This document shows positions 1 through 64,000 of a stretch of DNA of 64,000 nt, piece by piece (within the stretch, counting starts at the first letter, position 1; each line of letters starts with the position of its first letter). Origin of the DNA: Cenarchaeum sp. (lineage in GTDB: Archaea; Thermoproteota; Nitrososphaeria; Nitrososphaerales; Nitrosopumilaceae); the NCBI GenBank assembly GCA_965212015.1, contig OZ243037.1, positions 64,001-128,000 of the forward strand, written 5' to 3'. The position numbers and the translations under genes were made by a program. The notes below the pieces were generated by a model. The model was not told the origin of the DNA, made no database searches, and worked only from the letters and a program-made list of their open reading frames with translations.

Positions 1-259
1 GGTCTGCCGTGTTGTAGACCAAATTGTCGGTGTATCCTGACGGGTGCAGTCCCCTCGAGGCCCTCGGCCCGCCATAGCCGATCTTTACTATTCCCGGCCT
101 GCCGCGGCTTTTCTGCTTTCGCTGGTGGTTGTCGATTCCCTTTGGCTTTCTCCACGTAGTCTCTAGCCTTTTGTAGCGCCAGCTCTCCGGGCGGATAAAG
201 CTGGGCCTGTGCTTGCTTACATTCTCCCTCTGCTCTAGCAGCTCCCGGTTGATTGGCAT
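1..259 (-). CDS. rpl32e: 50S ribosomal protein L32e (3' end runs off the window)
   Basis: Manual translation from ATG at 259: MPINRELLEQRENVSKHRPSFIRPESWRYKRLETTWRKPKGIDNHQRKQKSRGRPGIVKIGYGGPRASRGLHPSGY; contains the L32e motifs WRKPKGID and RGLHPSG. Not in the ORF track. Confidence 0.95.
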   Translation of the reverse strand, partial: MPINRELLEQRENVSKHRPSFIRPESWRYKRLETTWRKPKGIDNHQRKQKSRGRPGIVKIGYGGPRASRGLHPSGYTDNLVYNTAD

Positions 260-373
260 GGGCTCTTTTTCAAAATTTGAAATAAATAGGTATCTAAACG
301 GATCAGGCATCCGGGATGTAAAGAGATAATAAGGAAAATCAAATCGGATCGATTTGTCTTATGAAGCATCGTC

Positions 374-1999
374 GTGGGATCATCCACTCGGAGAGATTAT
401 GCCTTGGGTGAAAAGCCGCTAGACGACAGCTGCGTGTCAGAACTGCGGGCCATGGGAATCAATCCGGCGGGGATCTGCCGCAACCTGCCGCCTGAGGGCC
501 TTGTAAAAATCGCAGTGGACGCAGGCGAGGGGGTGCTGACTAGCACCGGCTCGCTGTCAGTCCGGACCGGCAAGTACACGGGGCGCTCGCCTGATGACAG
601 GTTTATAGTGTGTGACGAGACCACGCGCGACACAGTCGACTGGGGCGGCATCAACCACAAGTTCTCCCCGGACAGGTTTGATGGGATATTTGCAAGGATG
701 AAAGAGTCCGTACGCGGAAGGGACCTGTACGTGTTTGACGGGTTTGTGGGCGCCGATCCGCAAAACAGGCTGTCGATTCGCGTGATAAATGACCGGGCCT
801 GGCAGAGCCTCTTTGTCAGGCAGCTGTTCATACGGCCGACGCCCGGCGAGCTTGAGGCGCACAGGCCAGAGTTTACGCTAATGTGCATAAACGACTTTGA
901 GGCCGTTCCTGAGACTGACGGGACAAACTCTAATGTCTTTATCCTAATTGATCTTACAAAAAAAATAGTCCTGATCGGCCACACGGAGTATGCCGGCGAG
1001 ATGAAAAAATCAATGTTCAGCGTGATGAACTATGTCCTGCCGGGCCGGAACGTCTTTCCGATGCACTGCTCTGCGAACATTGGCAGGGACGGCGACACTG
1101 CGCTGTTCTTCGGGCTCTCCGGCACGGGAAAGACGACGCTTTCTGCCGATCCGAACAGGATGCTGATAGGCGACGACGAGCACGGGTGGTCTGACCGGGG
1201 CGCCTTTAACTTTGAGGGCGGCTGCTATGCAAAGTGCATCAATCTCGGCGAGGAGACAGAGCCGCAAATCTGGAACGCGATAAGGCCCGGAACCGTACTG
1301 GAGAACGTGGCAGTCAACGAGGAGACGCTCGTGCCGGACTTTGATGACGGCACGCTGACTGAGAACACGCGCGCAGCATACCCGCTAGAGTACATTCCCG
1401 GCTCGGTGATTCCAAGCATCGGGACGCATCCGAAGGTGATCGTCTTTCTGACTGCCGACGCCCTCGGCGTGCTGCCGCCAGTATCCAAGCTGAGCAGGGA
1501 GGGCGCAATGTACCACTTTATGTCCGGGTATACAAGCAAGCTTGCCGGAACCGAGCGCGGAATAAAGGAGCCAAAGGCTGTGTTCTCAGAATGCTTTGCC
1601 GCCCCGTTCATGCCGAGGCCGGCATCAGTATACGCAGGAATGCTCGGCAAAAAGATAGACGAGCACGACACTGCGGTATACCTTGTCAACACCGGGTGGT
1701 CTGCCGGCCCGTACGGCGTCGGCAGGCGCATCAGAATTCAATACAGCAGGGCCATGGTCACTGCCGCCCTGACAGGAAAGCTCGACGCCGTGGGGTACAG
1801 GCACGACAATCTGTTCAACCTGGAGGTTCCCACCTCGTGCCCCGACGTCCCGCCGGAGATACTCGATCCCAGGCAGACGTGGGCAGACCCGGACTCTTAT
1901 GACGAGCTGGCCCGGAAACTGGCGCGCATGTTCGCCGAGAACTTTGAAAAATTCAAAAACGTCCCGCCGGAGATTCAGAGCGCGGGACCCCGGCCTTGA
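374..1999 (+). CDS. pckA: Phosphoenolpyruvate carboxykinase (ATP)
   Basis: Motifs TGRSPDDRF, YAGEMKK, GLSGTGKTTLS, LIGDDEHGW, NFEGGCYAK, TENTRAAYP. Exact start uncertain. Confidence 0.96.
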   Translation: MGSSTRRDYALGEKPLDDSCVSELRAMGINPAGICRNLPPEGLVKIAVDAGEGVLTSTGSLSVRTGKYTGRSPDDRFIVCDETTRDTVDWGGINHKFSPDRFDGIFARMKESVRGRDLYVFDGFVGADPQNRLSIRVINDRAWQSLFVRQLFIRPTPGELEAHRPEFTLMCINDFEAVPETDGTNSNVFILIDLTKKIVLIGHTEYAGEMKKSMFSVMNYVLPGRNVFPMHCSANIGRDGDTALFFGLSGTGKTTLSADPNRMLIGDDEHGWSDRGAFNFEGGCYAKCINLGEETEPQIWNAIRPGTVLENVAVNEETLVPDFDDGTLTENTRAAYPLEYIPGSVIPSIGTHPKVIVFLTADALGVLPPVSKLSREGAMYHFMSGYTSKLAGTERGIKEPKAVFSECFAAPFMPRPASVYAGMLGKKIDEHDTAVYLVNTGWSAGPYGVGRRIRIQYSRAMVTAALTGKLDAVGYRHDNLFNLEVPTSCPDVPPEILDPRQTWADPDSYDELARKLARMFAENFEKFKNVPPEIQSAGPRP

Positions 2000-3998
2000 T
2001 CCGGAGGCCGAATCCGGCCAGCGCAGCAGCCGAGACAAACACGGCAATGACTGCCGCCTGCCTGTGCGGAATTCCAAGCTCGAGGCCCTGCTCCTTTGCC
2101 GCCGAGTCCACGGTAATCCTGTCATAGGCGTCAATGGTCCTGCCCCCTGCGTCTATCTTTGCCTCTATCCAGTACGTCCCGTTGCGGGAGACTGTAATGC
2201 CGCCGCCGTCCGGCCTGACAGACGACGAGATCCTCTCGCCGGTCTCTGAGTTTGTGACGTAAATCTTTGCGTACGTCCAGTCCTCAGGCTGCGATACGCC
2301 AACGGCAATGACGCCGCCGTCCTCGCGCGCCGCAATAGAGCCCTCCGTGCTGTGAATCAGTATAGGAATCCCATAGTGGGCATCCCCGCCTGTAATGTTC
2401 ATCCTTCCGTGAAATTTTCCGGTCTCGTTGCCGGCCAGCTCGGCATGTACCGTGATGGTGCCGCCCTGGATGCTGTGGCTCAGCCTGACTTGATCCGGCG
2501 CCTCCAGAGTGACGCCGTCTATGCGGGCCCCGCCCAGCGACCTTGTCCTTACCACCTGCTCGTCTGTCCTGCCGTCTGCGGACAGCTCCATTGTCAAAAA
2601 CGGCGGCGAGGCTATAATGTCTGCATCAAAGGCCCTCGTTACGTTCAGCCTTCCCGCACCGGCGGACTCGGGGTAATAGCCTGCCCCGTAGGCGTCAGTT
2701 ATCGGGTCTGCCGTGGTGACCAGGATTGACTTTATGTCGTCCGGCGAGAGTCCGGGATTTTTTTGCAGCAGCAGGGCGGCGGCGCCGGCTACGTGCGGCG
2801 CAGCAAAGCTTGTGCCGCTAGTGACGTTGTACCTGCCGTCGTTTAGCGTAGTGTTGACATACACGCCTGGCGCCACCAGGTCGGGCTTTGTGTAAAACGG
2901 CGACACCGGCCCGCGGGAGCTAAAGTGTGCCACAAAATCCGGACTGTAAAATATGTGGATTTCCCCGGTTGCGGCCACATAGTCCCTTATCTCCAGGCCG
3001 TCCTGCCTTGAGATCGACACGGTAGGTATCCTTGGGTGATAGCCGTCGCCGACATGCTCGTGGATGAGCTCGCCCAGGTACGTCCCCTGTTCGTTGTTGT
3101 ACACTATTAGCGCGACGGCGCCGGCATCCGCTGCGTTTTTCTCCTTGTCTGAAAAATACACCGTCTCGTCTTTTACGTCGCTTCCCCTCTCTGCAATTAC
3201 TATGGCGCCCTCAAAGCCGCCGCCCTCAAAGTCCGCCTCCCTTGCGTATCCGCCAAACACAATTCCTGCCTTTGCGGGAATTTTGGTGGACGGGCCATCC
3301 ATCATGGGCAGCACCTGAAACTGCCTGTCGTTTATCTCAAGGGTGGCGGCAAGGCTTGAGGTGTGGTTGTTGTACGTGGCGCCGACTGTGATCGCCCTGT
3401 GGTTCAGTCCCGGGCTTCCGATTGTTCCGGGTTCCGGCCCGTCGTTTCCGGCCGCCACTATAACCGTGATTCCGCTCTCCACTGCCATGTTTACTGCGTG
3501 ATCAATCCTCTCGTTGGTGCGATTCACCCCGAGGCTGATGTTGATAATGTCCACGCCGTCCTTTATGGCCTGACTGACTGCGGCTATGATAAGATCCGAG
3601 CTGACCGACTCGCCGTCATCGGAGACCTTGTATGATATTATTCTGGCCTTTGGCGCCATTCCCTGCAGCGCGCCGTCTGCAGCAATGATTCCGGCCACCT
3701 CCGTGCCGTGCCCGTTTATGTCAAGCGGCTCGCCGTCAAAAAAATTGTGCGCCATGATCACCTTTCCGTCGGGGCCCGTCCCGTAAAGATCCGGGTGCGT
3801 GTGATCCACGCCTGTATCAATGATGCCTATTATTATGCCGCGCCCGTCATGGCCCGTTGCCGCCGGCCGGTCCGCCCCGACGTACGGGACGCTGTTGTAT
3901 ACTGCGGTATTCAGGCCGGTCTCGTGGACCGGCACGTGCCAGAATGCCGCCAGGCCAAAGCCGCACAACAAGGCCAGAAACAATGCCGATTTTTGCAC
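1953..3998 (-). CDS. Subtilisin-like S8 serine protease with PA domain, N-terminal signal/anchor and C-terminal TM helix
   Basis: Catalytic triad motifs IIDTGVD, HGTEVAGII, SGTSFAAPHVAGAAAL; PA insert; probable GTG start at 3998 ahead of a hydrophobic segment (track ORF opens at 4076). Confidence 0.92.
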   Translation of the reverse strand: MQKSALFLALLCGFGLAAFWHVPVHETGLNTAVYNSVPYVGADRPAATGHDGRGIIIGIIDTGVDHTHPDLYGTGPDGKVIMAHNFFDGEPLDINGHGTEVAGIIAADGALQGMAPKARIISYKVSDDGESVSSDLIIAAVSQAIKDGVDIINISLGVNRTNERIDHAVNMAVESGITVIVAAGNDGPEPGTIGSPGLNHRAITVGATYNNHTSSLAATLEINDRQFQVLPMMDGPSTKIPAKAGIVFGGYAREADFEGGGFEGAIVIAERGSDVKDETVYFSDKEKNAADAGAVALIVYNNEQGTYLGELIHEHVGDGYHPRIPTVSISRQDGLEIRDYVAATGEIHIFYSPDFVAHFSSRGPVSPFYTKPDLVAPGVYVNTTLNDGRYNVTSGTSFAAPHVAGAAALLLQKNPGLSPDDIKSILVTTADPITDAYGAGYYPESAGAGRLNVTRAFDADIIASPPFLTMELSADGRTDEQVVRTRSLGGARIDGVTLEAPDQVRLSHSIQGGTITVHAELAGNETGKFHGRMNITGGDAHYGIPILIHSTEGSIAAREDGGVIAVGVSQPEDWTYAKIYVTNSETGERISSSVRPDGGGITVSRNGTYWIEAKIDAGGRTIDAYDRITVDSAAKEQGLELGIPHRQAAVIAVFVSAAALAGFGLRIKAGVPRSESPAGRF

Positions 3999-4118
3999 TA
4001 TACCATGGCGGCCCGGACTGGCTAAAAACCCATTCCATGCACACGATTTTCTGATGGCGGACAAAAAACCCGCCAAACATGGCCGAATCCCCGCCTTATC
4101 TCGCCCATATCACCAAGT

Positions 4119-4791
4119 TTACAGAACCTGTTGCCAAACTCCTAAATGACAGAGTGCCGTATCACAAATACGGCCTTGTATCTCGTATGGGATGCTAGTG
4201 GGCTCTGACCCACAGGGACCGCCATTATCATACTGAACAATTACCCCTGCGATAAATGTCCGGATGATCCAAATTGTAGGGGATTTGCCCAGTTCAATGA
4301 CGGCGATATTTGAGCTTTGGATGGCGTTCACGCATCTTGCTGTTCATATCAAAATCATCACTGATGGATATCTTGTCCCATACAACCAAAATGTTTGACA
4401 GATCATCGGTTTCAAACATCCTGTGTTGCGGCATGTAATGGGTGAAATGCTGCTGAACCCGAGGCATTAGCTGATTATCCGTGTCGACCGTACTTGAAAT
4501 CAATATTTCCAAAGGGATTAACCTCATTGGGCACCGCCTGGATCAAACCAGTGCCACTTTGATGTTGGGAATTTACTTTCCAGACGCCGATTTTAATGCA
4601 CGCTTTTTTAGCAGGGCCTCATTGGAGCTATCCGCACTGATGGCATCTGCGTGATCATAGGGTTTTGAGGAATCACATGATTTTACGTCATCAAAATCAG
4701 TCATCAATCCTTTTACAAAATCGCATGATTCCCTGCCGTCTGCACAAAGAACCCCGAACTCGTATCTTGGCATTTGGATAATTTGCCTCAT
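4119..4791 (-). pseudogene. Fragmented ORFs, possibly including a decayed TIR/nucleoside-deoxyribosyltransferase-like gene
   Basis: Three short collinear minus-strand ORFs; EILISS...AIQSSNIAVIEL resembles that fold only weakly. Confidence 0.25.
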
Positions 4792-5209
4792 TCTGACTTG
4801 TTACTGTTATGCAGATCCGGAAGTAACCGGTTATGTCCGGTGCCTGCGGATCCAAACATCCCTCCTGGATCTAACCTGTTACATCCGGAAGTTGTCGCGT
4901 AATTCCATTTAAACTATTGATCCAACCTTCCCGGCCCACTCGTATTTGGATCACAACTGTGCATGCCTCTTTGGCGACAAATCAAAAAAGTGGCGGATAT
5001 TGGAAAATATGCCGTCTGGCACACACGGGGGAAGCTTTCTGGTGGATAAAATAGTTTTTTTGACAAGAAAAAACCTGCCTGGGGTCAAAATCCAAATGTG
5101 GAAGAAAAAAGATCCATTCGGATCCAAAGATGCGCCGCATCTGCCTCATCATGGTGTCAGTGCAGACCAAGGGACTGGGACAGACGGGATCGGAGCGGAT
5201 CCGGGGCGC

Positions 5210-5251
5210 CTGGCGGAATGGTGCGCATTGGCGGAATGGTGCGCATTGGCG
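5210..5251. repeat. 18-bp tandem repeat, about 2.3 copies
   Basis: tggcggaatggtgcgcat twice plus tggcgg. Confidence 0.8.
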
Positions 5252-5313
5252 GCTGGCGATCGAATCATAATACCATACTAAAGCAATAAATTGAATGGCT
5301 GCGGGGGCATTCC

Positions 5314-5934
5314 ATGGGAAAATACACACTTCCGGAAATGCCGTACTCTTATGATGCGCTAGAACCGCATCTGGACGCGCGCACCATGGAGATTCACCAT
5401 ACAAAACACCACAATACGTACACGACAAAGCTAAACGCGGCCCTAGAGGGCTGTTCTGGCGAGACTCAGGGCAGGGACATTACCGAAATCCTCTCTGACC
5501 TGGACTGCGTGCCAGAGTCCCTGCGCGGCGCGATTAACTTTAACGGCGGCGGCTATGACAACCACAGGCTGTTTTGGAACGGCATGAAGCCCGGCGGCGG
5601 AGGCAAGCCCGGCGGCGCGATTGCCGACGCAATCAATGCGTCCTTTGGCGGCTTTGAGGAGTTCAAGGAAAAGTTCTCCTCTAGCACGGCGGTAATCCAG
5701 GGCAGCGGATGGGGATGGCTGGCGTACAATACGTCTGCCGGCAAGGTGGAATATTCCGCAATGCCGAACCAGACCAGCCCGAGGACGGCAGGCCTGATAC
5801 CCCTGCTTGGCTGCGACGTCTGGGAGCATGCGTATTATTTAAAGTACCAAAACAAGAGGCCGGACTATATCGCGGCGTGGTGGAATGTCGTAAACTGGGA
5901 AGAGATAGACGCCAGGTTTACAAAGGCAAAATAA
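5314..5934 (+). CDS. sod: Fe/Mn superoxide dismutase
   Basis: YDALEPH, HHTKHHNTY, NHRLFW, GSGWGWL, DVWEHAYY. Confidence 0.97.
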   Translation: MGKYTLPEMPYSYDALEPHLDARTMEIHHTKHHNTYTTKLNAALEGCSGETQGRDITEILSDLDCVPESLRGAINFNGGGYDNHRLFWNGMKPGGGGKPGGAIADAINASFGGFEEFKEKFSSSTAVIQGSGWGWLAYNTSAGKVEYSAMPNQTSPRTAGLIPLLGCDVWEHAYYLKYQNKRPDYIAAWWNVVNWEEIDARFTKAK

Positions 5935-6033
5935 CACTAGTTTTTTTTTACAACCGTGCCCGATCCGGGCGCGACTCGCCGCCTGAATCCCCGTGTTATG
6001 AGTTTATAACCGTCGTAGGGATTTGCCTTGCAA

Positions 6034-6450
6034 ATGAGCAACGAGCAAGAACAGCAGTTTCTCTACAAGCTGCAAATGCTAGAGTCGTATGTGGCAGAGA
6101 TGACCCGGCTCGAGTCCACGCTAGTAGGGGTGATGAGGGAGGCCTCCGCTGCCATCAGCTCAATCAGGCAGGTGGGTGCGCAGGAAAAGTCCGACGCGCT
6201 AGTCCCGCTGGGACTCGGGGCGTTTCTCAAGGCACAGGTGTGCTCTGGGGACAAAGTAATACTAAACATCGGCGCCGGCGTCGCAGTTGAAAAAAACAAA
6301 AACGACGCAGTCAACTATCTGGAATCCAGGATAAAAGAGATCGAGATTAACCTGCAGGACACTTCTGCAAAGAGGCACGACGCAACAGTCCGTCTGGAGC
6401 AAAGCAAGCAGCAGCTGCAACAGATGATGGCCTCGCAGCCTGCAAAGTAG
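6034..6450 (+). CDS. pfdA: Prefoldin subunit alpha
   Basis: Coiled-coil ends flanking LVPLGLGAF and NIGAGVAVEK hairpins; adjacent to ftsY; TTTATAA about 25 nt before ATG 6034. Confidence 0.93.
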   Translation: MSNEQEQQFLYKLQMLESYVAEMTRLESTLVGVMREASAAISSIRQVGAQEKSDALVPLGLGAFLKAQVCSGDKVILNIGAGVAVEKNKNDAVNYLESRIKEIEINLQDTSAKRHDATVRLEQSKQQLQQMMASQPAK

Positions 6451-6459
6451 GAATCCGCA

Positions 6460-7569
6460 ATGTTTGAGAGCCTCAAGTCCGCTTTTTCGGGGGTGGCCAA
6501 AAGCTTCGGGCAAAGGCAGCTAAAGGAAAAGGACATCGACGCCGCACTCTCCGGCATGGAGCTCGACTTGATGAGATCCGACGTGGCAGTGGAGGTCATT
6601 GGCGCCATAAAATCGGATCTAAAGTCAAAGATAGCCGGGACAAGCGTCGACAGGCACGGCATTGAGGATTTTGTCAAGGACAGCCTAGTCGGGATAGTGT
6701 CGGGCATCTTTGACGGCGCCAGAAAAGTCGACCTGCTGGGGGACATTGAGAAAAAAAAGACGGCCGGCGAGCCGTACGTGATAGTGTTTGTCGGAATAAA
6801 CGGGACCGGCAAGACTACCAGCCTCTCCAAGCTTGCGCGCCTGTTGCAGGACTCAAAGGTCTCAGTCGTAGTCGCCGCCGCCGACACGTTCCGGGCCGGC
6901 GCAATCGAGCAGCTCCGCGAACACACAAAAAACCTCAACCTGAAAATAGTGGCGCAAAACTATGGGGCCGATCCCGCCGCAGTCTCGCGCGACGCGGTGC
7001 TTTATGCAAGATCGCACAAGGTCGACTGCGTGCTAGTCGACACGGCAGGGCGCATGCAGACAAGCAAGAACCTCATGGAGCAGATTGAAAAAATCATAAA
7101 CGTCGTAAAGCCGGACTTTATCATCTTTGTGGGCGACGCCCTTGCGGGAAACGACACGGTAAACCAGGCAAGGGAGTTTTACGGGCACACAAAGTTTGGC
7201 GGATCCATCCTGGCAAAAAGCGACGCCGACGCAAAGGGCGGGGCCGCCCTGTCGATAGTAAAGATTACCGGCTCGCCCATACTGTACATGGGGGTGGGGC
7301 AGCGCTACGAGGATTTGGTGCCGTTTGAAAAGGACTCGTTTCTGCGCGCCGTCTTTGGCACGACAGGCGCGCCGGCAGCTGATCCGTTTGAGGGCATATC
7401 TGCTGGCGACATTGACTCGTATAACGCGGCGTACGGCACGGCGCCCCCCGAGAACGACGAGCAGACAGCATCCGTTATTCGGGAGTGGATACGGTCCGGA
7501 AGGCCGGCGCCTGGCGGGCCGGGGAAAACTAGAAAGCCGAGCTCGTTGCTTGGTAGGTTTGGAAAATGA
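6460..7569 (+). CDS. ftsY: Signal recognition particle receptor FtsY
   Basis: GINGTGKTT, DTFRAGAIEQL, DTAGR, KSDADAKGGAALS. Confidence 0.96.
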   Translation: MFESLKSAFSGVAKSFGQRQLKEKDIDAALSGMELDLMRSDVAVEVIGAIKSDLKSKIAGTSVDRHGIEDFVKDSLVGIVSGIFDGARKVDLLGDIEKKKTAGEPYVIVFVGINGTGKTTSLSKLARLLQDSKVSVVVAAADTFRAGAIEQLREHTKNLNLKIVAQNYGADPAAVSRDAVLYARSHKVDCVLVDTAGRMQTSKNLMEQIEKIINVVKPDFIIFVGDALAGNDTVNQAREFYGHTKFGGSILAKSDADAKGGAALSIVKITGSPILYMGVGQRYEDLVPFEKDSFLRAVFGTTGAPAADPFEGISAGDIDSYNAAYGTAPPENDEQTASVIREWIRSGRPAPGGPGKTRKPSSLLGRFGK

Positions 7570-8468
7570 AGCTTGGAACCAGGGACTTTCTGTCCTTTGC
7601 AGAGCTTGACGGCGGCGAGACCGAAAAGCTCGTGGATCTTGCAATACGCCTCAAAAACGGGGGCCAGTCAGGCCGCCTCGAGGGCAGGACCCTGGCCATG
7701 ATCTTTGAAAAGCCATCAACTAGGACGCGCGTAAGCTTTGAGGCCGGCATGCACCAGCTTGGCGGCCACGCCATATGCATGGCCCCCGGCGACATGCAGC
7801 TCTCGCGCGGCGAGACTATCGCCGACACCGCACGCACGCTCTCAGGATACGTCGACGTGATAATGGCGCGCGTCTTTGAGCACTCTGTGCTAGAGACGCT
7901 GGCAGAAAACTCGTCAGTACCGGTGATAAACGGCCTCTCTGACTCGTTTCACCCCTGCCAGACACTCGCCGACCTGATGACCATACGTGAAAAAAAGGGG
8001 CGGCTTGCAGGACTAAAGCTGGCGTGGATTGGCGACGGCAACAATGTCTGCAACTCTGTGATTTACGGCTGCGCCAGGGCCGGCATTGACGTATCGGTTG
8101 CCACGCCGCGCCAGTTCGGGCCGCTGCCAGACGTGGTAGGCGAGTCAAGAAAGGCAATCGACGTGGAGCTAAGCGACGATCCGTCCGAGGCCGTAAGGGA
8201 TTCTGACATTGTAATGACTGACACGTTTTCGTCGATTCACAACACGGATGCGGGGCGCACCGAAAAGTTCCTGCCAAAGTTCCAGGTCGGCGACTCTTTG
8301 ATGGGGCAGGCCAAGGATGACGCGATATTCATGCACTGCCTTCCGGCCAAGCGCGGACAGGAGGTCGCAGCGTCCGTAATCGACGGGCCGCAGTCCGCGG
8401 TGTGGAACCAGGCAGAAAACAGGCTGCACTCCCAAAAGGCGCTGCTGCTCTCAATACTGGGCGCCTGA
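7566..8468 (+). CDS. argF: Ornithine carbamoyltransferase
   Basis: FEKPSTRTRVSFE, HPCQTLAD, GDGNNV, MHCLPAKRG. Confidence 0.96.
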   Translation: MKLGTRDFLSFAELDGGETEKLVDLAIRLKNGGQSGRLEGRTLAMIFEKPSTRTRVSFEAGMHQLGGHAICMAPGDMQLSRGETIADTARTLSGYVDVIMARVFEHSVLETLAENSSVPVINGLSDSFHPCQTLADLMTIREKKGRLAGLKLAWIGDGNNVCNSVIYGCARAGIDVSVATPRQFGPLPDVVGESRKAIDVELSDDPSEAVRDSDIVMTDTFSSIHNTDAGRTEKFLPKFQVGDSLMGQAKDDAIFMHCLPAKRGQEVAASVIDGPQSAVWNQAENRLHSQKALLLSILGA

Positions 8469-8565
8469 GGCCTGCATTATGTGGTGTTTGGGCGGCTATT
8501 GGAGACGCGTAATGCCGTGACTGGGCGCGAATCCCGTAAAATGTCCTGACATGCCAGGCGATCAT

Positions 8566-8812
8566 TTAGAAATACCTGTGTTTCATAAATACCAAAACAT
8601 GTTTTTTTGCACTCTGTAAATGATTAAATTTTCAGGAGCGCGTTTTCTAACTTCGTCAATTAGTTGAGTGCATCTTTTCATTGAGTGGTGCCGGATGATC
8701 TCCCCGGTAAACTCTGCAACAGTTTCCATCACGGCCTTGTATGTATCCGCATGAAGGGTCTTTAAAAAGAATTAAACGTCGAGTTAAAATTAACATGAAG
8801 TACATGGGTCAT
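8566..8812 (-). pseudogene. RelE/ParE-like toxin, frameshifted
   Basis: Reconstructed across two frameshifts: MTHVLHVNFNSTFNSF/KTLHADTYKAVMETVAEF...RKRAPENLIIYRVQK/HVLVFMKHRYF; size and IIYRV...HR pattern fit RelE. Confidence 0.5.
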
Positions 8813-8831
8813 ATAAAAACATAAAGAGGAT

Positions 8832-8927
8832 TTATTTATCTTTGCAAGACTTGTCATACTCTACAAATATTTCGTCGTCTTTCTTGCTCCACTCTGGAGT
8901 AGGTTTAAGCTTGGCTGGCTTTGCCAT
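8832..8927 (-). CDS. 31-aa small ORF, candidate antitoxin
   Basis: MAKPAKLKPTPEWSKKDDEIFVEYDKSCKDK*; TTATAAA about 22 nt upstream; directly precedes the RelE-like relic. Confidence 0.45.
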   Translation of the reverse strand: MAKPAKLKPTPEWSKKDDEIFVEYDKSCKDK

Positions 8928-9160
8928 GCCTGATCTGCCCTGCTCGAATTTATAATCGTTTATAATCTGGCTCAATCAGCCGGGCCGGACACGAGGCAGA
9001 TTCCTCCCAATCCGCCGGATCCGGACGGCGGGATCAGGCGTGCCCTGGAATCCGGGATTTTGCGCGGCGAGCTGGCGGTGGCATGCGGCAGAAAAGACGT
9101 CCTTCTGAGGATCCCTGCAAAGCCCGAACGTATCGGTCACGGCACGCAAGGCCCGGAGGC

Positions 9161-9212
9161 GGCACGGGTGGGGGGATCACGTTATGAGGTAAGGGAGTTG
9201 TGACACAGAGCA
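9161..9212 (+). mobile_element. Solo right end of the IS5-family element found at 20917-21955
   Basis: ggcacgggtgggggatcacgttatgaggtaagggagttgtgacacagagca-like sequence nearly identical to 21904-21955, including the terminal inverted repeat. Confidence 0.85.
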
Positions 9213-9322
9213 GATTGTCGAACCGATGGGGCGCCCCCAAAGGGGCATCACCCACGCCATATCTCTATGGATACTATTTTTCAGGTAATATTATTACATA
9301 CTTGGTATATTTTAACATTTAT

Positions 9323-9405
9323 GGGCTAGTAGCGAAGTGGCCAAACGCGGCTATTTTTCAGGTAGCAATCTCAGGATTACATGGGTTCAAATCCCATCTA
9401 GCCCA
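9323..9405 (+). tRNA. Atypical class II tRNA: Leu-type body with TTC (Glu) anticodon
   Basis: Acceptor GGGCTAG/CTAGCCC + A73; D arm GCG/CGC with GG; anticodon stem GCTAT/GTAGC, loop TTTTCAG; 14-nt variable arm AATCTCAGGATTAC; T arm ATGGG-TTCAAAT-CCCAT; T6 run immediately after. Confidence 0.85.
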
Positions 9406-9685
9406 TTTTTTGCCGTGCCTAGTCATAGATCACGTTACTGAACCTCATAATCTGCAGATATGGGCAATGATAAACTCCTCTTTTAAGGAACTTGTTGCTC
9501 GTACTGTTCATCCGGCAGTCCACTATTGCGCGGGCCATAATCTCCGTGTTGTCGTATCAACTACAGGGTGTCTATACCCCACAATCGCCTCGGGCGGGGC
9601 AGAAAAGATGCCGGCGGCGATCTGACCGGTTGCGCGAATTTTCATCTAACGTTTATAAGAGCATATTCAATTTTTTGCGCTATAG

Positions 9686-10165
9686 ATGGCCCATTCAAGG
9701 ATATTGAGGAGACTAAGGGAGCAAAAAACCAACTACAAAAAGCGCAGCGGCATGCTCATGGGGCGCCGCGACTTTGTAACGGTCCAGATTACCAACGAAA
9801 ACACGCAGGTTCAGGTCCATACCCCAGAGATGGCAGGCGACAAGACTGTGGCCTCGGCGCATTCCAGGTACCTCTCATCGAAGGGCTGGAAGGGCTCGCG
9901 CAAAAACATCCCGGCCTCGTACCTTACGGGATACCTGGCGGGAAAAAAGGCAGTCAAGAACGGCTCCAAAAACGCCATAATGTACACCGGGACTAGAAAG
10001 TACACCGAAAGAATGGCAGCTGCGCTAAAGGGGGTAATTGATGCGGGCCTCGAGATTCCCGCCGACGCCGAAACGTTTCCGGCGCAGGAGAGAATCAACG
10101 GGGATCACCTGAATGTAAAAAACAATGTCATGCAGATAAAATCAAAGATAGACGAGGAAGCATAA
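9686..10165 (+). CDS. rpl18: 50S ribosomal protein L18
   Basis: RRLREQKTNYKKR, NIPASYLTGYLAGK, GVIDAGLEIP. Confidence 0.96.
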   Translation: MAHSRILRRLREQKTNYKKRSGMLMGRRDFVTVQITNENTQVQVHTPEMAGDKTVASAHSRYLSSKGWKGSRKNIPASYLTGYLAGKKAVKNGSKNAIMYTGTRKYTERMAAALKGVIDAGLEIPADAETFPAQERINGDHLNVKNNVMQIKSKIDEEA

Positions 10166-10833
10166 TGAGTCACATGTCAAGACAATCACGGCCGCAGCGG
10201 GAATCGGGGGACCGACCACGGCGCAGGCGGGAGCCAAAACCCGAGCCGCCGTGGGTTCCGCAGACCGCGCTGGGACGGCTGGTTCATTCCGGCGGCGTCG
10301 CCTCGCTCGAGGAGATACTAGAGCAGGGCGGAAGGATACAGGAATCGGGAATCATAAAAAAACTGCTTCCGGATCTAAAGACCGAGGTAGTCGACGTGGG
10401 AATAATACAGAAAATGACGTCCAACGGCCAGTCGACCAGATTCAAGGCCATAGTTGCTGCCGGCAACGAAAACGGCTATCTTGGAATCGGGCAGGGAAAA
10501 TCCAAGCAGATGAGAATTGCAATTGAAAAGGCAAACAACCAGGCGCTGCTCAACGTCAGTCCGATCAAGCTCGGATGCGGCAGCTGGGAGTGCAGGTGTG
10601 ATCAAAAGCACTCCGTTCCATTCAAGGTAAGGGGAAAGGGCGGAAGCGTGGTAATCGAGATTCTTCCAGCGCCAAGGGGGCTTGGTCTTGTGGCCGGCGG
10701 AAAGATCCGGCGGCTGCTAGAGCTTGCCGGGCTCAAGGACGCATACACCACGGCAAAGGGTTCCACCCCGACGATGAACTCCACTTCAAAGGCGGTGCTT
10801 GAGTGTCTCAGGCAGACGTTCAGCCAGGGTTGA
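10165..10833 (+). CDS. rps5: 30S ribosomal protein S5
   Basis: WVPQTALGRLV, GCGSWECRC, PAPRGLGLVAG. Confidence 0.97.
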   Translation: MSHMSRQSRPQRESGDRPRRRREPKPEPPWVPQTALGRLVHSGGVASLEEILEQGGRIQESGIIKKLLPDLKTEVVDVGIIQKMTSNGQSTRFKAIVAAGNENGYLGIGQGKSKQMRIAIEKANNQALLNVSPIKLGCGSWECRCDQKHSVPFKVRGKGGSVVIEILPAPRGLGLVAGGKIRRLLELAGLKDAYTTAKGSTPTMNSTSKAVLECLRQTFSQG

Positions 10834-10838
10834 TGCAC

Positions 10839-11306
10839 ATGGCAAAGGCGTATCTTGTTGTCCGAATAAAGGGGCAGGCCGACGTGCCGCACTGGGCCCG
10901 GACCACGCTGCAGCTATTAAAGCTGGAGAAAAAATACCGCGCCACGATTCTGCCGGTGCGCGAAAACACGCTGGGAATGCTAAACAAGGTAAAGCACTAT
11001 GTCTCGTGGCACGAAGTCGACTCTGTACTGGCAAAGGAGCTGCTAGACAAAAAGGGCAGAAAGTCCGGCTACAAAAAGATAACAGACGCGGATTTGGGCG
11101 ACACCGAATACAAGACGATAGGCGGGCTGGCAGACGCGCTGGCAGAGGGCAGGGCCTCTCTCTCAAAGCTGAGGCCGCTAAAGCCGTGGTTTGCGCTCGC
11201 GCCGCCAAGGCACGGCTTTAAGCGAAGCACAAAGCGCCTGTACGGACAAAAGGGCGTCCTTGGCCCCAACAAGGATCTTGGGGCCCTAGTGAGGAACATG
11301 ATATAG
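10839..11306 (+). CDS. rpl30: 50S ribosomal protein L30
   Basis: YLVVRIKG, GMLNKVKHYVSW, LKPWFALAPPRHGF; ATG 10839 preferred over track start. Confidence 0.95.
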   Translation: MAKAYLVVRIKGQADVPHWARTTLQLLKLEKKYRATILPVRENTLGMLNKVKHYVSWHEVDSVLAKELLDKKGRKSGYKKITDADLGDTEYKTIGGLADALAEGRASLSKLRPLKPWFALAPPRHGFKRSTKRLYGQKGVLGPNKDLGALVRNMI

Positions 11307-11307
11307 C

Positions 11308-11733
11308 ATGGCCACCAGAAACAGAAAGACCAGAAGGTTCAGGGGATCGCGCACACACGGCTGGGGACAGGTGGGCCAGCACAGGGCCAGCGGCCACAAG
11401 GGCGGAGTGGGCGTCTCGGGGCAGCTAAAGCACCACTTTAGCAGCATGCTCAAGGAAAACCCGGATCACTTTGGCCACGAATCGAGCCGTCCCCCGCATC
11501 CCATAGTCGCCAAAAAATGGGCCAGCGTGAGGGATCTTGACGATCTGTTTGCAAAGTTCGGGCAAAAAGACGCAGAAAAAAAGGTGATAGATCTTGACGG
11601 AAACGGATACGACAAGCTGCTAGGCGGCGGCAGCGTCTCTGTCGCATATACGGTCAAAGTAAGGCGGTTTACTGCTTCTGCCGAGGAAAAAATCAAAAAG
11701 ACAGGCGGCGAGGTGCTGGCACAAAATGGCTGA
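11308..11733 (+). CDS. rpl15: 50S ribosomal protein L15
   Basis: RGSRTHGWG, HRASGHKGG, YDKLLGGG. Confidence 0.96.
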   Translation: MATRNRKTRRFRGSRTHGWGQVGQHRASGHKGGVGVSGQLKHHFSSMLKENPDHFGHESSRPPHPIVAKKWASVRDLDDLFAKFGQKDAEKKVIDLDGNGYDKLLGGGSVSVAYTVKVRRFTASAEEKIKKTGGEVLAQNG

Positions 11734-13162
11734 GGGTTCTGCCACTGCGTTTATCAGAAAGATGGTGCTAATAGTAGAGCCGTACCTTCCGCAGGTTCCA
11801 AAGCCCAAAAAGAAGCTCACCCTGCAGACAAAGCTGCTGTGGTGCGGCTTGGCGCTGCTCATCTATATGGTGATGGCGCAAACACCCCTGTTTGGCGCAA
11901 CCGTGCCCGAGTTTGACTTTCTCGAGTTTGCAAGGGTAATCTTTGCGTCCCAGCAGGGAACGCTAGTGGAGCTCGGAATAGGGCCGATAGTCACCGCCGG
12001 ACTATTAATGCAGCTGCTCAGGGGCTCTGAGATTCTAAAGTTCGACTTTAAAAAGCCCGAGGAGCGGGGGATATTTCAGACTGCGACAAAGATGGTGACA
12101 TACGTGGTAATAGTCGCCGAGTCCTCGGTATACGGAATCGCAGTGTACGGCCCGGGCATCACCGATCCGGGCATACTGTATATTTTGATCGGGCAGCTGA
12201 TGGCCGCATCTGTGATCATTATGTTCCTCGATGAGCTGATTCAGAAGGGATGGGGCCTGGGCAGCGGCATCAGCCTCTTTATAATGGCCGGCGTGGCGCA
12301 GCAGATCCTGTGGAGCCTGTTTAGCCCGCTTCCGGCCGGCGACGGCTTTTCAATAGGGATATTCCCGTTCATCGGGCAGTGGGCGTCTGCGGGACTGGGG
12401 GACTTTGCGGACATTTTCTTTAGGTACAACCAGCTTCCGAGCATATTCGGGCTGCTGCTGACAGGCGGCATACTGCTCATACTGGTGTACACGCAGGGAA
12501 TGAAGGTAGAGATTCCCATAGTCTCGACCAAGTACAGGGGCTTTTCTGCGACATACCCGATAAAGCTAATGTACGTCTCAAACATTCCCGTCATTCTGGC
12601 ATCAGCACTAACTGCAAACGCGATATTCATAGGACAATTGTTCTGGGCCAACCTGAACCCGCGCAACGACAATGTGTTTTTCAACATACTGGGGCAGTTT
12701 GATCCGACCAGCCCGTCGACTCCGACGGGCGGGCTGATATACTTTGTCACGCCGCCGCGTGGCCTGGAGCTGGCAGCAGAAGATCCCATACGCGCAGTCG
12801 GATACGTCATATTCATGATCATAATAGTGGTGGTGTTCGGCAAGCTGTGGGTGGAGCTTGGCGGCCTCTCGCCCAAGAGCGCGGCGAAAAACCTGCTGGA
12901 TGCAGACGTGCAGGTCCCCGGATTCCGGAGATCCAACCAGCCAATCGAGGTGCTGCTAAACAAGTACATACCGTCCGTCACGCTAATCGGCTCGATGATT
13001 CTCGGGCTGCTAGCCGGCGTCTCTGATGTTCTCGGCGTGTTTGGCAGCGGAATCGGCATACTGCTCATGGTCGACATTCTGATCAACTACTATAACCAGC
13101 TCGTGCGGGAGCAGGTCGAAGTTGTAATGCCGCGGCTTGGTGCGTTGCTTGGCAGAAAATAA
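11726..13162 (+). CDS. secY: Preprotein translocase subunit SecY
   Basis: ELGIGPIVTAG, GWGLGSGISLFI, YPIKLMYVSNIPVIL, GSGIGILL; multiple TM helices. Confidence 0.97.
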   Translation: MAEGSATAFIRKMVLIVEPYLPQVPKPKKKLTLQTKLLWCGLALLIYMVMAQTPLFGATVPEFDFLEFARVIFASQQGTLVELGIGPIVTAGLLMQLLRGSEILKFDFKKPEERGIFQTATKMVTYVVIVAESSVYGIAVYGPGITDPGILYILIGQLMAASVIIMFLDELIQKGWGLGSGISLFIMAGVAQQILWSLFSPLPAGDGFSIGIFPFIGQWASAGLGDFADIFFRYNQLPSIFGLLLTGGILLILVYTQGMKVEIPIVSTKYRGFSATYPIKLMYVSNIPVILASALTANAIFIGQLFWANLNPRNDNVFFNILGQFDPTSPSTPTGGLIYFVTPPRGLELAAEDPIRAVGYVIFMIIIVVVFGKLWVELGGLSPKSAAKNLLDADVQVPGFRRSNQPIEVLLNKYIPSVTLIGSMILGLLAGVSDVLGVFGSGIGILLMVDILINYYNQLVREQVEVVMPRLGALLGRK

Positions 13163-13727
13163 AAGGATAATCATAGTGGGCATTCCCGGGGTGGGAAAGA
13201 CCACGCTGGTCGCAAAACTAGTCGACTTTCTCTCCGAAAAGGGCCGGACCGTGACGGTGGTAAGCTTTGGAACCGTAATGCTGGAGGAGGCAAAAAAAAG
13301 GGGGCTTGCAGACCGGGATCAGCTCAGAAAACTCCCCTTTGACGAGCAGCGGGCGCTGCAAAAGTCCGCCGCGCAGGCAATCGCCGGGCTGACTGACGAC
13401 TATATAATGGTCGACACGCACGCGTTCATACACACAGAGTCCGGGTACTATCCTGGCCTTCCGGAGCACGTCCTGCGGCTGATTGATCCGGCGAACCTCA
13501 TCTCCGTATACGCAAAGCCCGAGGACATTTACAACCGGCGGCTAAACGACGAGACGCGCAACCGCGACAAGATATCCATCGACGGGATAAAAAAGGAGCT
13601 CTCCTACAACCAGTCGCTGCTTTCTGCGTGCTCTGTAATCACGGGCGCGCCAATCAAGGCGGTCCTGAATCCGGAGGGAAAGGTTGAAGAGGCCGCACAG
13701 CGGGTAATAAGGGCAATAGGGATGTAG
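13149..13727 (+). CDS. adkA: Archaeal adenylate kinase
   Basis: GIPGVGKTT, DTHAFI, GYYPGLP; canonical position after secY. Confidence 0.94.
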   Translation: MAENKRIIIVGIPGVGKTTLVAKLVDFLSEKGRTVTVVSFGTVMLEEAKKRGLADRDQLRKLPFDEQRALQKSAAQAIAGLTDDYIMVDTHAFIHTESGYYPGLPEHVLRLIDPANLISVYAKPEDIYNRRLNDETRNRDKISIDGIKKELSYNQSLLSACSVITGAPIKAVLNPEGKVEEAAQRVIRAIGM

Positions 13728-13728
13728 G

Positions 13729-14358
13729 ATGGAGGCGAATTTTATACTGCTGTTCTTTGAGGGCGTCTTTTTGCAGGGGGACTTTTTCGGCCTCGGAGGA
13801 GACAGGGGGGCCCTTGGCAGCGACGACCCGCTGATAAAGGGCGTGACATTCACGCTGTTTGCAGTCACGGGGTTCGGAATACTGCTCAACCTGTTCAACT
13901 CTGCGATACGCAAAAAGATGATAGACCAGGTAAAGCTCAGGCGGATAATGAAGGAGACGCGCTCCTGGCAAAAGGAGAGGATGGCTGCGTTTCGCTCAAA
14001 GGATCTCAACAAGCAGGCGGATCTCAACAAGAAATCGTCATACATGAACAAGATGAACATGGAGATAATGCAGATGAACATGCGGCCCATGATGATCACG
14101 TTCGTGCCGCTGATACTGATATTTTATTTCGTCCTGCCGCAGCTGTTCACCTATACCGTGGCGCTCTCGCCGATACCGCTCAACGTCATTCCCGGCGACT
14201 TTTTCCAGCTTACCTGTACGGCCGAGCAGGCAGCAGATCCGGAGCACGTATGCGAGCAGGAGGACTCGCTGTACCTCTGGGCGTGGTACTTTCTCTCGTC
14301 AATCGCATTTAGCGGCATAATAATGAAGCTGACCAAGACGTCGATGGATCTCAGTTGA
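13729..14358 (+). CDS. EMC3/TMCO1 (DUF106, Oxa1 superfamily) membrane protein
   Basis: TM + coiled coil + MRPMMITFVP + WAWYFLSS; conserved position between adk and cmk. Confidence 0.88.
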   Translation: MEANFILLFFEGVFLQGDFFGLGGDRGALGSDDPLIKGVTFTLFAVTGFGILLNLFNSAIRKKMIDQVKLRRIMKETRSWQKERMAAFRSKDLNKQADLNKKSSYMNKMNMEIMQMNMRPMMITFVPLILIFYFVLPQLFTYTVALSPIPLNVIPGDFFQLTCTAEQAADPEHVCEQEDSLYLWAWYFLSSIAFSGIIMKLTKTSMDLS

Positions 14359-14915
14359 AAAAATCGGTAATCATCTCTGGGCCGCCGGCGGTGGGCAAGA
14401 CCACCGTGGCACGCGCGCTTTCTGCGCGGTTCGGACTGGAGTATATGGGCGGGGGCGACGCACTCAAGGAGCTTGCGCGCAGGCAGGGCTTTGAGCTCGG
14501 CGGCGAGGACTGGTGGGACACGCAGGACGGCATGAGGTTTTTGGAGCGGCGCTCTGCAAACCCAGAGTTTGACAGGCAGGTCGATGACATGCTCAAGGAG
14601 GCGTTTTACCGCGGCGGGGCGGTGATTACCAGCTATACCCTTGCGTGGCTGGTCGACGGCGGCGTCAAAATCTGGCTTGCCGGCTCGCACGAAAACAGCG
14701 CAGCGCGCATGCAGGGCCGCGACAATATCGCAAAAAAAGACGCCCTTGCCATCACGGAAAAGCGCTATATGAAAAACAAGGACCTGTACAAGAGGCTGTA
14801 CGGATTCGAGTTCGGAAGGGACGGCAAGATATTTGACGTCGTCATTGACACAGACGACCTCGGCGCAGAACAGGTAATTGCGGCGGCCGTATCTGCGGTG
14901 GGAGAACTGCTTTGA
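14355..14915 (+). CDS. cmk: Cytidylate kinase
   Basis: ISGPPAVGKTT, FDRQVDD, YKRLYG; operon context. Confidence 0.9.
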   Translation: MKKSVIISGPPAVGKTTVARALSARFGLEYMGGGDALKELARRQGFELGGEDWWDTQDGMRFLERRSANPEFDRQVDDMLKEAFYRGGAVITSYTLAWLVDGGVKIWLAGSHENSAARMQGRDNIAKKDALAITEKRYMKNKDLYKRLYGFEFGRDGKIFDVVIDTDDLGAEQVIAAAVSAVGELL

Positions 14916-15922
14916 CTCTAAAGCAGCTTGAGGGCCTGCGGGTAATTGATCAGGACATTACGGATGATGCGCACGGGACATACTATGACAAAAGAACCAT
15001 AGAGCAGCTATTCGAGTACGGGATAATACTGCTAGACAAGCCGCCGGGGCCGACTAGCCACGAGACTGTGGCGTGGACCAAGAGGATACTAAAGCTGCCA
15101 AAGATAGGCCACAGCGGGACGCTGGATCCCCAGGTCTCCGGCGTGCTGCCGCTTGGCCTGGGCGAGGCCACCAAGGCCCTCGGCGTGCTGCTCCTGGGCC
15201 CAAAGGAATACCACGCACTGGGAAGGTTCCACTCGCTTCCGACCGGCGAAAAGCTAGACGGCGTACTGGGCATGTTTTGCGGCGAGATATTCCAAAAGCC
15301 GCCGCAGCGCTCATCGGTACTACGAAAGACCAGGGTGAGAAAAATCCACGAGCTGGAGCTGCTTGAGCAAAAGGAGCGGCTCGTGCTGCTGCGCGTACTG
15401 TGCGAGGCTGGCACCTACATACGCAAGCTGTTCTACGACATGGGCGAGGTGCTAGAATACGGTGCTACCATGATTGAGCTGCGCAGGACGCGCGTGGACC
15501 AGTTCTGCGAGCAGGCCGGCCTGATCACGATGCACGAGCTGGCAGACGCGTACGCCGTATGGGAGGAGAAACGCGACGATTCCAAGATAATAAAGATGAT
15601 ACGCCCCGTCGAGGAGGCCCTCAGCGAGATTAAATCCGTGGTAATACGCGACTCTGCCGTCGACGCAATGTGCCACGGCGCGCAGCTGGCCATTCCGGGA
15701 ATCCTGCAGGTATCGTACGGCCTCGGAGTGGGGGACTTGGTCGGGATATACACGCAAAAAGGCGAGATAGTCGCCCTTGCCGAAGCTACAATGGAGGCAG
15801 ACGACATTGCGGACAATGTAAAGGGGTACGCCTTTACCACCAGGCGGATAATCATGGCGCCAGGCACGTATCCGAAAAACTGGCGCTCCAAAAACTCCCA
15901 CAAGAATGCGGGGAAGAATTGA
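14912..15922 (+). CDS. cbf5: H/ACA pseudouridine synthase Cbf5 (TruB family)
   Basis: LDKPPGPTSHE, GHSGTLDPQVSGVL, CEAGTYIRKL, PUA domain. Confidence 0.96.
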   Translation: MTLKQLEGLRVIDQDITDDAHGTYYDKRTIEQLFEYGIILLDKPPGPTSHETVAWTKRILKLPKIGHSGTLDPQVSGVLPLGLGEATKALGVLLLGPKEYHALGRFHSLPTGEKLDGVLGMFCGEIFQKPPQRSSVLRKTRVRKIHELELLEQKERLVLLRVLCEAGTYIRKLFYDMGEVLEYGATMIELRRTRVDQFCEQAGLITMHELADAYAVWEEKRDDSKIIKMIRPVEEALSEIKSVVIRDSAVDAMCHGAQLAIPGILQVSYGLGVGDLVGIYTQKGEIVALAEATMEADDIADNVKGYAFTTRRIIMAPGTYPKNWRSKNSHKNAGKN

Positions 15923-16356
15923 TCCCGAGGGGGCTGGCAGTATCTGTTGGGGCAGGCGCAGTACTGGCAGCCGTACTAGGGGTGATTCTAATTGATCTCA
16001 AGGGCGTCCAGCTAGAGTTCGTCGACGGCGCGTCGCTTTCGCTGGTGACAGAGGGGACGGACTTTAAGAAAGGCCAGGCAATCCCGGTGCGAATAGTAAA
16101 CTCGGGGACCGTGCCGCTGTCTTTTCCGGACACGTCATACGGGACGCGCGTAACGCAGCTTGACGGAATCGCCGTGTATTCTGCCGGCCGGGCAGAGTCC
16201 GTCCTAGGGCCGGGCGAGGAGAACCTGTTTGTCTGGCACCAGATCAAGGACGGCGGCGAGGAGGTGCTGCACGGGACATACAGGATAGTCACAGAAGCTC
16301 TTGCCTCCGACCAGACCATGCTGAGGGAATCAGTCACGATTAACATATTCCGGTGA
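15919..16356 (+). CDS. Membrane-anchored Ig-like hypothetical protein
   Basis: TTG at 15919 overlapping the cbf5 stop; N-terminal TM then beta-rich domain ending GTYRIV...VTINI. Confidence 0.75.
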   Translation: MIPRGLAVSVGAGAVLAAVLGVILIDLKGVQLEFVDGASLSLVTEGTDFKKGQAIPVRIVNSGTVPLSFPDTSYGTRVTQLDGIAVYSAGRAESVLGPGEENLFVWHQIKDGGEEVLHGTYRIVTEALASDQTMLRESVTINIFR

Positions 16357-16399
16357 AGCGCAACCGGCGGTGACTTGCAGTTGGGACGGTTGCCGGCGG

Positions 16400-16635
16400 T
16401 ACGGGCAAACGTTGAGGTGTGATCATGCTTGTGCGTGGTCTATGGTACGGAATGACGAATGGAGAATTTCAGAGACGCAAAACGAATCACTGCATCCGTC
16501 CACGGACAGGAGCTTGCGAATTTTGAATCCGCCATGTGGCGCCAAGCTTCCAAGGCCGGGATTGGCGGGGACGATGTTGGGATGACTAGTCTTCCGGCAG
16601 AACACTCTTGGGGGCTTGGATGCCTGTGGATTAAA
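16400..16635 (+). mobile_element. Possible decayed IS200/IS605 tnpB fragment
   Basis: Across frames SVHGQELANFESAMWRQASKAGI followed by QNT..LDACG recalls the TnpB segment leading into the zinc ribbon; heavily degenerate. Confidence 0.35.
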
Positions 16636-16736
16636 TGGAACCATACTGGCAATTTCACGCTCAGACGAGAATTTTAATAATAGTAAATGTTACAAATCAT
16701 GATTTGCTAAGAACAAAAATCTTACAGGACATTAGA

Positions 16737-17975
16737 ATGGAAAACATCAAGGTAGAGAATTTCAAAAGCTTCAACAGTATTGATCTGGCTTTGGGAAACC
16801 TAAATGTATTGATTGGTGCAAATGCATCTGGAAAATCCAATTTCACCCAAATTTTTAATTTTCTGCACGATGTCACCATATATGGTTTGGATAACGCCAT
16901 ATCTTTGCAGGGTGGAATAGAATTTTTACAAAATTTTAAAAACAAACCTGACAAAAATTTGGTTTTTGAATTGAGCCTTTCAATAAGATCCGATTTTTGG
17001 CTTCCTTTCTTTATGGTGAAAAAAACCCCTTTTGTAAATAAACTTACTAAAGCAGTTTATAGATTTGAGATTAAATTGGGGAAAAAATCTGGTTTCCAAA
17101 TAATTGATGATCGTTTGAAAATGTTTTGTGAATTTAAGAATATTTCGGAACCAGACAGTAAAAAATGGGATGAAAAAATCATAATATATAAAAACAAGAA
17201 TAAAATTGCCGTTAAAATCGACTCTGAAAATAAGATTAAGATGAAAGAAAAAGACTTCTATTTTTTCCCTGATGACAATAAACTATCAAGCAAGGAATTG
17301 ATTTTAAATAATGATATGCTTTCTTTTTTATTACGTCCACAACTTGGAAATTATCTACGGGAACTGATCGTTTATGATTTTGATCCAAAACTGGCAAAAA
17401 AATTAGTTGACTTGAAAGGAAAGATTGACTTGGAAAATGACGGTTCAAATTTAGCCATAGTGCTAAAAGATATCATTGAAAATAAAGAACAAAAAAGAAA
17501 ATTCATCAATTTGATAACTGAACTTTTGCCGTTTATCCGGAGCGTTGAGATTGAAAAATCCGCGGACAAGTCTATTTTATTCAAATTAACAGAAATATAT
17601 TTTAAAAATCAACAATTGCCATCGAGTTTAATTTCAGACGGTACCGTAAACATGACTGCGGTAATTCTTGCATTATTTTTTCAAGAAAAACCACTAATAA
17701 TAATAGAAGAGCCAGAGAAAAACATCCATCCCTCATTAATTGTGAAATTGGTGGAAATAATCAAAGATGCATCAAAACTGTCCCAAATCATACTCACCAC
17801 CCACAATCCAGAACTGATCAGACATGTGGGAATTGAGAATATTTATCTGGTAAGCAGGGATGATGATGGATTTTCAGACATTACCAAACCACAAAAATCC
17901 CTCGAGGTTAAAAAATTTCTAAAACATGAAATGCAGATTGAAGAGTTGTATGTACAAAATCTTTTAGGTGATTAG
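16737..17975 (+). CDS. ABC/AAA (AAA_21-like) ATPase of a putative defence module
   Basis: ENFKSF, Walker A GANASGKSN, signature ISDGT, Walker B IIIEEPE, H-loop TTHNP; AT-rich. Start could be further upstream (ORF open from 16635). Confidence 0.9.
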   Translation: MENIKVENFKSFNSIDLALGNLNVLIGANASGKSNFTQIFNFLHDVTIYGLDNAISLQGGIEFLQNFKNKPDKNLVFELSLSIRSDFWLPFFMVKKTPFVNKLTKAVYRFEIKLGKKSGFQIIDDRLKMFCEFKNISEPDSKKWDEKIIIYKNKNKIAVKIDSENKIKMKEKDFYFFPDDNKLSSKELILNNDMLSFLLRPQLGNYLRELIVYDFDPKLAKKLVDLKGKIDLENDGSNLAIVLKDIIENKEQKRKFINLITELLPFIRSVEIEKSADKSILFKLTEIYFKNQQLPSSLISDGTVNMTAVILALFFQEKPLIIIEEPEKNIHPSLIVKLVEIIKDASKLSQIILTTHNPELIRHVGIENIYLVSRDDDGFSDITKPQKSLEVKKFLKHEMQIEELYVQNLLGD

Positions 17976-18509
17976 CATAAAAATACTGTATGTATTGTTG
18001 GAAGGATCAGATGATGAGCGTTTTTTTAATTCTGTCTTGAGGGAGAAATTTACGAACAAATATGATCACATAAAACCATACAAGTATCCCAAAGCTCAAA
18101 AAAGCGGTTAAAAACATTCATTGAGGCGTTAAACAAGGAAAAAACCCACTATCTTGTTTTGACTGATTTTGATGCTGCAAAATGCATGACGGATAAAAAA
18201 CAGCAGTTTCGGGCACAAAAAACCCGTAATGTTGATGTTTCGAGATTGTTCATAGTAAAACCAATGATTGAAAGTTGGTATTTGGCCGGATTGGATTCCA
18301 AATCATCTCGCTCCTTGATGATCGTTTATCGTTCAAATACGGATGACATCACTAAAGAACAATTTGAACAATTAATGTCAGATAAATATTCTTCAAAAAT
18401 TGACTTTATGATTGAAATACTTAAAAAATTTGATTACAATACCGCAGTCAAACAAAACACATCATTCCAATATTTTGATCTAAAATACAAGATCCGCCTG
18501 GGTTTTTGA
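17968..18509 (+). pseudogene. TOPRIM-like nuclease partner of the ATPase, 1-bp frameshift near 18087
   Basis: GTG overlapping the ATPase stop gives ILYVLLEGSDDERFF; the downstream frame gives YLVLTDFD and PMIESWYLAG; EGxDD, DxD and ESW are TOPRIM/DUF4276-like motifs. Confidence 0.75.
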
Positions 18510-18979
18510 AGCCACATTGTCGATCATAAATTATTTTGCTTTACAGGCTATGCTCTAAATAATGATAAACGTTCAAATTGTTTCTGAAATGCTCTGATAT
18601 GGGTACGCGAAAAAGTTCATGAGATATTAAAGTAGCAAAGTCTGATCTACCAATTGGGAATTTTGTCTAAAAGATTGTCCGAGCCGCATGAACTTTGGAT
18701 CTTACCTATAGCATTACCACATTTTCTCTACAATCTCGTAATGCTCAGAATGGACCAGCTCGTACTCGACCAATCTCCAGCATTCTTCGATGGCTCCGAG
18801 TTACGGTCAGTATGCGATGGTGGATTGTCAGTAATGATCATGACGTCATACCGGTGTGAATTGGACAGCCTTGACACGGGTAGGAGGATTACGGTATGAG
18901 GTCAAAGACTTGTGATATAGGGATACCTCGATGTAATTTGATCTTTTCTGAATCTTTAAACCAAAAAATATAATTATTT

Positions 18980-19909
18980 TTATATATCCGTAAATTGTGA
19001 TAAATCACTTTGTTTTCCGACAATTACTTGTAGCGCACTTTTTAATATTTCGGTGGGTATGATTGACATTGTTTTTATATCATCAGAAATTATGTTTTTT
19101 GCCCCATCACTATTTGTGGCGATTATCAAATCATATAGTTTAATTTTTCCAGTTTTGAATATGGGAATAGACAAAACATGCTTTTTGAATCCCTTCATTT
19201 GACTTATATATTGTTCCAGTAATTCATCGCCATTTTTTAAATCCTTCCAATTTTGATTGCCAAAGAATAAAGTCATGGTTTCTGCCATAGATTCATTCGT
19301 TTTGACTGCACTTTGGTGTCGAGCGATATATGGAGTCATAAATGTGAAAAAAATATCCGCGGTTTGAATTGATAAAAGACGTTTCATTAAATCCCAACGA
19401 ATTTCTGCAAACCCTTTTGGATCAATGAATATCAAAAATGCAGTTCCGCGTCTCTTGTACCCCTCAATGAATTTTACACTATCTTCAAAACTTCTCACTA
19501 CCGGCTTATAATCGTGTATTCCAACATTATTTTTTAAACTTTTTAATCGTGAATCCAATAATGAGATGGATTTGGGATCAATATCCGAAAAAAAATAATC
19601 CGTAAACGGCGTTTCTACATTTCTAAAAGCAGCTATAAGCGGTGAACCCGGAAATTTTTCATTTTTTGAGTCTATCCTAAATGTAATCAATCCCGTTCCA
19701 CAATGGGTATCGACAAAAAACCATCTGTCAAACCCATTTTTGCGGATAATTCTAACAAATTCTCCGATATAATAGTCCAAAACAAGTATTTTTTTTATCG
19801 ACCAAATATCTCCCGGCGATGCCCTTAAAGTGCCATCTTCGATATCTTTGATTTTTTCCACCAAATCAGTGATTTTTTTCTTTGCCCAGAGATACGGATC
19901 AACGACCAT
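18980..19909 (-). CDS. tcmP: Three-Cys-motif partner protein (SAM-dependent methyltransferase-like)
   Basis: WSIKK, FVDTHCGTG, GSPLIA, FLIFIDPKG, YDLIIATNS; divergent from a DUF5131 gene. Confidence 0.88.
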   Translation of the reverse strand: MVVDPYLWAKKKITDLVEKIKDIEDGTLRASPGDIWSIKKILVLDYYIGEFVRIIRKNGFDRWFFVDTHCGTGLITFRIDSKNEKFPGSPLIAAFRNVETPFTDYFFSDIDPKSISLLDSRLKSLKNNVGIHDYKPVVRSFEDSVKFIEGYKRRGTAFLIFIDPKGFAEIRWDLMKRLLSIQTADIFFTFMTPYIARHQSAVKTNESMAETMTLFFGNQNWKDLKNGDELLEQYISQMKGFKKHVLSIPIFKTGKIKLYDLIIATNSDGAKNIISDDIKTMSIIPTEILKSALQVIVGKQSDLSQFTDI

Positions 19910-20031
19910 ATATACTATCAAATATATATTCGATTTAAACATATTTGGGACTAATAATTGACACATTGTCAATTCTACGCAAAACAAACATAATAAGAAA
20001 CACTTATGGAATAGCATAACAAGAAACAAAC

Positions 20032-20865
20032 ATGGCTTTGGGATCTGAAATCGAATGGACAGAGGCGACTTGGAATCCGAGTACGGGATGCACTAAAATC
20101 TCCCCCGGATGCAAGAACTGCTATGCGGAAAAACTCTCGCACAGGCTTAAATTAATGGGGCTAAAAAAATACAAAAACGGGTTTGATTTTCTCGAGCATT
20201 CCGACGATACAGACCTGCCAAAACGATGGAGAAAGCCAAAGAAAATCTTTGTCAACAGCATGTCGGACATGTTTCATGAAAAATCCTCTTTTGAGTTTGT
20301 CATAAAATGCTTCAACACAATGATTGAGGCTGACAGGCATATCTATCAGGTTCTCACAAAACGTTCCGGCATAATGAATGATTTCTCAAAAATTTTTTTT
20401 GATTATTACGGTCATGTGATACCAGATCATGTTTGGATGGGAGTGAGTGTTGAGAATGCGGATTATACTTGGCGTATTGACGAGTTGAAAAAGGTAAAAT
20501 GTCAAACCCGGTTTATCAGCTTTGAACCGCTGATTGGCAGGGCCGGAAAGTTAAATCTTGAGGGAATTGACTGGGCTATAATCGGCGGCGAGAGCGGCTC
20601 GGGATTTAGAAGAGTCAAGAAGGAGTGGATTTTGGAGATCATCGAGCAGTGTAAAAAACAGAAAGTGGCGGTGTTTTTCAAACAATGGGGCGGATTTAGG
20701 CCAAAATCCGGCGGCAGGGTGATTAATCGCCGAAAATATAGCGAGTATCCAAAAATAACAAGAAAGAATCAGCTAAAAGATATTTATTTTGATAGCGTGG
20801 CATTTGCGGAATTATGTTTAAAATATGAATCAAAACTCAAACACCAAGAAATACCTGCGAATTGA
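20032..20865 (+). CDS. DUF5131 / phage Gp37-Gp68 family protein (radical-SAM-like Cx6CxxC)
   Basis: IEWTEATWNP, GCTKISPGCKNCYA, FVNSMSD, LTKR, SFEPL, GGESG, FFKQWGG. Confidence 0.93.
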   Translation: MALGSEIEWTEATWNPSTGCTKISPGCKNCYAEKLSHRLKLMGLKKYKNGFDFLEHSDDTDLPKRWRKPKKIFVNSMSDMFHEKSSFEFVIKCFNTMIEADRHIYQVLTKRSGIMNDFSKIFFDYYGHVIPDHVWMGVSVENADYTWRIDELKKVKCQTRFISFEPLIGRAGKLNLEGIDWAIIGGESGSGFRRVKKEWILEIIEQCKKQKVAVFFKQWGGFRPKSGGRVINRRKYSEYPKITRKNQLKDIYFDSVAFAELCLKYESKLKHQEIPAN

Positions 20866-20916
20866 TTAGGTGTGGTGCGTAATTAACCGGCTTTTCAATC
20901 ATTTTCGGCCGTTAGG

Positions 20917-21955
20917 TGTTCTGTGTCACAAGCTGCCTAATTTTTCCCAGCGTAAACTAATCGAGGCTGCCTGTCCATACAATCCGGCCCAAAAAGCTCT
21001 AGATCATGACTGCACGACCACGCCGTGGGTAAGAATTCAGACTATGGCCGCAGCTTAAAGGACCGCGGAACAATCCATATCGACAAACGTGTCCTGAACT
21101 CATTTGGGAGAGATCGGAATAGGATGAACAAAAGACGGGACGCAGATTCCCATGTTCTGGCGAGATGATTGCCGTTCTGGCATACATCCGCCTCTACTTC
21201 ATACTGCCATACAGGCAGACACAGGGCCTTGCAGAATCGCTGTTTGACAAGCATACTATAGTGCCATCGTATTCTACCATTTGTAAACGGATCAACAACC
21301 TGGATTTGGATCTTACCGCAGGCAAAAAGACACACGGCACAATCGTAATCGCAATAGACAGTACGGGAATAAAGGTGACAAACAGGGGCGACTGGATGCG
21401 AGAAAAGCACGGCGTGACAAGAAAGGGATTCATAAAATTGCACGCCGCAATGAACGTGAATTCCGGTAGGGCGACGAGGTTTGTAGTTACAGATGAAAGC
21501 TCGCACGATTCAAATCATTTTACAGAACTGGTAGAACAATCACAGCAATGCGGAGACGTGTGCTGGCAGACGGTGCGTATGATTCCGGCGTGATATTTGA
21601 CGACATGTATTACAATAATATTAAACTGGCAGTACCAGTCAGAAAAAATTCCAGATCTGATGCGCCGTCATATCCGCGCCGGATGGCAGTCAGGATTCAA
21701 AAACACGACTATTCGGAATGGAAGAAATCCTCCGGATATGGAAAACGATGGATTGTCGAATCGCTGTTCTCTGCGATAAAGAGAATGTTCGGAGAATCAG
21801 TCATGGCGCACAAAAAAGAGAACATGATGCACGAGATGGCGCTAAAGATGGCCATATACAACAGGATGGTGCTGCCGCATGACGTCATGGAATGGACTGC
21901 TCTGGCACGGGTGGGAGGATCACGATATGAGGTAAGGGAGTTGTGACACAGAGCA
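20917..21955 (+). mobile_element. IS5-family (IS903-like) element, about 1.04 kb, transposase broken by two frameshifts
   Basis: Terminal inverted repeats tgttctgtgtcacaa / ttgtgacacagagca; LPYRQTQG, IAIDSTGIKV, KLH, LADGAYDS, GYGKRWIVESLFSAIKRMFG. No target-site duplication seen. Confidence 0.92.
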
Positions 21956-22051
21956 TAATGCGGCTCTGCACAGGATTCACGCCTAGGTCGCCGGAATTAC
22001 ACAAAACTTTGCACATGAATATTTTTAAGGCAGTACATGATACAAAAATGC

Positions 22052-22189
22052 ATGTCAGATACAAGGCAGATAGATCCGGATCCACTTACAGATGAGGAAA
22101 TTGCAGACATTGAGGAATTTCGTGCCCATCCGGAGGATCACATGACAATGACCTTGGAAGAATTTTTTAAAAAAGTTCATAGTGAATGA
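22052..22189 (+). CDS. 45-aa acidic RelB-like antitoxin candidate
   Basis: MSDTRQIDPDPLTDEEIADIEEFRAHPEDHMTMTLEEFFKKVHSE*; LTxEE...TLEEF pattern; immediately upstream of a RelE relic. Confidence 0.65.
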   Translation: MSDTRQIDPDPLTDEEIADIEEFRAHPEDHMTMTLEEFFKKVHSE

Positions 22190-22192
22190 ATA

Positions 22193-22455
22193 TTGTGGGA
22201 ATTAAAATTTGGTAAAAAATTCATCAAACAGTACAAAAAACTGGATTCTGAAACGCAGCGCATGGCAGACAAGGCCATTCAGATATCATATCCTCTGCAA
22301 ATCCTGCCGATCTTGGAACATACAAACAAAACATGAGGGTGTTCTCTTATAAATTGGGCAAGAAACGCCGCGTTATCTATTCCGTTCACTATGGCGATGG
22401 AGCAGCAGAGTTTCTGCGTGTATGCGATCACAAATCCGCATATGGGAGGGATTGA
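22193..22455 (+). pseudogene. RelE/ParE toxin with 1-bp frameshift near 22279
   Basis: MWELKFGKKFIKQYKKLDSETQRMADKAI/DIISSANPADLG...RRVIYSV...FLRVCDHKSAYGRD*. Confidence 0.75.
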
Positions 22456-22854
22456 ATCGATGAATCAAGTGTTCTGTCCGATGCGGCATTGTCCGCCAAT
22501 TCCTCCCCAAATATGCCGTAACGTTTGATCACAAGGATACGATATCAAAACAGCCATTGATCACCCTCATGACATGTCGGAAAACAAAATCAGTGGAAGG
22601 TGCCATGCTCGGCAGGCCTAGTGGGTCAAACAGTGTGATTTCCGCACGCGACTGATTGCGCCCAAAACCCGCAGCGGTGCAGGCGAGTCTTTCCAGACTG
22701 CCAAAACCCGGGCCGTATTTGTGCGCTGAAATTGCGCCTGCGGCCGTGCCTGCCGGAGACTGCGCACTGCCTGCCGATGCTGCGCGGGTTTTGCAGCTTG
22801 GAGGCACGTTTTTTCTTGAACACTTAAAATTATGGTGGGTTGGTTGTAGATGAC

Positions 22855-24540
22855 ATGGAGACCATGATAGGCGCCAAGGCTCTGATGAGGGCCCTTGAAA
22901 AGGAGGGCGTAAAGCAGGTCTTTGGCCTGCCTGGAGGCGCGAACCTCCCGATGTACGATGAGCTCTTCAAGTCGGACATACGCCACATACTGGCGCGCCA
23001 CGAGCAGTCCGCCGCCCACATGGCCGACGGCTTTGGCAGGGTCAGCAGAAAGCCCGGTGTCTGCTTTGCAACCTCGGGGCCCGGTGCCACCAACATACTT
23101 ACCGGCATTGCCACTGCGCAGGCAGATTCTGCGCCGATGGTGGCAGTAACGGGGCAGGTTCCAGTAAAGATGATAGGGCGCGATGCGTTTCAGGAAAGCG
23201 ACATCATCGGGATGGCAAACCCGGTGGTAAAGTACTCGTTTCAGCCAAGGGATGCGGCGGATATTCCAGAGGTGGTGCGAAAGGGGTTTTACATTGCAGA
23301 GACCGGAAGGCCGGGGCCCGTGCTGCTTGACATACCAAAGGACGTGCAGCAAAACGAGGCGCCAATGGAGTTTCCAGACGAGTTCAAGATAAGGGGATAC
23401 CACCCGTGGACGGATCCCGACATTGTACAGATAAACAAGGCAATAGAGACGCTCATGCAGTCCGAAAAGCCCATAATACTTGCAGGCGGGGGAACTATAA
23501 TCTCGTCTGCGTTTGCAGAGCTGCAGGCAGTAGCAGAGATGCTGATGATACCGGTTGCGACCACGTTTAAGGGAAAGGGATCGTTTCCAGAAACGCACCC
23601 GCTGTCGCTCGGCCCGATAGGCATGCACGGGCACGCAGAGGCAAACAAGCTAATGACAGAAGCCGACTGCGTGCTTGCGATTGGAACCAGGTTTTCTGAC
23701 CGCTCCGTGGGGACGTTCGAGGAGTTTGAGAGGCACCTCAAGATAATCCACATGGACGTGGATCCCGCGGAAATCGGAAAGAACCAGAGGACGCACGTGG
23801 CAGTAGTCGGGGACGTGCAGGCCTCGCTGAGGATAATGGTAAAGCTGCTTGCAAAGCTGGCGCTCAAAAAAGAAGAGAGCGCGTGGTTCGGGCACGTAAT
23901 GGAGGCAAAGCAGTACTGGCGCGAGAACCTAAAGATTCATCCCGGCGAGATGAGCGCCGCAAGAATCCTGCGCAAGCTAAGAGAGGTGCTGCCGCACGAG
24001 TCGATAATCACCACCGAGGTGGGACAGCACCAGATGTGGGCCTCGCTGTTCTATGACGTGATACGGCCGGGCACGTTTTTTAGCTCGACGGGGCTTGGAA
24101 CCATGGGGTGGGGTTTCCCTGCCGCAATCGGCGCCAAGGTCGCAAGGCCTGACGTTCCAGTCATTGACATTGCCGGCGACGGAAGCTTTAGCATGACTGA
24201 GAACTCGCTGGCCACATCGGTGCTAGAGGACATTCCGGTGATAATATTCCTGGTAAACAACTTTACGCTGGGGATGGTGGCGCAGTGGCAGCGCACGTTC
24301 TATGACAGGCGGATGATCGGGGTGGACCAGAAAAAGTGCCCGGACTATGTGAGGCTTGCCGAATCCTACGGGGCGCAGGGCATCAGGGCGCAGTCCCTCG
24401 ACGAGCTCGAGGGCGCAATCAAGGCCGGCCTGGGCTGCGATGTCTCGACGGTAATCGACATACCCATTGATCCCGAGGAGGACGTGCTTCCGTTTGTGGC
24501 CCCCGGAACGTCGCTCAAGGAAATGATACTGCCGTCGTGA
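22855..24540 (+). CDS. ilvB: Acetolactate synthase large subunit
   Basis: FGLPGGA, RHEQ, TSGPGATN, GQHQMW, GDGSF...NN TPP motif. Confidence 0.96.
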   Translation: METMIGAKALMRALEKEGVKQVFGLPGGANLPMYDELFKSDIRHILARHEQSAAHMADGFGRVSRKPGVCFATSGPGATNILTGIATAQADSAPMVAVTGQVPVKMIGRDAFQESDIIGMANPVVKYSFQPRDAADIPEVVRKGFYIAETGRPGPVLLDIPKDVQQNEAPMEFPDEFKIRGYHPWTDPDIVQINKAIETLMQSEKPIILAGGGTIISSAFAELQAVAEMLMIPVATTFKGKGSFPETHPLSLGPIGMHGHAEANKLMTEADCVLAIGTRFSDRSVGTFEEFERHLKIIHMDVDPAEIGKNQRTHVAVVGDVQASLRIMVKLLAKLALKKEESAWFGHVMEAKQYWRENLKIHPGEMSAARILRKLREVLPHESIITTEVGQHQMWASLFYDVIRPGTFFSSTGLGTMGWGFPAAIGAKVARPDVPVIDIAGDGSFSMTENSLATSVLEDIPVIIFLVNNFTLGMVAQWQRTFYDRRMIGVDQKKCPDYVRLAESYGAQGIRAQSLDELEGAIKAGLGCDVSTVIDIPIDPEEDVLPFVAPGTSLKEMILPS

Positions 24541-25028
24541 TGATAATGTGGGCGATACTCTCTCTTTTGGTCGAAAACAAGCCGGGAATACTCTTCAAGG
24601 TGACTCATTTGTTCCGCTCAAAGAACTTTAACATCGACAGCATATCGGTGGGCGTCACGGAGGATCCGGAATTCTCCCGCATGACTATCACCACGTACGG
24701 CGACGAGAGGCAGATAAGGCAGATTGTAAAGCAGCTCGACAAGATGATAGACACAGTCGAGGTGAGGCATCTTGACGAGCACAAGACGGTATACCGGGAA
24801 CTAATCATTTTTAAGATTAGGGTGAACAGTGCAGGCGATAGCATGGAGATCAACAAGCTGGCAGGCGCGTACGGGGGCAAGGTGCACGACGTCCGAAAGG
24901 AGTCCGTCATGGTGGAGCTTACCGCCACGCCGGATCAGATAAGGGCCTTTGAGGAGCTAGCAAAGCCGTTTGGCATAATGGACACCGCAAGGACCGGGAT
25001 TGCGGCGCTGCAAAGGAGCGGGTCTTGA
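24537..25028 (+). CDS. ilvN: Acetolactate synthase small subunit
   Basis: ACT domain LVENKPGIL, FNIDSISV, KQLDK, ARTG. Confidence 0.95.
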   Translation: MMIMWAILSLLVENKPGILFKVTHLFRSKNFNIDSISVGVTEDPEFSRMTITTYGDERQIRQIVKQLDKMIDTVEVRHLDEHKTVYRELIIFKIRVNSAGDSMEINKLAGAYGGKVHDVRKESVMVELTATPDQIRAFEELAKPFGIMDTARTGIAALQRSGS

Positions 25029-26524
25029 GGGTATTTGACACCACCCTGAGGGACGGCGAGCAGACGCCAGGCGTGTCGCTTTCGCCAGAACAGAAGCTAC
25101 AGATTGCAAAAAAACTCGACGAGCTCGGCGTCGACGCCATAGAGGCGGGCTTTCCGGTAATATCCGACGGCGAGAGGGCCGCAGTAAAAATGATCTGCGG
25201 CGAGGATCTTGATGCTGAGATATGCGGGCTTGCAAGGGCCAGCAGGGGAGACATTGACGCCGCAATCGATGCGGGCCTCAAATACGTGCACGTGTTCATT
25301 GCCACATCGGACATACACCTAAAGCACAAGCTAAAGATGAGCAGGGACGAGGTGCTCTCAAGGGCCGTAGAGTCGATAGAATACGCAAAGTCCCACGGAC
25401 TGCAAGTAGAGTTCTCAGCAGAGGACGCCACGCGCTCTGATCGGGAGTTTCTCAAAAAAGTGTTCGTCAAAGTCGCAGAGGCAAAGGCCGACAGGATAGA
25501 CATTCCGGACACCGTGGGATACTCTACCCCGCAGTACATGGCCGAGATTACCAGGGACGCAATAGCCGCATCCGGCCTGCCAATCAGCGTCCACTGCCAC
25601 AACGACTTTGGCCTCGCAGTCGCAAACGCAATATCGGGAATCCAGTCCGGCGCCAGGTGCGCACACGTTACCATAAACGGGATAGGGGAGCGCGCCGGAA
25701 ACACGTCCCTTGAGGAGCTTGTGATGGCCCTGCAGTGCCTGCCATTTGACGGCAAGCACGAGACGAAAATAAATACAGAAAGGCTCTACGAGACTTCCAG
25801 GTTTGTATCAAGACTGGTCGGAATCCAGGTGCAGCCAAACAAGGCCATAGTAGGCGAGAACGCGTTTGGCCACGAGTCGGGCATACACACGCACGGCATA
25901 CTGAACAACCCGCTCACATACGAGCCGATCAATCCGGAGCTAGTCGGCCGCAAGAGGTGGCTGCAGATAGGCAAGCACGCAGGAATCCACGGCATGAACG
26001 CGATGCTAAAAGAGTACGGCATACTGCCCACCGGGGAGCAGTCGCAGCAGATCCTAGACCGGGTAAAGGTGATAGCCGATCAGGGCAAGCTTGTAACTGA
26101 CGTTGAGCTGCTCTCGATAGCAGGCGACGTGCTCGGCGAGGGGGCGATAAGGCCTACTGTACAGCTAAACGGGTTTTCGGTCTCTACGGGAATCGGAACC
26201 ATGCCGTATGCGTTTGTAAGGCTGAGCATAGACGGCAAGGATTTCACCGCCACGGACCACGGGGTGGGGCCAGTCGACGCCGCGCTAAACGCAATACAAA
26301 AGATTACCGGGCAGATATCAAAGGTCCGCATAAAGGACTATGGCCTGGCGTCCATATCAGGCGGCTCCAACGCGCCCTGCGAGGTGACCATCAAAGTCGA
26401 GGACGCCTGCGGGGATGTCGTGTCGGCAAAGTCCGCAGGCGAGGACATTGTCACTACCAGCGTCCAGGCGGTAATCGACGGCATCAACAGGATTATGCTA
26501 AAGACGCGCAAAAAAAACCCCTGA
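25025..26524 (+). CDS. leuA: 2-isopropylmalate synthase / citramalate synthase family
   Basis: DTTLRDGEQ, HCHNDFGLA, GIGERAGN, HESGIH, GVGPVDA; LeuA versus CimA cannot be resolved by eye. Confidence 0.88.
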   Translation: MRVFDTTLRDGEQTPGVSLSPEQKLQIAKKLDELGVDAIEAGFPVISDGERAAVKMICGEDLDAEICGLARASRGDIDAAIDAGLKYVHVFIATSDIHLKHKLKMSRDEVLSRAVESIEYAKSHGLQVEFSAEDATRSDREFLKKVFVKVAEAKADRIDIPDTVGYSTPQYMAEITRDAIAASGLPISVHCHNDFGLAVANAISGIQSGARCAHVTINGIGERAGNTSLEELVMALQCLPFDGKHETKINTERLYETSRFVSRLVGIQVQPNKAIVGENAFGHESGIHTHGILNNPLTYEPINPELVGRKRWLQIGKHAGIHGMNAMLKEYGILPTGEQSQQILDRVKVIADQGKLVTDVELLSIAGDVLGEGAIRPTVQLNGFSVSTGIGTMPYAFVRLSIDGKDFTATDHGVGPVDAALNAIQKITGQISKVRIKDYGLASISGGSNAPCEVTIKVEDACGDVVSAKSAGEDIVTTSVQAVIDGINRIMLKTRKKNP

Positions 26525-26582
26525 GGGCAGCTGCACGCGGAATAATTGGATTTTTAAGACTAGATATGCGCACACCAACCGT

Positions 26583-26679
26583 GCCGGGATCGCCTAGCCT
26601 GGTAGGGCGCGCGCCTGGAAACTAAAGCCATAAAGCGCGTTCTCGCAAGGGAACGGGAGTTCAAATCTCCCTCCCGGCG
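26583..26679 (+). tRNA. tRNA-Ser(GGA) with 13-nt intron at canonical 37/38 (26621-26633)
   Basis: GCCGGGA/TCCCGGC acceptor, G73, CGCGC/GCGCG anticodon stem, long variable arm TTCTCGCAAGGGAA, GGGAG-TTCAAAT-CTCCC. Confidence 0.95.
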
Positions 26680-27007
26680 CTCTCAATCTAGCTTGAATTG
26701 CCGCACATCTTGCGCCTGCAATTTTTTAGCTCTGGCGGACAGGATTTCGGAATGGCGCATAATGGAACAGACATATCCAAACCGTTTGCATAGACAAGAA
26801 ATTATTGAAAAACTTGGAAAAAAACCAGTTCCAACGCTCTAGTTTATTTTTTAGGTGATTGCAAGAATATCCCCGGTTTGATCACCAATGACGAATCATT
26901 AATGGAGTTGATCACATGCAACCATATGTGGACAAAAAACGAAATTCAGATGGAAGCATAAGGCAAAAAATGCAAACAAACAGATTGCCCTTCGAAAAAA
27001 TTTTGAC

Positions 27008-27490
27008 ATGAGGGGGTAAAACCGCAATCCCAGGCATGCGTTGGGATGGACCTGCACAGGGAGTCCATGCAGGCGGCCGCGGTGGATAAGGACGGCAGGG
27101 AACTGCTGAATGAAAAAATTCCAAGCGTCAAAAAGGATACCCGCAAACTCTTCCGCACCATTCCGAAAAAGGCAAAACATTCATGGAATCATCAGTATGG
27201 TACGGAATATTCCGATGCGTGACAGATGATCTGGGATTGGATGTCATACTGTCCAACACGTACCATACAAAGGCAATCGCCGCATCAAAGAAAAAGACGG
27301 ACAAGATTGATGCGCGCATACCGGCGGATCTTTACAGGGGTGTATACATAGCCACGTGTCATGTGCAGGACAAACACATCGTTGATCTTCGGCAGCTGGT
27401 GCGCCGCCGTACAAAGTTGGTAAAGACAAGATCCAAGATGAAAAACTATATCCACAGCATATTGCTGCAAAACGGCACAAAGATGCGCGG
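27008..27490 (+). mobile_element. IS110-family transposase pseudogene (N-terminal DEDD part only)
   Basis: VGMDLHRES, then after a frameshift MES...KKKTDKIDAR...LRQLVRRRTKLV...KNYIHSIL; truncated at the tandem repeat. Confidence 0.85.
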
Positions 27491-27499
27491 GACGAATCG

Positions 27500-28120
27500 C
27501 GGCAGGACGGACTCGTTCAGGCGAGATGATCGTTCCGGCGAGATGATCGTTCCGGCGAGATGATCGTTCCGGCGAGATGATCGTTCCGGCGAGATGATCG
27601 TTCCGGCGAGATGATCGTTCCGGCGAGATGATCGTTCCGGCGAGATGATCGTTCCGGCGAGATGATCGTTCCGGCATACATCTGCCTCTGCCATACGGGC
27701 AGACAATCTTGCAGAATCGCCGTCCGGCAGTGCCGTCGCATTCCGCAGGCGGCATCGCGCCGGATTTGGCCCCTGCCGCGCAAAGACGCGCGGTACAGTC
27801 GCAAGACAGTACCGGAATGGTGACAGACAGTTGCCGGATGCGCGCAAAGCGCGATAAAACAGGAAACTGCACGCCGCAGTGGATGCGGATTCCGGGATGG
27901 CGACGGGACTGGCAGTTACGGGTGAAATTGTGCGATTTGAATCCTTTTGCGGAGATGGCATGACCACGGCAATGCGCGGACTGGCAGGCGGGGAGCACGA
28001 TTCCGGCGTGATATTTGTACGGGATTAAACAGGCAGCATCCATCGGATTCTGGATCTGATGTCCCGTCGCATCCGCGCCCAATGGCCGGTCCGAAACGCG
28101 ACTCTCAGGCGGCGGATCGC
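27500..28120 (+). mobile_element. Highly degenerate, deletion-riddled copy of the IS5 transposase region
   Basis: Collinear matches to about 21130-21720: ggcgagatgat, ggcatacatc, ctgccatac, cttgcagaatcgc, gacagtac, tgcacgccgca, gattccggcgtgatatttg, gatctgatg, atccgcgcc. Confidence 0.8.
27520..27672. repeat. Perfect 17-bp tandem repeat x9 (GGCGAGATGATCGTTCC)
   Basis: Nine contiguous identical units counted; no spacers. Confidence 0.97.
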
Positions 28121-28298
28121 CATTTCCCGCGATAATGCCCGTAAAATGCCATGGCGGCGCCAAGGTATTATGTACAGGCACGATATGGTGCGGATCGGAC
28201 TAGATCATGACGTGGGAGGGCGGCGGCCCGGAATCCATGAACCCCGGATCATGAATTGGCTTTAATGTCCAAACCGATCATTTTCTTGACAGCATACT

Positions 28299-28328
28299 TT
28301 TATAAGCAATTGGGGGGGGGGGTGGTAT
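28299..28328 (+). promoter_or_regulatory. TATA box plus G11 tract before the giant surface-protein gene
   Basis: TTTATAA 28299-28305, G11 28312-28322, ATG 28329. Confidence 0.75.
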
Positions 28329-31300
28329 ATGCAAAAGAGCATGCTGGTAGCAGCCTTCCTATTGCCATTGTTGGTTCTGATCCCCGTCTCGGCCTATGCG
28401 CAGGCCCAATCACCTCCTATTGGATTACTTTTTCCCACGGGCATGACCATATCCGACGACGGCACGGTGGTGTATATTGTAGATAATACCGGTATTGCCA
28501 GACTCGATCTCAGTAGCGCCTTTGATATAACCAGTGCCACCGTGAACCCGAGGGTGGGTATTCCCTCTGCCACGGCAGTTGATGTACAGGCCGCGGCGAT
28601 CTCTAATGCCGGCAACAGAATATTTCTTGGCACTAGTACCTTTACCGCGCCCGAGGTTGTCCAGGTGCCAGTTCGGTTAGATGGTTCGATTGCCACCCCG
28701 AGCAGTCCACCAAACTGCTGCGAATTCAGAACTAGCGGCATGACAATCTCTCGTGACGGCATGTGGCTAATAACCGGGGGTGATGGCAACGGTATCGCGT
28801 CATATGAGCTCGGAAACGCCTTTGACATAGCCAACGACGTTACTCAAAACAGCACGTCTGCCCAACCCGCGTCCTTCCACGGCGTGTCAATCTCCAATGA
28901 CGGCACGAGCCTGTTTACTATTTTTGGATCTACGGTCAACCAGTATGCACTGAGTACGCCCTATGTCGTGAGTAGTATCAACACAACGCCCGTTGATACT
29001 TTTGATATCGGGATAAGTGGTTTTACTGCACGCGACATTGACTTTTCATCTGACGGCAGGAACATGTATGTTTTGGATACCGGCAACGATCTCATCTACC
29101 AGTATACGTTCGCCGACCCCTTTACCCTGTTCATTGCACCGCCCACCCCTACAATCACCGCCAATGACGGGACGAACGACCTGGCAAACGGCGTCGCCAC
29201 GAGCTCTAATAGTTTAACATTTACCGTCCAATTCAGCGAGGATGTGACGGGATTTGCGGACACCGACATTGTCCTGTCGGGTACCGCAGACAGCGGCAAT
29301 CCACGGATAGTGGCGGGGTCCTTTACGGAGGTCAACGCAGCCCAGTACACGTTTGAAGTCATTCAGGGATTCAATGTCGGTACCGTAATCGTATCGATTG
29401 ACGCAGGCGCGGCACGCAGCGTATCGGGCGGTATCGACAGTTTGGCGGCCTTTCCATTTACCGCCATAATTGGGCCGGATAACACCCCGCCCACAGTTAC
29501 AATCTCTAGCACCCAGGTGACAGAAAGTAGCACCACGCGCTTGGTTACGGCCAATTTCACTGCGACATTCAGCGAGCCCATAATGGAAAGCACGTTTACC
29601 GCAGGTGACATTGATGCGAGTGGTGATTCCTCGTTACACACCGCAATGAATATCGAACGGGTGAATGACATCACGTATAACTTTCAGATAGTGCACTCTG
29701 CCGCGGATCAGAACATAAGCATATTCGTTCGTGGAAACTCGTTCGATGACGTGAATGGGAACGCCAACGAGGGGGCCTCTGAATCATTCCAGTACGACTT
29801 TGCAAACCCGCCGGATAACACCCCGCCCACAGTTACAATCTCTAGCACCCAGGTGACAGAAAGTACCGTCACGAACTTGGTTACGGCCAATTTCACTGCG
29901 ACATTCAGCGAGCCCATAATGGAAAGCACGTTTACCGCAGGTGACATTAGCGCGAGTGGTGATTCCTCGTCACACTCTGTGATGAATATCGAACGGGAGA
30001 ATGACATCACGTATGACTTTCAGATAGTGCACTCTGCCGCGGATCAGAACATAAGCATATTCGTTCTTTCAGGCTCGTTCGAGGACGTGAATGGGAACGC
30101 CAACGCGGCGGCCTCTGAATCATTCCAGTACGACTTTGCAAACGCGCCGGTTACCCCGCCCGCCGGTACCATGCCGCCCGTAATCATACTGCCGATAATA
30201 CAGTCACAGTACGTGATAAACGAGGAGCTCAGCCTGCAGTTCGGGCAGGTATCGGGCAGGCCGGCGGCCGAATTTACGTTCCCCGGCCGCCCGCAACTTG
30301 CAGCAATAACGAACACCGGCGCATTCAGCTGGACGCCAAACGCCGCAGGCACGTTCTCCTTTAACGTCACCGCCACAAATACCGGCGGCTCTGACACCGA
30401 GCCAATAATACTCCGCGTGGTGAATTCCATAACGCCCTTTGTCGCAGGCGAGCTCGTACCTGATGACATCTTTGATAGGCCGTTTGGTGACGCGCCTGCC
30501 GGCATACAATTCTCAAACGACGGGCTGCACATGTTCGTCCTGGAAAGTTCCGAAAACGACATTACCCGGTACACGACAATCACGCCGTTTGACTTTGCAA
30601 ACACGACATCTGACATCAACAGCGACATCACACGTGACTTTGAGTCTTCGGTACCGATGAGTGTTTTAGCAACGGATCTAGAGTTCTCAAACGACGGGCG
30701 CACCATGATTCTAATGGATTTATTTTCCGGCTTATTCTATGAATATGCCCTGGATGCGCCATATGTCCTGGATCCGCGCACGCAGGTAAACACGCACACG
30801 CCGGCCAATCTGGTGGGCGCCCCCAACGGATTCACCATTTCATCTGATGGCACAAAGCTGTTTATAGTGGAGGGTACGACCCCTGTCAGCAGCCGGGTCC
30901 ACGAGCACACGCTGGCAATCCCCTTTTCAGTCTCCGATGTGACATACGACAGATCCCTTAATTTGGGCAGTAATCCGGCCACGCCGCAGGACGTGGCATT
31001 TTACAACAGTACGGCCATGCTTATCGTAGGACCTGACGGTGCGTTGCACGAGTATGCCGTGGACTCCTCCTCCATATCGTACAGCGGCATCTCCCAAACG
31101 ATTCCCACCGTGGGTCCCAGCAGCATGGCAGTTGCTGATAACGGCCTGCACCTGTTTGTACTAGACGACACAATGGATGACATCTTTAGGTATTCCGTCG
31201 TCTCTGGCTCGTTTACGACGGAAATCGACAGCAATCCGCCGGGGGCGACTGCTGCTGACGGCATTGCATCGTTTAACGTCGAATTTGGCCGTTCGGTGAC

Positions 31301-34300
31301 CGGATTTGATCTGAGTGACATTACAATATCTAGCGTTGCACCTGACGGCACCGCCCTGTCTGCCGGCACCCACGTGCCGTCAAACCTTACCGGCTCCGGT
31401 GCCGAGTACGCCTTTGACGTGCTGCGCGGGGCAGACGATGCCACCATAACGGTGTCAATACCGGCAAACGCGGTGGGAGGCAACGAGGCATCGAATGCCT
31501 ATTCAATTGATCTGTCGCTGAATGTCATGATCGACTATACCTCGAGCTCCTCCATAACAAGATCGTTCAGCATGTCCGCAGACATTGATTTCTCAGGCAA
31601 CGGCGATGCGATATTTATAACAAATGACAACGGCAACCAGATACACCGGTATGCGCTTTCTACAAACTTTAACTCATCCACGGCGGCGACTACCATAGGT
31701 CCGGTATATACGATAACCCAGGACACCTCACCCCGTGCACTAGAGTTCTCGACTAACGGCCTAAAGATGTTCGTGCTGGGCCAAGTGGCTCGCGAGATAC
31801 TAGAGTACGATCTGTCCGGCGCCTTTGACATTACAAATCCCACCTATCTGGACGACAACCTGGACATCTCGGTTGCCGTTACCGGCGCGCAGGGAATAGA
31901 ATTCTCGCGCGACGGCACCCACCTGTATGTGATAGACAGCGGCGGCGGCGGCGGCCACATATATGACTTTCCGCTCGACGTCGCCTTTGACGTATCATCC
32001 GGTGATGCAAACGACTTTGTCACGTCCGCTATACTTCAAGAATTCCAGAGGTCGCTTGCAATCAACGATGACGGCACGGTAATGTACGTCCTTGCTGCCA
32101 GAGACCTCTATGCGTATACGTTCGGTGTGGCATATGACGTGAGTACCCTGTCCCTAGAGGCCACGCAGCCGCTGGGGACGGCCAATTCGGCACAGGGCCT
32201 TGCGTTCTCGACTGACCTTACAACAATGTCTTTTGTAAGAAACGACCCCAGCAACACCGTACACGAATTCACGCTAAACGCGATACCCGTCCTTGGAATT
32301 CCCACCTTTAGCTTCTTTGAGGAGGGCAACGACGTCTCTGGCCTCGCCATTCCCGCATCCGATCCCGACGGTGACACACTGGAATACCGCCTCTCGAACC
32401 ATCCGGGCTGGCTGAGCATAGATTCCGCCACGGGAGATCTCTCCGGTGTGGTTCCACAGGACAACTCGCCTGATTTCAGAAACACGGACACGCCGGCAAG
32501 GTGCTTCGATACCGGCTCTGTATCGTTTACAGTTACGGTATCTGATGACGGCTTTGATGGCAATGATGCCGATGATGTCTCGCGCGACTATACCGTTACT
32601 ATAAACAACCAACAGAGGCTCGCCAACACGGTACCTGTAGTCGCAGGCGGCACGGGCGTTCCACTTGCCACAACCGCAGAACAGCTGGATCTCTCCCTGT
32701 ATACTGTTGATGCCGATACCGAGGACACCCTGACGTATTTCCTTGTGAGTGCGACAGGCGACCCCGTTGTTCCTGACTCTGCCACGCTTGATGTCGATAC
32801 CGGCCTGCTTGCCTTTACGCCGACCGGTGATGCCGGTCCGGCCACCATCATGTATAGGGCATGTGACGGCTCAAACGAAGTCCCTTTGACGGTAACGACT
32901 AACACTGCCGCTGTGATCATGGGCATCTCTGACCAGACGATAAACGAGGGACAGACGCTGGATTCCCTGAATTTGAATATTATTTCCGATACCGCCTCCC
33001 CGCTCTTTAACGTCACACAAATATCAATAGAAGGCGATATCGTGCCTATATTTGCAAAGAACAGTTCCATATCAATATCGCAAGAGCCGCTTCCTGGACT
33101 ATTGCCGGGAGATCCGGATCTTAACGGTACGTCATCGGGCGGCGGATCACTAAGCCCTGATGATCTCCAAAGGGCGTTTCTGATATCGAGTATTGAAGAA
33201 CTAGGGAATAATGACCCGCGGCTGGATGAACGGATAGAGGAGGAATTACGGCAACTAGATGAGGGGGTGCCGTTTGATGAGGTGATAGACCCCCGTATAA
33301 TAATACACACGATACCTGACGATTTCGTGGACGCGGGCCTTGCACAGTCGCCGCCCGCCACGATATCCTATACGTATGTCCTGGAGAATGGAAACGTGTT
33401 TAGCGGAGTCTTTGATTTAGTTGTAAACAGGATAGATGATGCCCCCACATCCATGCTGCCGGCATCCTATGTAGTTGATCCCCTGGATGCGAACACGCTG
33501 GTATTCTTGGACACTCTTTTTGAGGATTCGGAGGGCGATGACATCGTGTATAATGTGACCAACCCGGATCCCGGAATCGTAGATTTGAGCATTTTGTCAT
33601 CATCAAACGTATTGATCATTGATCCGGTATCGCCAGGCATAGTGGCAGCTAGGCTGTGCGCCGAAAGCATAGCACCGGGCATAACAAACGCTGTCACCTG
33701 TGAGACTATTCCGGTTATAGTGCGGGGCATAGAGACGACCGAGTCCGGCATATTCCAGGACTCTTCAGTTAATGTACGCCATGGCCTTTTGGATGCGGAT
33801 GTCGTCCTGAACTGGGACGATTTTGCCATAGACCCGACGGTGGCGTTTAACCACATTATAATAACTGCCGACAATGCGGATGCAACGGGGGAGATTCGAA
33901 TCAACCAGACCGATCGCGCCACCCTTGTTCCCGTGTTGACCTCGGACGGAACCACAGTCCACACTAGAATATTCCCATCCAACGGCTCTGGGTCCATATC
34001 GTATGATCCGACATCCGACTTTACATCCACCTCGGATTCTGTAACATTCACTGCCGTCCTGCACGGTCCGTCAATAATCCCGTCCACGGGGGTCGTTATA
34101 GGAGATGTCATTCCGCTGGTCCATGACAGCCTGACGGTCAATTACATAATTGTCACCGTTAACACTGACGCGGCACCCGGGCCACTGCAAGGGGACCTGG
34201 CTTTTGGACCGCGCCACACCTCTGACCGGTTTGCCATCCCACTGGATGACCTGTTTGTGGATAATGACAACAGCAGGCCCCGCCTTGATGTTGCCATAAT

Positions 34301-35723
34301 GACCCAGAGCAACCAGGCGTTAACCGCCAATATAGTGGGCGATCTTCTCATCATAACGCCCCCCGGTCCCAATTGTAACTGCCAGACCCTGTTTACCTTT
34401 GCCCTGGATGACGGGGTAAATCCGCCCCAACCCGAACAATTGTTATTCCGATTCGAGTCGGATCCTGCCGGAACCGTACCGGTGGGATTTCCACAATCCC
34501 CGGTAGGCAGGTTCTTTTTGCCACCCGGATTTGAGCCGTTCTTCATAAATCTTGCAGATCAGGTCGTCAGGGGGGATGCCGCCTTTGCGGAGAATGTTGT
34601 GATCAGTAACGTTCAGCTGCCAGATGACGGTAATGGCGTCCGAGATAACTCTCACATCACTGCAACCATGCACAATGCCACCCATTACCAAATAGCCCCC
34701 GGCACGAATGACCTTGTCGGATTTGAAATAATAACGTTTGATGTAGGGTTTGTAGAAGACCCTGTTAATGCGAATGTGTTTACGTCATACAGGTTCGAAT
34801 TTGCCGATGCGCCTGAGACTGCCCAGCAGCAGGTCTCTTCGGGAGGCGGCGATGACGACACGCAGTGGAAGACAAAGCCGACGTTTGGCAAGTCGTACAC
34901 GACTGGCCAAAAAATAGTGGACTGCGGCTATTCCATGGACAATGTCTGCCGCGACGTAACTGACTATCACGTCGATTACAAACGCAATACCATAGAGACT
35001 GACTCGCTTCACGACTTTACGCTAACGGCGTACGCACAAAACGGCCTGCGCTCGTTTAACATCGGCTTTGGCCTGCCCGGAATAGGCTCGCCCCTGAATG
35101 CTGCAGAGGCGCAGATTAACGTAAACCTGATACGTGACTATTCCCTGGACTCCACGTACATGATAGACTCTGTGGAATATTCAAACGAGAATCGCGTGAT
35201 AGGCGAGGACGCCACCTTTGAGATATCGCGCGTACAGTGCCTGCCCGCAGACAATAACGAGCTGTGCGTGCGGCTGAGCATAGATGGCGTACTGTTCCGC
35301 GAGACGCTGTACGACGAGCCGTTTGCAATAAACGCGCTGGACTCAAAGAGGCGCGGCACCACACACTATATGAACGAGGGACTGCTGGTGTATGGCGACT
35401 CGCTAAACGCGCCCCCCACGCACGAGCTCAGCGAGAGGCACTCAAACCAGGGCGACGCAGTAAAGCTGCACCTGACTCGGACCGACAAGCTTGCAGACGT
35501 GTGGACCGACCAGCTGGGACACCAGTGGACAAAGAACGCGTTTGGCACGTGGTCGTACGTGGATGCGCCGCCAGTCGACATGTCGAGTGCGTGTACCGAC
35601 GAGGACAATCGTGCGTGTGATGCCTTTGCCCAAAAGCGCGACGCGCACATTATTCAGTTGGAGGAGCTGCGTGATTCCGTGTATGGCGGGGCGTACGTCA
35701 CTTCACATGACGGACAGCAGTGA
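28329..35723 (+). CDS. 2464-aa secreted/surface adhesin-like protein (repeated beta-propellers, Ig-like and cadherin-like domains)
   Basis: Signal peptide ending AYA; blades of type I.FS.DG..MYVL...Y.L...FD; Ig-like F...FSE.V.GF...DI; DPDGDTLEY and VTVSDDG cadherin-like motifs. Confidence 0.88.
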   Translation: MQKSMLVAAFLLPLLVLIPVSAYAQAQSPPIGLLFPTGMTISDDGTVVYIVDNTGIARLDLSSAFDITSATVNPRVGIPSATAVDVQAAAISNAGNRIFLGTSTFTAPEVVQVPVRLDGSIATPSSPPNCCEFRTSGMTISRDGMWLITGGDGNGIASYELGNAFDIANDVTQNSTSAQPASFHGVSISNDGTSLFTIFGSTVNQYALSTPYVVSSINTTPVDTFDIGISGFTARDIDFSSDGRNMYVLDTGNDLIYQYTFADPFTLFIAPPTPTITANDGTNDLANGVATSSNSLTFTVQFSEDVTGFADTDIVLSGTADSGNPRIVAGSFTEVNAAQYTFEVIQGFNVGTVIVSIDAGAARSVSGGIDSLAAFPFTAIIGPDNTPPTVTISSTQVTESSTTRLVTANFTATFSEPIMESTFTAGDIDASGDSSLHTAMNIERVNDITYNFQIVHSAADQNISIFVRGNSFDDVNGNANEGASESFQYDFANPPDNTPPTVTISSTQVTESTVTNLVTANFTATFSEPIMESTFTAGDISASGDSSSHSVMNIERENDITYDFQIVHSAADQNISIFVLSGSFEDVNGNANAAASESFQYDFANAPVTPPAGTMPPVIILPIIQSQYVINEELSLQFGQVSGRPAAEFTFPGRPQLAAITNTGAFSWTPNAAGTFSFNVTATNTGGSDTEPIILRVVNSITPFVAGELVPDDIFDRPFGDAPAGIQFSNDGLHMFVLESSENDITRYTTITPFDFANTTSDINSDITRDFESSVPMSVLATDLEFSNDGRTMILMDLFSGLFYEYALDAPYVLDPRTQVNTHTPANLVGAPNGFTISSDGTKLFIVEGTTPVSSRVHEHTLAIPFSVSDVTYDRSLNLGSNPATPQDVAFYNSTAMLIVGPDGALHEYAVDSSSISYSGISQTIPTVGPSSMAVADNGLHLFVLDDTMDDIFRYSVVSGSFTTEIDSNPPGATAADGIASFNVEFGRSVTGFDLSDITISSVAPDGTALSAGTHVPSNLTGSGAEYAFDVLRGADDATITVSIPANAVGGNEASNAYSIDLSLNVMIDYTSSSSITRSFSMSADIDFSGNGDAIFITNDNGNQIHRYALSTNFNSSTAATTIGPVYTITQDTSPRALEFSTNGLKMFVLGQVAREILEYDLSGAFDITNPTYLDDNLDISVAVTGAQGIEFSRDGTHLYVIDSGGGGGHIYDFPLDVAFDVSSGDANDFVTSAILQEFQRSLAINDDGTVMYVLAARDLYAYTFGVAYDVSTLSLEATQPLGTANSAQGLAFSTDLTTMSFVRNDPSNTVHEFTLNAIPVLGIPTFSFFEEGNDVSGLAIPASDPDGDTLEYRLSNHPGWLSIDSATGDLSGVVPQDNSPDFRNTDTPARCFDTGSVSFTVTVSDDGFDGNDADDVSRDYTVTINNQQRLANTVPVVAGGTGVPLATTAEQLDLSLYTVDADTEDTLTYFLVSATGDPVVPDSATLDVDTGLLAFTPTGDAGPATIMYRACDGSNEVPLTVTTNTAAVIMGISDQTINEGQTLDSLNLNIISDTASPLFNVTQISIEGDIVPIFAKNSSISISQEPLPGLLPGDPDLNGTSSGGGSLSPDDLQRAFLISSIEELGNNDPRLDERIEEELRQLDEGVPFDEVIDPRIIIHTIPDDFVDAGLAQSPPATISYTYVLENGNVFSGVFDLVVNRIDDAPTSMLPASYVVDPLDANTLVFLDTLFEDSEGDDIVYNVTNPDPGIVDLSILSSSNVLIIDPVSPGIVAARLCAESIAPGITNAVTCETIPVIVRGIETTESGIFQDSSVNVRHGLLDADVVLNWDDFAIDPTVAFNHIIITADNADATGEIRINQTDRATLVPVLTSDGTTVHTRIFPSNGSGSISYDPTSDFTSTSDSVTFTAVLHGPSIIPSTGVVIGDVIPLVHDSLTVNYIIVTVNTDAAPGPLQGDLAFGPRHTSDRFAIPLDDLFVDNDNSRPRLDVAIMTQSNQALTANIVGDLLIITPPGPNCNCQTLFTFALDDGVNPPQPEQLLFRFESDPAGTVPVGFPQSPVGRFFLPPGFEPFFINLADQVVRGDAAFAENVVISNVQLPDDGNGVRDNSHITATMHNATHYQIAPGTNDLVGFEIITFDVGFVEDPVNANVFTSYRFEFADAPETAQQQVSSGGGDDDTQWKTKPTFGKSYTTGQKIVDCGYSMDNVCRDVTDYHVDYKRNTIETDSLHDFTLTAYAQNGLRSFNIGFGLPGIGSPLNAAEAQINVNLIRDYSLDSTYMIDSVEYSNENRVIGEDATFEISRVQCLPADNNELCVRLSIDGVLFRETLYDEPFAINALDSKRRGTTHYMNEGLLVYGDSLNAPPTHELSERHSNQGDAVKLHLTRTDKLADVWTDQLGHQWTKNAFGTWSYVDAPPVDMSSACTDEDNRACDAFAQKRDAHIIQLEELRDSVYGGAYVTSHDGQQ
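29475..30146. repeat. 336-bp (112-aa) intragenic tandem duplication of an Ig-like domain
   Basis: Units begin ccggataacaccccgcccacagttac at 29475 and 29811; near-identical. Confidence 0.93.
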
Positions 35724-35974
35724 CTGGCACGAACACAAGGGTTTTTGCAGGCGCGTCCCGGACTCGTACCATACTGTGGCAGGCTGCATATTCCCCGAAT
35801 GCGGATTTCTGGGCGGCATACCTGCGTTTGAGAAAAGAGGCCACTATAGCGATCAGAAAAAGTAACCCGAAATGGATGGAGGGGGATTCCCATGACTGAG
35901 TATACTATTCATATAGTACGCCAGTCGACATACTGCCTCAAACCATTTATAGCATTCACGACCATCTGTTTTAG

Positions 35975-36112
35975 ATGAGCTCAGACATTGAAGAGTTTGC
36001 AGTATGCGTGGAGTGCGGAAACTCCATTGAAAAATGCCAGTGCGTGTGCCCCTTTTGCGGGGAGCGCGACGAATGCGAGTGCGCGCTGGGCGATGCGGCC
36101 ACGGGCGGCTAG
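35975..36112 (+). CDS. 45-aa Cys-rich zinc-finger/metallothionein-like microprotein ending Gly-Gly
   Basis: MSSDIEEFAVCVECGNSIEKCQCVCPFCGERDECECALGDAATGG*; TTTATAG 23 nt before ATG; below the ORF-track cutoff. Confidence 0.8.
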   Translation: MSSDIEEFAVCVECGNSIEKCQCVCPFCGERDECECALGDAATGG

Positions 36113-36211
36113 GCGGGCCGGTGCGCAGAAGATAAAGCGCATGCACGGGCCTCTGACGCCCTCTTGCCGTTAACCGAATTATTAATATTCAATCAGGCGA
36201 TTTTGCAGTGT

Positions 36212-38119
36212 ATGAATACCGATGTTTCATGGCTGATCGGGGGGCCGCAGGGCAGCGGCGTCGAGTCTGCGGCCAACATTTTTTCCCTAGTGTGCGCAAA
36301 GATGGGATACCAGATATTTGGAAAACGGGAATTTTACTCTAACATAAAGGGGGAGCACAGCTATTTCGTGGTCCGCGTGGCAGACAAGAAAATACGCTCA
36401 AACGTCAACGACGTGACGCTGATGACCTCTTATGACGCAGAGACGATATTCAGGCACGCAGCAGAGGTGATGGAGGGCGGCGCCATCCTGTACGACTCTG
36501 GCCTTGATGCGACATCCACCGACGACGTACGCACGCTTGACGCACCGTACAAAAAACGGCTCGACTCGTACCTGGCCTCGCAGGACAAGCCTTGCAGCAT
36601 TGCCGGAATACTGGAGCTTGCAAAACAAAACGGCGCGCACCTCTATCCCGTGTCGTTTGACTCCATCTTGGGGACACTGGCAGAACAGGCGGGCAATCCA
36701 AAGCTAAAAAACATGAAAAGGATGTTCAACGTGATCGGAGTCTCCCTTTCTTTGGGGATGCTAAGCATGCCAGTAGAGCCGCTGCTAGAATCAATCGAGT
36801 CAATATTTGAGAAAAAGCCAAAAGTTGCAAACATCAACAAGCATGCGGCAAACATTGCGTATGGTGAGGGGGCATCGTTTGGGGATTTCAAGTGCGCCCT
36901 GACGCGCATAAAAAAAGCCCCGCACACGATGCTGGTGCAGGGATATCAGGGAACCGCGATAGGAAAGATGGCGTGCGGATGCAGGTTCCAGCCGTACTAT
37001 CCGATAACGCCGGCGTCTGACGAAAGCGTCTATCTGGAATCCAACGAAATACTAGGCGTCTCAGGCGACCGGCCGGGATCCACGCTGGTAGTGCAGACCG
37101 AAGACGAGATATGCGCGATAGGCATGACTATTGGCGGCGCGATAACTGGCACACGTTCTGCCACCTGCACGTCGGGCCCCGGATTCTCCCTCATGGCCGA
37201 AATGCTCGGATGGTCTGGCATAAACGAGGTCCCGATAGTAGTCACCATGTACCAGCGAAGCGGCCCGTCGACGGGGCTTCCCACGCGGCACGGCCAGGAC
37301 GATCTCTTGTTTGCCATCAATGCGGGACACGGGGAATTCCCGAAAATCGTCTATGCGTCTGGCGACGTCGAGGAGAGCTTTTATGACACGGCCAGGTGCT
37401 TTAATTATTCCGAAGTCTACCAGCTGCCGGTAATACACATGATGGACAAGTTTCATGCAAGCTCGATAGTCACCTGTCCCAGGTTTGATCCGGCAAAGAT
37501 CACCATTGACCGGGGAAAGCTGCTGGAGAAAATCCAGACGCAGGACTATAAGCGCTTTGAGCTGACAGGCGACGGCATATCGCCGCGCTCAAAGCTCGGA
37601 CTGAAAGGCGGGATATTCTGGAACACCGGCGATGAGAGCGACGAGTACGGCCACATATCAGAAGATCCGACGGTCCGCGTGCAAATGATGGACAAGCGTC
37701 TTGGCAAGCTCTCCAAAATACTGCAAGAGGTGCCAGATGTGGATCAGGCAGTCTCCTTTGGCGTATGCGAGCACACCATAGTGAGCTGGGGCTCAAACAA
37801 GGGCCCGATTCTTGACGCAATCGACATGCTAAGGCAGGAGGGCGCAAGCGTGGGCTTTGTGCAGGTAAAGCTCTTGCACCCGTTTCCCGCCGGATACCTA
37901 GAGTTTCTCCTAAAGGACGCAAGGGTGATAATCGACATTGAGGCAAACCAGACCGGCCAGCTGGGAGGCCTCATCCGGCAGCACCTCGGGAGGGAGCCGG
38001 ACTATTATATAGTAAAGTATACGGGCCGCGCGATGACTAGCACCGAGGTCTATGACTCGCTCAAAAAAATCATCGCCGGAACCGCAGAGCAGAGGGAGGT
38101 ACTAGTACATGGTGCTTAG
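36212..38119 (+). CDS. korA: 2-oxoacid:ferredoxin oxidoreductase subunit alpha (gamma-alpha fusion)
   Basis: [41 protein letters not shown]. Confidence 0.94.
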
Positions 38120-39071
38120 GATGGCCGACTACAAGACCGGGGTGCACAACGACTGGTGTCCCGGATGCGGCGATTTTGGAATCGTAAACGCGATTCAGAT
38201 GGCCCTGGCGGAGCTAGAGATTCCCAGGCACAAGGCAGCATTGTTCTCGGGAATAGGATGCTCGGGCAAGACCTCGCACTATGTAAACGTGTACGGCATT
38301 CACACGCTTCACGGGCGCGTCCTGCCGTTTGCCCAGGGCGCAAAGCTTGCAAATCCGGACATGACTATAGTTGCGGCAGGCGGCGACGGAGACGGGCTTG
38401 GAATCGGCGCCGGCCACTTTGTGGCGGCGGGCCGCCGCAACATAGACATGACATACATCATCTTTGACAACGGCGTATACGGGCTGACAAAGGGGCAGGC
38501 CTCGCCGACGCTGAGGCTGGGCGAAAAGACAAAGTCGCTTCCGTCGCCGAACACGAACTATAACGTAAACCCGATAGGCCTTGCAGTCGCCAGCGGGTTT
38601 ACCTTTGTCGCGCGCGGATACTCGTATGATGTCAGGCACCTAAAGGATCTCATAAAGGCGGCAATATGCCACAAGGGACTTGCGTTTCTAGACGTGCTCC
38701 AGCCGTGTCCGACGTACAACGACATAAACACCAGGGACTGGTACGCCGGAAAGGATCTGGCAGAGGATGCGGCACGGCGGCACTCTAGGATTTACAAGCT
38801 AGACGACGTGCAGTATGATCCCGTGGTGCACTATAACGAAGAGTCCGAGTCAAACGAAAAGCTGAGCCAGGCCCTGATAAAGTCGCTTGAATGGGGGCGG
38901 GGGATTCCCACCGGCATATTTTACAAAAACGAGACAATCACCCCGTACGGCGGGCGCATCGGCGACAGGATTCCAAACTATTCGGAGAATCCGCCGTACA
39001 AGCAGAGAATTGCAAGGCACGGCAGGCCGATTACCGACGTCTCCGGACTGCTTGACTCACTCGAGATATGA
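38109..39071 (+). CDS. korB: 2-oxoacid:ferredoxin oxidoreductase subunit beta
   Basis: [41 protein letters not shown]. Confidence 0.95.
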
Positions 39072-39092
39072 TATTGTGTGCCGCAGGCGGGA

Positions 39093-39635
39093 TTACGCAG
39101 AATCTGCGGCACTCCATGCCCCGCCAGAAAACGTGAACCTCTTTTGGCCTGCGTGCGCCTCGCCGAACCCCCACCTCCGGGACTTTTCGTCATACCTGTA
39201 TGTCAGGCGCGTCGCACCGTGCGGAATGCCGTCCGGGTTGAGGTGGTACGGCAGCAGCTCCAGGACAAAGTCTATCTTTTCGACTGCATTGTCGTACAGG
39301 TGCCTGTCGACTGCGTCAATTACAAAGGATATCGACGGGCTTCCCGCAAAGACGAGCCGTATCTTTAGCGCGTTTTTGCTTCCGCGCCTTTTTTTCATCT
39401 CCTTGAAGAGCGACTTTATCTTCTCCCAGCGCCCGAATCCAAACCAGTCGAAAAAATCCCCGGAAAACGGCAGCGGGATAAAGATTGACATGACGCTGAT
39501 AAAGTCCGGATCCGGCTCTTGCATCTCTGTCTGTATGACGGTAAACCTAGAGTTGAGGTACCCGTATGCCACCTCCAGCTCCCACGGCGAGATTCCAGAC
39601 GACTCGATGCGCGCCTCTAGCGCCTGACCGATCAT
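39093..39635 (-). CDS. Hypothetical protein
   Basis: 180-aa ORF with core-like codon usage filling the gap; no family recognised. Confidence 0.7.
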   Translation of the reverse strand: MIGQALEARIESSGISPWELEVAYGYLNSRFTVIQTEMQEPDPDFISVMSIFIPLPFSGDFFDWFGFGRWEKIKSLFKEMKKRRGSKNALKIRLVFAGSPSISFVIDAVDRHLYDNAVEKIDFVLELLPYHLNPDGIPHGATRLTYRYDEKSRRWGFGEAHAGQKRFTFSGGAWSAADSA

Positions 39636-39675
39636 TGCCTTGTGACTGTGGGAATTGTAATTAAAGCTTGACTGC

Positions 39676-40224
39676 TCATATGGTGTTTATGTACTTCCAG
39701 AGATAAAACACCCCGACTGTTCCGATAAATACTACCATCGGCTTCCACGCAAAGACCGGAATGCTGGGCGTCGAGAGCCTGATTTTATAGTTGTCAATCA
39801 CGCTGTGCACGTACTTGCTTATGCGCGAGTTCCATATCCGATAGTCGATCTGGTGCTTTTTTAGCATGGCCTCAATCTCGTATATTACCGGCGTGTTTTG
39901 GCAGAACAGGTGCTGGAAATAGTCCCTGGATATCTCTACTTCGCCCTGGATGGCGACCAGGCCCTTTTTTAGCTCGACGAACCGTATGTGCATCTCCCAG
40001 GGTTTTTTCAGCTTTAGGTTCAGGCCGTGGCCTATCTGGGACGGTTTTTTGTGCTCGAACTTTACCCTGGTGAATCCCTCGTTTTTGAACAGCCCGACTA
40101 GCTCGTTTATGTTCTTTTTTACCACCACGTGCAGGTGCTCGACTCCGGACTTGTCTACCTTGATGCGGTCCCTCAGCCCGTCTGTCAGGGATACGGTCTT
40201 TGGGTATCTGGTGAGGTATTCCAT
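39676..40224 (-). CDS. Hypothetical protein with C-terminal TM helix
   Basis: 182-aa ORF; TTTAAA about 24 nt upstream; hydrophobic C-terminus. Confidence 0.78.
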   Translation of the reverse strand: MEYLTRYPKTVSLTDGLRDRIKVDKSGVEHLHVVVKKNINELVGLFKNEGFTRVKFEHKKPSQIGHGLNLKLKKPWEMHIRFVELKKGLVAIQGEVEISRDYFQHLFCQNTPVIYEIEAMLKKHQIDYRIWNSRISKYVHSVIDNYKIRLSTPSIPVFAWKPMVVFIGTVGVFYLWKYINTI

Positions 40225-40327
40225 TTGTCCTGCGTCGTTTTGGCCTCTTTAAAACGGTTAGGTTTCCGCGCGATCAGTACGCACATGCCCGTAATCACAT
40301 AAATAGTGCGGCGCCTCCACCCAAGTC

Positions 40328-43080
40328 ATGTCCGGAACGGCGTTATCCAAATCCCCCCCCTAGCTTTAAAATATACGCCGTATGCGGCCCTTGCAATAGT
40401 AATGCTGGCGCTCTCTACCGGTACAGCATATGCCGCAGAATCCGATGATTCCTCGCCCGCAATACTAAACACGATTCAAAACTTTGAGATTTCCGCCGGC
40501 GAGACGGCAAAGCTGTACCTTCACACAAAGTTTACAGATGATGGCGCAATGACGTATGCGGTAGATGCGGCAGACTCTGCAATAGTGTCCGTACGGACAG
40601 ACGGGAGCCGGGTTGCAATGACCGGGCTTGCGGCAGGCACCACGCAGGTTACCGCATGCGCCAGCGACGGCACAAACGATGCAACGTGCCAGACGTTCCG
40701 GGTAACCGTACAGCCATCTGCCACGCCGGTAAAAATATCAAACACGATTCAAAACTTTGAGATTTTAAATGGTGAGACGGCAAAGCTGTACCTTCACACA
40801 AAGTTTTCGGGCCAGGGAGATCTGGAATATACGGCTGATGCGGCAGACTCTACAATAGTGTCCATACAGACAGACAAGGGCAGGGTTGCAATGACCGGGC
40901 TTGCGGCAGGCTCTACGCAGGTTACCGCATGCGCCAGCGACGGCACGGGCGAGCCGCTCTGCCAGAGATACACAGTTACAGTCGCCGCAGGGTCGGTTCT
41001 GCTGCCGCCGCCGGATCTCACGGCAGAGGCCACGGGAATGCTGACGGCAATAGATATCGGCACTGCACGGATTGAGGGCGGTAACTCTAGAATAACCAGC
41101 GACGCGCCGGATTCGTTCCCGCTGGGCGATACCGTCGTGACGTGGAGTGCAGACGGCCACGGGGATGTGGCCCAGACTGTCACCATACGGGATACGACCC
41201 CGCCTAAATTTGGCGTGCTGCGCGACATAAAGGTCGGAGTGTCGCCTGAGCGGCCGCTATTGTTCTATAACACTCCGGATGCAAGTGATCTTGCAGACGA
41301 CTCTGTAGACGTATCGTGTATACCTGAGCGCGAGACGGCAGTCACGCTTGGCACCGTCAGCGTAACATGTACTGCAACTGACGATTCCGGCAATTCCAGC
41401 ACGGGATCCTTTGACGTTACTATGGTTCCGTTTGATGACGGCCTCACGCCAGACACCATACAGTATGATCTTAATGCGCCAATCATTACGGCCCCCGATG
41501 ACATTACCGCAGAGGCGACAGGCGTACTGACTGCGGTGGATATCGGCACTGCCACAGCAAAGGACGCAGACGGCGACTTTCCCACGGTAAGCAGTAATGC
41601 GCCGGACTCTTATCCGCTGGGGGACACGGTAGTGACGTGGACTGCCGTTAATAGTGGCGGCTATGTCGCGCGCGCACACCAGAGTATTACCGTACAGGAC
41701 ACCACGCCGCCGTCATTTGATGTCGTACCGGAGGATGTCAAGCTTGAATCGCAAAACGGCACCGCGTCGCTTTACTATGACACTCCGACTGTGACTGATC
41801 TGGTAGATGGTCGTCCCGGCGTGACATGCGAGCCTGCAGCAGGCACGCAGTTGCCTGCCGGCACCACCAAAATCACCTGCACTGCCACGGATAATGCGGG
41901 CAATTCCGGCATGGTGTCGTTTGATGCCACGGTAATTACCGGCGACGACTCTGCCGCACCGCCGACCAAAGTCGCGTATAACCCCATGAGTATGATAACT
42001 GCGACCATTCCATTTCAAAATAGTTATCTTGGATCCTCTATTGACATAGACGGGAACACCATGGTTGTAGGCGCGTATGGCCACATCCATGATAGTCCGG
42101 AGGACGGTGCAGCATATGTGTTTACACGAACAGCTGACGGCTGGAGTGAGCCCGTCAAGCTTACTGCCGATGAAGGGTTTTGGTTTGGAAGAACCGTGGC
42201 CATACATGGTGATACAATAGTGGCCGGTACCAGAAACAGCGATGGCGGTGCCGTACACGTGTTTACGCGCGACAACAATGTCTGGGTGCAGTCCGATACG
42301 CTGCTAATCAACGGTACGGCCAGTGTTTATTTCGGCAGAAGCGTTGACATTTACGAGGATACAATCGTGGTTGGTGCGGACGTCATACATGCAAGTGACA
42401 CCAGTCCCGGATCGGCATACATATTTACACGGACAGCCGACGGCTGGAGTGAATCCCAAAAGATTGCTGCAAATGACGGCAGTAGAGGCGATCATTTTGG
42501 CTGGGATGTGGCCATTGATCAGAAAACCATTATCGTGGGCTCGTTTAAAAATGCCCTTTATGTCTTTGATGTGAACGACGGTGTGTGGAGCCAGACCCAA
42601 AAGATCACATCTGTAGATAGTGAACATCGAGATTATTTTGGCAAAAGTGCAGCCATACACAATGATACAATGGTTGTGGGTGCTGCCGGTGATGATGATA
42701 TGGGCTCTAACTCTGGCTCTGCATATGTTTTTACCAGAAATGATGCCACAAACAGCTGGGAGGAGGTCTCAAAGCTGCAGCCAGATGACGGCGCGCGTCT
42801 TGACTATTTTGGCAACAGCGTTTCAGTATATGACGACACTGTAATAGCGGGCTCGGTTTTTCACGGTGCGGGTGCGGCCTATGTCTTTAAGAACGGCGAC
42901 AATGCATGGGAGTTTGACTCCAAGCTGACTGTGGATGACGGCAGAAAACACAACTGGTTCGGTTACGAGGTCCGGGCGTATCAAGACACGCTCCTTGTGG
43001 GCTCGATACTGACGGACGGTCAGCTCGAAGGCGAGCTAGTATACAACTCTGGGGCAGTATACGAGTACAATCCGCCATAG
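40328..43080 (+). CDS. Adhesin-like protein (2 Ig-like repeats, HYR domains, FG-GAP beta-propeller); probable true ATG is out of frame at a C8 tract
   Basis: HYR motifs DTTPP, DLVDG, VTCTATD; FG-GAP motifs FG.SV.I..DT.VVGA and G.AYVF; signal peptide ending TAYA. Track start GTG 40306 abuts the TATA box; ATG 40328 sits at leaderless spacing. Confidence 0.82.
40467..40985. repeat. 273-bp (91-aa) intragenic duplication
   Basis: aaacacgattcaaaactttgagattt at 40467 and 40740 with continuing similarity. Confidence 0.88.
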
Positions 43081-43463
43081 CATTGGAGCGACTGAACCGT
43101 ATCTGCGTTAGCTTGGCAAAAGCCAGGTTCGGTATCGGGACGTTCCTGCGGATCAGGCAACGCAGTCCCGGCGCAGGCTGCGCACATGGACGCACTGCTC
43201 GTGGGATATGGCCATCTCGTCGCAGCCGATCCTGCGGTCAGTCATTGCCGCGCCGGAATCCCTGACTATTACGATCGGAGTGGACTCTGAGCTCTCGCCC
43301 ATCTTTAGGTTTGCAATTGTGGCCAGGCTGTCAGCTGTCGCCTGAAAGGTCACCTTTAGAGGCCGTCCATTCAGGTCGGTTTTTGCGCGCATGTCTGCCA
43401 CCGGTTCTAGTCCGGCGCACGCTATTGCCACGCCGGTCGTTCCGACCCTTGCAGGCATGAGCC
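42450..43463. repeat. About 1-kb direct repeat, copy 1 (adhesin 3' end + cofE 3' end)
   Basis: Matches about 47110-48120; both stop codons are offset by 4657 bp (43080/47737 and 43153/47810). Confidence 0.93.
43153..43463 (-). pseudogene. cofE: Duplicated 3' third of cofE, fused to an IS630 stub
   Basis: LMPARVGTTGVAIACAG...SLRRDCVA nearly identical to the C-terminus of 47810-48598. Confidence 0.9.
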
Positions 43464-43705
43464 AGTTTTGCACCGATTGGTACGATACGACGCAATCGCG
43501 CGCAGTATCTGCCACACTGCGTCCGTTTATTTTTATCATGCAGATGGCGTGCAGTCTCTCTCCTACCGGTGTGCGTTTGTTTTGCTTGTAGGTTTGGAGG
43601 AGTTTTTTTATTTTTTGCGTCCATGGCACGTATGAATGACTAGTGATCAAAAAAGAGCTTGGTTAAAAGTTATTGATCTTCAAAAAACTTATGCGTTTGG
43701 CTATA
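43464..43705 (-). mobile_element. IS630-family left end and HTH fragment
   Basis: IKKLLQTYKQ...VGERLHAICMIKINGRSVADTARDCVVSYQSVQNWL; ends at the TA of the CTAG in a repeat module, consistent with IS630 TA targeting. Confidence 0.7.
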
Positions 43706-43870
43706 GTATGAAAAAGTCTTTCAAAACCGACCCGGATTGACGCCTAGGCTCTGTCGGCAATGTCACAAAAAACCACGAATCGGAGTCAAAAGTTGACAAA
43801 TTGAGGATCTTGTGGGCAGATGCTGGCCCGTCTGTAAAGCCCCGAATCAAAGCCAAAAGTTGACAAATTA
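43704..43870. repeat. Left part of the modular repeat array
   Basis: tagtatgaaaaagtct...gattgacgcctagg and two gccaaaagttgacaaatt-type modules, matching 45860-46360. Confidence 0.9.
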
Positions 43871-44085
43871 AAAGAGAGTGCCCTCGGCGGGAGTCTGCAG
43901 CTCAAAGTCAACGCCCTGTATTTCTTGCAAATTTTGATCACTCATACGCAACCATACACATGATGTGCTTTGATATGTGTTGCGGCAGGTTATCGTATAA
44001 TGACCTGCCTCTTATATTGAATCAGCGATCAGGATCAACTTTATAATTGTGGCAAAGAACAAATCATTATACGGAATAGATCAAT

Positions 44086-45552
44086 ATGGGTGAGAAAACA
44101 AAGCCTCCAGAGCTGTTCATCGGGCTGACTGGGGCAGTCGGCACTGATTTGGATGAGGTCTCTAAAATGTTTGAGAACAAGCTACAGACCTTGGGATACA
44201 GAACAGAGATTATCGTATTGAGCAGATTGCTGGAGCAGGTAATAGGACTGGTAAATAAATATGACAAGAAGGACGAGTATGCCAGGGTCATGGCGCTTAT
44301 GGATGCCGGGGATGAATTCAGAAGAAAGGCCAAAACCCGTGATGCACTGGTTCGGCTTGCCATATTGTACATGATCGAGATCCGAGCCAGAGTGAACGGC
44401 TCTGATTCTGACCATGGGCAGGCATACATATTCAAGTCATTAAAACAGGTAGATGAGGTAAAAAAACTGCGCGAAGTATATGGCAAGAATTTCTGGCTTG
44501 CCTCCGTATATTCCCCACGTAATATTCGATTAAATTACTTGGAAGGTAAAATTGGCAAAGGCGGTTCGGATGTAAAAGAATTGATGAAACGCGACGAATA
44601 TGACGGTACAAATCCTTTGGGTCAGAACGTCCGTGATACGTTCTCAGAGGCAGATGTCTTTCTCAACATGAATCTTAATCTGCGTGGATCAATTGACAAG
44701 TTTATCGAGCTCTTGTTTGAAAACACACTCAATACACCATCCATAGAGGAATCCGGAATGATGCATGCTTTTACTGTCTCTATGGCATCCTCCTCGCTAT
44801 CGCGGCAGGTGGGAGCCTCGATTCTCACAAAATCAGGTGATCTTATATCGACGGGAATCAACGAGGTTCCAAAGGCAGGCGGCGGCCATTATCTGGCCGG
44901 AGACAGAAACGATGCAAGAGAGTGGCAGATTGGCCATGATTCCAACACACGCAAAAAGACAGAGGCACTTGGCGAATTCTTGTCCAATCTGGATATGGAA
45001 GGTTGGCTGGCAGATGGCGTTCAAAAATCAGACATGACGGCAAAAGCTCTGGAATCCGAGAAAATCAAAAGATCGGCATTTCTCAACCTGATAGAATATG
45101 GCAGAGAGGTGCACGCAGAAATGTCGGCTCTGATGAGCGCGATTCGTATTGGAGTATCCGTTACAGGTTGCACAATGTATTGTACTACTTTTCCGTGCCA
45201 TATCTGTGCCAAGCACATAATTGCAAGCGGAATATCCAGACTGGTCTATATCGAGCCCTATCCCAAGAGTCTGGCAGAAGAGCTGTATGGTGACTCGATT
45301 GCAGTGGATGAGGCGGTAACGGAGAATCAGATTCAATTCGAGCCGTTCATCGGCGTATCTCCTAGGCGGCATATGGAATTGTTTAAGATGTTAAAGAGAA
45401 AGGACGAGCAGGGCAATATTATACCATGGAATCCAACCGGCGCTACTCTTAGATATGATGAATTAATCCTGCCTTATAAGAAGGAACAACAGGAGGCCAA
45501 TAAATTAGAGAAAATATTGATCGATCAGGGATTAAAATTTGAACAAAATTGA
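44086..45552 (+). CDS. Anti-phage dCTP/dCMP deaminase (AvcD-like: P-loop kinase-like domain + zinc deaminase)
   Basis: FIGLTGAVGT, LREVYG, RQVGA, GINEVPKAGGG, VHAEMSAL, TTFPCHICAKHII, YIEPYPKS, FIGVSPRR. Confidence 0.93.
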   Translation: MGEKTKPPELFIGLTGAVGTDLDEVSKMFENKLQTLGYRTEIIVLSRLLEQVIGLVNKYDKKDEYARVMALMDAGDEFRRKAKTRDALVRLAILYMIEIRARVNGSDSDHGQAYIFKSLKQVDEVKKLREVYGKNFWLASVYSPRNIRLNYLEGKIGKGGSDVKELMKRDEYDGTNPLGQNVRDTFSEADVFLNMNLNLRGSIDKFIELLFENTLNTPSIEESGMMHAFTVSMASSSLSRQVGASILTKSGDLISTGINEVPKAGGGHYLAGDRNDAREWQIGHDSNTRKKTEALGEFLSNLDMEGWLADGVQKSDMTAKALESEKIKRSAFLNLIEYGREVHAEMSALMSAIRIGVSVTGCTMYCTTFPCHICAKHIIASGISRLVYIEPYPKSLAEELYGDSIAVDEAVTENQIQFEPFIGVSPRRHMELFKMLKRKDEQGNIIPWNPTGATLRYDELILPYKKEQQEANKLEKILIDQGLKFEQN

Positions 45553-45590
45553 CCCGATATTCTTATATGGTACCGGTTGCTGTATATGGT

Positions 45591-45701
45591 ATGCAAGATT
45601 TACCAAAAGGCTGGATGGCAAAAGTGTTCAAAGAGGCTGCCGAGGCAGTGAAAAAAATACCAAAAGAAGAGCGTGAATATTATGAGCAGCATTCTAGCTA
45701 G
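45591..45701 (+). CDS. 36-aa micro-ORF, copy 1
   Basis: MQDLPKGWMAKVFKEAAEAVKKIPKEEREYYEQHSS*; CTTATAT 23 nt before ATG; paralogue at 46706. Confidence 0.75.
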   Translation: MQDLPKGWMAKVFKEAAEAVKKIPKEEREYYEQHSS

Positions 45702-45859
45702 AATATAGACAGGTTTATGAATTCTGGCTGGATCGAGTTAAAGGTATCCAATAATTCTGTTTTACAGGTCACTTTGTCGTGTCTGAGTGAGGCCCAAAAT
45801 TGGCAAATATGTTGGGATCTCAAGAGGCTGGCAAATTAGGGAATCGTAGACAGGGGTAG

Positions 45860-47028
45860 TGCAGTCTGTAAAGCCCCGAACCGGAGCCAAAAGTTGGCAA
45901 AGTTGACAAATTGGGAGAGGTTGCAAGGCCATATGGTTCAGAAATACATCCAGTCCTAGTATGAAAAAGTCTTCCAAAATAGAAGACAACCGGGTTCGTG
46001 CCTAGATTGACGCCTAGGCTCTGCCGGTAACGCCAAAAACCCCGAATTGGAGCCAAAAGTTGGCAAAGTTGACAAAGTTGGCAAAGTTGGCAAATTGGGG
46101 AATGGCAGTGGGCAGGTGTGGGGCCGTCTGTAAAGCCCGAATTGGAGCCAAAAGTTGACAAAGTTGGCAAAGTTGGCAAAGTTGGCAAAGTTGGCAAAGT
46201 TGGCAAATCAGGGGTGGTTGCAAGGCCATATGGTTCAGAAATACATCCAGTCCTAGTATGAAAAAGTCTTCCAAAACCGACCCAGATTGACGCCTAGACT
46301 CTGCCGGCAATGTTATCAAAAACCCCGAACCGGAGCCAAAAGTTCACAAAGTTCACAAATTGGGGGACACTGCCTAAAAAGTTGGCAAAGTTGGCAAATC
46401 AGGGATGATGCCTAGAAAGTTGGCAAATTCAGGAAAAACGCCCAGGCGGGGATCTGGGAGCAAAGTAGACAAAGTAGACAGAGTAGACAAGTTGGGGATG
46501 CCTAGAAAGTTGGCAAATTCAGGAAAAACGCCCAGGCGGGGATCTGAACGCAAAGTAGACAAATCAGGAAGCTGCAAGACCATATGGTCCAGAAATACAT
46601 CTGTCTAGTATGAAAGAATCTTCCAAAATACACCTAGATTGACGCCTAGGTTCTACCGGCAAAGTCGGTGATATTGTTATATGGTACCGGCTTGCCATAT
46701 ATGGTATGCAAGACTTACCAAAAGGCTGGATGGCAAAAGTACTCAAAGAAACTGTGGAGGAAGTGAAAAAAATGCCAAAAGAAGAGCGCGAATACTATGA
46801 ACAATCATCCAACTATAATGACTAGTGGTTTTTAAATTCTGGCAGGATCAAGTTAAAGATATCTAGTAGCTCGGTTTCTCAGATCGCTTTGCCGTGTCTG
46901 AGTAAGGCCCAAAATTGGCAGATATGTTGGGATCTCAAGAGGCTGGCAAATTAGAGAATTATGGGCAGGCGTAGTATAATCTGTAAACCCGGAATTGGAG
47001 CCAAAAGTTGACAAATCAGGGGGTGGTT
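45860..47028. repeat. Modular repeat array with variable-number 9-bp satellite (AAAGTTGGC/AAAGTTGAC and variants)
   Basis: About 100-bp module (gcaaggccatatgg...gattgacgcctag) at about 45920, 46218, 46572; satellite runs of 1-6 units; a 50-bp segment repeated at 46407 and 46497. Confidence 0.93.
46706..46825 (+). CDS. 39-aa micro-ORF, copy 2
   Basis: MQDLPKGWMAKVLKETVEEVKKMPKEEREYYEQSSNYND*; same ttatatggtaccgg upstream element. Confidence 0.75.
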   Translation: MQDLPKGWMAKVLKETVEEVKKMPKEEREYYEQSSNYND

Positions 47029-47737
47029 GTAGGCGTATATGGAAATGCTCATGATATTCCCGAGGATGGCGCAGTATACGTGTTTACACGAACTATCGAC
47101 GGTTGGAGCGAATCCCAAAAAATTGTTGCAAATGACGGCAGCAGAGGCGATCATTTTGGCTGGGATGTGGCCATTGATCAGAAAACCATTATCGTGGGCT
47201 CGTTTAAAAATGCCCTTTATGTATTTGATGTGAACGACCGTGTGGAGCCAGATCCAAAAGATTACATCTGTAGATAGTGCACATCGCGACTATTTTGGCA
47301 AAGATGCGGACATACACAACAATACAATAATTGTAGGTGCGATCGTGGACGATGATGGAGGTACCAATTCCGGCTCTGCATATGTTTTTACCAAGAACGG
47401 TGCCACAAACAGCTGGGAGGAGGTCTCAAAGCTGCAGCCAGATGACGGCGGGCGCCTTGACTATTTTGGCAACAGCGTTTCAGTATATGACGACACTGTA
47501 ATAGTGGGCTCGATTTTTCACGATGCGGGTGCGGCCTATGTCTTTAAGAACGGCGACAATGCATGGGAGTTTGACTCCAAGCTGACTGTGGATGACGGCA
47601 GAAAACACAACTGGTTCGGTTACGAGGTCCGGGCGTATCAAGACACGCTCCTTGTGGGCTCGATACTGACGGACGGTCAGCTCGAAGGCGAGCTAGTACA
47701 CAACTCTGGGGCCGTATACGAGTACAATCCGCCATAG
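47024..47737 (+). pseudogene. Promoterless paralogous copy of the adhesin FG-GAP C-terminus
   Basis: Homologous to 42062-42149 and then 42450-43080; internal deletion of about 300 bp; frameshift near 47239. Confidence 0.9.
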
Positions 47738-47809
47738 CATTGGAGTGGCTGAACCGTATCTGCGTTAGCTTGGCAAAAGCCAGGTTCTGTATAGATACGT
47801 TCCTGCGGA

Positions 47810-48598
47810 TCAGGCAGCGCAGTCCCGGCGCAGGCTGCGCACATAGACGCACTGCTCGTGGGATATGGCCATCTCGTCGCAGCCGATCCTGCGGTCAGTC
47901 ATCACTGCGCCAGAGTCCCTGGCTATTACGATCGGAGTGGACTCTGAGCTCTCGCCCATCTTTAGGTTTGCAATTGTGGCCAGGCTGTCAGCTGTTGCCT
48001 GAAAGGTCACCTTTAGGGGCCGTCCATTCAGGTCGGTTTTTGCGCGCATGTCTGCCACCGGTTCTAGTCCGGCGCACGCTATTGCCACGCCGGTCGTTCC
48101 TACCCTTGCGGGCATTAGCCTGCTGTCCGTGATTATCACCCCGACATGGACGGACTCTGAGAGCAGAATTTTTCTCCTTATCTGCTCTGCTGTCCGGTAC
48201 GGGTCGTCCGGATACAGGATTACCGTCCCGCTTTTTGCGTTTGACTTGTCGATTCCGGCGTTTGGCGCCATAATGCTGTCGCTAGAGGCCATCACAAAGC
48301 CCGCAATGCCCCCAAAGACGCGGTCCGATTCCCTGATTATAATCTCGGCAATCCGGGGATTCATTGCGTGCATTTTTGCCAGTGCTGCGGCCCCATGTGA
48401 TGCCGCAACGCCGTCAAGGGCGATGATTCGCCGCTGCGCGTTTGAGACATACTTGCTGGAGACTATTAGCACGTCGCCGTCCTGCAGGTTGATCCCGCCT
48501 GACTGCAAGGAACGCGTTATCTCCCCGTAAAGGTCAAACCCGTCCTGCCTTTTTTGCGCGGTAACGGGAATCACTGTGAGGGTCACTGCCACCGGCAC
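47810..48598 (-). CDS. cofE: Coenzyme F420-0:L-glutamate ligase
   Basis: DGDVLIVSSK, NAGIDKSN, VGVIITDS, GVAI, ADSLA, MGESSESTP; GTG start chosen behind AGGAG. Confidence 0.92.
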   Translation of the reverse strand: MPVAVTLTVIPVTAQKRQDGFDLYGEITRSLQSGGINLQDGDVLIVSSKYVSNAQRRIIALDGVAASHGAAALAKMHAMNPRIAEIIIRESDRVFGGIAGFVMASSDSIMAPNAGIDKSNAKSGTVILYPDDPYRTAEQIRRKILLSESVHVGVIITDSRLMPARVGTTGVAIACAGLEPVADMRAKTDLNGRPLKVTFQATADSLATIANLKMGESSESTPIVIARDSGAVMTDRRIGCDEMAISHEQCVYVRSLRRDCAA

Positions 48599-48877
48599 GC
48601 CTGATCTCCTTTTTACTGTTGCGCAAAACACCAGCTGGCTGCGCGGAGCGGCGTGATCGGAAAACGACTGGTTTTTGGCTTGCAGAATATGCACGGTTTC
48701 CGTTTTGGGCAGTCTTGGTGAAATTGCTTTTGAGCGCCGGCATGTGCGTCTCGTATGGTCAATTTTGTGATTTTAGAAAAAACCAGGATTCAAGGTGTGC
48801 CTCTAGTTTAATGACCGTCCCATTTCCTATGAATGCGGTGAGAAAAAAGTTTAAAATCTAACCATCATAGTTAGATT

Positions 48878-49699
48878 ATGGGCCTGAATCTCTCCACAAG
48901 GCCGCTCAGTCACGAGGAACAAAAATTCTACCTGTATCTGGAGGGTGCAGGAATCAGCTCCTTCAAGGTCTCTGAAATCGACGAGAAGGAATCAGGGCTG
49001 AGCAGGGAGCATCTTTATGTGATAATCGGCAGGCTGGAAAAAAAGGGATGGATAACCGGGGTGGGAAAGGGAGTCTATCTGCGGCTTCCTGCCAGTACGG
49101 CCCTTGATGGGCGCGCATACCTTGAGGATCCCTTCGAGGTCGGCCTAAAGACGTATTCGGGATATCTTGCATTTCAGAGCGCGCTGAGGATACACGGATT
49201 GAGCGAGTACCAGTCGTTTACCGTTTTTGTTGCAACCAAAAACAAGTCAGAGACCCTACCGCTGCTTGATCACTATGAAATAAAGGCCGTAAAAATAGGG
49301 AAAAGGTTCACCGGCTTTGAGGAAAAAGGAAAATACAAGGTTTCAACAATGGCAAAGACGTTCTTTGACTGTTTTTGCCACCCGCAGTATGCGGGAGGCT
49401 ATTCTGAGATACTGAAATCACTGCACAGGACAAAAAACATGGATTGGACAGAGATGGAAAAACATCTAGCTGAGCTTGGCTCGTCTAGTCTGTGCCAAAA
49501 GATCGGCCATATGGTCTCGCTGCTTCAAAAAGAGACGCAATACGAGATTCCGGCGGGGTTTTTAGGATATCTAAAGGGCAGAATAAAAAACAAGACAAGG
49601 CTTGATTTTGCCGCATCCGGAGGGCAATATGTCCGAGACTGGATGGTAATTGACAATATAGGGGAGAGAAAGCTCCTGTCGTGGTGGTATGATGGTTGA
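48878..49699 (+). CDS. Type IV TA antitoxin, AbiEi family
   Basis: wHTH ...RLEKKGWI...KGVY, YLAFQSALRIHGL, KTFFDC...PQYAGG; overlaps the downstream nucleotidyltransferase gene. Confidence 0.88.
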   Translation: MGLNLSTRPLSHEEQKFYLYLEGAGISSFKVSEIDEKESGLSREHLYVIIGRLEKKGWITGVGKGVYLRLPASTALDGRAYLEDPFEVGLKTYSGYLAFQSALRIHGLSEYQSFTVFVATKNKSETLPLLDHYEIKAVKIGKRFTGFEEKGKYKVSTMAKTFFDCFCHPQYAGGYSEILKSLHRTKNMDWTEMEKHLAELGSSSLCQKIGHMVSLLQKETQYEIPAGFLGYLKGRIKNKTRLDFAASGGQYVRDWMVIDNIGERKLLSWWYDG

Positions 49700-50501
49700 A
49701 TTGCGGGAGGCAAGACAGGCAGCTGCAAGAACGGGAATTGGAATACAATATATTCTAAAAGAGGCAAGGGTATTTGATATTTGGAGCAAGATGTGTCCTG
49801 TCATGCTATCCGATGTAATATTGACAAATGCAAAAACAATATGCAAGGGCGGAACTTCATTGAACAAGATATATCTTGGTAAAATACAATGATTTTCAGA
49901 AGACATTGATTTTGATATATTTTTCAAAGATGATCGATCAAAGGATGAAAAGATCGATTTCATTAAAAATAAGATCATCGCACCTCTAAACAATTCCTAT
50001 GAAATACCAAAGGAATTCAAAAGAAGAAACACCATTCATTTTATGTGCAAGTTTAAAAATGAAATCAATATGGATGATAGCGTGTCTCTTGAATTCAAAA
50101 TTGGGGAAAAAATGACAGGTAGCAGTATAGTTACTAACGCAAGCAGTGCGATACTTCCATTAACCGTAGACAGAGTTCCTGCATATTCATTTCATACACT
50201 ACTTGCCCAAAAACTAAAGGCATTATATGAGCGAGATGAGGGAAAAGATATCTATGACATCTATGTTGGCCTTAATGCCACGAGGGAAATAAGCACGATA
50301 ATTGAGATTTTAAAAGACGTCCTAGCCTCGGCGAATATACGATATGACGATTTTAAAAAAGGAATTACAGAAAAACTTGAAGATGAGAAAAAAATGAAAA
50401 GCCTGCACGGTTCGACCAACCCGTATATTCCAAAGAATCTCAGGATAAATTGGGACATTGCTGCAAAAGGGATTTTAGACAAGATTGGGCCACATCTCTA
50501 G
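49689..50501 (+). pseudogene. AbiEii-family nucleotidyltransferase toxin with in-frame TGA at 49890-49892
   Basis: KGGTSLNKIY..Q*FSEDIDF...LAQKLKALYERDEGKDIYD in a single frame. Confidence 0.9.
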
Positions 50502-50751
50502 CTTGCCATACCTTTACAATTTGTATCACATCAGGATCCGCGCATATCTGTTTGTGCCTTTTCACACGTAATTTGCACCTATGCGAGGATCCTGATATCC
50601 TCCCAGATCATCATACGAGGGGGCAAATCGTTCATCCCGTGCGCTTTGGCCGTGACATTCGTGATAAATACGTCCACATTTTGCCGGTTTTTTAAGCGGC
50701 TGCCGGCCCGGCCTCCGACTCGATTAAATACGATATGCGCGTAATTCGGCC

Positions 50752-50991
50752 ATGTCGTCTGCGTACGTGCTTGTCAACTGCGAGCTTGGCTATGAGGAGG
50801 CAGTCATATCGCAGCTAAAGCTCATCGATGCGGTAAGGGAGGTGCACGGCACGTTCGGGGCGTATGACATTCTAGCCAAGGTAGAGGCCGACGAGATAAG
50901 CGTGCTGCGCGAGACCATTACCTGGAGGATCAGAAAGATAGGCAAAATCCGCTCCACCCTGACGCTGATGGGAATAGAGGGACAAGAGTAA
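50752..50991 (+). CDS. Lrp/AsnC ligand-binding domain protein
   Basis: AYVLVNC, GAYDILAKV, STLTL; 79 aa stand-alone domain. Confidence 0.92.
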   Translation: MSSAYVLVNCELGYEEAVISQLKLIDAVREVHGTFGAYDILAKVEADEISVLRETITWRIRKIGKIRSTLTLMGIEGQE

Positions 50992-51065
50992 CTGCCGGTG
51001 CGCGGTTTTAAAATTACACCAATAAATGACGCACAATTGACCTAGCACGTTCTAAATGCAATACC

Positions 51066-51629
51066 ATGAGTGTTGGCATGGACGTGCTGGCAATCGCAGA
51101 AGAGAACCTGCTAGTGACGCTGGGCGTCGCGCTGTCCATCGGGGCACTTCAGGGCGCAGTCTTGGGGAGGGGGATAAGAAAGAGGTTTCCGGCAATCAAG
51201 GCGCACGCAAGGGCAGCCTCGCTAATACTTTTGGCGCTGCTGGTACTTGCCATGGCAGCAAACATACTCCAGCTTGCCTCGCCAGAAAAGACTAGCCTGT
51301 CTGAGATAATTCTGCCTGACACGCTTGAGGGGGCCGCCTCGCTGCTGCTTGGCGTGCTGGGAATAGCAGGCCTTGGATCCGCAGTGGTGGTGTTCTGTTC
51401 GGTCACGCTGATTCTGCTGTTCCGCTCCGCGCAGATTCCGGGAATTGCGCGGTATTTCATATTCGGGATCGGCGTCATAACAATGTCGGTGTTTTTGCTG
51501 GCGCGCTTTACTGACTATGACCCGACTGACTTTCAGATAACGCTGTACGCCGCATACCAGTCCGGCGTGACTGCCGGGGTGTTTGCGGTGACTAGGAGAC
51601 GGGAGCGCATACTCTCCGAGCTGGAATAG
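51066..51629 (+). CDS. Multi-pass membrane protein
   Basis: 187 aa with about five hydrophobic segments. Confidence 0.78.
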   Translation: MSVGMDVLAIAEENLLVTLGVALSIGALQGAVLGRGIRKRFPAIKAHARAASLILLALLVLAMAANILQLASPEKTSLSEIILPDTLEGAASLLLGVLGIAGLGSAVVVFCSVTLILLFRSAQIPGIARYFIFGIGVITMSVFLLARFTDYDPTDFQITLYAAYQSGVTAGVFAVTRRRERILSELE

Positions 51630-51634
51630 GCGCG

Positions 51635-52534
51635 CTATCTCAGGATTTTTCTCAGGCCCGCGCACCTGTTCCTGATTGTCACCTCAGTGACGCCGGATGC
51701 GCGTGAAATCTCTTTTTGCGACTTTTGCTCCCCGTTGCTTATGCAGGCCAGGTACAGCGCGGCTGCGGCGATTCCCATGGGATCCTTTCCCGCAATGATG
51801 CCGAGCTTTTTTGCCTTGTCAAGAATGCCGACTGCCTTTCGCTTTGTCTTTTCGCTCAGCTTGGCGACGCTTGCTATCCGGGATACGCCCGTGACGGGAT
51901 CGACTACCGGTATCTTTAGATCCAGCTCCCTGAAGATCAGGCGGTAGCACCTTGCAACGTCCTTTTTGCTGATGTTCATCGCGCCTGCGACGTCGTCCAG
52001 GGTTCTTGGCGCACTGGCGTTCCTGCACGCGGCATACATGCATGCGGCCACGAGGCCGTATATCGATCTGCCGCGCGTCAGCTTTTTCTCGACGGACTTG
52101 CGGTACATGTATGCGGCATTCTCCACTATCGCGTCTGCAAGGGCGAGCTTGTCCTTTAGCTTTGCCATCTCGCTGAGGGCGTGGCGCAGGTTCTTGTCGA
52201 CAGACGAGTATGCCTGGGTCCTGCTGTCCCAAGTCCTTAGCCGCAGAATGGATGTCTTCATGTTTGCAGAAAGCGGCTTGCCAGAGGAATCCTTGTTTGC
52301 CGCACCGATGACAGTGGAGAGGCCCATGTCGTGCATCCTCAGCGACGTGCCGGCGCCGGTTCGGGCCCTGCCTGAGTCGTCGCCTGAAAACGAGCGCCAT
52401 TCGGCGCCGGTCTCTTCTAGCTTGTCGCTGGCAACAAAGCCGCAGACGGCGCAAAACACCTCGCCTGTGCTCTCGTCTGTTATCATTTTCTGCCTCCCGC
52501 CCGTGCATCTGTGGGCAGGCGCCGGTTGGTTCAT
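51635..52534 (-). CDS. tfb: Transcription initiation factor IIB paralogue
   Basis: Zn ribbon TGEVFCAVCG, EWRSF, HDMGLSTVIG, RGRS, GKDPMGIAAAALY, VTEVTIRNR. Confidence 0.95.
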   Translation of the reverse strand: MNQPAPAHRCTGGRQKMITDESTGEVFCAVCGFVASDKLEETGAEWRSFSGDDSGRARTGAGTSLRMHDMGLSTVIGAANKDSSGKPLSANMKTSILRLRTWDSRTQAYSSVDKNLRHALSEMAKLKDKLALADAIVENAAYMYRKSVEKKLTRGRSIYGLVAACMYAACRNASAPRTLDDVAGAMNISKKDVARCYRLIFRELDLKIPVVDPVTGVSRIASVAKLSEKTKRKAVGILDKAKKLGIIAGKDPMGIAAAALYLACISNGEQKSQKEISRASGVTEVTIRNRCAGLRKILR

Positions 52535-52705
52535 GCACTGCTGTGTGGCTCGGGTGTTATTAATTTTTGAGCACAGTCGTGGCCGAATCCCGCACAGGAC
52601 GCCTCCGGCTTTGCCCCGCAGGCGGGCCTGCCAAACCGGACGCCGGAAGGCGCCTGAATGCCGTGATCTGCAATGTACATAAGGCCGGCGCCGCAAGGTG
52701 CAGCA

Positions 52706-55192
52706 ATGAATGCCAGGCCCACAAACTATCTGCTAGAGTTCGAGCCGGATCTTGAGGGCTTTGTATTCCGGGGCAGGGAGACCATAACCATAACGTGCGA
52801 CAGGCCCACGTCCGTCCTGAGCCTGCATGCGGCGGAGCTGAGGATAACAAAGTCATCAGTCACAGTCGGCGGAAAAACACACACAGTCAAAACCGCACTT
52901 GATGCAAAGTCCGAAACACTGCGCGTGACGCTTGGAAGAAAGATCAGAGGCCGGATTCTGCTGCACCTAGAGTTTTCCGGAACACTAAACGACAGGCTGC
53001 TGGGGTTCTATCGCAGCAAGTACAGGTACAAAAACAAGACCAAGTACCTTGCCACGACGCAGTTCGAGGCCGCAGACGCGCGAAGGGCGTTTCCGTGCTG
53101 GGACGAGCCGGATGCCAAGGCCACCTTTGACATATCGGTAATCACTCGCGGCAGAAACACCGCGCTATCCAACATGCCGGCAGTGTCCAAAAAAAGGACG
53201 GCCGGCGGGACCCTTTACACGTTTGCAAGGACGCCGGTAATGTCCACGTATCTGGTCTATCTCGGAGTGGGCGAGTTTGAGTTTTTGCGCGGGCGGCGCG
53301 GCAAGATAACGGTCCGGGTCGTCACCACCAGGGGAAACAAGTCAAGGGGAAGGTATGCACTGGAGCTGGGCAAAAAGCTCATAGGCGAGTACGAGGACTA
53401 TTTCGGCATAAAATACCCGCTTCCAAAGCTGGACCTGATTGCGATACCGGACTTTGCCGCCGGCGCCATGGAGAACTGGGGGGCGATAACGTTCCGTGAG
53501 ACCATACTCTTGTATGATCCGCAGACGTCCTCCACCGGGACAAAGCAGCTCATAGCAGAGGTCATATCGCACGAGATTGCGCACCAGTGGTTTGGAAACC
53601 TGGTGACCATGAAGTGGTGGAACGACCTGTGGCTCAACGAGAGCTTTGCCACGTTTATGGCGACAAAGTTCGTAGACCGGTTTTATCCGGACTGGGACAT
53701 GTGGGATCAGTTCATCGAGGACGCCATGAACACGGCGATGAACCTTGATGCGTTAAAGTCGACGCACCCGATCGACGTCAATGTAAGGGAACCCTCGGAG
53801 ATCCGGGAGATCTTTGATGCCATCTCGTACGACAAGGGCGGATGCATACTGCGGATGCTTGAGAACTTTGTGACAGAGGCCGGCTTTAAGAGGGGCCTCA
53901 GGCGGTATCTCAAAAAATTCAAGTACAAAAACGCTAGGGGGGCGGATTTGTGGGACGCCATCGGCCGCGTAGCCGGCCTTGATGTAAAGTCAATTATTGA
54001 CACGTGGATAGGGCAGGCGGGCTATCCCGTACTGGAGGCAAAAAGGCGCGGCTCCCGGCTAAAGCTCGAGCAGAGGCGATTTTTCTCAGAGCAGACAGGA
54101 ACTATTCCAAGACAGAGGTGGTCAATACCCGTCTCTGTACGGTCCGGTGGCACGCGCCACAAAAAGCTCCTGACGGGACGCGCCGGCACGATGCCGCTTG
54201 GGGGCCGAGACTATACCGTGAATGACGGCAGGCACGGGTTTTACCGGGTAAAGTACGACAGGGACGCGCTCTTGGATCTAAAGTATGCGGTGAGGAGAAA
54301 GACCATGCCGCACGCAGACAGGTGGGCAGTACAAAACGACCTGTATGCCCTGTGCATTGCCGGAGAGGAGTCACTGCGCAGGTATCTTGATTTTTCAGAG
54401 GCGTACGCAGGCGAGACGAACTATCTTGTGAGCACGAACGTGGCTCGCAACCTGCACTCGCTGCAGTTTCGGACGCACGGCGAGCCGTATGCCGGTGAGA
54501 TAGGGGATCGCACGCGCCGGCATTTTGAGGGGATCTTTGGGAGGCTTGGATGGGACGCGCAAAGAGGCGAGAGGCACACCGATGCGCTGCTGCGCGGCTT
54601 TGCGATAACCGTGCTGGGCAAGCTCGGCGATTCGGCCGTCATTGCAGAGGCCGAGTCCAGGTTCAAGGAATTCCTAAAGAACCCCGGCTCGCTGTCTGCG
54701 GATCTCAGGGAGTCCGTGTACGGCCTTGTCGCATGGAACGGCGGCGCAAGGACGCACGCAAGGCTGGTCTCGCTGTACCGGAATGCCGACAGCCAGGAGG
54801 AAAAGATGCGCCTCCTTGGCGCGCTGTGCTCGTTTAAGGACGAAAAGCTGCTGCTAAGGACGCTTGAGTTTTCGCAGACCGACGAGGTGCGCTCGCAAAA
54901 CATGCAGCTGCCAATAATGCGTATTGCCGCAAATCCGTACGGCAGAAAAATCCTCTGGCCGTGGCTCAAAAGGAACTGGAAAAAAATCGGAAAAAAAATT
55001 GGCCACGGAAACCCGCTGCTCAACAGGATAGTGGCAAGCCTGTCGCTGGTGGCAGACCGTAACATGGAAGGACAGATAAGGCGGTTTTTTTCAGACAATC
55101 CCGCCCCGGGAACCGAGCGTACGCTGGAGCAGACGCTAGAGAGGGTCAGGATAAACGGCGACTTTCTTGACAGGGCAAGAAGGGAGTTTTAA
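52706..55192 (+). CDS. M1 family aminopeptidase with ERAP1-like C-terminal domain
   Basis: TQFEAADARRAFPCWDEP, GAMENWG, HEIAH...WLNE, YDKGG. Confidence 0.96.
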   Translation: MNARPTNYLLEFEPDLEGFVFRGRETITITCDRPTSVLSLHAAELRITKSSVTVGGKTHTVKTALDAKSETLRVTLGRKIRGRILLHLEFSGTLNDRLLGFYRSKYRYKNKTKYLATTQFEAADARRAFPCWDEPDAKATFDISVITRGRNTALSNMPAVSKKRTAGGTLYTFARTPVMSTYLVYLGVGEFEFLRGRRGKITVRVVTTRGNKSRGRYALELGKKLIGEYEDYFGIKYPLPKLDLIAIPDFAAGAMENWGAITFRETILLYDPQTSSTGTKQLIAEVISHEIAHQWFGNLVTMKWWNDLWLNESFATFMATKFVDRFYPDWDMWDQFIEDAMNTAMNLDALKSTHPIDVNVREPSEIREIFDAISYDKGGCILRMLENFVTEAGFKRGLRRYLKKFKYKNARGADLWDAIGRVAGLDVKSIIDTWIGQAGYPVLEAKRRGSRLKLEQRRFFSEQTGTIPRQRWSIPVSVRSGGTRHKKLLTGRAGTMPLGGRDYTVNDGRHGFYRVKYDRDALLDLKYAVRRKTMPHADRWAVQNDLYALCIAGEESLRRYLDFSEAYAGETNYLVSTNVARNLHSLQFRTHGEPYAGEIGDRTRRHFEGIFGRLGWDAQRGERHTDALLRGFAITVLGKLGDSAVIAEAESRFKEFLKNPGSLSADLRESVYGLVAWNGGARTHARLVSLYRNADSQEEKMRLLGALCSFKDEKLLLRTLEFSQTDEVRSQNMQLPIMRIAANPYGRKILWPWLKRNWKKIGKKIGHGNPLLNRIVASLSLVADRNMEGQIRRFFSDNPAPGTERTLEQTLERVRINGDFLDRARREF

Positions 55193-55194
55193 TA

Positions 55195-55599
55195 TTGGAC
55201 AAGAGAATAGTTGCGGTGGCTGTGATAGCGGCAGCTGCGGCAGTACTGCTGCTGGCAAGCCCCGCCTCCATGCACGACGAGCTGTCCGAGACGTTTACAA
55301 TAAAGGGAACATTCCACGAGTCAAGGGGCCAAGTCGAGATTTACTATGAGGATGCATCACAGGAGACCAAAAGCGCGGTGCTCGAGGTGCTCGGAATGGG
55401 CGAGTCATTTCAGAGAGTCTATAATGCGAGCCGGTTTACAGAGACGGTACGGTTTGAGGCAGTTCCGGAATACGGATGGAAGGTAAACCCGATAACCCTG
55501 GTAATAGAGCACGGAAAATACGGCACCATAAACGCAAAGACAGAAATTCACTCCCCCGGCGAGCAGGTCCCGCCGGTAATCTTTGGCATTGCCAGATAG
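55195..55599 (+). CDS. Secreted/membrane-anchored hypothetical protein
   Basis: N-terminal hydrophobic segment; directly follows the aminopeptidase. Confidence 0.75.
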   Translation: MDKRIVAVAVIAAAAAVLLLASPASMHDELSETFTIKGTFHESRGQVEIYYEDASQETKSAVLEVLGMGESFQRVYNASRFTETVRFEAVPEYGWKVNPITLVIEHGKYGTINAKTEIHSPGEQVPPVIFGIAR

Positions 55600-55699
55600 C
55601 CGCCCGCCGGGCCGCCAAAAAAAATGCCCGGGACGCATCGTATGGAATCTTGGACAGCTCAGAGATCATGTGAACATAGACCGGGCAGGATCCGATGCG

Positions 55700-55960
55700 G
55701 GCGATCTATAACTACCGACATTGTCAGGTATTCGGATGCGGAAAAGGCGACACTTGATTTTATCTGTGTGTGGCAGTACAGCAGCGTTCTGCCAGAAAAG
55801 ATACTGATGGACGTATCTGGGTGGTCTGAGAAGGCCTCAAGGACGAAGATCAGGCGTTATTTGACAAGATATCCAAAGTCGGTGGGAAGAATGGTGGAGA
55901 GGATGTACAAGTGAGAAAAGCTGTAATGGATGAGATATCAAGTGTATGCTCATCAAGATC
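55700..55960 (+). pseudogene. Remnant of a second type IV TA locus (antitoxin C-terminus, possible start of partner gene)
   Basis: RYSDAEKATLDF...KIRRYLTRYPKSV resembles AbiEi-like C-termini; GTGA overlap into a truncated ORF. Confidence 0.45.
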
Positions 55961-56774
55961 CAGTGGGCCATGGCATTATTGGGATTTCTGCCATACGTGA
56001 TCTTGCACAGGACCACGCCATGTCATCGTTCCGGATGTGTCTGTCTGCCTCAATTATAGATATTCTGTACTTGAGATCTTTGTTTTATGTATGGAACTAT
56101 TTGTTTTCCACACTGTGCTTTAGGCTTACACAAGATGCGCGTGTTTGTCTTGATCCTGACATTTCTTCTCAATACGTGCACATTTGTCGTGATGATACTT
56201 GGGACTCTAAGGCACGATTACTGCCCGTCGATCTGATCAGAAAAGATATCGATTAAAATATCAGACTAGATATAATTTCAGAAACCTAATGGATATTCTA
56301 GCGAACAATATCCTTTAATTGTGAATTAATTTGCCAAGCTTCGACATTTGTAACGTCCATCAGAGTATGTACAGCCGAAATTCCTCCCGCCAGATGCTTT
56401 ATGATGACTATTCCACCATATTCATTTTATTATGATAATACCACAGTTGCTTATATAATCATGTGGTTTTATCATAATAAAATAGAGCAATATTATACAA
56501 TCTTTGGACACGAATTGGCATCGCCCACCAATTCCTCTTTCTGACGCCACGCACGTCACATTATGAGGCATACCATCTTGACTATTGCCAGCCGGCAATA
56601 TTTGCGGGCCGGCTCCTTTTCACGCCATGACCCTTGTGGCGGATTCCCATGCAGCGTCTGGCCATGCATCCAAAATCGCCCTGCCGAACCATGAAAAGAC
56701 CCGTGCCCGGCCGGTGCCTGCCGTGCGGCCATGCAAGATACAAGATTTTATTGTAGGAAAAACCACCCTACACA

Positions 56775-57692
56775 TTGACACTCCTTTCTGAGCTGAAAAA
56801 GGGCAGGCGCGGTGCCATAGCAAGGGCCATCTCGATAATAGAAAATAATCCCGCCGAGACCCGAAAGATACTCCGGACCGTCTTTGGGGGCTCTGGCCGG
56901 GCCGTCATAATAGGCATCACCGGCCCCGCCGGTGCAGGCAAGAGCTCCCTTATCAACAAGGCCGTAGTGGAGCTAAAAAAACTGGGCACAAGGCCGGCCG
57001 TGCTTGCAATTGATCCGACCAGCCACGTGACTGGCGGCGCGATACTTGGCGACAGGGTAAGGATGACAGAGTCGACTGACTCGGGGACGTACATCCGCAG
57101 CGTCGCCTCCCGGGGGGCCACCGGGGCCGTGTCGAGATCAATACGAAACACCACAAGGGTGCTGGAATACGCCGGCTTTGATCCGATAATAATCGAGAGC
57201 GTCGGCGCGGGGCAGACAGAAGTCGCAATATCGGACATTGCAGATGTAACCGTGGTGGTATTCAACCCGCACACCGGAGACGGCATCCAGGCAATAAAGG
57301 CCGGACTGACTGAGATTGGCGACATGTATGTGATCAACAAGAGCGACCTGGACGGTGCAGCACAGCTGTTCGACGTGGTGCAGGAATTCATCGGAACGTC
57401 GGGCAAAAAACCGGCAGTCCTCAGGACGTCGGCGAGAAAGAACACGGGGATAAAGGCGTTTGCAAAAAAACTCGTCGAGCTCGCAAAGCTAAAGGCCGGC
57501 GGCAAAAAGGACGCCGAGGACTCGCGCCTCGAGTCGGAGCTGAGGGGAATCATACTTGAAAACATGAAGGACAGAGTTGACGCCGTGCTGGAATCCAGCA
57601 AGTCGTATTCGCGCAACCTCAAAAAGATGCAGGCAGGCAAGATGGATCCCTACGAGGCCGCACAAGCAATCACAAAGAGCCTGGTGATCTAG
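56775..57692 (+). CDS. meaB: Methylmalonyl-CoA mutase-associated GTPase
   Basis: GITGPAGAGKSS, AIDPTS, GGAILGDRVRM, ESVGAGQ, INKSD. Confidence 0.95.
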   Translation: MTLLSELKKGRRGAIARAISIIENNPAETRKILRTVFGGSGRAVIIGITGPAGAGKSSLINKAVVELKKLGTRPAVLAIDPTSHVTGGAILGDRVRMTESTDSGTYIRSVASRGATGAVSRSIRNTTRVLEYAGFDPIIIESVGAGQTEVAISDIADVTVVVFNPHTGDGIQAIKAGLTEIGDMYVINKSDLDGAAQLFDVVQEFIGTSGKKPAVLRTSARKNTGIKAFAKKLVELAKLKAGGKKDAEDSRLESELRGIILENMKDRVDAVLESSKSYSRNLKKMQAGKMDPYEAAQAITKSLVI

Positions 57693-59267
57693 ATGGCGGG
57701 GGCAAAAAAAGAAATCGTCACCGACTCCAACATTGCAGTAAGGCGGTTCTACCAGAAACCGCCGGGCAAAAAAGAAGAGCCGGGCAAGTATCCGTACACC
57801 AGGGGAATTCACGCCGGGATGTACCGCGAGCGCCTCTGGACGATGCGGCAGTACTCCGGCTTTGGCGACGCAAAGCTGACAAACAGGCGCTTCAAGTTCA
57901 TGCTGGAAAAGGGCCAGACCGGCCTTAGCATGGCCTTTGATCTTCCGACACAGATTGGCCACGACCCCGACGCCCCACAGGCCGAGGGCGAGGTGGGCAA
58001 GGTAGGCGTTTCCATTGCGTCAGTCCAGGACATGATGACTGCCTTTGAGGGCATTCCGCTTGGCACGGTGAGCAGCTCGATGACCATAAACTCTACTGCG
58101 TCGACTCTTTTGGCATACTATATAGCGGTGGGCAAGTCGCAGGGATTCTCAAGTAAGCAGCTGCGCGGAACCACGCAAAACGACATACTAAAGGAGTACA
58201 TTGCAAGAAACACGTACATCTATCCCCCGCGCCCCTCGATGAGGCTAGTCGGCGACATGATAGGGTACTGCGCAAGGCACGTCCCGCAGTGGTATCCTGT
58301 CTCGATATCCGGATACCACATGCGCGAGGCAGGCTCCACTGCCACGCAGGAGGTGGCCTTTACCATTGCAAATGCGATCGCCTACATACAGACGTGCCTG
58401 GACCAGGGCCTAAAGATAGACGACTTTGCGCCAAGGCTGTCGTTCTTTTTTTGCTGCACGATCGAGTTCTTTGAGGAGGCCGCAAAGTTCAGGGTGGCAA
58501 GAAGGGTGTATGCGAAAATACTCAAGGAAATGTTCCACGCCAAAAACCCAAAGTCCATGCAGTTAAAGTTCCACACGCAGACTAGCGGCGAGTCCCTTAC
58601 TGCGCAGCAGCCTGACAACAACATTGCCCGTGTGGCCATCCAGTCGATGGCAGCCGTGCTGGGCGGGACGCAGTCGCTTCACACAAACTCGCGTGATGAG
58701 GCCCTCGCGCTGCCCACGCAGGAATCCGCAAAGATTGCGCTCAGAACGCAGCAGATCGTGGCGCACGAAAGCGGCATAACAAAGACAGTCGACCCGCTTG
58801 CGGGCTCGCATTACGTGGAGTATCTGTGCGACGAGATAGAAGACGGCGTGTGGAAGTATCTTACAAAGATTGAAAAGATGGGCGGATCCATCCGGGCCAT
58901 AGAAAAGGGCTTTTTCCAGTCCGAGATAAGGCAGAACGCCTATAGGCTGAAAAAGGAGGCCGACGACGGCCAGAGAATCCTGGTGGGCGTAAACAAGTTT
59001 GCAGAGAAAAATGAAAAGCGCCCGGAGCTGCTGCGAATCGACGGCAGGATAGAGGCGCAGCAAAACAGGGCGCTCAAAAAGCTCAGGGCGTCGCGCGACA
59101 AAAAGAAACACGCAGACGCGCTATCCCGATTACAGTCGGCAGCAGAGACGCAGGAGAACCTGATGCCGCCAATACTCGATGCGGTGATGGCGCGCGCCAC
59201 CACAGGCGAGATTAGCAACGCGCTGAGGGACGTCTTTGGCCAGTACAGCCCGAAGGAGGTGTTCTAG
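57693..59267 (+). CDS. Methylmalonyl-CoA mutase, substrate-binding subunit
   Basis: YPYTRG, WTMRQY, AFDLPTQ, QNDILKE, ISGYHMRE, QSLHTNS. Confidence 0.96.
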   Translation: MAGAKKEIVTDSNIAVRRFYQKPPGKKEEPGKYPYTRGIHAGMYRERLWTMRQYSGFGDAKLTNRRFKFMLEKGQTGLSMAFDLPTQIGHDPDAPQAEGEVGKVGVSIASVQDMMTAFEGIPLGTVSSSMTINSTASTLLAYYIAVGKSQGFSSKQLRGTTQNDILKEYIARNTYIYPPRPSMRLVGDMIGYCARHVPQWYPVSISGYHMREAGSTATQEVAFTIANAIAYIQTCLDQGLKIDDFAPRLSFFFCCTIEFFEEAAKFRVARRVYAKILKEMFHAKNPKSMQLKFHTQTSGESLTAQQPDNNIARVAIQSMAAVLGGTQSLHTNSRDEALALPTQESAKIALRTQQIVAHESGITKTVDPLAGSHYVEYLCDEIEDGVWKYLTKIEKMGGSIRAIEKGFFQSEIRQNAYRLKKEADDGQRILVGVNKFAEKNEKRPELLRIDGRIEAQQNRALKKLRASRDKKKHADALSRLQSAAETQENLMPPILDAVMARATTGEISNALRDVFGQYSPKEVF

Positions 59268-59663
59268 GTGAGAATCGACCACGTTGCAATCGCCGTGCGC
59301 GACGTAGAGTCTGCCGCAAAAAGATACCAGCAGGCCCTCGGAGTAGAACGCATAGAGTACGAGGATATAGAGTCAGAGGGCGTAAGGGTGGCCATACTGC
59401 GCCTTGAGAACTGCCGGATAGAGCTCATACAGCCCACAGACGCAGGCGGACCCATAGCTAGGTTCCTTGAGAAAAAAGGCGAGGGACTCCACCACATGGC
59501 GCTAGAGACTGACGACATCGAGGGGGAGGTGGCGCGCATGGAGGGCTGCGGAATACAGTTCCTCGGCAGGGTACGCCCCGGCTCTGAGGGAACAAGGATC
59601 ACGTTTGTGCACCCAAAGTCGTTGCACGGCGTCCTGACTGAGCTGTGCTCGCACCCGAAATGA
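59268..59663 (+). CDS. mce: Methylmalonyl-CoA epimerase
   Basis: IDHVAIAV, IELIQP, GEGLHH, FVHPK...GVLTEL. Confidence 0.95.
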   Translation: MRIDHVAIAVRDVESAAKRYQQALGVERIEYEDIESEGVRVAILRLENCRIELIQPTDAGGPIARFLEKKGEGLHHMALETDDIEGEVARMEGCGIQFLGRVRPGSEGTRITFVHPKSLHGVLTELCSHPK

Positions 59664-60230
59664 TCACGTCTCAATCATCCTCAGCGTGTCTGACGCGGTG
59701 ATAATCCCGACTATTTTCGAGTTTCTGGAGACCAGTATGCATTTTGTAAACCTGATGAGCGTGACTAGCGCGCCGGCCGGCGTGTCATAGTCGACAATCG
59801 GCGGGGCCGGTTCCATTGCGTGCTCCAGCCTCGTCCTCTCCAGCCCCTCCTTGCCGGGTCTTGCCAGATAGCTTACGATTCCGTCCTCTGTGATTACGCC
59901 GACGGGCGTCTTTTTGTCAAAGACCGGAATCTGGCTTATCGAATGCCTTTGAAGCTGCGTGATGGCGTGGTGAAGCGTGCTTGACGGGCCCAGCTTTATT
60001 ATACTCTTGCTGCAAAAGTCGCCTGCCTTGTGGGCCGACGACCTGCCCTCGAGTGCGGCCATGCTGTCAAATATCCTCTTTGCCGTCTCGTATCCGGGCT
60101 TGCTGCGCCCGGACTCTATCTGGTTTATCATTGAAGTGCTGACCTGCGCCATCTCTGCCAACTTTTTTTGCGTAATGCCTAGCCTTTTTCTTACCTGTTT
60201 TATAGAGTCGATTCTTGGAAGCAACCGCAT
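59664..60230 (-). CDS. XRE-type HTH + CBS-pair regulator
   Basis: RKRLGITQKKLA...IESG, ISQIPV, VGIITASD. Confidence 0.92.
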   Translation of the reverse strand: MRLLPRIDSIKQVRKRLGITQKKLAEMAQVSTSMINQIESGRSKPGYETAKRIFDSMAALEGRSSAHKAGDFCSKSIIKLGPSSTLHHAITQLQRHSISQIPVFDKKTPVGVITEDGIVSYLARPGKEGLERTRLEHAMEPAPPIVDYDTPAGALVTLIRFTKCILVSRNSKIVGIITASDTLRMIET

Positions 60231-60264
60231 CCCAAGGGTGCGCTACGGCTTTAAACCATGAGAA

Positions 60265-62913
60265 TCATCGCCTTGGCCGCCTCGGGCTGGCAAGCGCGGC
60301 CTGGGCGGCGGCAACTATTGCGATGGGTATCCTGTGCGGCGAGGCGCTGACATAGCTCAGGCCGGAGTCGTGATAGAACCCTATCGACTTTGGATCCCCG
60401 CCGTGCTCGCCGCATATGCCGATCTCCAGGTCCGGCCTTGCCTGCCGGCCGTGGCCGATGCCTATCTTCATGAGCCGCCCGACCCCGCCGGTGTCAATCG
60501 ACTGGAACGGGTTTGCATCGAGGAGCTCCTTGTCGATGTATTCGGGCAGAAACTTGCCCTCTGCGTCCTCCCTGCTAAAGCTGAATGTAGCCTGCGTGAG
60601 ATCGTTTGTGCCAAAGCTGAAAAACTCTGCGGTCCTGACTAGCTCGTCGGCGGTGAGTGCTGCGCGGACCACCTCGATCATTGTCCCAAAGCTTATGCTA
60701 AACTTTCTGCGGTGTTTTTTTTGCATCTCTTTTTTTATCGCGTCATAGATGGACTTTATGTGATCAAGCTCTGCAATGCTGCTTACCTGCGGGATCATTA
60801 TCTGCGGGCGTACATGCACGCCCTTGCCGGCAAGGTGCGCTGCGGCCTCAAAGACTGCCCTTATCTGCATCTCGTATATCTCGGGATACGTGACTCCGAC
60901 CCGGACGCCCCTGTGTCCCATCATGGGATTGACCTCGGCGAGATCCCGTGCGCGCTCCAGGACTATCCTTGCCCTTGCCGCCTCGGCTGCCTTCATCCTG
61001 CGCAGCTTGCCTGCCAGCTCTTCGGGGTTTGGCAGAAACTCGTGCAGCGGCGGATCAAGCAGGCGTATGGTCACGGGGTACCCCTCCATCACCCTGATTA
61101 TCTTGATAAAGTCGCTTTTTTGAAGGCGCCCTAGCTTGTCGAGGACCTTTTTCCTGTCCCGGACCGTTCGCGCCATTATCATGCTCTTGAACAGCCCTAT
61201 CCTGTCGCCTGCGTTGAACATGCGCTCCGTCCTGCACAGGCCAATCCCCTGCGCCCCATAGTCGCGCGCAAGCCTGGATGCCTCCGGCGTGTCTGCGTTT
61301 GCCCTCACGCCGATCTGCTTGGCCTTTTTGGCCCAGCCAAGCACGGTCCTAAAGTCCCTGGTAATCTCTGGCGTTATGGTCGGGATTTTTCCCAAAAAGA
61401 CCCCGCCGCTGCTGCCGTCGATGGTAATTATATCGCCCTCCCTTACCGTGCGGCCGCCTGCGCGGCATTTTTTTGCGTTATAGTTTATCTTTAGCTTTGA
61501 TGCGCCAACTATGCACGGCTTTCCCATGCCCCTTGCGACTACGGCCGCATGCGATGTCTTGCCGCCCCTGCTGGTAAGGATGCCGGCAGAGGTGAAAAAC
61601 GCGGGAACGTCTTCGGGCTTTGTCTCCTCGCGGACGAGTATCACGTCGCCGCCTCCCTCGCCTAGCGCTACTGCGCGCTTTACGTCAAACACTACGACTC
61701 CGCTTGCGGCGCCCGGGGACGCTGCGATTCCCTCCGAGAATTTGACAAAGTCCTTTTCGTTCTTTTTGTCGATGGTCTTGTGGAGCAGCTGTTCGAGCTG
61801 TTCTGCATCAAGCCTCCGTAGCGCGCGCTCCCTGGTTATCAGCCTCTCCTTTACCATGTCGACAGACGTCTTTATCATTGCGGCCGCATGCATCTTTGCG
61901 GATCTGGTCTGGAGCAGGTAGAACCTTCCCTGTTCCACTGTAAACTCTATGTCCTGCGGCTCCCGATAGTGCCTTTCTAGCTGGGAGCACATCTTTAGCA
62001 GCCTGGCGTACGAGTCTGGCAGCTCAGAGCGCAGCGAGTCGACTGGCTTTGGCGTCCTGATTCCGGCCACGACGTCCTCGCCCTGCGCGTTTACCATATA
62101 TTCGCCGAATATCTGCCGCGTCCCGTCGCCGGGGTTCCTGGTAAAGACCACGCCGGTGGCGCTGTCCTCGCCCATGTTCCCGAACACCATGGACACGACA
62201 TTCACGCCGGTCCCGTCTGCAACGTCCTTTGTAATGCCGTTCTTGTTGCGATAGACTATGGCGCGCTCCCCCGTCCAGCTATCAAAGACTGCCTTGATTG
62301 CCAGCTCTAGCTGCTCGGAGGGCTCTGCGGGAAACTGTTTTTTCGTGTGTCTTTTGCATATTTTTTTATACTCCGAGACCAGCCTTCTTAGAGATTTTTC
62401 ATCCAGCGAGCTGTCAGACCGCACTGCCTGCCTCTTTTTTGCCGCAGACAGGGCCTCATCGAACAATTTGTCGTCTATTCCAAACACCACCTTGCCGAAC
62501 AGCTGCACGAACCGGCGGTAAGAGTCCCATGCAAACCTGGGGTTCTGGCTCTTTGATGCGAGCCCCTCCACTGTCTTGTCATTCAGGCCCAGGTTCAGTA
62601 TCGTGTCCATCATGCCGGGCATGGACACTGCGGCGCCGGACCTTACGGATACTAGCAGCGGGTTTTGGCGCGAGTTCCACCCCTTGCCGGTCTTTTTCTC
62701 AATCCTTGCAATGTTTTTTTTTACCTGGACGATTACGTCCCTTGAAAGCCTCTTGTTGTTTGCGTAATAGCTCTTGCACACCTCGGTGGTGATTACAAAA
62801 CCGGGGGGCACGGGAAGCTTTAGCCTGGTCATCTCGCAGAGGCCGGCGCCCTTGCCGCCCAACAGTTTTTTGTTCCTGCCGCTGCCTTCGTCAAAAAAAT
62901 AGACTGCTTTCAT
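60265..62913 (-). CDS. ppdK: Pyruvate, phosphate dikinase
   Basis: LLGGKGAGL, SVRSGAAVSMPGMMDT, GEDVVAG, GGKTSHAAVVARG, GLCRTE, FGTNDLTQ, GICGEHGG. Confidence 0.97.
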   Translation of the reverse strand: MKAVYFFDEGSGRNKKLLGGKGAGLCEMTRLKLPVPPGFVITTEVCKSYYANNKRLSRDVIVQVKKNIARIEKKTGKGWNSRQNPLLVSVRSGAAVSMPGMMDTILNLGLNDKTVEGLASKSQNPRFAWDSYRRFVQLFGKVVFGIDDKLFDEALSAAKKRQAVRSDSSLDEKSLRRLVSEYKKICKRHTKKQFPAEPSEQLELAIKAVFDSWTGERAIVYRNKNGITKDVADGTGVNVVSMVFGNMGEDSATGVVFTRNPGDGTRQIFGEYMVNAQGEDVVAGIRTPKPVDSLRSELPDSYARLLKMCSQLERHYREPQDIEFTVEQGRFYLLQTRSAKMHAAAMIKTSVDMVKERLITRERALRRLDAEQLEQLLHKTIDKKNEKDFVKFSEGIAASPGAASGVVVFDVKRAVALGEGGGDVILVREETKPEDVPAFFTSAGILTSRGGKTSHAAVVARGMGKPCIVGASKLKINYNAKKCRAGGRTVREGDIITIDGSSGGVFLGKIPTITPEITRDFRTVLGWAKKAKQIGVRANADTPEASRLARDYGAQGIGLCRTERMFNAGDRIGLFKSMIMARTVRDRKKVLDKLGRLQKSDFIKIIRVMEGYPVTIRLLDPPLHEFLPNPEELAGKLRRMKAAEAARARIVLERARDLAEVNPMMGHRGVRVGVTYPEIYEMQIRAVFEAAAHLAGKGVHVRPQIMIPQVSSIAELDHIKSIYDAIKKEMQKKHRRKFSISFGTMIEVVRAALTADELVRTAEFFSFGTNDLTQATFSFSREDAEGKFLPEYIDKELLDANPFQSIDTGGVGRLMKIGIGHGRQARPDLEIGICGEHGGDPKSIGFYHDSGLSYVSASPHRIPIAIVAAAQAALASPRRPRR

Positions 62914-63231
62914 TTTTCTAGGCTATAAAATCGAGTTGGGGGGTTTTTAAAGTATTGCCTGAAAATTCGGCGCAGCTCTTGGAATGCGGACGGGCAAGGA
63001 CGCATCCCCGTCGCCTGTGATGGCAGCTTGCGCAAGCTGCCAGGACGGCGCCGCATCGTGCAGTCCGATCCTGCATGGCGCTCACCTGATAATACCGGCC
63101 CGTCCTGCAAAACAGGCGCGCAGCGGATCGATTGATCCGGTCTGAAAAACTGCAAAAGCGCCGGACTTTGCCTAGGCGCAACGTCACAAAAGGGAAAATC
63201 AAATAAACACTGGCCTCCACATGATCGTACA

Positions 63232-63654
63232 ATGAGGAAAAAATCCCCAGAAAGGCGCATCAAAATCCTGGTGGCAAAGCTGGGCCTTGACGGCCACGAC
63301 AGGGGCGCACTTGTCCTGTGCAGGGCCTTTAGGGACGCCGGAATGGAGGTAATCTATTCGGGACTGTTTGCAACGCCGGACAGAGTCGCGCAGATTGCCC
63401 AGGACGAGGACGTCGATGCGATTGCCATGAGCCTCCTGAATGGCGCGCACGGGACGCTGTTTCCAAGGGTCGCAAAGGCCCTCAAAAAAATGGGAATCGG
63501 CGACGTGCTTGTGATAGGCGGCGGGATAATCCCCGACGAGGACAAAAAGGGGCTGGCAAAGTCCGGAATCGACGGGGTGTTCGGGCCCGGAACGCCGCTG
63601 CCGGAGATAATCGAGCATGTGCGTGCGGGCACCAAAAAGCTGAGAAAAATCTAG
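63232..63654 (+). CDS. Methylmalonyl-CoA mutase, cobalamin-binding subunit
   Basis: KLGLDGHDRGA, GGGIIP, VFGPGT. Confidence 0.96.
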   Translation: MRKKSPERRIKILVAKLGLDGHDRGALVLCRAFRDAGMEVIYSGLFATPDRVAQIAQDEDVDAIAMSLLNGAHGTLFPRVAKALKKMGIGDVLVIGGGIIPDEDKKGLAKSGIDGVFGPGTPLPEIIEHVRAGTKKLRKI

Positions 63655-63668
63655 CAATCCCGGATATA

Positions 63669-64000
63669 CTATTCCGTAGAGTCCGGCCACATCATTTTTC
63701 GCATCTGCCTTCCGACCTGCTCTATCTGGTGTGCGTCAATCTCCTTCATGTATCTGTTGAATGCCTCCCTGCCGTCCCTTTGATAGCTGCCGGTCCATTC
63801 GCTGTTAAACGTCCCGTCCTGGATCATCTGCAGGACCTTTTTCATCCTGGCCTTTGAATCTGCGTCCATTACCATCGGGCCGCGCGTCAGCCCGCCGTAT
63901 CTTGCCGTCTCACTCACGCGTCTCCACATTCCGTTTATTCCGTACCTCTGAATCATGTCGACTATGAGCTTTAGCTCGTGCAATACCTCAAAGTACGCAA
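63669..64000 (-). CDS. ilvC: Ketol-acid reductoisomerase, C-terminal part (5' end outside the window)
   Basis: AYFEVLHELKLIVD, VSETARYG, IQDGTF, HQIEQVG. Confidence 0.94.
   Translation of the reverse strand, partial: AYFEVLHELKLIVDMIQRYGINGMWRRVSETARYGGLTRGPMVMDADSKARMKKVLQMIQDGTFNSEWTGSYQRDGREAFNRYMKEIDAHQIEQVGRQMRKMMWPDSTE

What the first reader, a model, noticed from the sequence alone, without database searches (positions are those of the whole stretch)
9323..9405. Chimeric tRNA: archaeal tRNA-Leu identity set on a Glu (UUC) anticodon
Seen: a complete 7/5 cloverleaf with all stems paired, an AT-rich upstream region and a T6 run after A73. The only register giving a 5-bp anticodon stem (GCTAT/GTAGC) centres TTC in the 7-nt loop. 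Established: tRNA-Glu is class I with a short variable loop; archaeal long variable arms belong to Leu/Ser tRNAs; archaeal LeuRS reads A73 plus variable-arm A47c, G47d and U47h and largely ignores the anticodon. Here the 14-nt arm AATCTCAGGATTAC places A, G and T at those positions and the discriminator is A. The AT-rich stems and short D loop differ from the host-type tRNA-Ser at 26583, and the gene lies next to an IS5 end and a RelE-like relic, so it looks acquired. Inference: a Leu-charged tRNA reading GAA/GAG (programmed mistranslation or anti-viral use), a decoy for anticodon nucleases, or a non-ribosomal aminoacyl donor.
Basis: partly seen in the sequence, partly recalled or inferred. 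Interest (0 to 1): 0.88.

Follow-up and report, generated by a model that had tools for sequence, protein, structure and literature searches.

The report
Leucine-shaped tRNA with glutamate anticodon
An ammonia-oxidising archaeon carries an extra, intact tRNA gene built like a leucine tRNA but showing a glutamate anticodon; it sits on a small piece of DNA that has moved between genera, and it might make the cell put leucine where glutamate is meant, though nobody has measured that.

Summary
Window 9323-9405 (+) is a complete 7/5 cloverleaf tRNA with anticodon UUC, discriminator A73 and a 14-nt variable arm (ARAGORN; Rfam 56.1 bits).

- **Body.** It is leucine-type: 65.2 bits with a home-made Leu model against 38.6 with a Ser model. 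Its nearest relatives are tRNA-Leu(GAG) genes of the family.
- **Supernumerary.** The genome also has all five Leu and both Glu tRNAs.
- **Insertion.** The gene lies in a 1.2-kb stretch between pyrB and L18 that two same-genus genomes lack, and that contigs of a second study lack in its tRNA-bearing 422 nt.
- **Relatives.** They are a dead copy in the same genome, a GUC (Asp) copy and a 5'-deleted copy in two Nitrosopumilus genomes, and an AUC form in contigs. Stems show compensatory changes.
- **Upstream repeat.** A 14-nt copy of the anticodon arm lies 77 nt upstream and changes in step with it in each lineage.

Expression and charging are untested, so leucylation and Glu-to-Leu misreading are inferred. 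This scan earlier noted long-arm tRNAs with Phe/Cys anticodons on other Nitrosopumilus DNA. My literature searches found no archaeal case in print.

The parts
9323..9405 (+). Class II (long variable arm) tRNA gene, anticodon UUC, discriminator A73, no encoded CCA
   Evidence: ARAGORN; Rfam RF00005 56.1 bits; Leu model R2 65.2 bits against Ser model R3 38.6 bits
9350..9366 (+). Anticodon arm GCTAT-TTTTCAG-GTAGC; the anticodon TTC is at 9357-9359
   Evidence: Sequence; the pairs are kept through changes in the relatives
9367..9380 (+). Variable arm AATCTCAGGATTAC, with A, G and T in the columns that are invariant A, G and T in canonical Leu tRNAs
   Evidence: Alignments A5 and A6; identity set read in PMC9976931
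9274..9287 (+). Upstream direct repeat (DR1), CTATTTTTCAGGTA, an exact copy of tRNA positions 28-41 lying 77 nt upstream (-49..-36); its 3' end abuts the TATA-like box
   Evidence: the repeat finder family D1. These are the only two occurrences in the genome. No other of 37 tRNA genes shares more than 9 nt with its upstream 150 nt. The repeat co-varies in the relatives
9351..9364 (+). Second copy of the repeat (DR2), inside the tRNA
9257..9270 (+). Conserved near-palindrome CCATATCTCTATGG just upstream of DR1
   Evidence: Present in all three aligned copies; folds as a hairpin; function unknown
9285..9297 (+). AT-rich palindromic box GTAATATTATTAC, the likely TATA box (inferred)
   Evidence: Same distance from the mature 5' end as the TATA-like boxes of the genome's other tRNA genes
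9406..9411 (+). T6 run, the likely terminator (inferred); its length varies by one T in some contigs
9227..9440 (+). Extent of the unit shared with the decayed paralogue at G000:C1:131606-131788 (-); the part shared with the Nitrosopumilus genome is 9255-9408
   Evidence: blastn, mafft and nhmmer
9161..9215 (+). Solo right-end relic of a 1.04-kb IS with a DDE_Tnp_1-type transposase; a full copy lies at window 20917-21955
8469..9685 (.). 1.2-kb intergenic stretch between pyrB (7566-8468) and the L18 gene (9686-10165). Of the four same-genus genomes, two were examined for the gap and lack it; none of the four has a tRNA near L18. Window 9169-9590 is replaced by 82 other letters in contigs of a second study

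Best explanation
This is an intact, supernumerary class II tRNA gene. It descends from a tRNA-Leu(GAG)-like gene of the Nitrosopumilus family. Its acceptor stem and anticodon arm were rebuilt, so that the loop now shows UUC. It belongs to a compact module of about 155-190 nt: a palindrome, an upstream copy of the anticodon arm, a TATA-like box, the tRNA and a T-run. That module occurs sporadically in different genera and is prone to decay.

Shown:
- the structure and the Leu-type body;
- that the gene is an extra one;
- that its presence varies between close relatives;
- the family, with anticodons UUC, GUC and AUC;
- compensatory stem changes;
- the co-varying repeat.

Inferred:
- The gene is transcribed from its own promoter.
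- The RNA is charged with leucine by the genome's single archaeal-type LeuRS, which reads A73 and the variable arm and not the anticodon.
- The RNA then reads GAA/GAG as Leu at some low level, competing with the two canonical Glu tRNAs. This would be a natural mistranslating, possibly toxic, tRNA carried by mobile DNA, working like the nev-tRNAs of nematodes.
For: **Cloverleaf and scores.**

**Leu-type body.**
- nhmmer ranks the host's Leu(CAG), Leu(GAG) and Leu(UAA) genes next after the tRNA itself and its paralogue.
- A model built from the odd tRNA and its Nitrosopumilus relative scores the odd tRNA at 105.9 bits. The next-best matches score at most 71.3 bits.
- All 9 best matches outside this genome that I checked are tRNA-Leu(GAG).
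- The Leu model gives 65.2 bits; the Ser model gives 38.6.
- A73 and the variable-arm A, G and T stand in columns that are invariant across 2 family members and 6 Leu tRNAs. The identity set is as read in PMC9976931.

**One LeuRS.** A single archaeal LeuRS is present: TIGR00395 at 991.5 bits, profile positions 3-938.

**An extra gene.** All five Leu tRNAs and Glu(CUC) and Glu(UUC) exist elsewhere. The Nitrosopumilus genome likewise has a class I tRNA-Asp(GUC) beside its long-arm GUC copy.

**Selection on the RNA fold.** Between the two intact copies, three pairs change on both sides (6-67, 11-24, 49-65) and two more stay paired through one-sided changes. For the whole three-row table, 4 of 500 shuffles reach the observed values.

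**Promoter and terminator.** The geometry is like that of the host's tRNA genes.

**Precedent.** The nev-tRNAs are class II tRNAs derived from tRNA-Leu, charged only with Leu, and they decode GGG as Leu in vitro (PMC3333845, abstract and passages).
Against: - There are no expression data. No RNA run was listed, and only contigs could be laid.
- No charging data exist, and the Leu identity rules come from Haloferax, not from this lineage.
- GAA+GAG make up 5.9% of codons in 615 long ORFs. An efficient Leu-inserting reader would therefore be very harmful, whereas nev-tRNAs match rare codons.
- Two of the four genomic copies are dead.
- The Nitrosopumilus copy has a T-stem and a D-stem mismatch and scores only 36 bits with Rfam.
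- One lineage shows A34. By my recollection, not by any search, A34 is not normally used in archaeal decoding.
- The upstream repeat tracks the anticodon arm even in the dead copy. This points to a DNA-level process rather than selection on decoding.
- The host's Glu tRNAs also have A73, so A73 does not exclude GluRS.
- The computed minimum-energy fold pairs the D region with the 5' anticodon strand instead of forming the cloverleaf.
Confidence: 0.4

Rival explanations
1. The module is mainly a DNA-level recombination unit. The anticodon arm and its upstream copy would be the cores of a site-specific recombination or gene-conversion system, such as an att-like site of an integrative element. 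The 'anticodon' would then be an accident of that core, and the tRNA-shaped RNA, if made, would not decode.
For: - The 14-nt repeat is exact, is unique in the genome and is unmatched among 37 tRNA genes.
- It differs at 3 of 14 places between this genome and the Nitrosopumilus genome, with both copies changed alike.
- The dead paralogue's upstream copy keeps CCTATCAAG, the same word as I deduced for the anticodon arm of the AUC form in the contigs.
- One Nitrosopumilus genome has the same locus with a single repeat and no promoter or 5' half. This is what recombination or slippage between the repeats would leave.
- Thaumarchaeal att sites are short (8-25 bp for most, median 17), and 39 of 68 elements sit in tRNA genes (PMC6563490, passages).
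- A conserved near-palindrome lies beside the upstream copy.
Against: - Only 63 nt lie between the repeats, so no element lies there.
- No integrase was found among the ORFs I scanned within about 4 kb of the Nitrosopumilus copy or beside the two copies here.
- Compensatory changes in the acceptor, D and T stems are not explained by a DNA site.
- Only the ~155-nt module is shared between the genera.
Confidence: 0.25
2. It is a tRNA-Leu-derived gene on its way to decay. It would have been copied about by recombination with mobile DNA, be silent or barely expressed, and have no present function. It merely happens still to be intact in this genome.
For: - Two of four genomic copies are dead.
- The module is rare: at E <= 1e-6 the DNA search matched 3 of the 400 other family genomes, only one of them (G393) over the whole unit and the other two over about 30 nt. 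Within Nitrosopumilus it was found in 2 of 151 genomes.
- The two intact copies are only 79% identical (67 of 85 columns). Canonical Leu(GAG) genes of the same two genera differ at a handful of columns in alignment A5 (my count).
- It lies among IS debris.
Against: - All stems of this copy are paired, the T loop is canonical, and U33 and A37 are in place.
- Three double compensatory changes separate the intact copies.
- The 76 nt upstream are as conserved as the tRNA: 64 of 78 columns.
- The promoter box and the T-run are intact.
Confidence: 0.18
3. It is charged according to its anticodon, with Glu here and Asp in the GUC copy. It would then serve as a spare, oddly built Glu/Asp tRNA, and no mistranslation would follow.
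For: - UUC, U33 and A37 match the host's tRNA-Glu loop context, and the host's Glu tRNAs also carry A73.
- All four lineages keep U35-C36-A37.
Against: - Apart from the T loop, the body shows no likeness to the host's Glu tRNAs. nhmmer lists no Glu or Asp gene among its matches.
- The long variable arm is foreign to class I Glu and Asp tRNAs.
- By my recollection, not by any search, Asp identity normally includes G73, while the GUC copy has A73.
- Position 34 switches between Glu-type and Asp-type. That is easy only if the charging enzyme ignores the anticodon.
Confidence: 0.12
4. It works outside decoding, either as a decoy for an anticodon nuclease that cuts Glu/Asp tRNAs or as an aminoacyl donor for a non-ribosomal reaction.
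For: Only indirect: the anticodon loop keeps NUC-A in all lineages, and the module travels alone.
Against: The three loci share no partner gene. The neighbours are pyrB and L18; a 112-aa ORF and a wHTH gene; and PAC2 and deoxyhypusine synthase. No nuclease or transferase is linked.
Confidence: 0.05

Closest known systems
nev-tRNAs of nematodes (Hamashima et al. 2012, PMC3333845; abstract and passages read)
   Same: They are class II tRNAs derived from tRNA-Leu that carry anticodons of other amino acids. They are extra genes beside the canonical set. They are charged with Leu because LeuRS ignores the anticodon.
   Different: - The nev-tRNAs are eukaryotic and vertically conserved in nematodes. 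They tend to match rare codons and have been shown to be expressed and leucylated.
- This gene is archaeal, rare and patchy, and matches abundant GAR codons.
- It carries a co-varying upstream repeat of its anticodon arm.
- Nothing has been measured for it.
Canonical tRNA-Leu(GAG) of the Nitrosopumilus family (for example L097, L099 and the host gene at G000:C1:973746-973830)
   Same: It has the same length class (83-85 nt), D-loop motif, variable-arm build, loop YAG and T arm. It scores about 70 bits with the odd-tRNA model.
   Different: - Acceptor pairs 2-71, 4-69 and 5-68 are all replaced.
- The D loop is 2 nt shorter.
- The inner part of the anticodon arm is replaced, and the anticodon is NUC instead of GAG.
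Allo-tRNAs of bacteria (Mukai et al. 2017, PMC5389517; abstract in a search listing only)
   Same: By recollection only, they are long-arm tRNAs whose anticodons do not match their charging identity, and they occur sporadically.
   Different: Allo-tRNAs have 8/4 or 9/3 acceptor/T branches and are bacterial (abstract). This tRNA is a standard 7/5 and archaeal.
tRNA-gene att sites of integrated elements in Thaumarchaeota (Krupovic et al. 2019, PMC6563490; passages read)
   Same: A short direct repeat (14 nt here; 8-25 bp, median 17, in the paper) that matches part of a tRNA gene.
   Different: The paper's repeats flank kilobase-sized elements, nearly always at the 3' part of the gene. Here the repeats are 77 nt apart, upstream of the gene, and enclose only the promoter and the 5' half.
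Long-arm tRNAs with Phe or Cys anticodons on mobile elements of Nitrosopumilus, noted earlier in this scan (e1-5476547, e1-2592016, e1-5775483; AI notes, not in print as far as those notes say)
   Same: The same host family, a class II body with a non-matching anticodon, and a link to mobile DNA.
   Different: They carry other anticodons. The three GAA-loop fragments in this genome show no likeness to this family outside the T loop, by eye. No upstream repeat was reported for them in the lines I could see.

Membership tests
tRNA (Rfam RF00005; canonical 7/5 cloverleaf) | Score above the curated threshold over the full model | tested here: met
   56.1 bits against 29, model positions 1-71; ARAGORN call
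tRNA (Rfam RF00005; canonical 7/5 cloverleaf) | Seven-nt anticodon loop with U33 and a purine at 37; T loop TTCRANY | tested here: met
   Loop TT-TTC-AG; T loop TTCAAAT; the register is backed by changes at pairs 30-40 and 31-39
Archaeal tRNA-Leu (identity set as summarised in PMC9976931 for Haloferax volcanii) | Discriminator A73 | tested here: met
   A at 9405; invariant in alignment A5
Archaeal tRNA-Leu (identity set as summarised in PMC9976931 for Haloferax volcanii) | Long variable arm with loop A47c-G47d and U47h at its base | tested here: met
   The A, G and T stand in the same columns as in six canonical Leu tRNAs. The 47c/47d/47h numbering is my own mapping of the 14-nt arm
Archaeal tRNA-Leu (identity set as summarised in PMC9976931 for Haloferax volcanii) | A Leu anticodon (NAG or YAA) | tested here: not met
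   The anticodon is UUC; relatives carry GUC and AUC
Archaeal tRNA-Leu (identity set as summarised in PMC9976931 for Haloferax volcanii) | Charged with leucine by LeuRS | not testable with these tools
   Only the presence of one archaeal LeuRS gene was shown
tRNA-Glu | Anticodon UUC or CUC | tested here: met
tRNA-Glu | Class I body (short variable loop) related to the host's Glu tRNAs | tested here: not met
   14-nt variable arm; nhmmer lists Leu genes and no Glu gene; compare the sequences
nev-tRNA-like mismatched class II tRNA | Leu-derived class II body with the anticodon of another amino acid, beside a full canonical set | tested here: met
nev-tRNA-like mismatched class II tRNA | Expressed, leucylated and used by ribosomes | not testable with these tools
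   No RNA holder listed
nev-tRNA-like mismatched class II tRNA | Tends to match rare codons | tested here: not met
   GAA 2.0% and GAG 3.9% of codons in 615 long ORFs
Allo-tRNA | 8/4 or 9/3 acceptor/T branch | tested here: not met
   7-bp acceptor stem and 5-bp T stem
att scar of an element integrated in a tRNA gene | Short direct repeat that matches part of the tRNA gene | tested here: met
   14 nt, exact, 77 nt apart
att scar of an element integrated in a tRNA gene | A mobile element with an integrase between or beside the repeats | tested here: not met
   63 nt lie between the repeats; the neighbours are housekeeping genes at the loci examined

The most novel reading that the evidence does not exclude
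The module is a self-contained 'rogue tRNA' cassette of archaeal mobile DNA. It would encode a leucine-charged tRNA that reads acidic codons (GAR or GAY) and so damages or reprograms translation. The promoter-side copy of the anticodon arm would be a working partner of the gene. Recombination or conversion between the two copies would keep them identical, could pass on a new anticodon, and could switch the gene off for good by deleting the promoter and 5' half, as seen in one Nitrosopumilus genome.
Probability: 0.13. Interest if true: 0.9.

Novelty: new variant of a known kind. Interest (0 to 1): 0.62.

Why it matters
If the RNA is made and leucylated, this would be a natural archaeal tRNA that breaks the codon table at two of the commonest codons. 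It would be carried on DNA that moves between genera. That bears on how genetic codes drift, on how mobile elements might attack or tune host translation, and on how far cells tolerate mistranslation. It would also extend the nev-tRNA and allo-tRNA phenomenon to the third domain of life.

The co-varying upstream copy of the anticodon arm is a separate puzzle. No explanation I could test accounts for it. If it is a recombination partner, it would be a new way of changing or silencing a tRNA gene.

If the gene turns out to be silent, the case is still useful to annotators. Standard tools label it 'tRNA-Glu', which is almost surely wrong as a statement of function.

Tried and rejected
**Readings rejected.**
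- *Other registers of the anticodon loop.* I tried CAG or TCA in the middle, and a 4-bp stem with a 9-nt loop. The alternative stems do not pair, and the relatives keep the 5-bp/7-nt register.
- *Private decayed allele of a Leu tRNA.* All relatives carry NUC, and all five Leu genes exist elsewhere.
- *Assembly error in the T run.* Contigs of three runs carry the reference letters there.
- *C/D-box guide RNA on the opposite strand, using the repeat as guide.* Reading the reverse strand by eye, I found no box D next to the would-be guide. No tool was run for this.
- *The two copies in this genome as ends of a 58-kb element.* They are inverted relative to each other, core ribosomal genes lie between them, and the pyrB-L18 neighbourhood is kept.
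- *Passenger of the IS.* The tRNA lies outside the IS end, and the other IS copies have unrelated flanks.
- *Tandem duplicate of a whole tRNA.* Likeness of the upstream region to the tRNA is limited to positions 28 to about 50. Local scores of 32 sit against shuffle means of 17-19, with the best shuffle reaching 32-33.

**Searches that found nothing.**
- Four pattern scans of viral contigs found only chance matches or none, and no tRNA at the matches I checked.
- Two scans of metagenome contigs found none, then 8 chance matches without a tRNA.
- One scan of genome contigs gave 15 matches. Only the Nitrosopumilus record is a relative. I ran ARAGORN on 2 of the 15 (L031 and L035); the other 13 are bacterial records that I set aside by title alone.
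- No RNA holder was listed for window 8800-10200, so nothing can be said about expression.
- Contigs cannot show RNA ends or levels.
- Parts of the stretch without cover in X3 and X4 (9505-9551) are not used as evidence.

**Limits of what I could do.**
- tRNAscan-SE was not available. I used home-made Leu and Ser models instead.
- No model slot was left for a Glu model.
- Supplementary tables were closed. Table S2 of PMC6563490, which lists att sites and tRNA targets, may bear on the repeat.

**Literature.** No archaeal class II tRNA with a Glu or Asp anticodon turned up in these searches:
- 'Nitrosopumilus' + 'variable arm': 0 papers;
- 'Thaumarchaeota' + 'tRNA genes' + 'variable arm': 2 papers held, 1 listed, on tRNAscan-SE;
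- 'V-arm' and related terms: 2 papers, both on nev-tRNAs or general diversity;
- 'allo-tRNA' + 'archaea': 16 papers held, 12 listed, none on this by title or abstract;
- the review PMC7609411 has no mention of Thaumarchaeota.

**Unpublished genomes.** The 151-genome model search included the unpublished genomes G101, G115 and G116. They enter only the count of genomes without a second family member.
Full report
**1. What is there**

Window 9323-9405 (+) is called by ARAGORN as the window's only intron-less tRNA, tRNA-Glu (ttc), at 9322-9406. Rfam's tRNA model matches it at 56.1 bits against a threshold of 29, over the full model.

Read directly, it is a standard 7/5 cloverleaf:
- acceptor GGGCTAG/CTAGCCC with A73;
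- a 3-bp D stem with a short D loop;
- anticodon stem GCTAT/GTAGC;
- loop TT-TTC-AG, with U33 and A37;
- a 14-nt variable arm, AATCTCAGGATTAC;
- T arm ATGGG-TTCAAAT-CCCAT;
- no encoded CCA, and T6 right after A73.

The thermodynamic fold keeps the acceptor, variable and T arms. It pairs the D region with the 5' anticodon strand instead of forming the cloverleaf (minimum free energy -29.1 kcal/mol, z = -3.2). I list this as a caveat.

**2. The sequence is not an assembly slip**

Logan contigs of four runs were laid on 8800-10200.
- X1 and X2 may be the source sample. They carry the reference letters through the loop; X2 record 13 covers 9233-9568 with one difference, at 9338.
- A contig of another study (X3 record 20, 9233-9393) has 7 differences, but none among those listed for 9354-9372.
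- The T-run after the gene varies by one T in some contigs.

**3. The body is leucine-type**

- nhmmer with the tRNA finds, after itself and its paralogue, the host's Leu(CAG), Leu(GAG) and Leu(UAA) genes. No Glu or Asp gene is listed.
- I built a covariance model from this tRNA and its Nitrosopumilus relative and ran it over 151 genomes of the family. It scores this gene at 105.9 bits and nothing else above 71.3.
- The 9 best outside matches that I checked are all tRNA-Leu(GAG).
- A model built from 7 canonical Leu tRNAs scores the gene at 65.2 bits. A model built from 6 Ser tRNAs gives 38.6. The window's real tRNA-Ser(GGA) gets 50.4 and 85.5 respectively.
- In the alignment with six Leu tRNAs, the D-loop motif, the variable arm and the T arm line up closely. 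The variable arm of one Nitrosopumilus-family Leu(GAG) differs from that of the GUC relative at one of 14 letters.
- The acceptor stem is replaced pair by pair (2-71, 4-69, 5-68), and the inner part of the anticodon arm is replaced. This is not a point mutant of a Leu gene.
The corresponding A, G and T are invariant across the two family members and six Leu tRNAs.
- The genome has one archaeal-type LeuRS.

**4. It is an extra gene**

The genome holds Leu(UAG), Leu(GAG) and Leu(CAG), the intron-bearing Leu(UAA) and Leu(CAA), Glu(CUC), and a canonical Glu(UUC). The last has an intron in the T loop, which ARAGORN missed.

**5. It is acquired or mobile**

- The gene lies in a 1.2-kb gap between pyrB and the L18 gene.
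- All four same-genus genomes have the L18 gene, with no tRNA within 1.5 kb of it. They show no match to the gap, apart from one 22-nt word.
- I examined the pyrB-L18 spacing in two of those four. pyrB ends about 35 nt before L18 in one and about 330 nt before it in the other.
- Contigs of a second study join 9168 to 9591 with 82 other letters in between. That is an allele without the IS relic and the tRNA unit.
- Window 9161-9215 is the solo right end of a 1.04-kb IS with a DDE_Tnp_1-type transposase. The tRNA lies outside it.
- No RelE-like relic was found.

**6. The family**

- blastn and nhmmer found a second copy in this genome, at G000:C1:131606-131788 (-). It is 71% identical over 189 nt, including about 95 nt upstream and the T-run. 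It has a 5-nt loss in the T stem and broken pairs, and neither ARAGORN nor Rfam calls it.
- A DNA search of 400 other genomes of the family found one full relative. It is in a different genus: 81% identity over 154 nt, G393, the same DNA as the record titled Nitrosopumilus sp..
- ARAGORN calls that relative an 87-nt tRNA-Asp (gtc), and Rfam gives it 36 bits.
- It sits between a PAC2 gene and a deoxyhypusine synthase gene. That genome also has a class I tRNA-Asp(GUC).
- Among 151 genomes of that genus, one more (G366) has the same locus. It carries a single copy of the repeat and has no promoter or 5' half; it is further decayed and is not called as a tRNA.
- Contigs of X3 and X4 hold a form that differs from this gene at 14-15 places. 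From the listed differences I deduce its anticodon arm as GCTAC-CTATCAA-GCAGC, that is AUC with U33. It shares five derived letters with the dead paralogue.
- The loop therefore reads N34-U35-C36-A37 in all four lineages. With so few lineages, that conservation is not in itself significant.
- Only window 9255-9408 is shared with the Nitrosopumilus genome.
- The 76 nt upstream are as conserved as the tRNA: 64 of 78 columns against 67 of 85.

**7. Selection on the fold**

Between the two intact copies, pairs 6-67, 11-24 and 49-65 change on both sides. Pairs 30-40 and 31-39 stay paired through one-sided changes. Three pairs are broken in the Nitrosopumilus copy.

For the three-row table, 4 of 500 shuffles reach the observed covariation, and none of the six slid registers comes near it. 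I therefore rely on the two intact rows.

**8. The repeat**

- CTATTTTTCAGGTA (tRNA positions 28-41) recurs exactly at 9274-9287, 77 nt upstream. It ends at the TATA-like box.
- These are its only two occurrences in the genome.
- None of the other 36 ARAGORN tRNA genes shares more than 9 nt with its own 150-nt upstream region.
- In the Nitrosopumilus copy both repeats read CTGTTTGTCAGATA: three differences, mirrored in both copies.
- In the dead paralogue the upstream copy keeps CCTATCAAG. That is the word I deduced for the AUC form's arm.
- The G366 locus looks like the product of recombination or slippage between the two repeats.
- I could not explain the co-variation. Selection on decoding does not predict it. 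A DNA-level exchange between the repeats does, but no recombinase or element is at hand.

**9. Likely working**

The promoter box and the T-run sit where the host's tRNA genes have theirs, so transcription is plausible.

If the Haloferax rules hold here, LeuRS would charge the RNA, and it would read GAA/GAG as Leu. GAR codons make up 5.9% of codons in 615 long ORFs, so anything beyond a trace level would be harmful. That fits the patchy spread and frequent decay. It fits equally well with a gene that is silent.

I put the mistranslating-tRNA reading at 0.40. The rivals are given in their own section, with their odds.

**10. Comparison and novelty**

It works like a nev-tRNA (PMC3333845) but fails that family's 'rare codon' trait, and it has none of the measurements. 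It is not an allo-tRNA, being 7/5. It is not a tRNA-Leu by anticodon, nor a tRNA-Glu by body.

Earlier notes of this scan describe long-arm tRNAs with Phe or Cys anticodons on mobile DNA of Nitrosopumilus. In this genome I saw three GAA-loop long-arm fragments. They are not intact, and by eye they are not related to this family.

My literature searches found no archaeal case in print.

**Verdict.** This is a real and odd gene, a new variant of a known kind. Its function is unmeasured.

Noticed in passing
G000:C1:947273-947341 (+), 954134-954202 (+), 1145196-1145260 (-), 664610-664738 (+); all outside the window: There are three near-identical long-arm tRNA-like fragments with a TTGAAAA loop (GAA in the anticodon place), plus one degenerate copy. 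They give weak partial Rfam matches, and ARAGORN does not call them. Two of them are direct repeats (91% over 277 nt) about 6.9 kb apart, right after tRNA-Val(UAC), which looks like the borders of an integrated element. They may be relics of the Phe-anticodon long-arm tRNAs noted earlier in this scan.
   Followed up: partly
window 20917-21955, with copies at G000:C1:49279-50330, 990308-991350 and 1110147-1111194 and a partial one at 495730-496503: A 1.04-kb insertion sequence carries two overlapping transposase ORFs (21165-21593 and 21548-21946), which hit DDE_Tnp_1_5 and DDE_Tnp_1. This suggests a frameshifted IS5-like transposase. Several solo ends are scattered in the genome.
   Followed up: partly
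window 17000-21000: A low-GC island (30-42% against about 51-55% around it) lies just before the IS copy.
   Followed up: no
G000:C1:606266-606355 (+), outside the window: The canonical tRNA-Glu(UUC) has a 14-nt intron inside the T loop. ARAGORN misses it and instead prints a spurious 'tRNA-Gln' with a 177-nt intron nearby.
   Followed up: partly
window 26583-26679: tRNA-Ser(GGA) with a 13-nt intron is found by Rfam (44 bits) and by ARAGORN only in intron mode. It scores 85.5 bits with my Ser model.
   Followed up: partly
L013 6038-6532 (-), that is G000:C1:131038-131532: A 164-aa winged-helix (HxlR-like) gene starts about 75 nt after the T-run of the dead paralogue, on the same strand. No such gene follows the intact copy.
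   Followed up: no
window 9399 and 9406: Contigs of run X1 include a variant with an extra A behind 9399, in the acceptor 3' strand. Contigs of several runs have one T fewer in the T-run. This shows strain-level variation in the module.
   Followed up: no
window 8832-8931 (-): A short ORF of about 31 aa (MAKPAKLKPTPEW...) lies in the AT-rich part of the insertion. It has no Pfam hit.
   Followed up: partly

Follow-up and report, generated by a model that had tools for sequence, protein, structure and literature searches.

Two open reading frames (ORFs) of about 36 codons, located 3′ of an AvcD-like deaminase gene in the window (the whole 64,000-nt stretch of Cenarchaeum sp. DNA analysed here), are paralogous, real in sequence, and belong to a peptide family whose partnership with the deaminase is strongly supported. 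This gene architecture is widespread in the archaeal class of the host, and the family itself is undescribed and mostly overlooked by automatic annotation. There is about an even chance that both ORFs are translated genes for a dedicated helical-hairpin partner of the deaminase, the two genes forming an antiviral module in which the peptide would act as a protein antitoxin, an inhibitor of the enzyme that is probably labile.

The deaminase (Table 1) gives a full-length family match to the PADLOC dCTPase profile PDLC02373 (E = 4.4e-147), with residues 4–472 aligned to profile positions 149–545 of 630. It also matches Pfam dCMP_cyt_deam_1 over residues 224–389 (E = 5e-17), and 13 archaeal homologues show no variation at H343, A344, E345, P370, C371 or C374, the residues of its HAE (343–345) and PCxxC (370–374) motifs. 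Bacterial plasmid homologues with 31–39% identity carry the annotation “anti-phage dCTP deaminase.” By sequence, the matches of the deaminase in the PDB are restricted to isolated dCMP-deaminase domains. The island is flanked by direct repeats, the left copy of which is 93% identical to the right copy.

The start codons of the two peptide genes are 1,115 bp apart, and that of copy 1 lies 39 nt beyond the deaminase stop codon, which ends at 45552. Among the first 33 codons, seven differ synonymously and five non-synonymously with no indels, while Nei–Gojobori counting gives eight synonymous and five non-synonymous changes. A preliminary description of the locus had reported paralogous ORFs at this spacing, this distance from the deaminase stop and the same codon differences, all of which were recovered on recounting. 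Compared with copy 1, copy 2 has one extra nucleotide between its TATA box and its ATG; this shifts the upstream ATG out of frame, and the start of copy 2 is therefore placed at MQDL. An N-terminal extension of the peptide ORF (MVPVAVYG-) was dropped on account of a 1-nt indel at that place in copy 2, as was a 40-aa ORF at 45717–45839, considered as a second conserved gene, the ATG of which is missing from copy 2.

Table 1. Coordinates of the features of the deaminase–peptide island within the window.
Feature	Position	Strand	Remarks
Left copy of 1049-bp direct repeat	42417..43463	+	3′ end of FG-GAP gene and 3′ fragment of CofE (Pfam)
Palindrome CAGGTTATCGTATAATGACCTG (43987–44008), then two TATA-like boxes	43987..44050	+	5′ of deaminase
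AvcD-like anti-phage dCTP/dCMP deaminase, intact	44086..45552	+	488 aa
TATA box TTATAT, peptide gene 1	45563..45568	+	28 nt before ATG
Peptide gene copy 1	45591..45701	+	36 aa; sequence MQDLPKGWMAKVFKEAAEAVKKIPKEEREYYEQHSS
Non-coding 3′ part of repeat unit 1	45702..45900	+	common to copies 1–3, own genome only
Arrays of a 9-nt unit (AAAGTTGGC and variants) and 60–97-nt repeat families	45890..46570	.	between the peptide genes
TATA box TTATAT, peptide gene 2	46677..46682	+	29 nt before ATG
Peptide gene copy 2	46706..46825	+	39 aa; sequence MQDLPKGWMAKVLKETVEEVKKMPKEEREYYEQSSNYND
Non-coding 3′ part of repeat unit 2	46826..47014	+	
Right copy of direct repeat	47076..48120	+	3′ fragment of FG-GAP and 3′ part of full CofE gene (Pfam)

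Genomic linkage speaks for a partnership. In 13 genomes, a profile built in part from the loci counted recovers a peptide homologue 3′ of, and on the same strand as, 25 of 26 full-length AvcD-like deaminase genes; this profile search detected no homologue at the intact deaminase L037 of genome G039. At the loci outside the profile (nine additional loci of genome G002 and the locus of G327), the peptide is present in 10 of 10. The distance to the peptide gene is at most 350 nt in 20 of the 26 loci, 364 nt in one, and 2.0–6.1 kb in four, and a transposase gene intervenes in two of the distant loci (IS66 in L078, DDE in L085). A first narrow profile, derived from eight close sequences, had returned nine loci at E < 0.01, every one directly 3′ of a deaminase. 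Nitrosopumilus and Cenarchaeum metagenome-assembled genomes carry one copy each, immediately after the deaminase. Among 401 genomes of the class, 12 contain both genes, one the deaminase only, four the peptide only and 384 neither, and the peptide is present in 12 of the 13 deaminase-positive genomes, related genomes being non-independent samples in these counts. The preliminary description had named homologues unlinked to deaminases as refuting its proposal; tested in this way, the proposal was favoured.

Searches elsewhere delimit the family. A profile of the four own-genome copies (alignment A2) yielded nothing convincing among 60 relatives, its three hits (E about 0.005) all lying within long frames; this blank is read as a sensitivity miss, since G002 and G035 were part of that sample and both are positive with the broader profile. 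Six bacterial plasmid deaminase loci, out of 52 matching records, contain no significant peptide homologue, the best profile E-value being 0.11, 5′ of the deaminase in L053. Stop-overlapping small ORFs in Azospirillum (L052) and Vibrio nigripulchritudo (L053) show a faint motif likeness by eye and were given no weight. The PADLOC family search was positive in 14 of 14 control genomes and is thus unusable for choosing bacterial loci. A match in a Clostridiales contig (L022), with 60% identity over 24 residues, is probably due to chance. None of 586 pattern matches in metagenome contigs was confirmed as the peptide, nor was any of the 182 and 368 matches from two subfamily-alignment scans of viral contigs.

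The peptide also lacks relatives among named families. None of 24 family members matches Pfam, aside from one chance-level DUF4473 hit (E = 0.008), and none of the 24 matches NCBIfam; neither of two peptides matches PADLOC. A profile search of the PDB gave chance-level hits only, and the ESM Atlas gave no usable hit. Among 5.8 billion proteins, 17 relatives were found, all unnamed or labelled “hypothetical”; the longer listed ORF as a protein query returned one relative, and a whole-library HMM search returned three. No published description of the family was found.

The two window copies are embedded in a repeat. The 345-nt unit at 45556–45900 matches 46670–47014 with 83% identity (E = 2e-96), a likeness that is not due to chance, and the two ORFs form a small tandem array set in this longer unit. 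Because the repeat runs well past the ORF and is about equally alike there (122 of 150 nt past the stop, 92 of 111 nt in the ORF), the window pair alone points to recent duplication and not to protein selection. The preliminary description had drawn protein selection from this pair; that part of its argument needs qualifying, and the evidence for selection comes from more distant copies. The ORF shares 86–89 of 111 nt with other genomes, whereas the non-coding part just past the stop shares 122–135 of 150 nt among own-genome copies and 45–62 of about 150 nt with other genomes. Pairwise dN/dS is 0.06–0.21 in five of the six pairs among own-genome copies 1–4, the copy 2–copy 4 pair, with saturated synonymous sites, being left out. 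Together with the codon-position statistics below, these comparisons support protein-level purifying selection on the peptide ORF, as judged from its sequence.

The same statistics bear on whether the functional product could be an AvcI-like antitoxin RNA 3′ of the deaminase gene, the ORF being incidental. We regard this as very improbable. The bacterial inhibitor is an RNA with dispensable small ORFs, and the tandem arrays are reminiscent of type III RNA antitoxins. However, substitutions in the peptide ORF accumulate at third codon positions (401 versus 233 and 194), pooled pN/pS is 0.33 in frame versus 1.26 and 1.08 in the shifted frames, and distant subfamilies with 17–31% identity retain G7, W8, P24 and the hydrophobic stripe. 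Rfam gave no match over 43000–48000, where only one sub-threshold hit was obtained.

A further possibility is that the ORF is cargo of a selfish or recombination-prone repeat that sits near deaminases without a functional tie. Copies 1–3 have the unit of about 345 nt in common, and the repeats at 45890–46570 recur in the own genome (G000) at 738 kb and 744–746 kb. In G002 and G327, peptide arrays have been duplicated along with fragments of the deaminase 3′ end, and contigs from four public sequencing runs include variants that omit one repeat unit or the deaminase. Against this, conservation between genomes is confined to the TATA box and the ORF and does not extend to the repeat context; linkage persists across deaminases that are just 38–75% identical and have unrelated flanks; and the peptide subfamilies track the deaminase clades. 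Mere cargo therefore seems a poor explanation, to which we attach a small probability.

The peptide genes appear to have a promoter of their own. Of 22 peptide genes drawn from 12 genomes, 20 are preceded by a TATA-like hexamer starting at −28 to −30 (mostly −28/−29), and the same pattern, which was selected after the data had been seen, occurs at 49 of 4,400 random positions (1.1%). The private TTATAT box at leaderless spacing noted in the preliminary description is thereby supported. A TATA box 28 nt before the ATG implies a leaderless mRNA, and the peptide mRNA is probably both leaderless and transcribed apart from the deaminase.

Peptide genes also occur in several copies and beside decayed deaminases. 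The own genome has five peptide copies, three of them outside the window; two are far from any deaminase, one at 738 kb adjoining a diphthine-synthase-like gene and one at 834 kb following an aminotransferase, and at 307191–307087 an intact peptide ORF lies next to a decayed deaminase. Three or four deaminase genes contain internal stops (L029, L035 and L039, plus L036 in one of two analyses), and an intact peptide ORF is kept at all of them. Orphan peptide genes thus occur, whereas one of the 13 deaminase-positive genomes is without a detectable peptide. The retention of peptides beside decayed deaminases and the orphan peptides constitute a toxin–antitoxin-like asymmetry. Tandem arrays of two to six peptide genes are found behind deaminases in four genomes, and one sponge-symbiont-like relative has at least 12 deaminase–peptide pairs. 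In the own genome, copies 2 and 3 are part of a longer repeat that also has 9-mer arrays, so that amplification could be repeat-driven and not dose-selected.

In structure prediction, the peptide is an amphipathic helical hairpin, with helices at residues 8–22 and 25–34 separated by Pro24 (pLDDT 84) and a hydrophobic stripe conserved at positions 4, 9, 13, 16, 20 and 23, in keeping with the short amphipathic helix first proposed. The complex prediction suggested at the same time was run for the peptide and the deaminase, and gave a score (the model's own confidence) of 0.76 (runs 0.45, 0.77 and 0.76), compared with 0.00 for the best of three controls. Of 80 solved complexes, 58 attain the mark applied to this score, as do 2 of 110 mismatched pairs, counts that hold only roughly for the author's own alignments used here. 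The runs have at least 75% of contacts in common, with a pLDDT of 63 or more for the partner. The modelled interface comprises residues 41–51, 94–102 and 127–130 of the N-terminal domain and residues 464–475 and 485–488 of the C-terminal tail. As far as such a model can indicate, the prediction supports binding of the peptide to the deaminase.

Some features of the locus would also suit a small nucleic-acid-binding repressor acting on the deaminase promoter or mRNA, for example at the 5′ palindrome. The palindrome, a possible operator or RNA hairpin, lies just 5′ of the deaminase TATA boxes, within a conserved stretch of about 60 nt that is kept in L026 and L028, and Lys and Glu are abundant in the peptide. 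Its net charge, however, is zero or negative (7 K+R versus 7–13 D+E), it matches no known DNA-binding family in Pfam or NCBIfam, and in the predicted complex, for which the controls scored 0.00, it is the enzyme that its conserved hydrophobic face contacts. A repressor is accordingly improbable in our estimation.

A role as a required co-factor, activator or infection sensor, with the peptide for instance acting as a bridge from the kinase-like domain to the C-terminal tail or capturing a viral protein, is unlikely but deserves more weight. The linkage, the genome co-occurrence and the complex model fit such a role equally, and under it neither orphan copies nor those next to dead deaminases would do harm. 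On the other hand, multiplication of the gene up to six-fold behind one enzyme gene is less expected for a co-factor than for an inhibitor, the AvcI/DifV RNA sets an inhibitory precedent within this enzyme family, and a private, apparently constitutive promoter suits a continuously renewed brake. Linkage, co-occurrence and complex model do not distinguish the sign of the effect. The suggestion of a peptide inhibitor made in the preliminary description gains from the linkage, selection, promoter, helix and binding model, while its inhibitory direction is something we infer, as we do translation, binding in the cell, lability and an antiviral function in archaea.

If the peptide is an inhibitor, its own TATA box would allow a leaderless mRNA to be made independently of the deaminase, and extra tandem copies would raise the peptide dose. 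The hydrophobic face of peptide helix 1 would bind the deaminase, and the peptide, predicted to lie between the kinase-like domain at the N-terminus and the C-terminal tail, would hold the enzyme inactive. Upon shut-off of host gene expression by a virus, the supply of the short-lived peptide would cease, and the freed deaminase would drain dCTP and block viral DNA replication. The bacterial AvcI RNA has been shown to work by this logic, which a protein would follow in the archaea. A broader proposal, to which we assign slightly less than an even chance, is that this class replaced or never had the RNA antitoxin of AvcD, that a leaderless, self-promoted 36-residue protein antitoxin holds the kinase-like domain and the C-terminal tail together, that copy number (one to six per deaminase) sets the firing threshold, and that the 12 or more pairs of the one relative are co-diversified cognate pairs.

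The closest known system is AvcID (DcdV–DifV) of Vibrio cholerae and other Gram-negative bacteria, a deaminase toxin with an RNA antitoxin. The bacterial AvcI is a 152–174-nt RNA encoded 5′ of, and in one operon with, the deaminase gene, for which translation is unneeded. Both systems have an effector with an N-terminal kinase-like domain and a C-terminal dCMP/dCTP deaminase domain, and a small, separately acting partner that is encoded alongside in the same orientation and whose action on the enzyme is expected to be post-translational. Substitutions in V. cholerae that escape the RNA (E123K, A126T, K201R, K511E and Q514R) affect the N-terminal domain and positions close to the C-terminus, and the modelled archaeal interface likewise involves the N-terminal domain and the C-terminal tail, a likeness of regions and not of matched positions. 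Unlike the bacterial RNA, the archaeal partner shows in-frame purifying selection and a retained amino acid pattern, is located 3′ at nearly all loci with its own TATA box, and often occurs in several tandem copies. An additional 5′ RNA may exist at the archaeal deaminase; the conserved palindrome-bearing stretch lies there, with no Rfam match.

Most proteic antitoxin genes lie 5′ of the toxin gene and share its promoter, whereas the archaeal peptide gene lies 3′ of the deaminase with a promoter of its own. Resemblance to type II toxin–antitoxin systems, in which a protein antitoxin binds a protein toxin, extends to the adjacent genes, a small partner with predicted direct binding to the enzyme, orphan partners, and decayed toxins that retain their partners; the archaeal partner differs in being only about 36 residues long, in having no DNA-binding domain, and in occurring as arrays with as many as six members. 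In type III systems, ToxIN among them, the antitoxin is a tandem repeat RNA with a 36-nt repeat. As in ToxIN, antitoxin function would come from a tandem array adjoining the toxin gene, but the archaeal repeats are 600–1,100-nt units, each with a promoter and a protein-coding ORF. A one-gene form of dCTP deaminase defence is also reported for bacteria. The archaeal genes have the enzyme family and the presumed effect, dCTP depletion upon infection, in common with it, but bring a conserved second gene. Such anti-phage dCTP deaminase defence is the subject of “Antiviral defense via nucleotide depletion in bacteria” (bioRxiv 10.1101/2021.04.26.441389).

Defence by dCTP deaminase is known from bacteria, and in archaea this enzyme is accompanied by a conserved micropeptide gene that lacks annotation. 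The profile from alignment A5, combined with the fixed-distance TATA box, provides a search handle for annotating such genes, and the numerous deaminase–peptide pairs of the sponge-symbiont-like relative are a natural set for studying cognate specificity. If the peptide is a brake, it would be among the smallest proteic antitoxins, and the pair would represent an archaeal defence module of just two genes, simple enough for testing in E. coli. One toxin fold would then be under RNA control in bacteria and under micropeptide control in archaea.

The 488-aa product of the deaminase gene strongly matches the PADLOC anti-phage dCTP deaminase model (E = 4.4e-147), and its zinc-deaminase motifs are intact. 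Behind this gene, the paralogous pair of small ORFs claimed in the preliminary description (peptide copies 1 and 2) is recovered, the first starting 39 nt past the deaminase stop codon. Each ORF is enclosed by one unit of a direct repeat (83% identity, E = 2e-96). Copy 1 has an in-frame ATG upstream, but a 1-nt insertion shifts the counterpart in copy 2 out of frame; the peptide start is accordingly placed at MQDL. Over the first 33 codons, a recount gave the numbers originally described: 12 codons differ, 7 synonymously and 5 non-synonymously, with no indels. The protein-level selection that had been read from this pair does not follow from it, since the 150 non-coding nt that follow the stop codon are as similar as the ORF (122/150 versus 92/111 identical nt). 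Copies 1 and 2 alone prove duplication, not selection.

Features of the deaminase-peptide locus in the window and of related sequences elsewhere in the same genome (G000)
Feature	Coordinates	Strand	Details
Left direct repeat	window 42417-43463		End of full FG-GAP/HYR surface-protein gene and CofE fragment
Insert	window 43464-47075		3.6 kb
Stretch with palindrome CAGGTTATCGTATAATGACCTG	window 43987-44050		
Deaminase	window 44086-45552	+	Intact ORF, 488 aa
Repeat unit, first	window 45556-45900		Encloses copy 1
Peptide copy 1	window 45591-45701	+	ORF, 36 aa; same strand as deaminase
Short-repeat arrays	window 45890-46570		
Repeat unit, second	window 46670-47014		Encloses copy 2
Peptide copy 2	window 46706-46825	+	ORF, 39 aa; same strand as deaminase
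Right direct repeat	window 47076-48120		FG-GAP fragment, continuing into full CofE gene
AbiEi antitoxin-like gene	window 48878-49699		PADLOC E 6e-46
Truncated AbiEii toxin-like ORF	window 50043-50501		152 aa; after AbiEi gene
Peptide copy 5	G000 307191-307087	minus	More distant; detected by broad profile only; has TATA box
Deaminase remnant	G000 307087-308751	minus	Decayed
Peptide copy 3	G000 738125-738469		Full repeat unit, 91% identical; adjoins diphthine-synthase-like gene on opposite strand
AAA_16/STAND-like ATPase gene	G000 744763-746001		
Peptide copy 4	G000 834008-833892	minus	Similarity confined to ORF (73% nt, 64% aa)
Deaminase remnant	G000 1006946-1007270		Decayed

The claim of selection is instead carried by the wider family. 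Pooled over 36 pairs from nine close family members in four genomes, pN/pS is 0.33 in frame, versus 1.26 and 1.08 when the same DNA is read in the two shifted frames. Among copies 1-4 of the window's own genome, third codon positions accumulate the differences, and pairwise dN/dS is 0.06-0.21 in the five of six pairs with computable dS (synonymous sites are saturated between copies 2 and 4, and copy 5, found later, was left out). When copies from four genomes are aligned as DNA, the conserved block extends from the TATA box through the stop codon; between genomes, 86-89 of 111 ORF positions are identical, versus 45-62 of ~150 immediately past the stop. Distant peptides, at 17-31% identity, retain M1, G7, W8, P24 and the hydrophobic stripe. 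At the level of sequence comparison, these patterns show the peptide ORF to be a protein-coding gene under protein-level selection. A mere hitch-hiking repeat is an unlikely account of the ORF.

The preliminary description gave each copy its own TTATAT box at leaderless spacing; in copies 1 and 2 this box precedes the ATG by 28 or 29 nt. Of 22 peptide genes taken from 12 genomes, 20 have a TATA-like hexamer that begins at -28 to -30, mostly -28 or -29, compared with 49 of 4400 random positions in the same loci; the hexamer pattern was picked after the sequences were seen, but the fixed distance is still striking. An archaeal TATA box at such a distance places the site of transcription initiation roughly at the start codon, and the peptide mRNA would therefore be leaderless. 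Ahead of the deaminase gene, the palindrome CAGGTTATCGTATAATGACCTG is found directly 5′ of two TATA-like boxes, in a stretch that is also conserved ahead of the deaminase in two further genomes and that may serve as an operator or form a small RNA hairpin.

The deaminase gene, the two peptide genes and 9-mer arrays form an insert between two direct repeats of 1049 bp with 93% identity, a layout that looks like the footprint expected of single-crossover entry by a circle carrying a junction copy. As AbiEi and truncated AbiEii genes come after this insert, the region can be described as a small defence island. The arrays comprise 9-nt units (AAAGTTGGC, AAAGTTCAC, CAAAGTAGA) and repeat families of 60-97 nt, which recur in G000 at 738.4-738.7 kb and at 744.4-746.6 kb, where they flank the ATPase gene. 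In the public runs X1 and X2, contigs bridge window 43772-46377 and 45882-46997; these junctions, whose sides are 32-42 nt and lie within repeats, weakly suggest population variants without the deaminase and copy 1, or with one peptide unit. The window represents bases 64001-128000 of a 1.76-Mb contig (51% G+C). Elsewhere in the genome, copy 4 follows an aminotransferase gene, with a TTATAT of its own at -29, and copy 5 is directly downstream of a deaminase-like stretch interrupted by stop codons. This is one of two decayed deaminase remnants in G000, and the peptide ORF that follows it is intact and TATA-preceded.

When a single genome from each species was scanned by pattern, close peptide homologues were found in two other genomes, a Nitrosopumilus MAG and a Cenarchaeum MAG, each with a single copy directly 3′ of a homologous deaminase. 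A deaminase search of 401 genomes of the class Nitrososphaeria returned 13 positives. Against six-frame translations of loci from deaminase-positive genomes, a narrow profile of eight close peptides detected a small same-strand ORF immediately 3′ of the deaminase at nine loci (E < 0.01) and more weakly at four further loci; a second profile round added two more. Among 26 full-length deaminase loci in the 13 genomes, the peptide lies within 350 nt of the deaminase at 20, at 364 nt at one, and at 2.0-6.1 kb at four, in two of which transposase genes intervene; L037 is the sole locus of this set at which no peptide was detected. The suspected link to deaminases is thereby upheld, with a downstream peptide in 25 of 26 loci. 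The broad profile (A5, 24 peptides) was partly drawn from the tallied loci, and the ten loci outside it, nine in the same-genus genome G002 and one in G327, all have a peptide. At the genome level, both genes are present in 12 of the 401, the deaminase only in one (G039), the peptide only in four (two of these matches are weak and within 1123-aa frames) and neither in 384, related genomes not being independent samples, for which reason the P value carries no weight here. Beside three or four deaminase genes broken by internal stops, the peptide ORF is still intact. In a maximum-likelihood tree built from 28 deaminases, peptide subfamilies also track the enzyme clades, although adjacency by itself would yield the same agreement. 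Across this class of archaea, a tie between the peptide gene and AvcD-like deaminase genes is strongly supported.

Extended peptide arrays are seen in G002 (3.2 Mb), whose 13 fetched loci are 70-75% G+C. The broad profile gives 36 peptide matches at E ≤ 0.01 (49 at E ≤ 1) across these loci, at 12 of which tblastn places a same-strand deaminase homologue upstream. The longest array has six peptide genes, and a deaminase 3′-end fragment forms part of some units. At least 12 deaminase paralogues (L078-L090), each with 1-6 peptide genes, are present, and IS66 or DDE transposases interrupt several of the loci.

The amphipathic helical peptide originally proposed agrees with an AlphaFold2 prediction from a 24-row alignment (mean pLDDT 84), which has helices at 8-22 and 25-34, the first amphipathic, with a turn at Pro24. 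Structure prediction of the complex was run as a check, using a 13-row deaminase alignment and the 24 peptide rows. The scores were 0.45, 0.77 and 0.76 (median 0.76), and the highest of three controls came to 0.00. In a calibration that is only approximate because the alignments are our own, 58 of 80 solved complexes reach this median value, as do 2 of 110 mismatched pairs. The runs have at least 75% of contacts in common, with partner pLDDT of at least 63. In the models, the conserved hydrophobic face of the peptide contacts the N-terminal kinase-like domain (41-51, 94-102 and 127-130) and the C-terminal tail (464-475 and 485-488), and the modelling supports binding of the peptide to the deaminase. 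A PDB sequence search returned no similar deaminase-peptide complex.

The V. cholerae deaminase DcdV/AvcD is kept inactive post-translationally by DifV/AvcI, an RNA of 152-174 nt whose gene directly precedes that of the deaminase in one operon; inhibition survives start-codon removal from its small ORFs, and AvcD/AvcI is classed as a type III toxin-antitoxin system activated by phage infection (bioRxiv 10.1101/2021.03.31.437871; PMC10511110). An RNA-only function on this precedent is unlikely for the peptide locus, given the in-frame constraint on its ORF. DifV-insensitive DcdV substitutions occur in the N-terminal domain and near the C-terminus (bioRxiv 10.1101/2021.03.31.437871), the two regions of the modelled peptide seat, a correspondence by region that serves as a lead only. 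DcdV-like proteins have been recorded in Thaumarchaeota, in a passage that mentions no partner (bioRxiv 10.1101/2021.03.31.437871). A full-text literature search, with bioRxiv preprint supplements outside its coverage, found no description of a dCTP deaminase with a peptide partner. The 17 peptide relatives among 5.8 billion predicted proteins are all unnamed or 'hypothetical' and gave no Pfam domain; one (P0004) is a 72-aa protein of two peptide units fused in frame. On bacterial plasmids of Azospirillum (L052) and Vibrio nigripulchritudo (L053), small ORFs overlap the deaminase stop codon; their motifs are faintly alike by eye, without a significant peptide-profile match.

A role as antitoxin is plausible. 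The peptide would be translated and bind the deaminase in the cell, restraining it until infection halts peptide resupply, and would thus act as a protein counterpart of AvcI. We give this inhibitory role about an even chance, as the supporting observations are not decisive. Activation or sensing by the peptide, which would equally involve binding, seems improbable. Inhibition is favoured over activation because an inhibitor has precedent in the same enzyme family, because as many as six peptide genes can follow a single enzyme gene, and because peptide genes persist alone or by dead deaminases, with only one deaminase-positive genome lacking a detectable peptide. The deaminase-peptide pair would represent a defence module of two short genes that is open to direct test.
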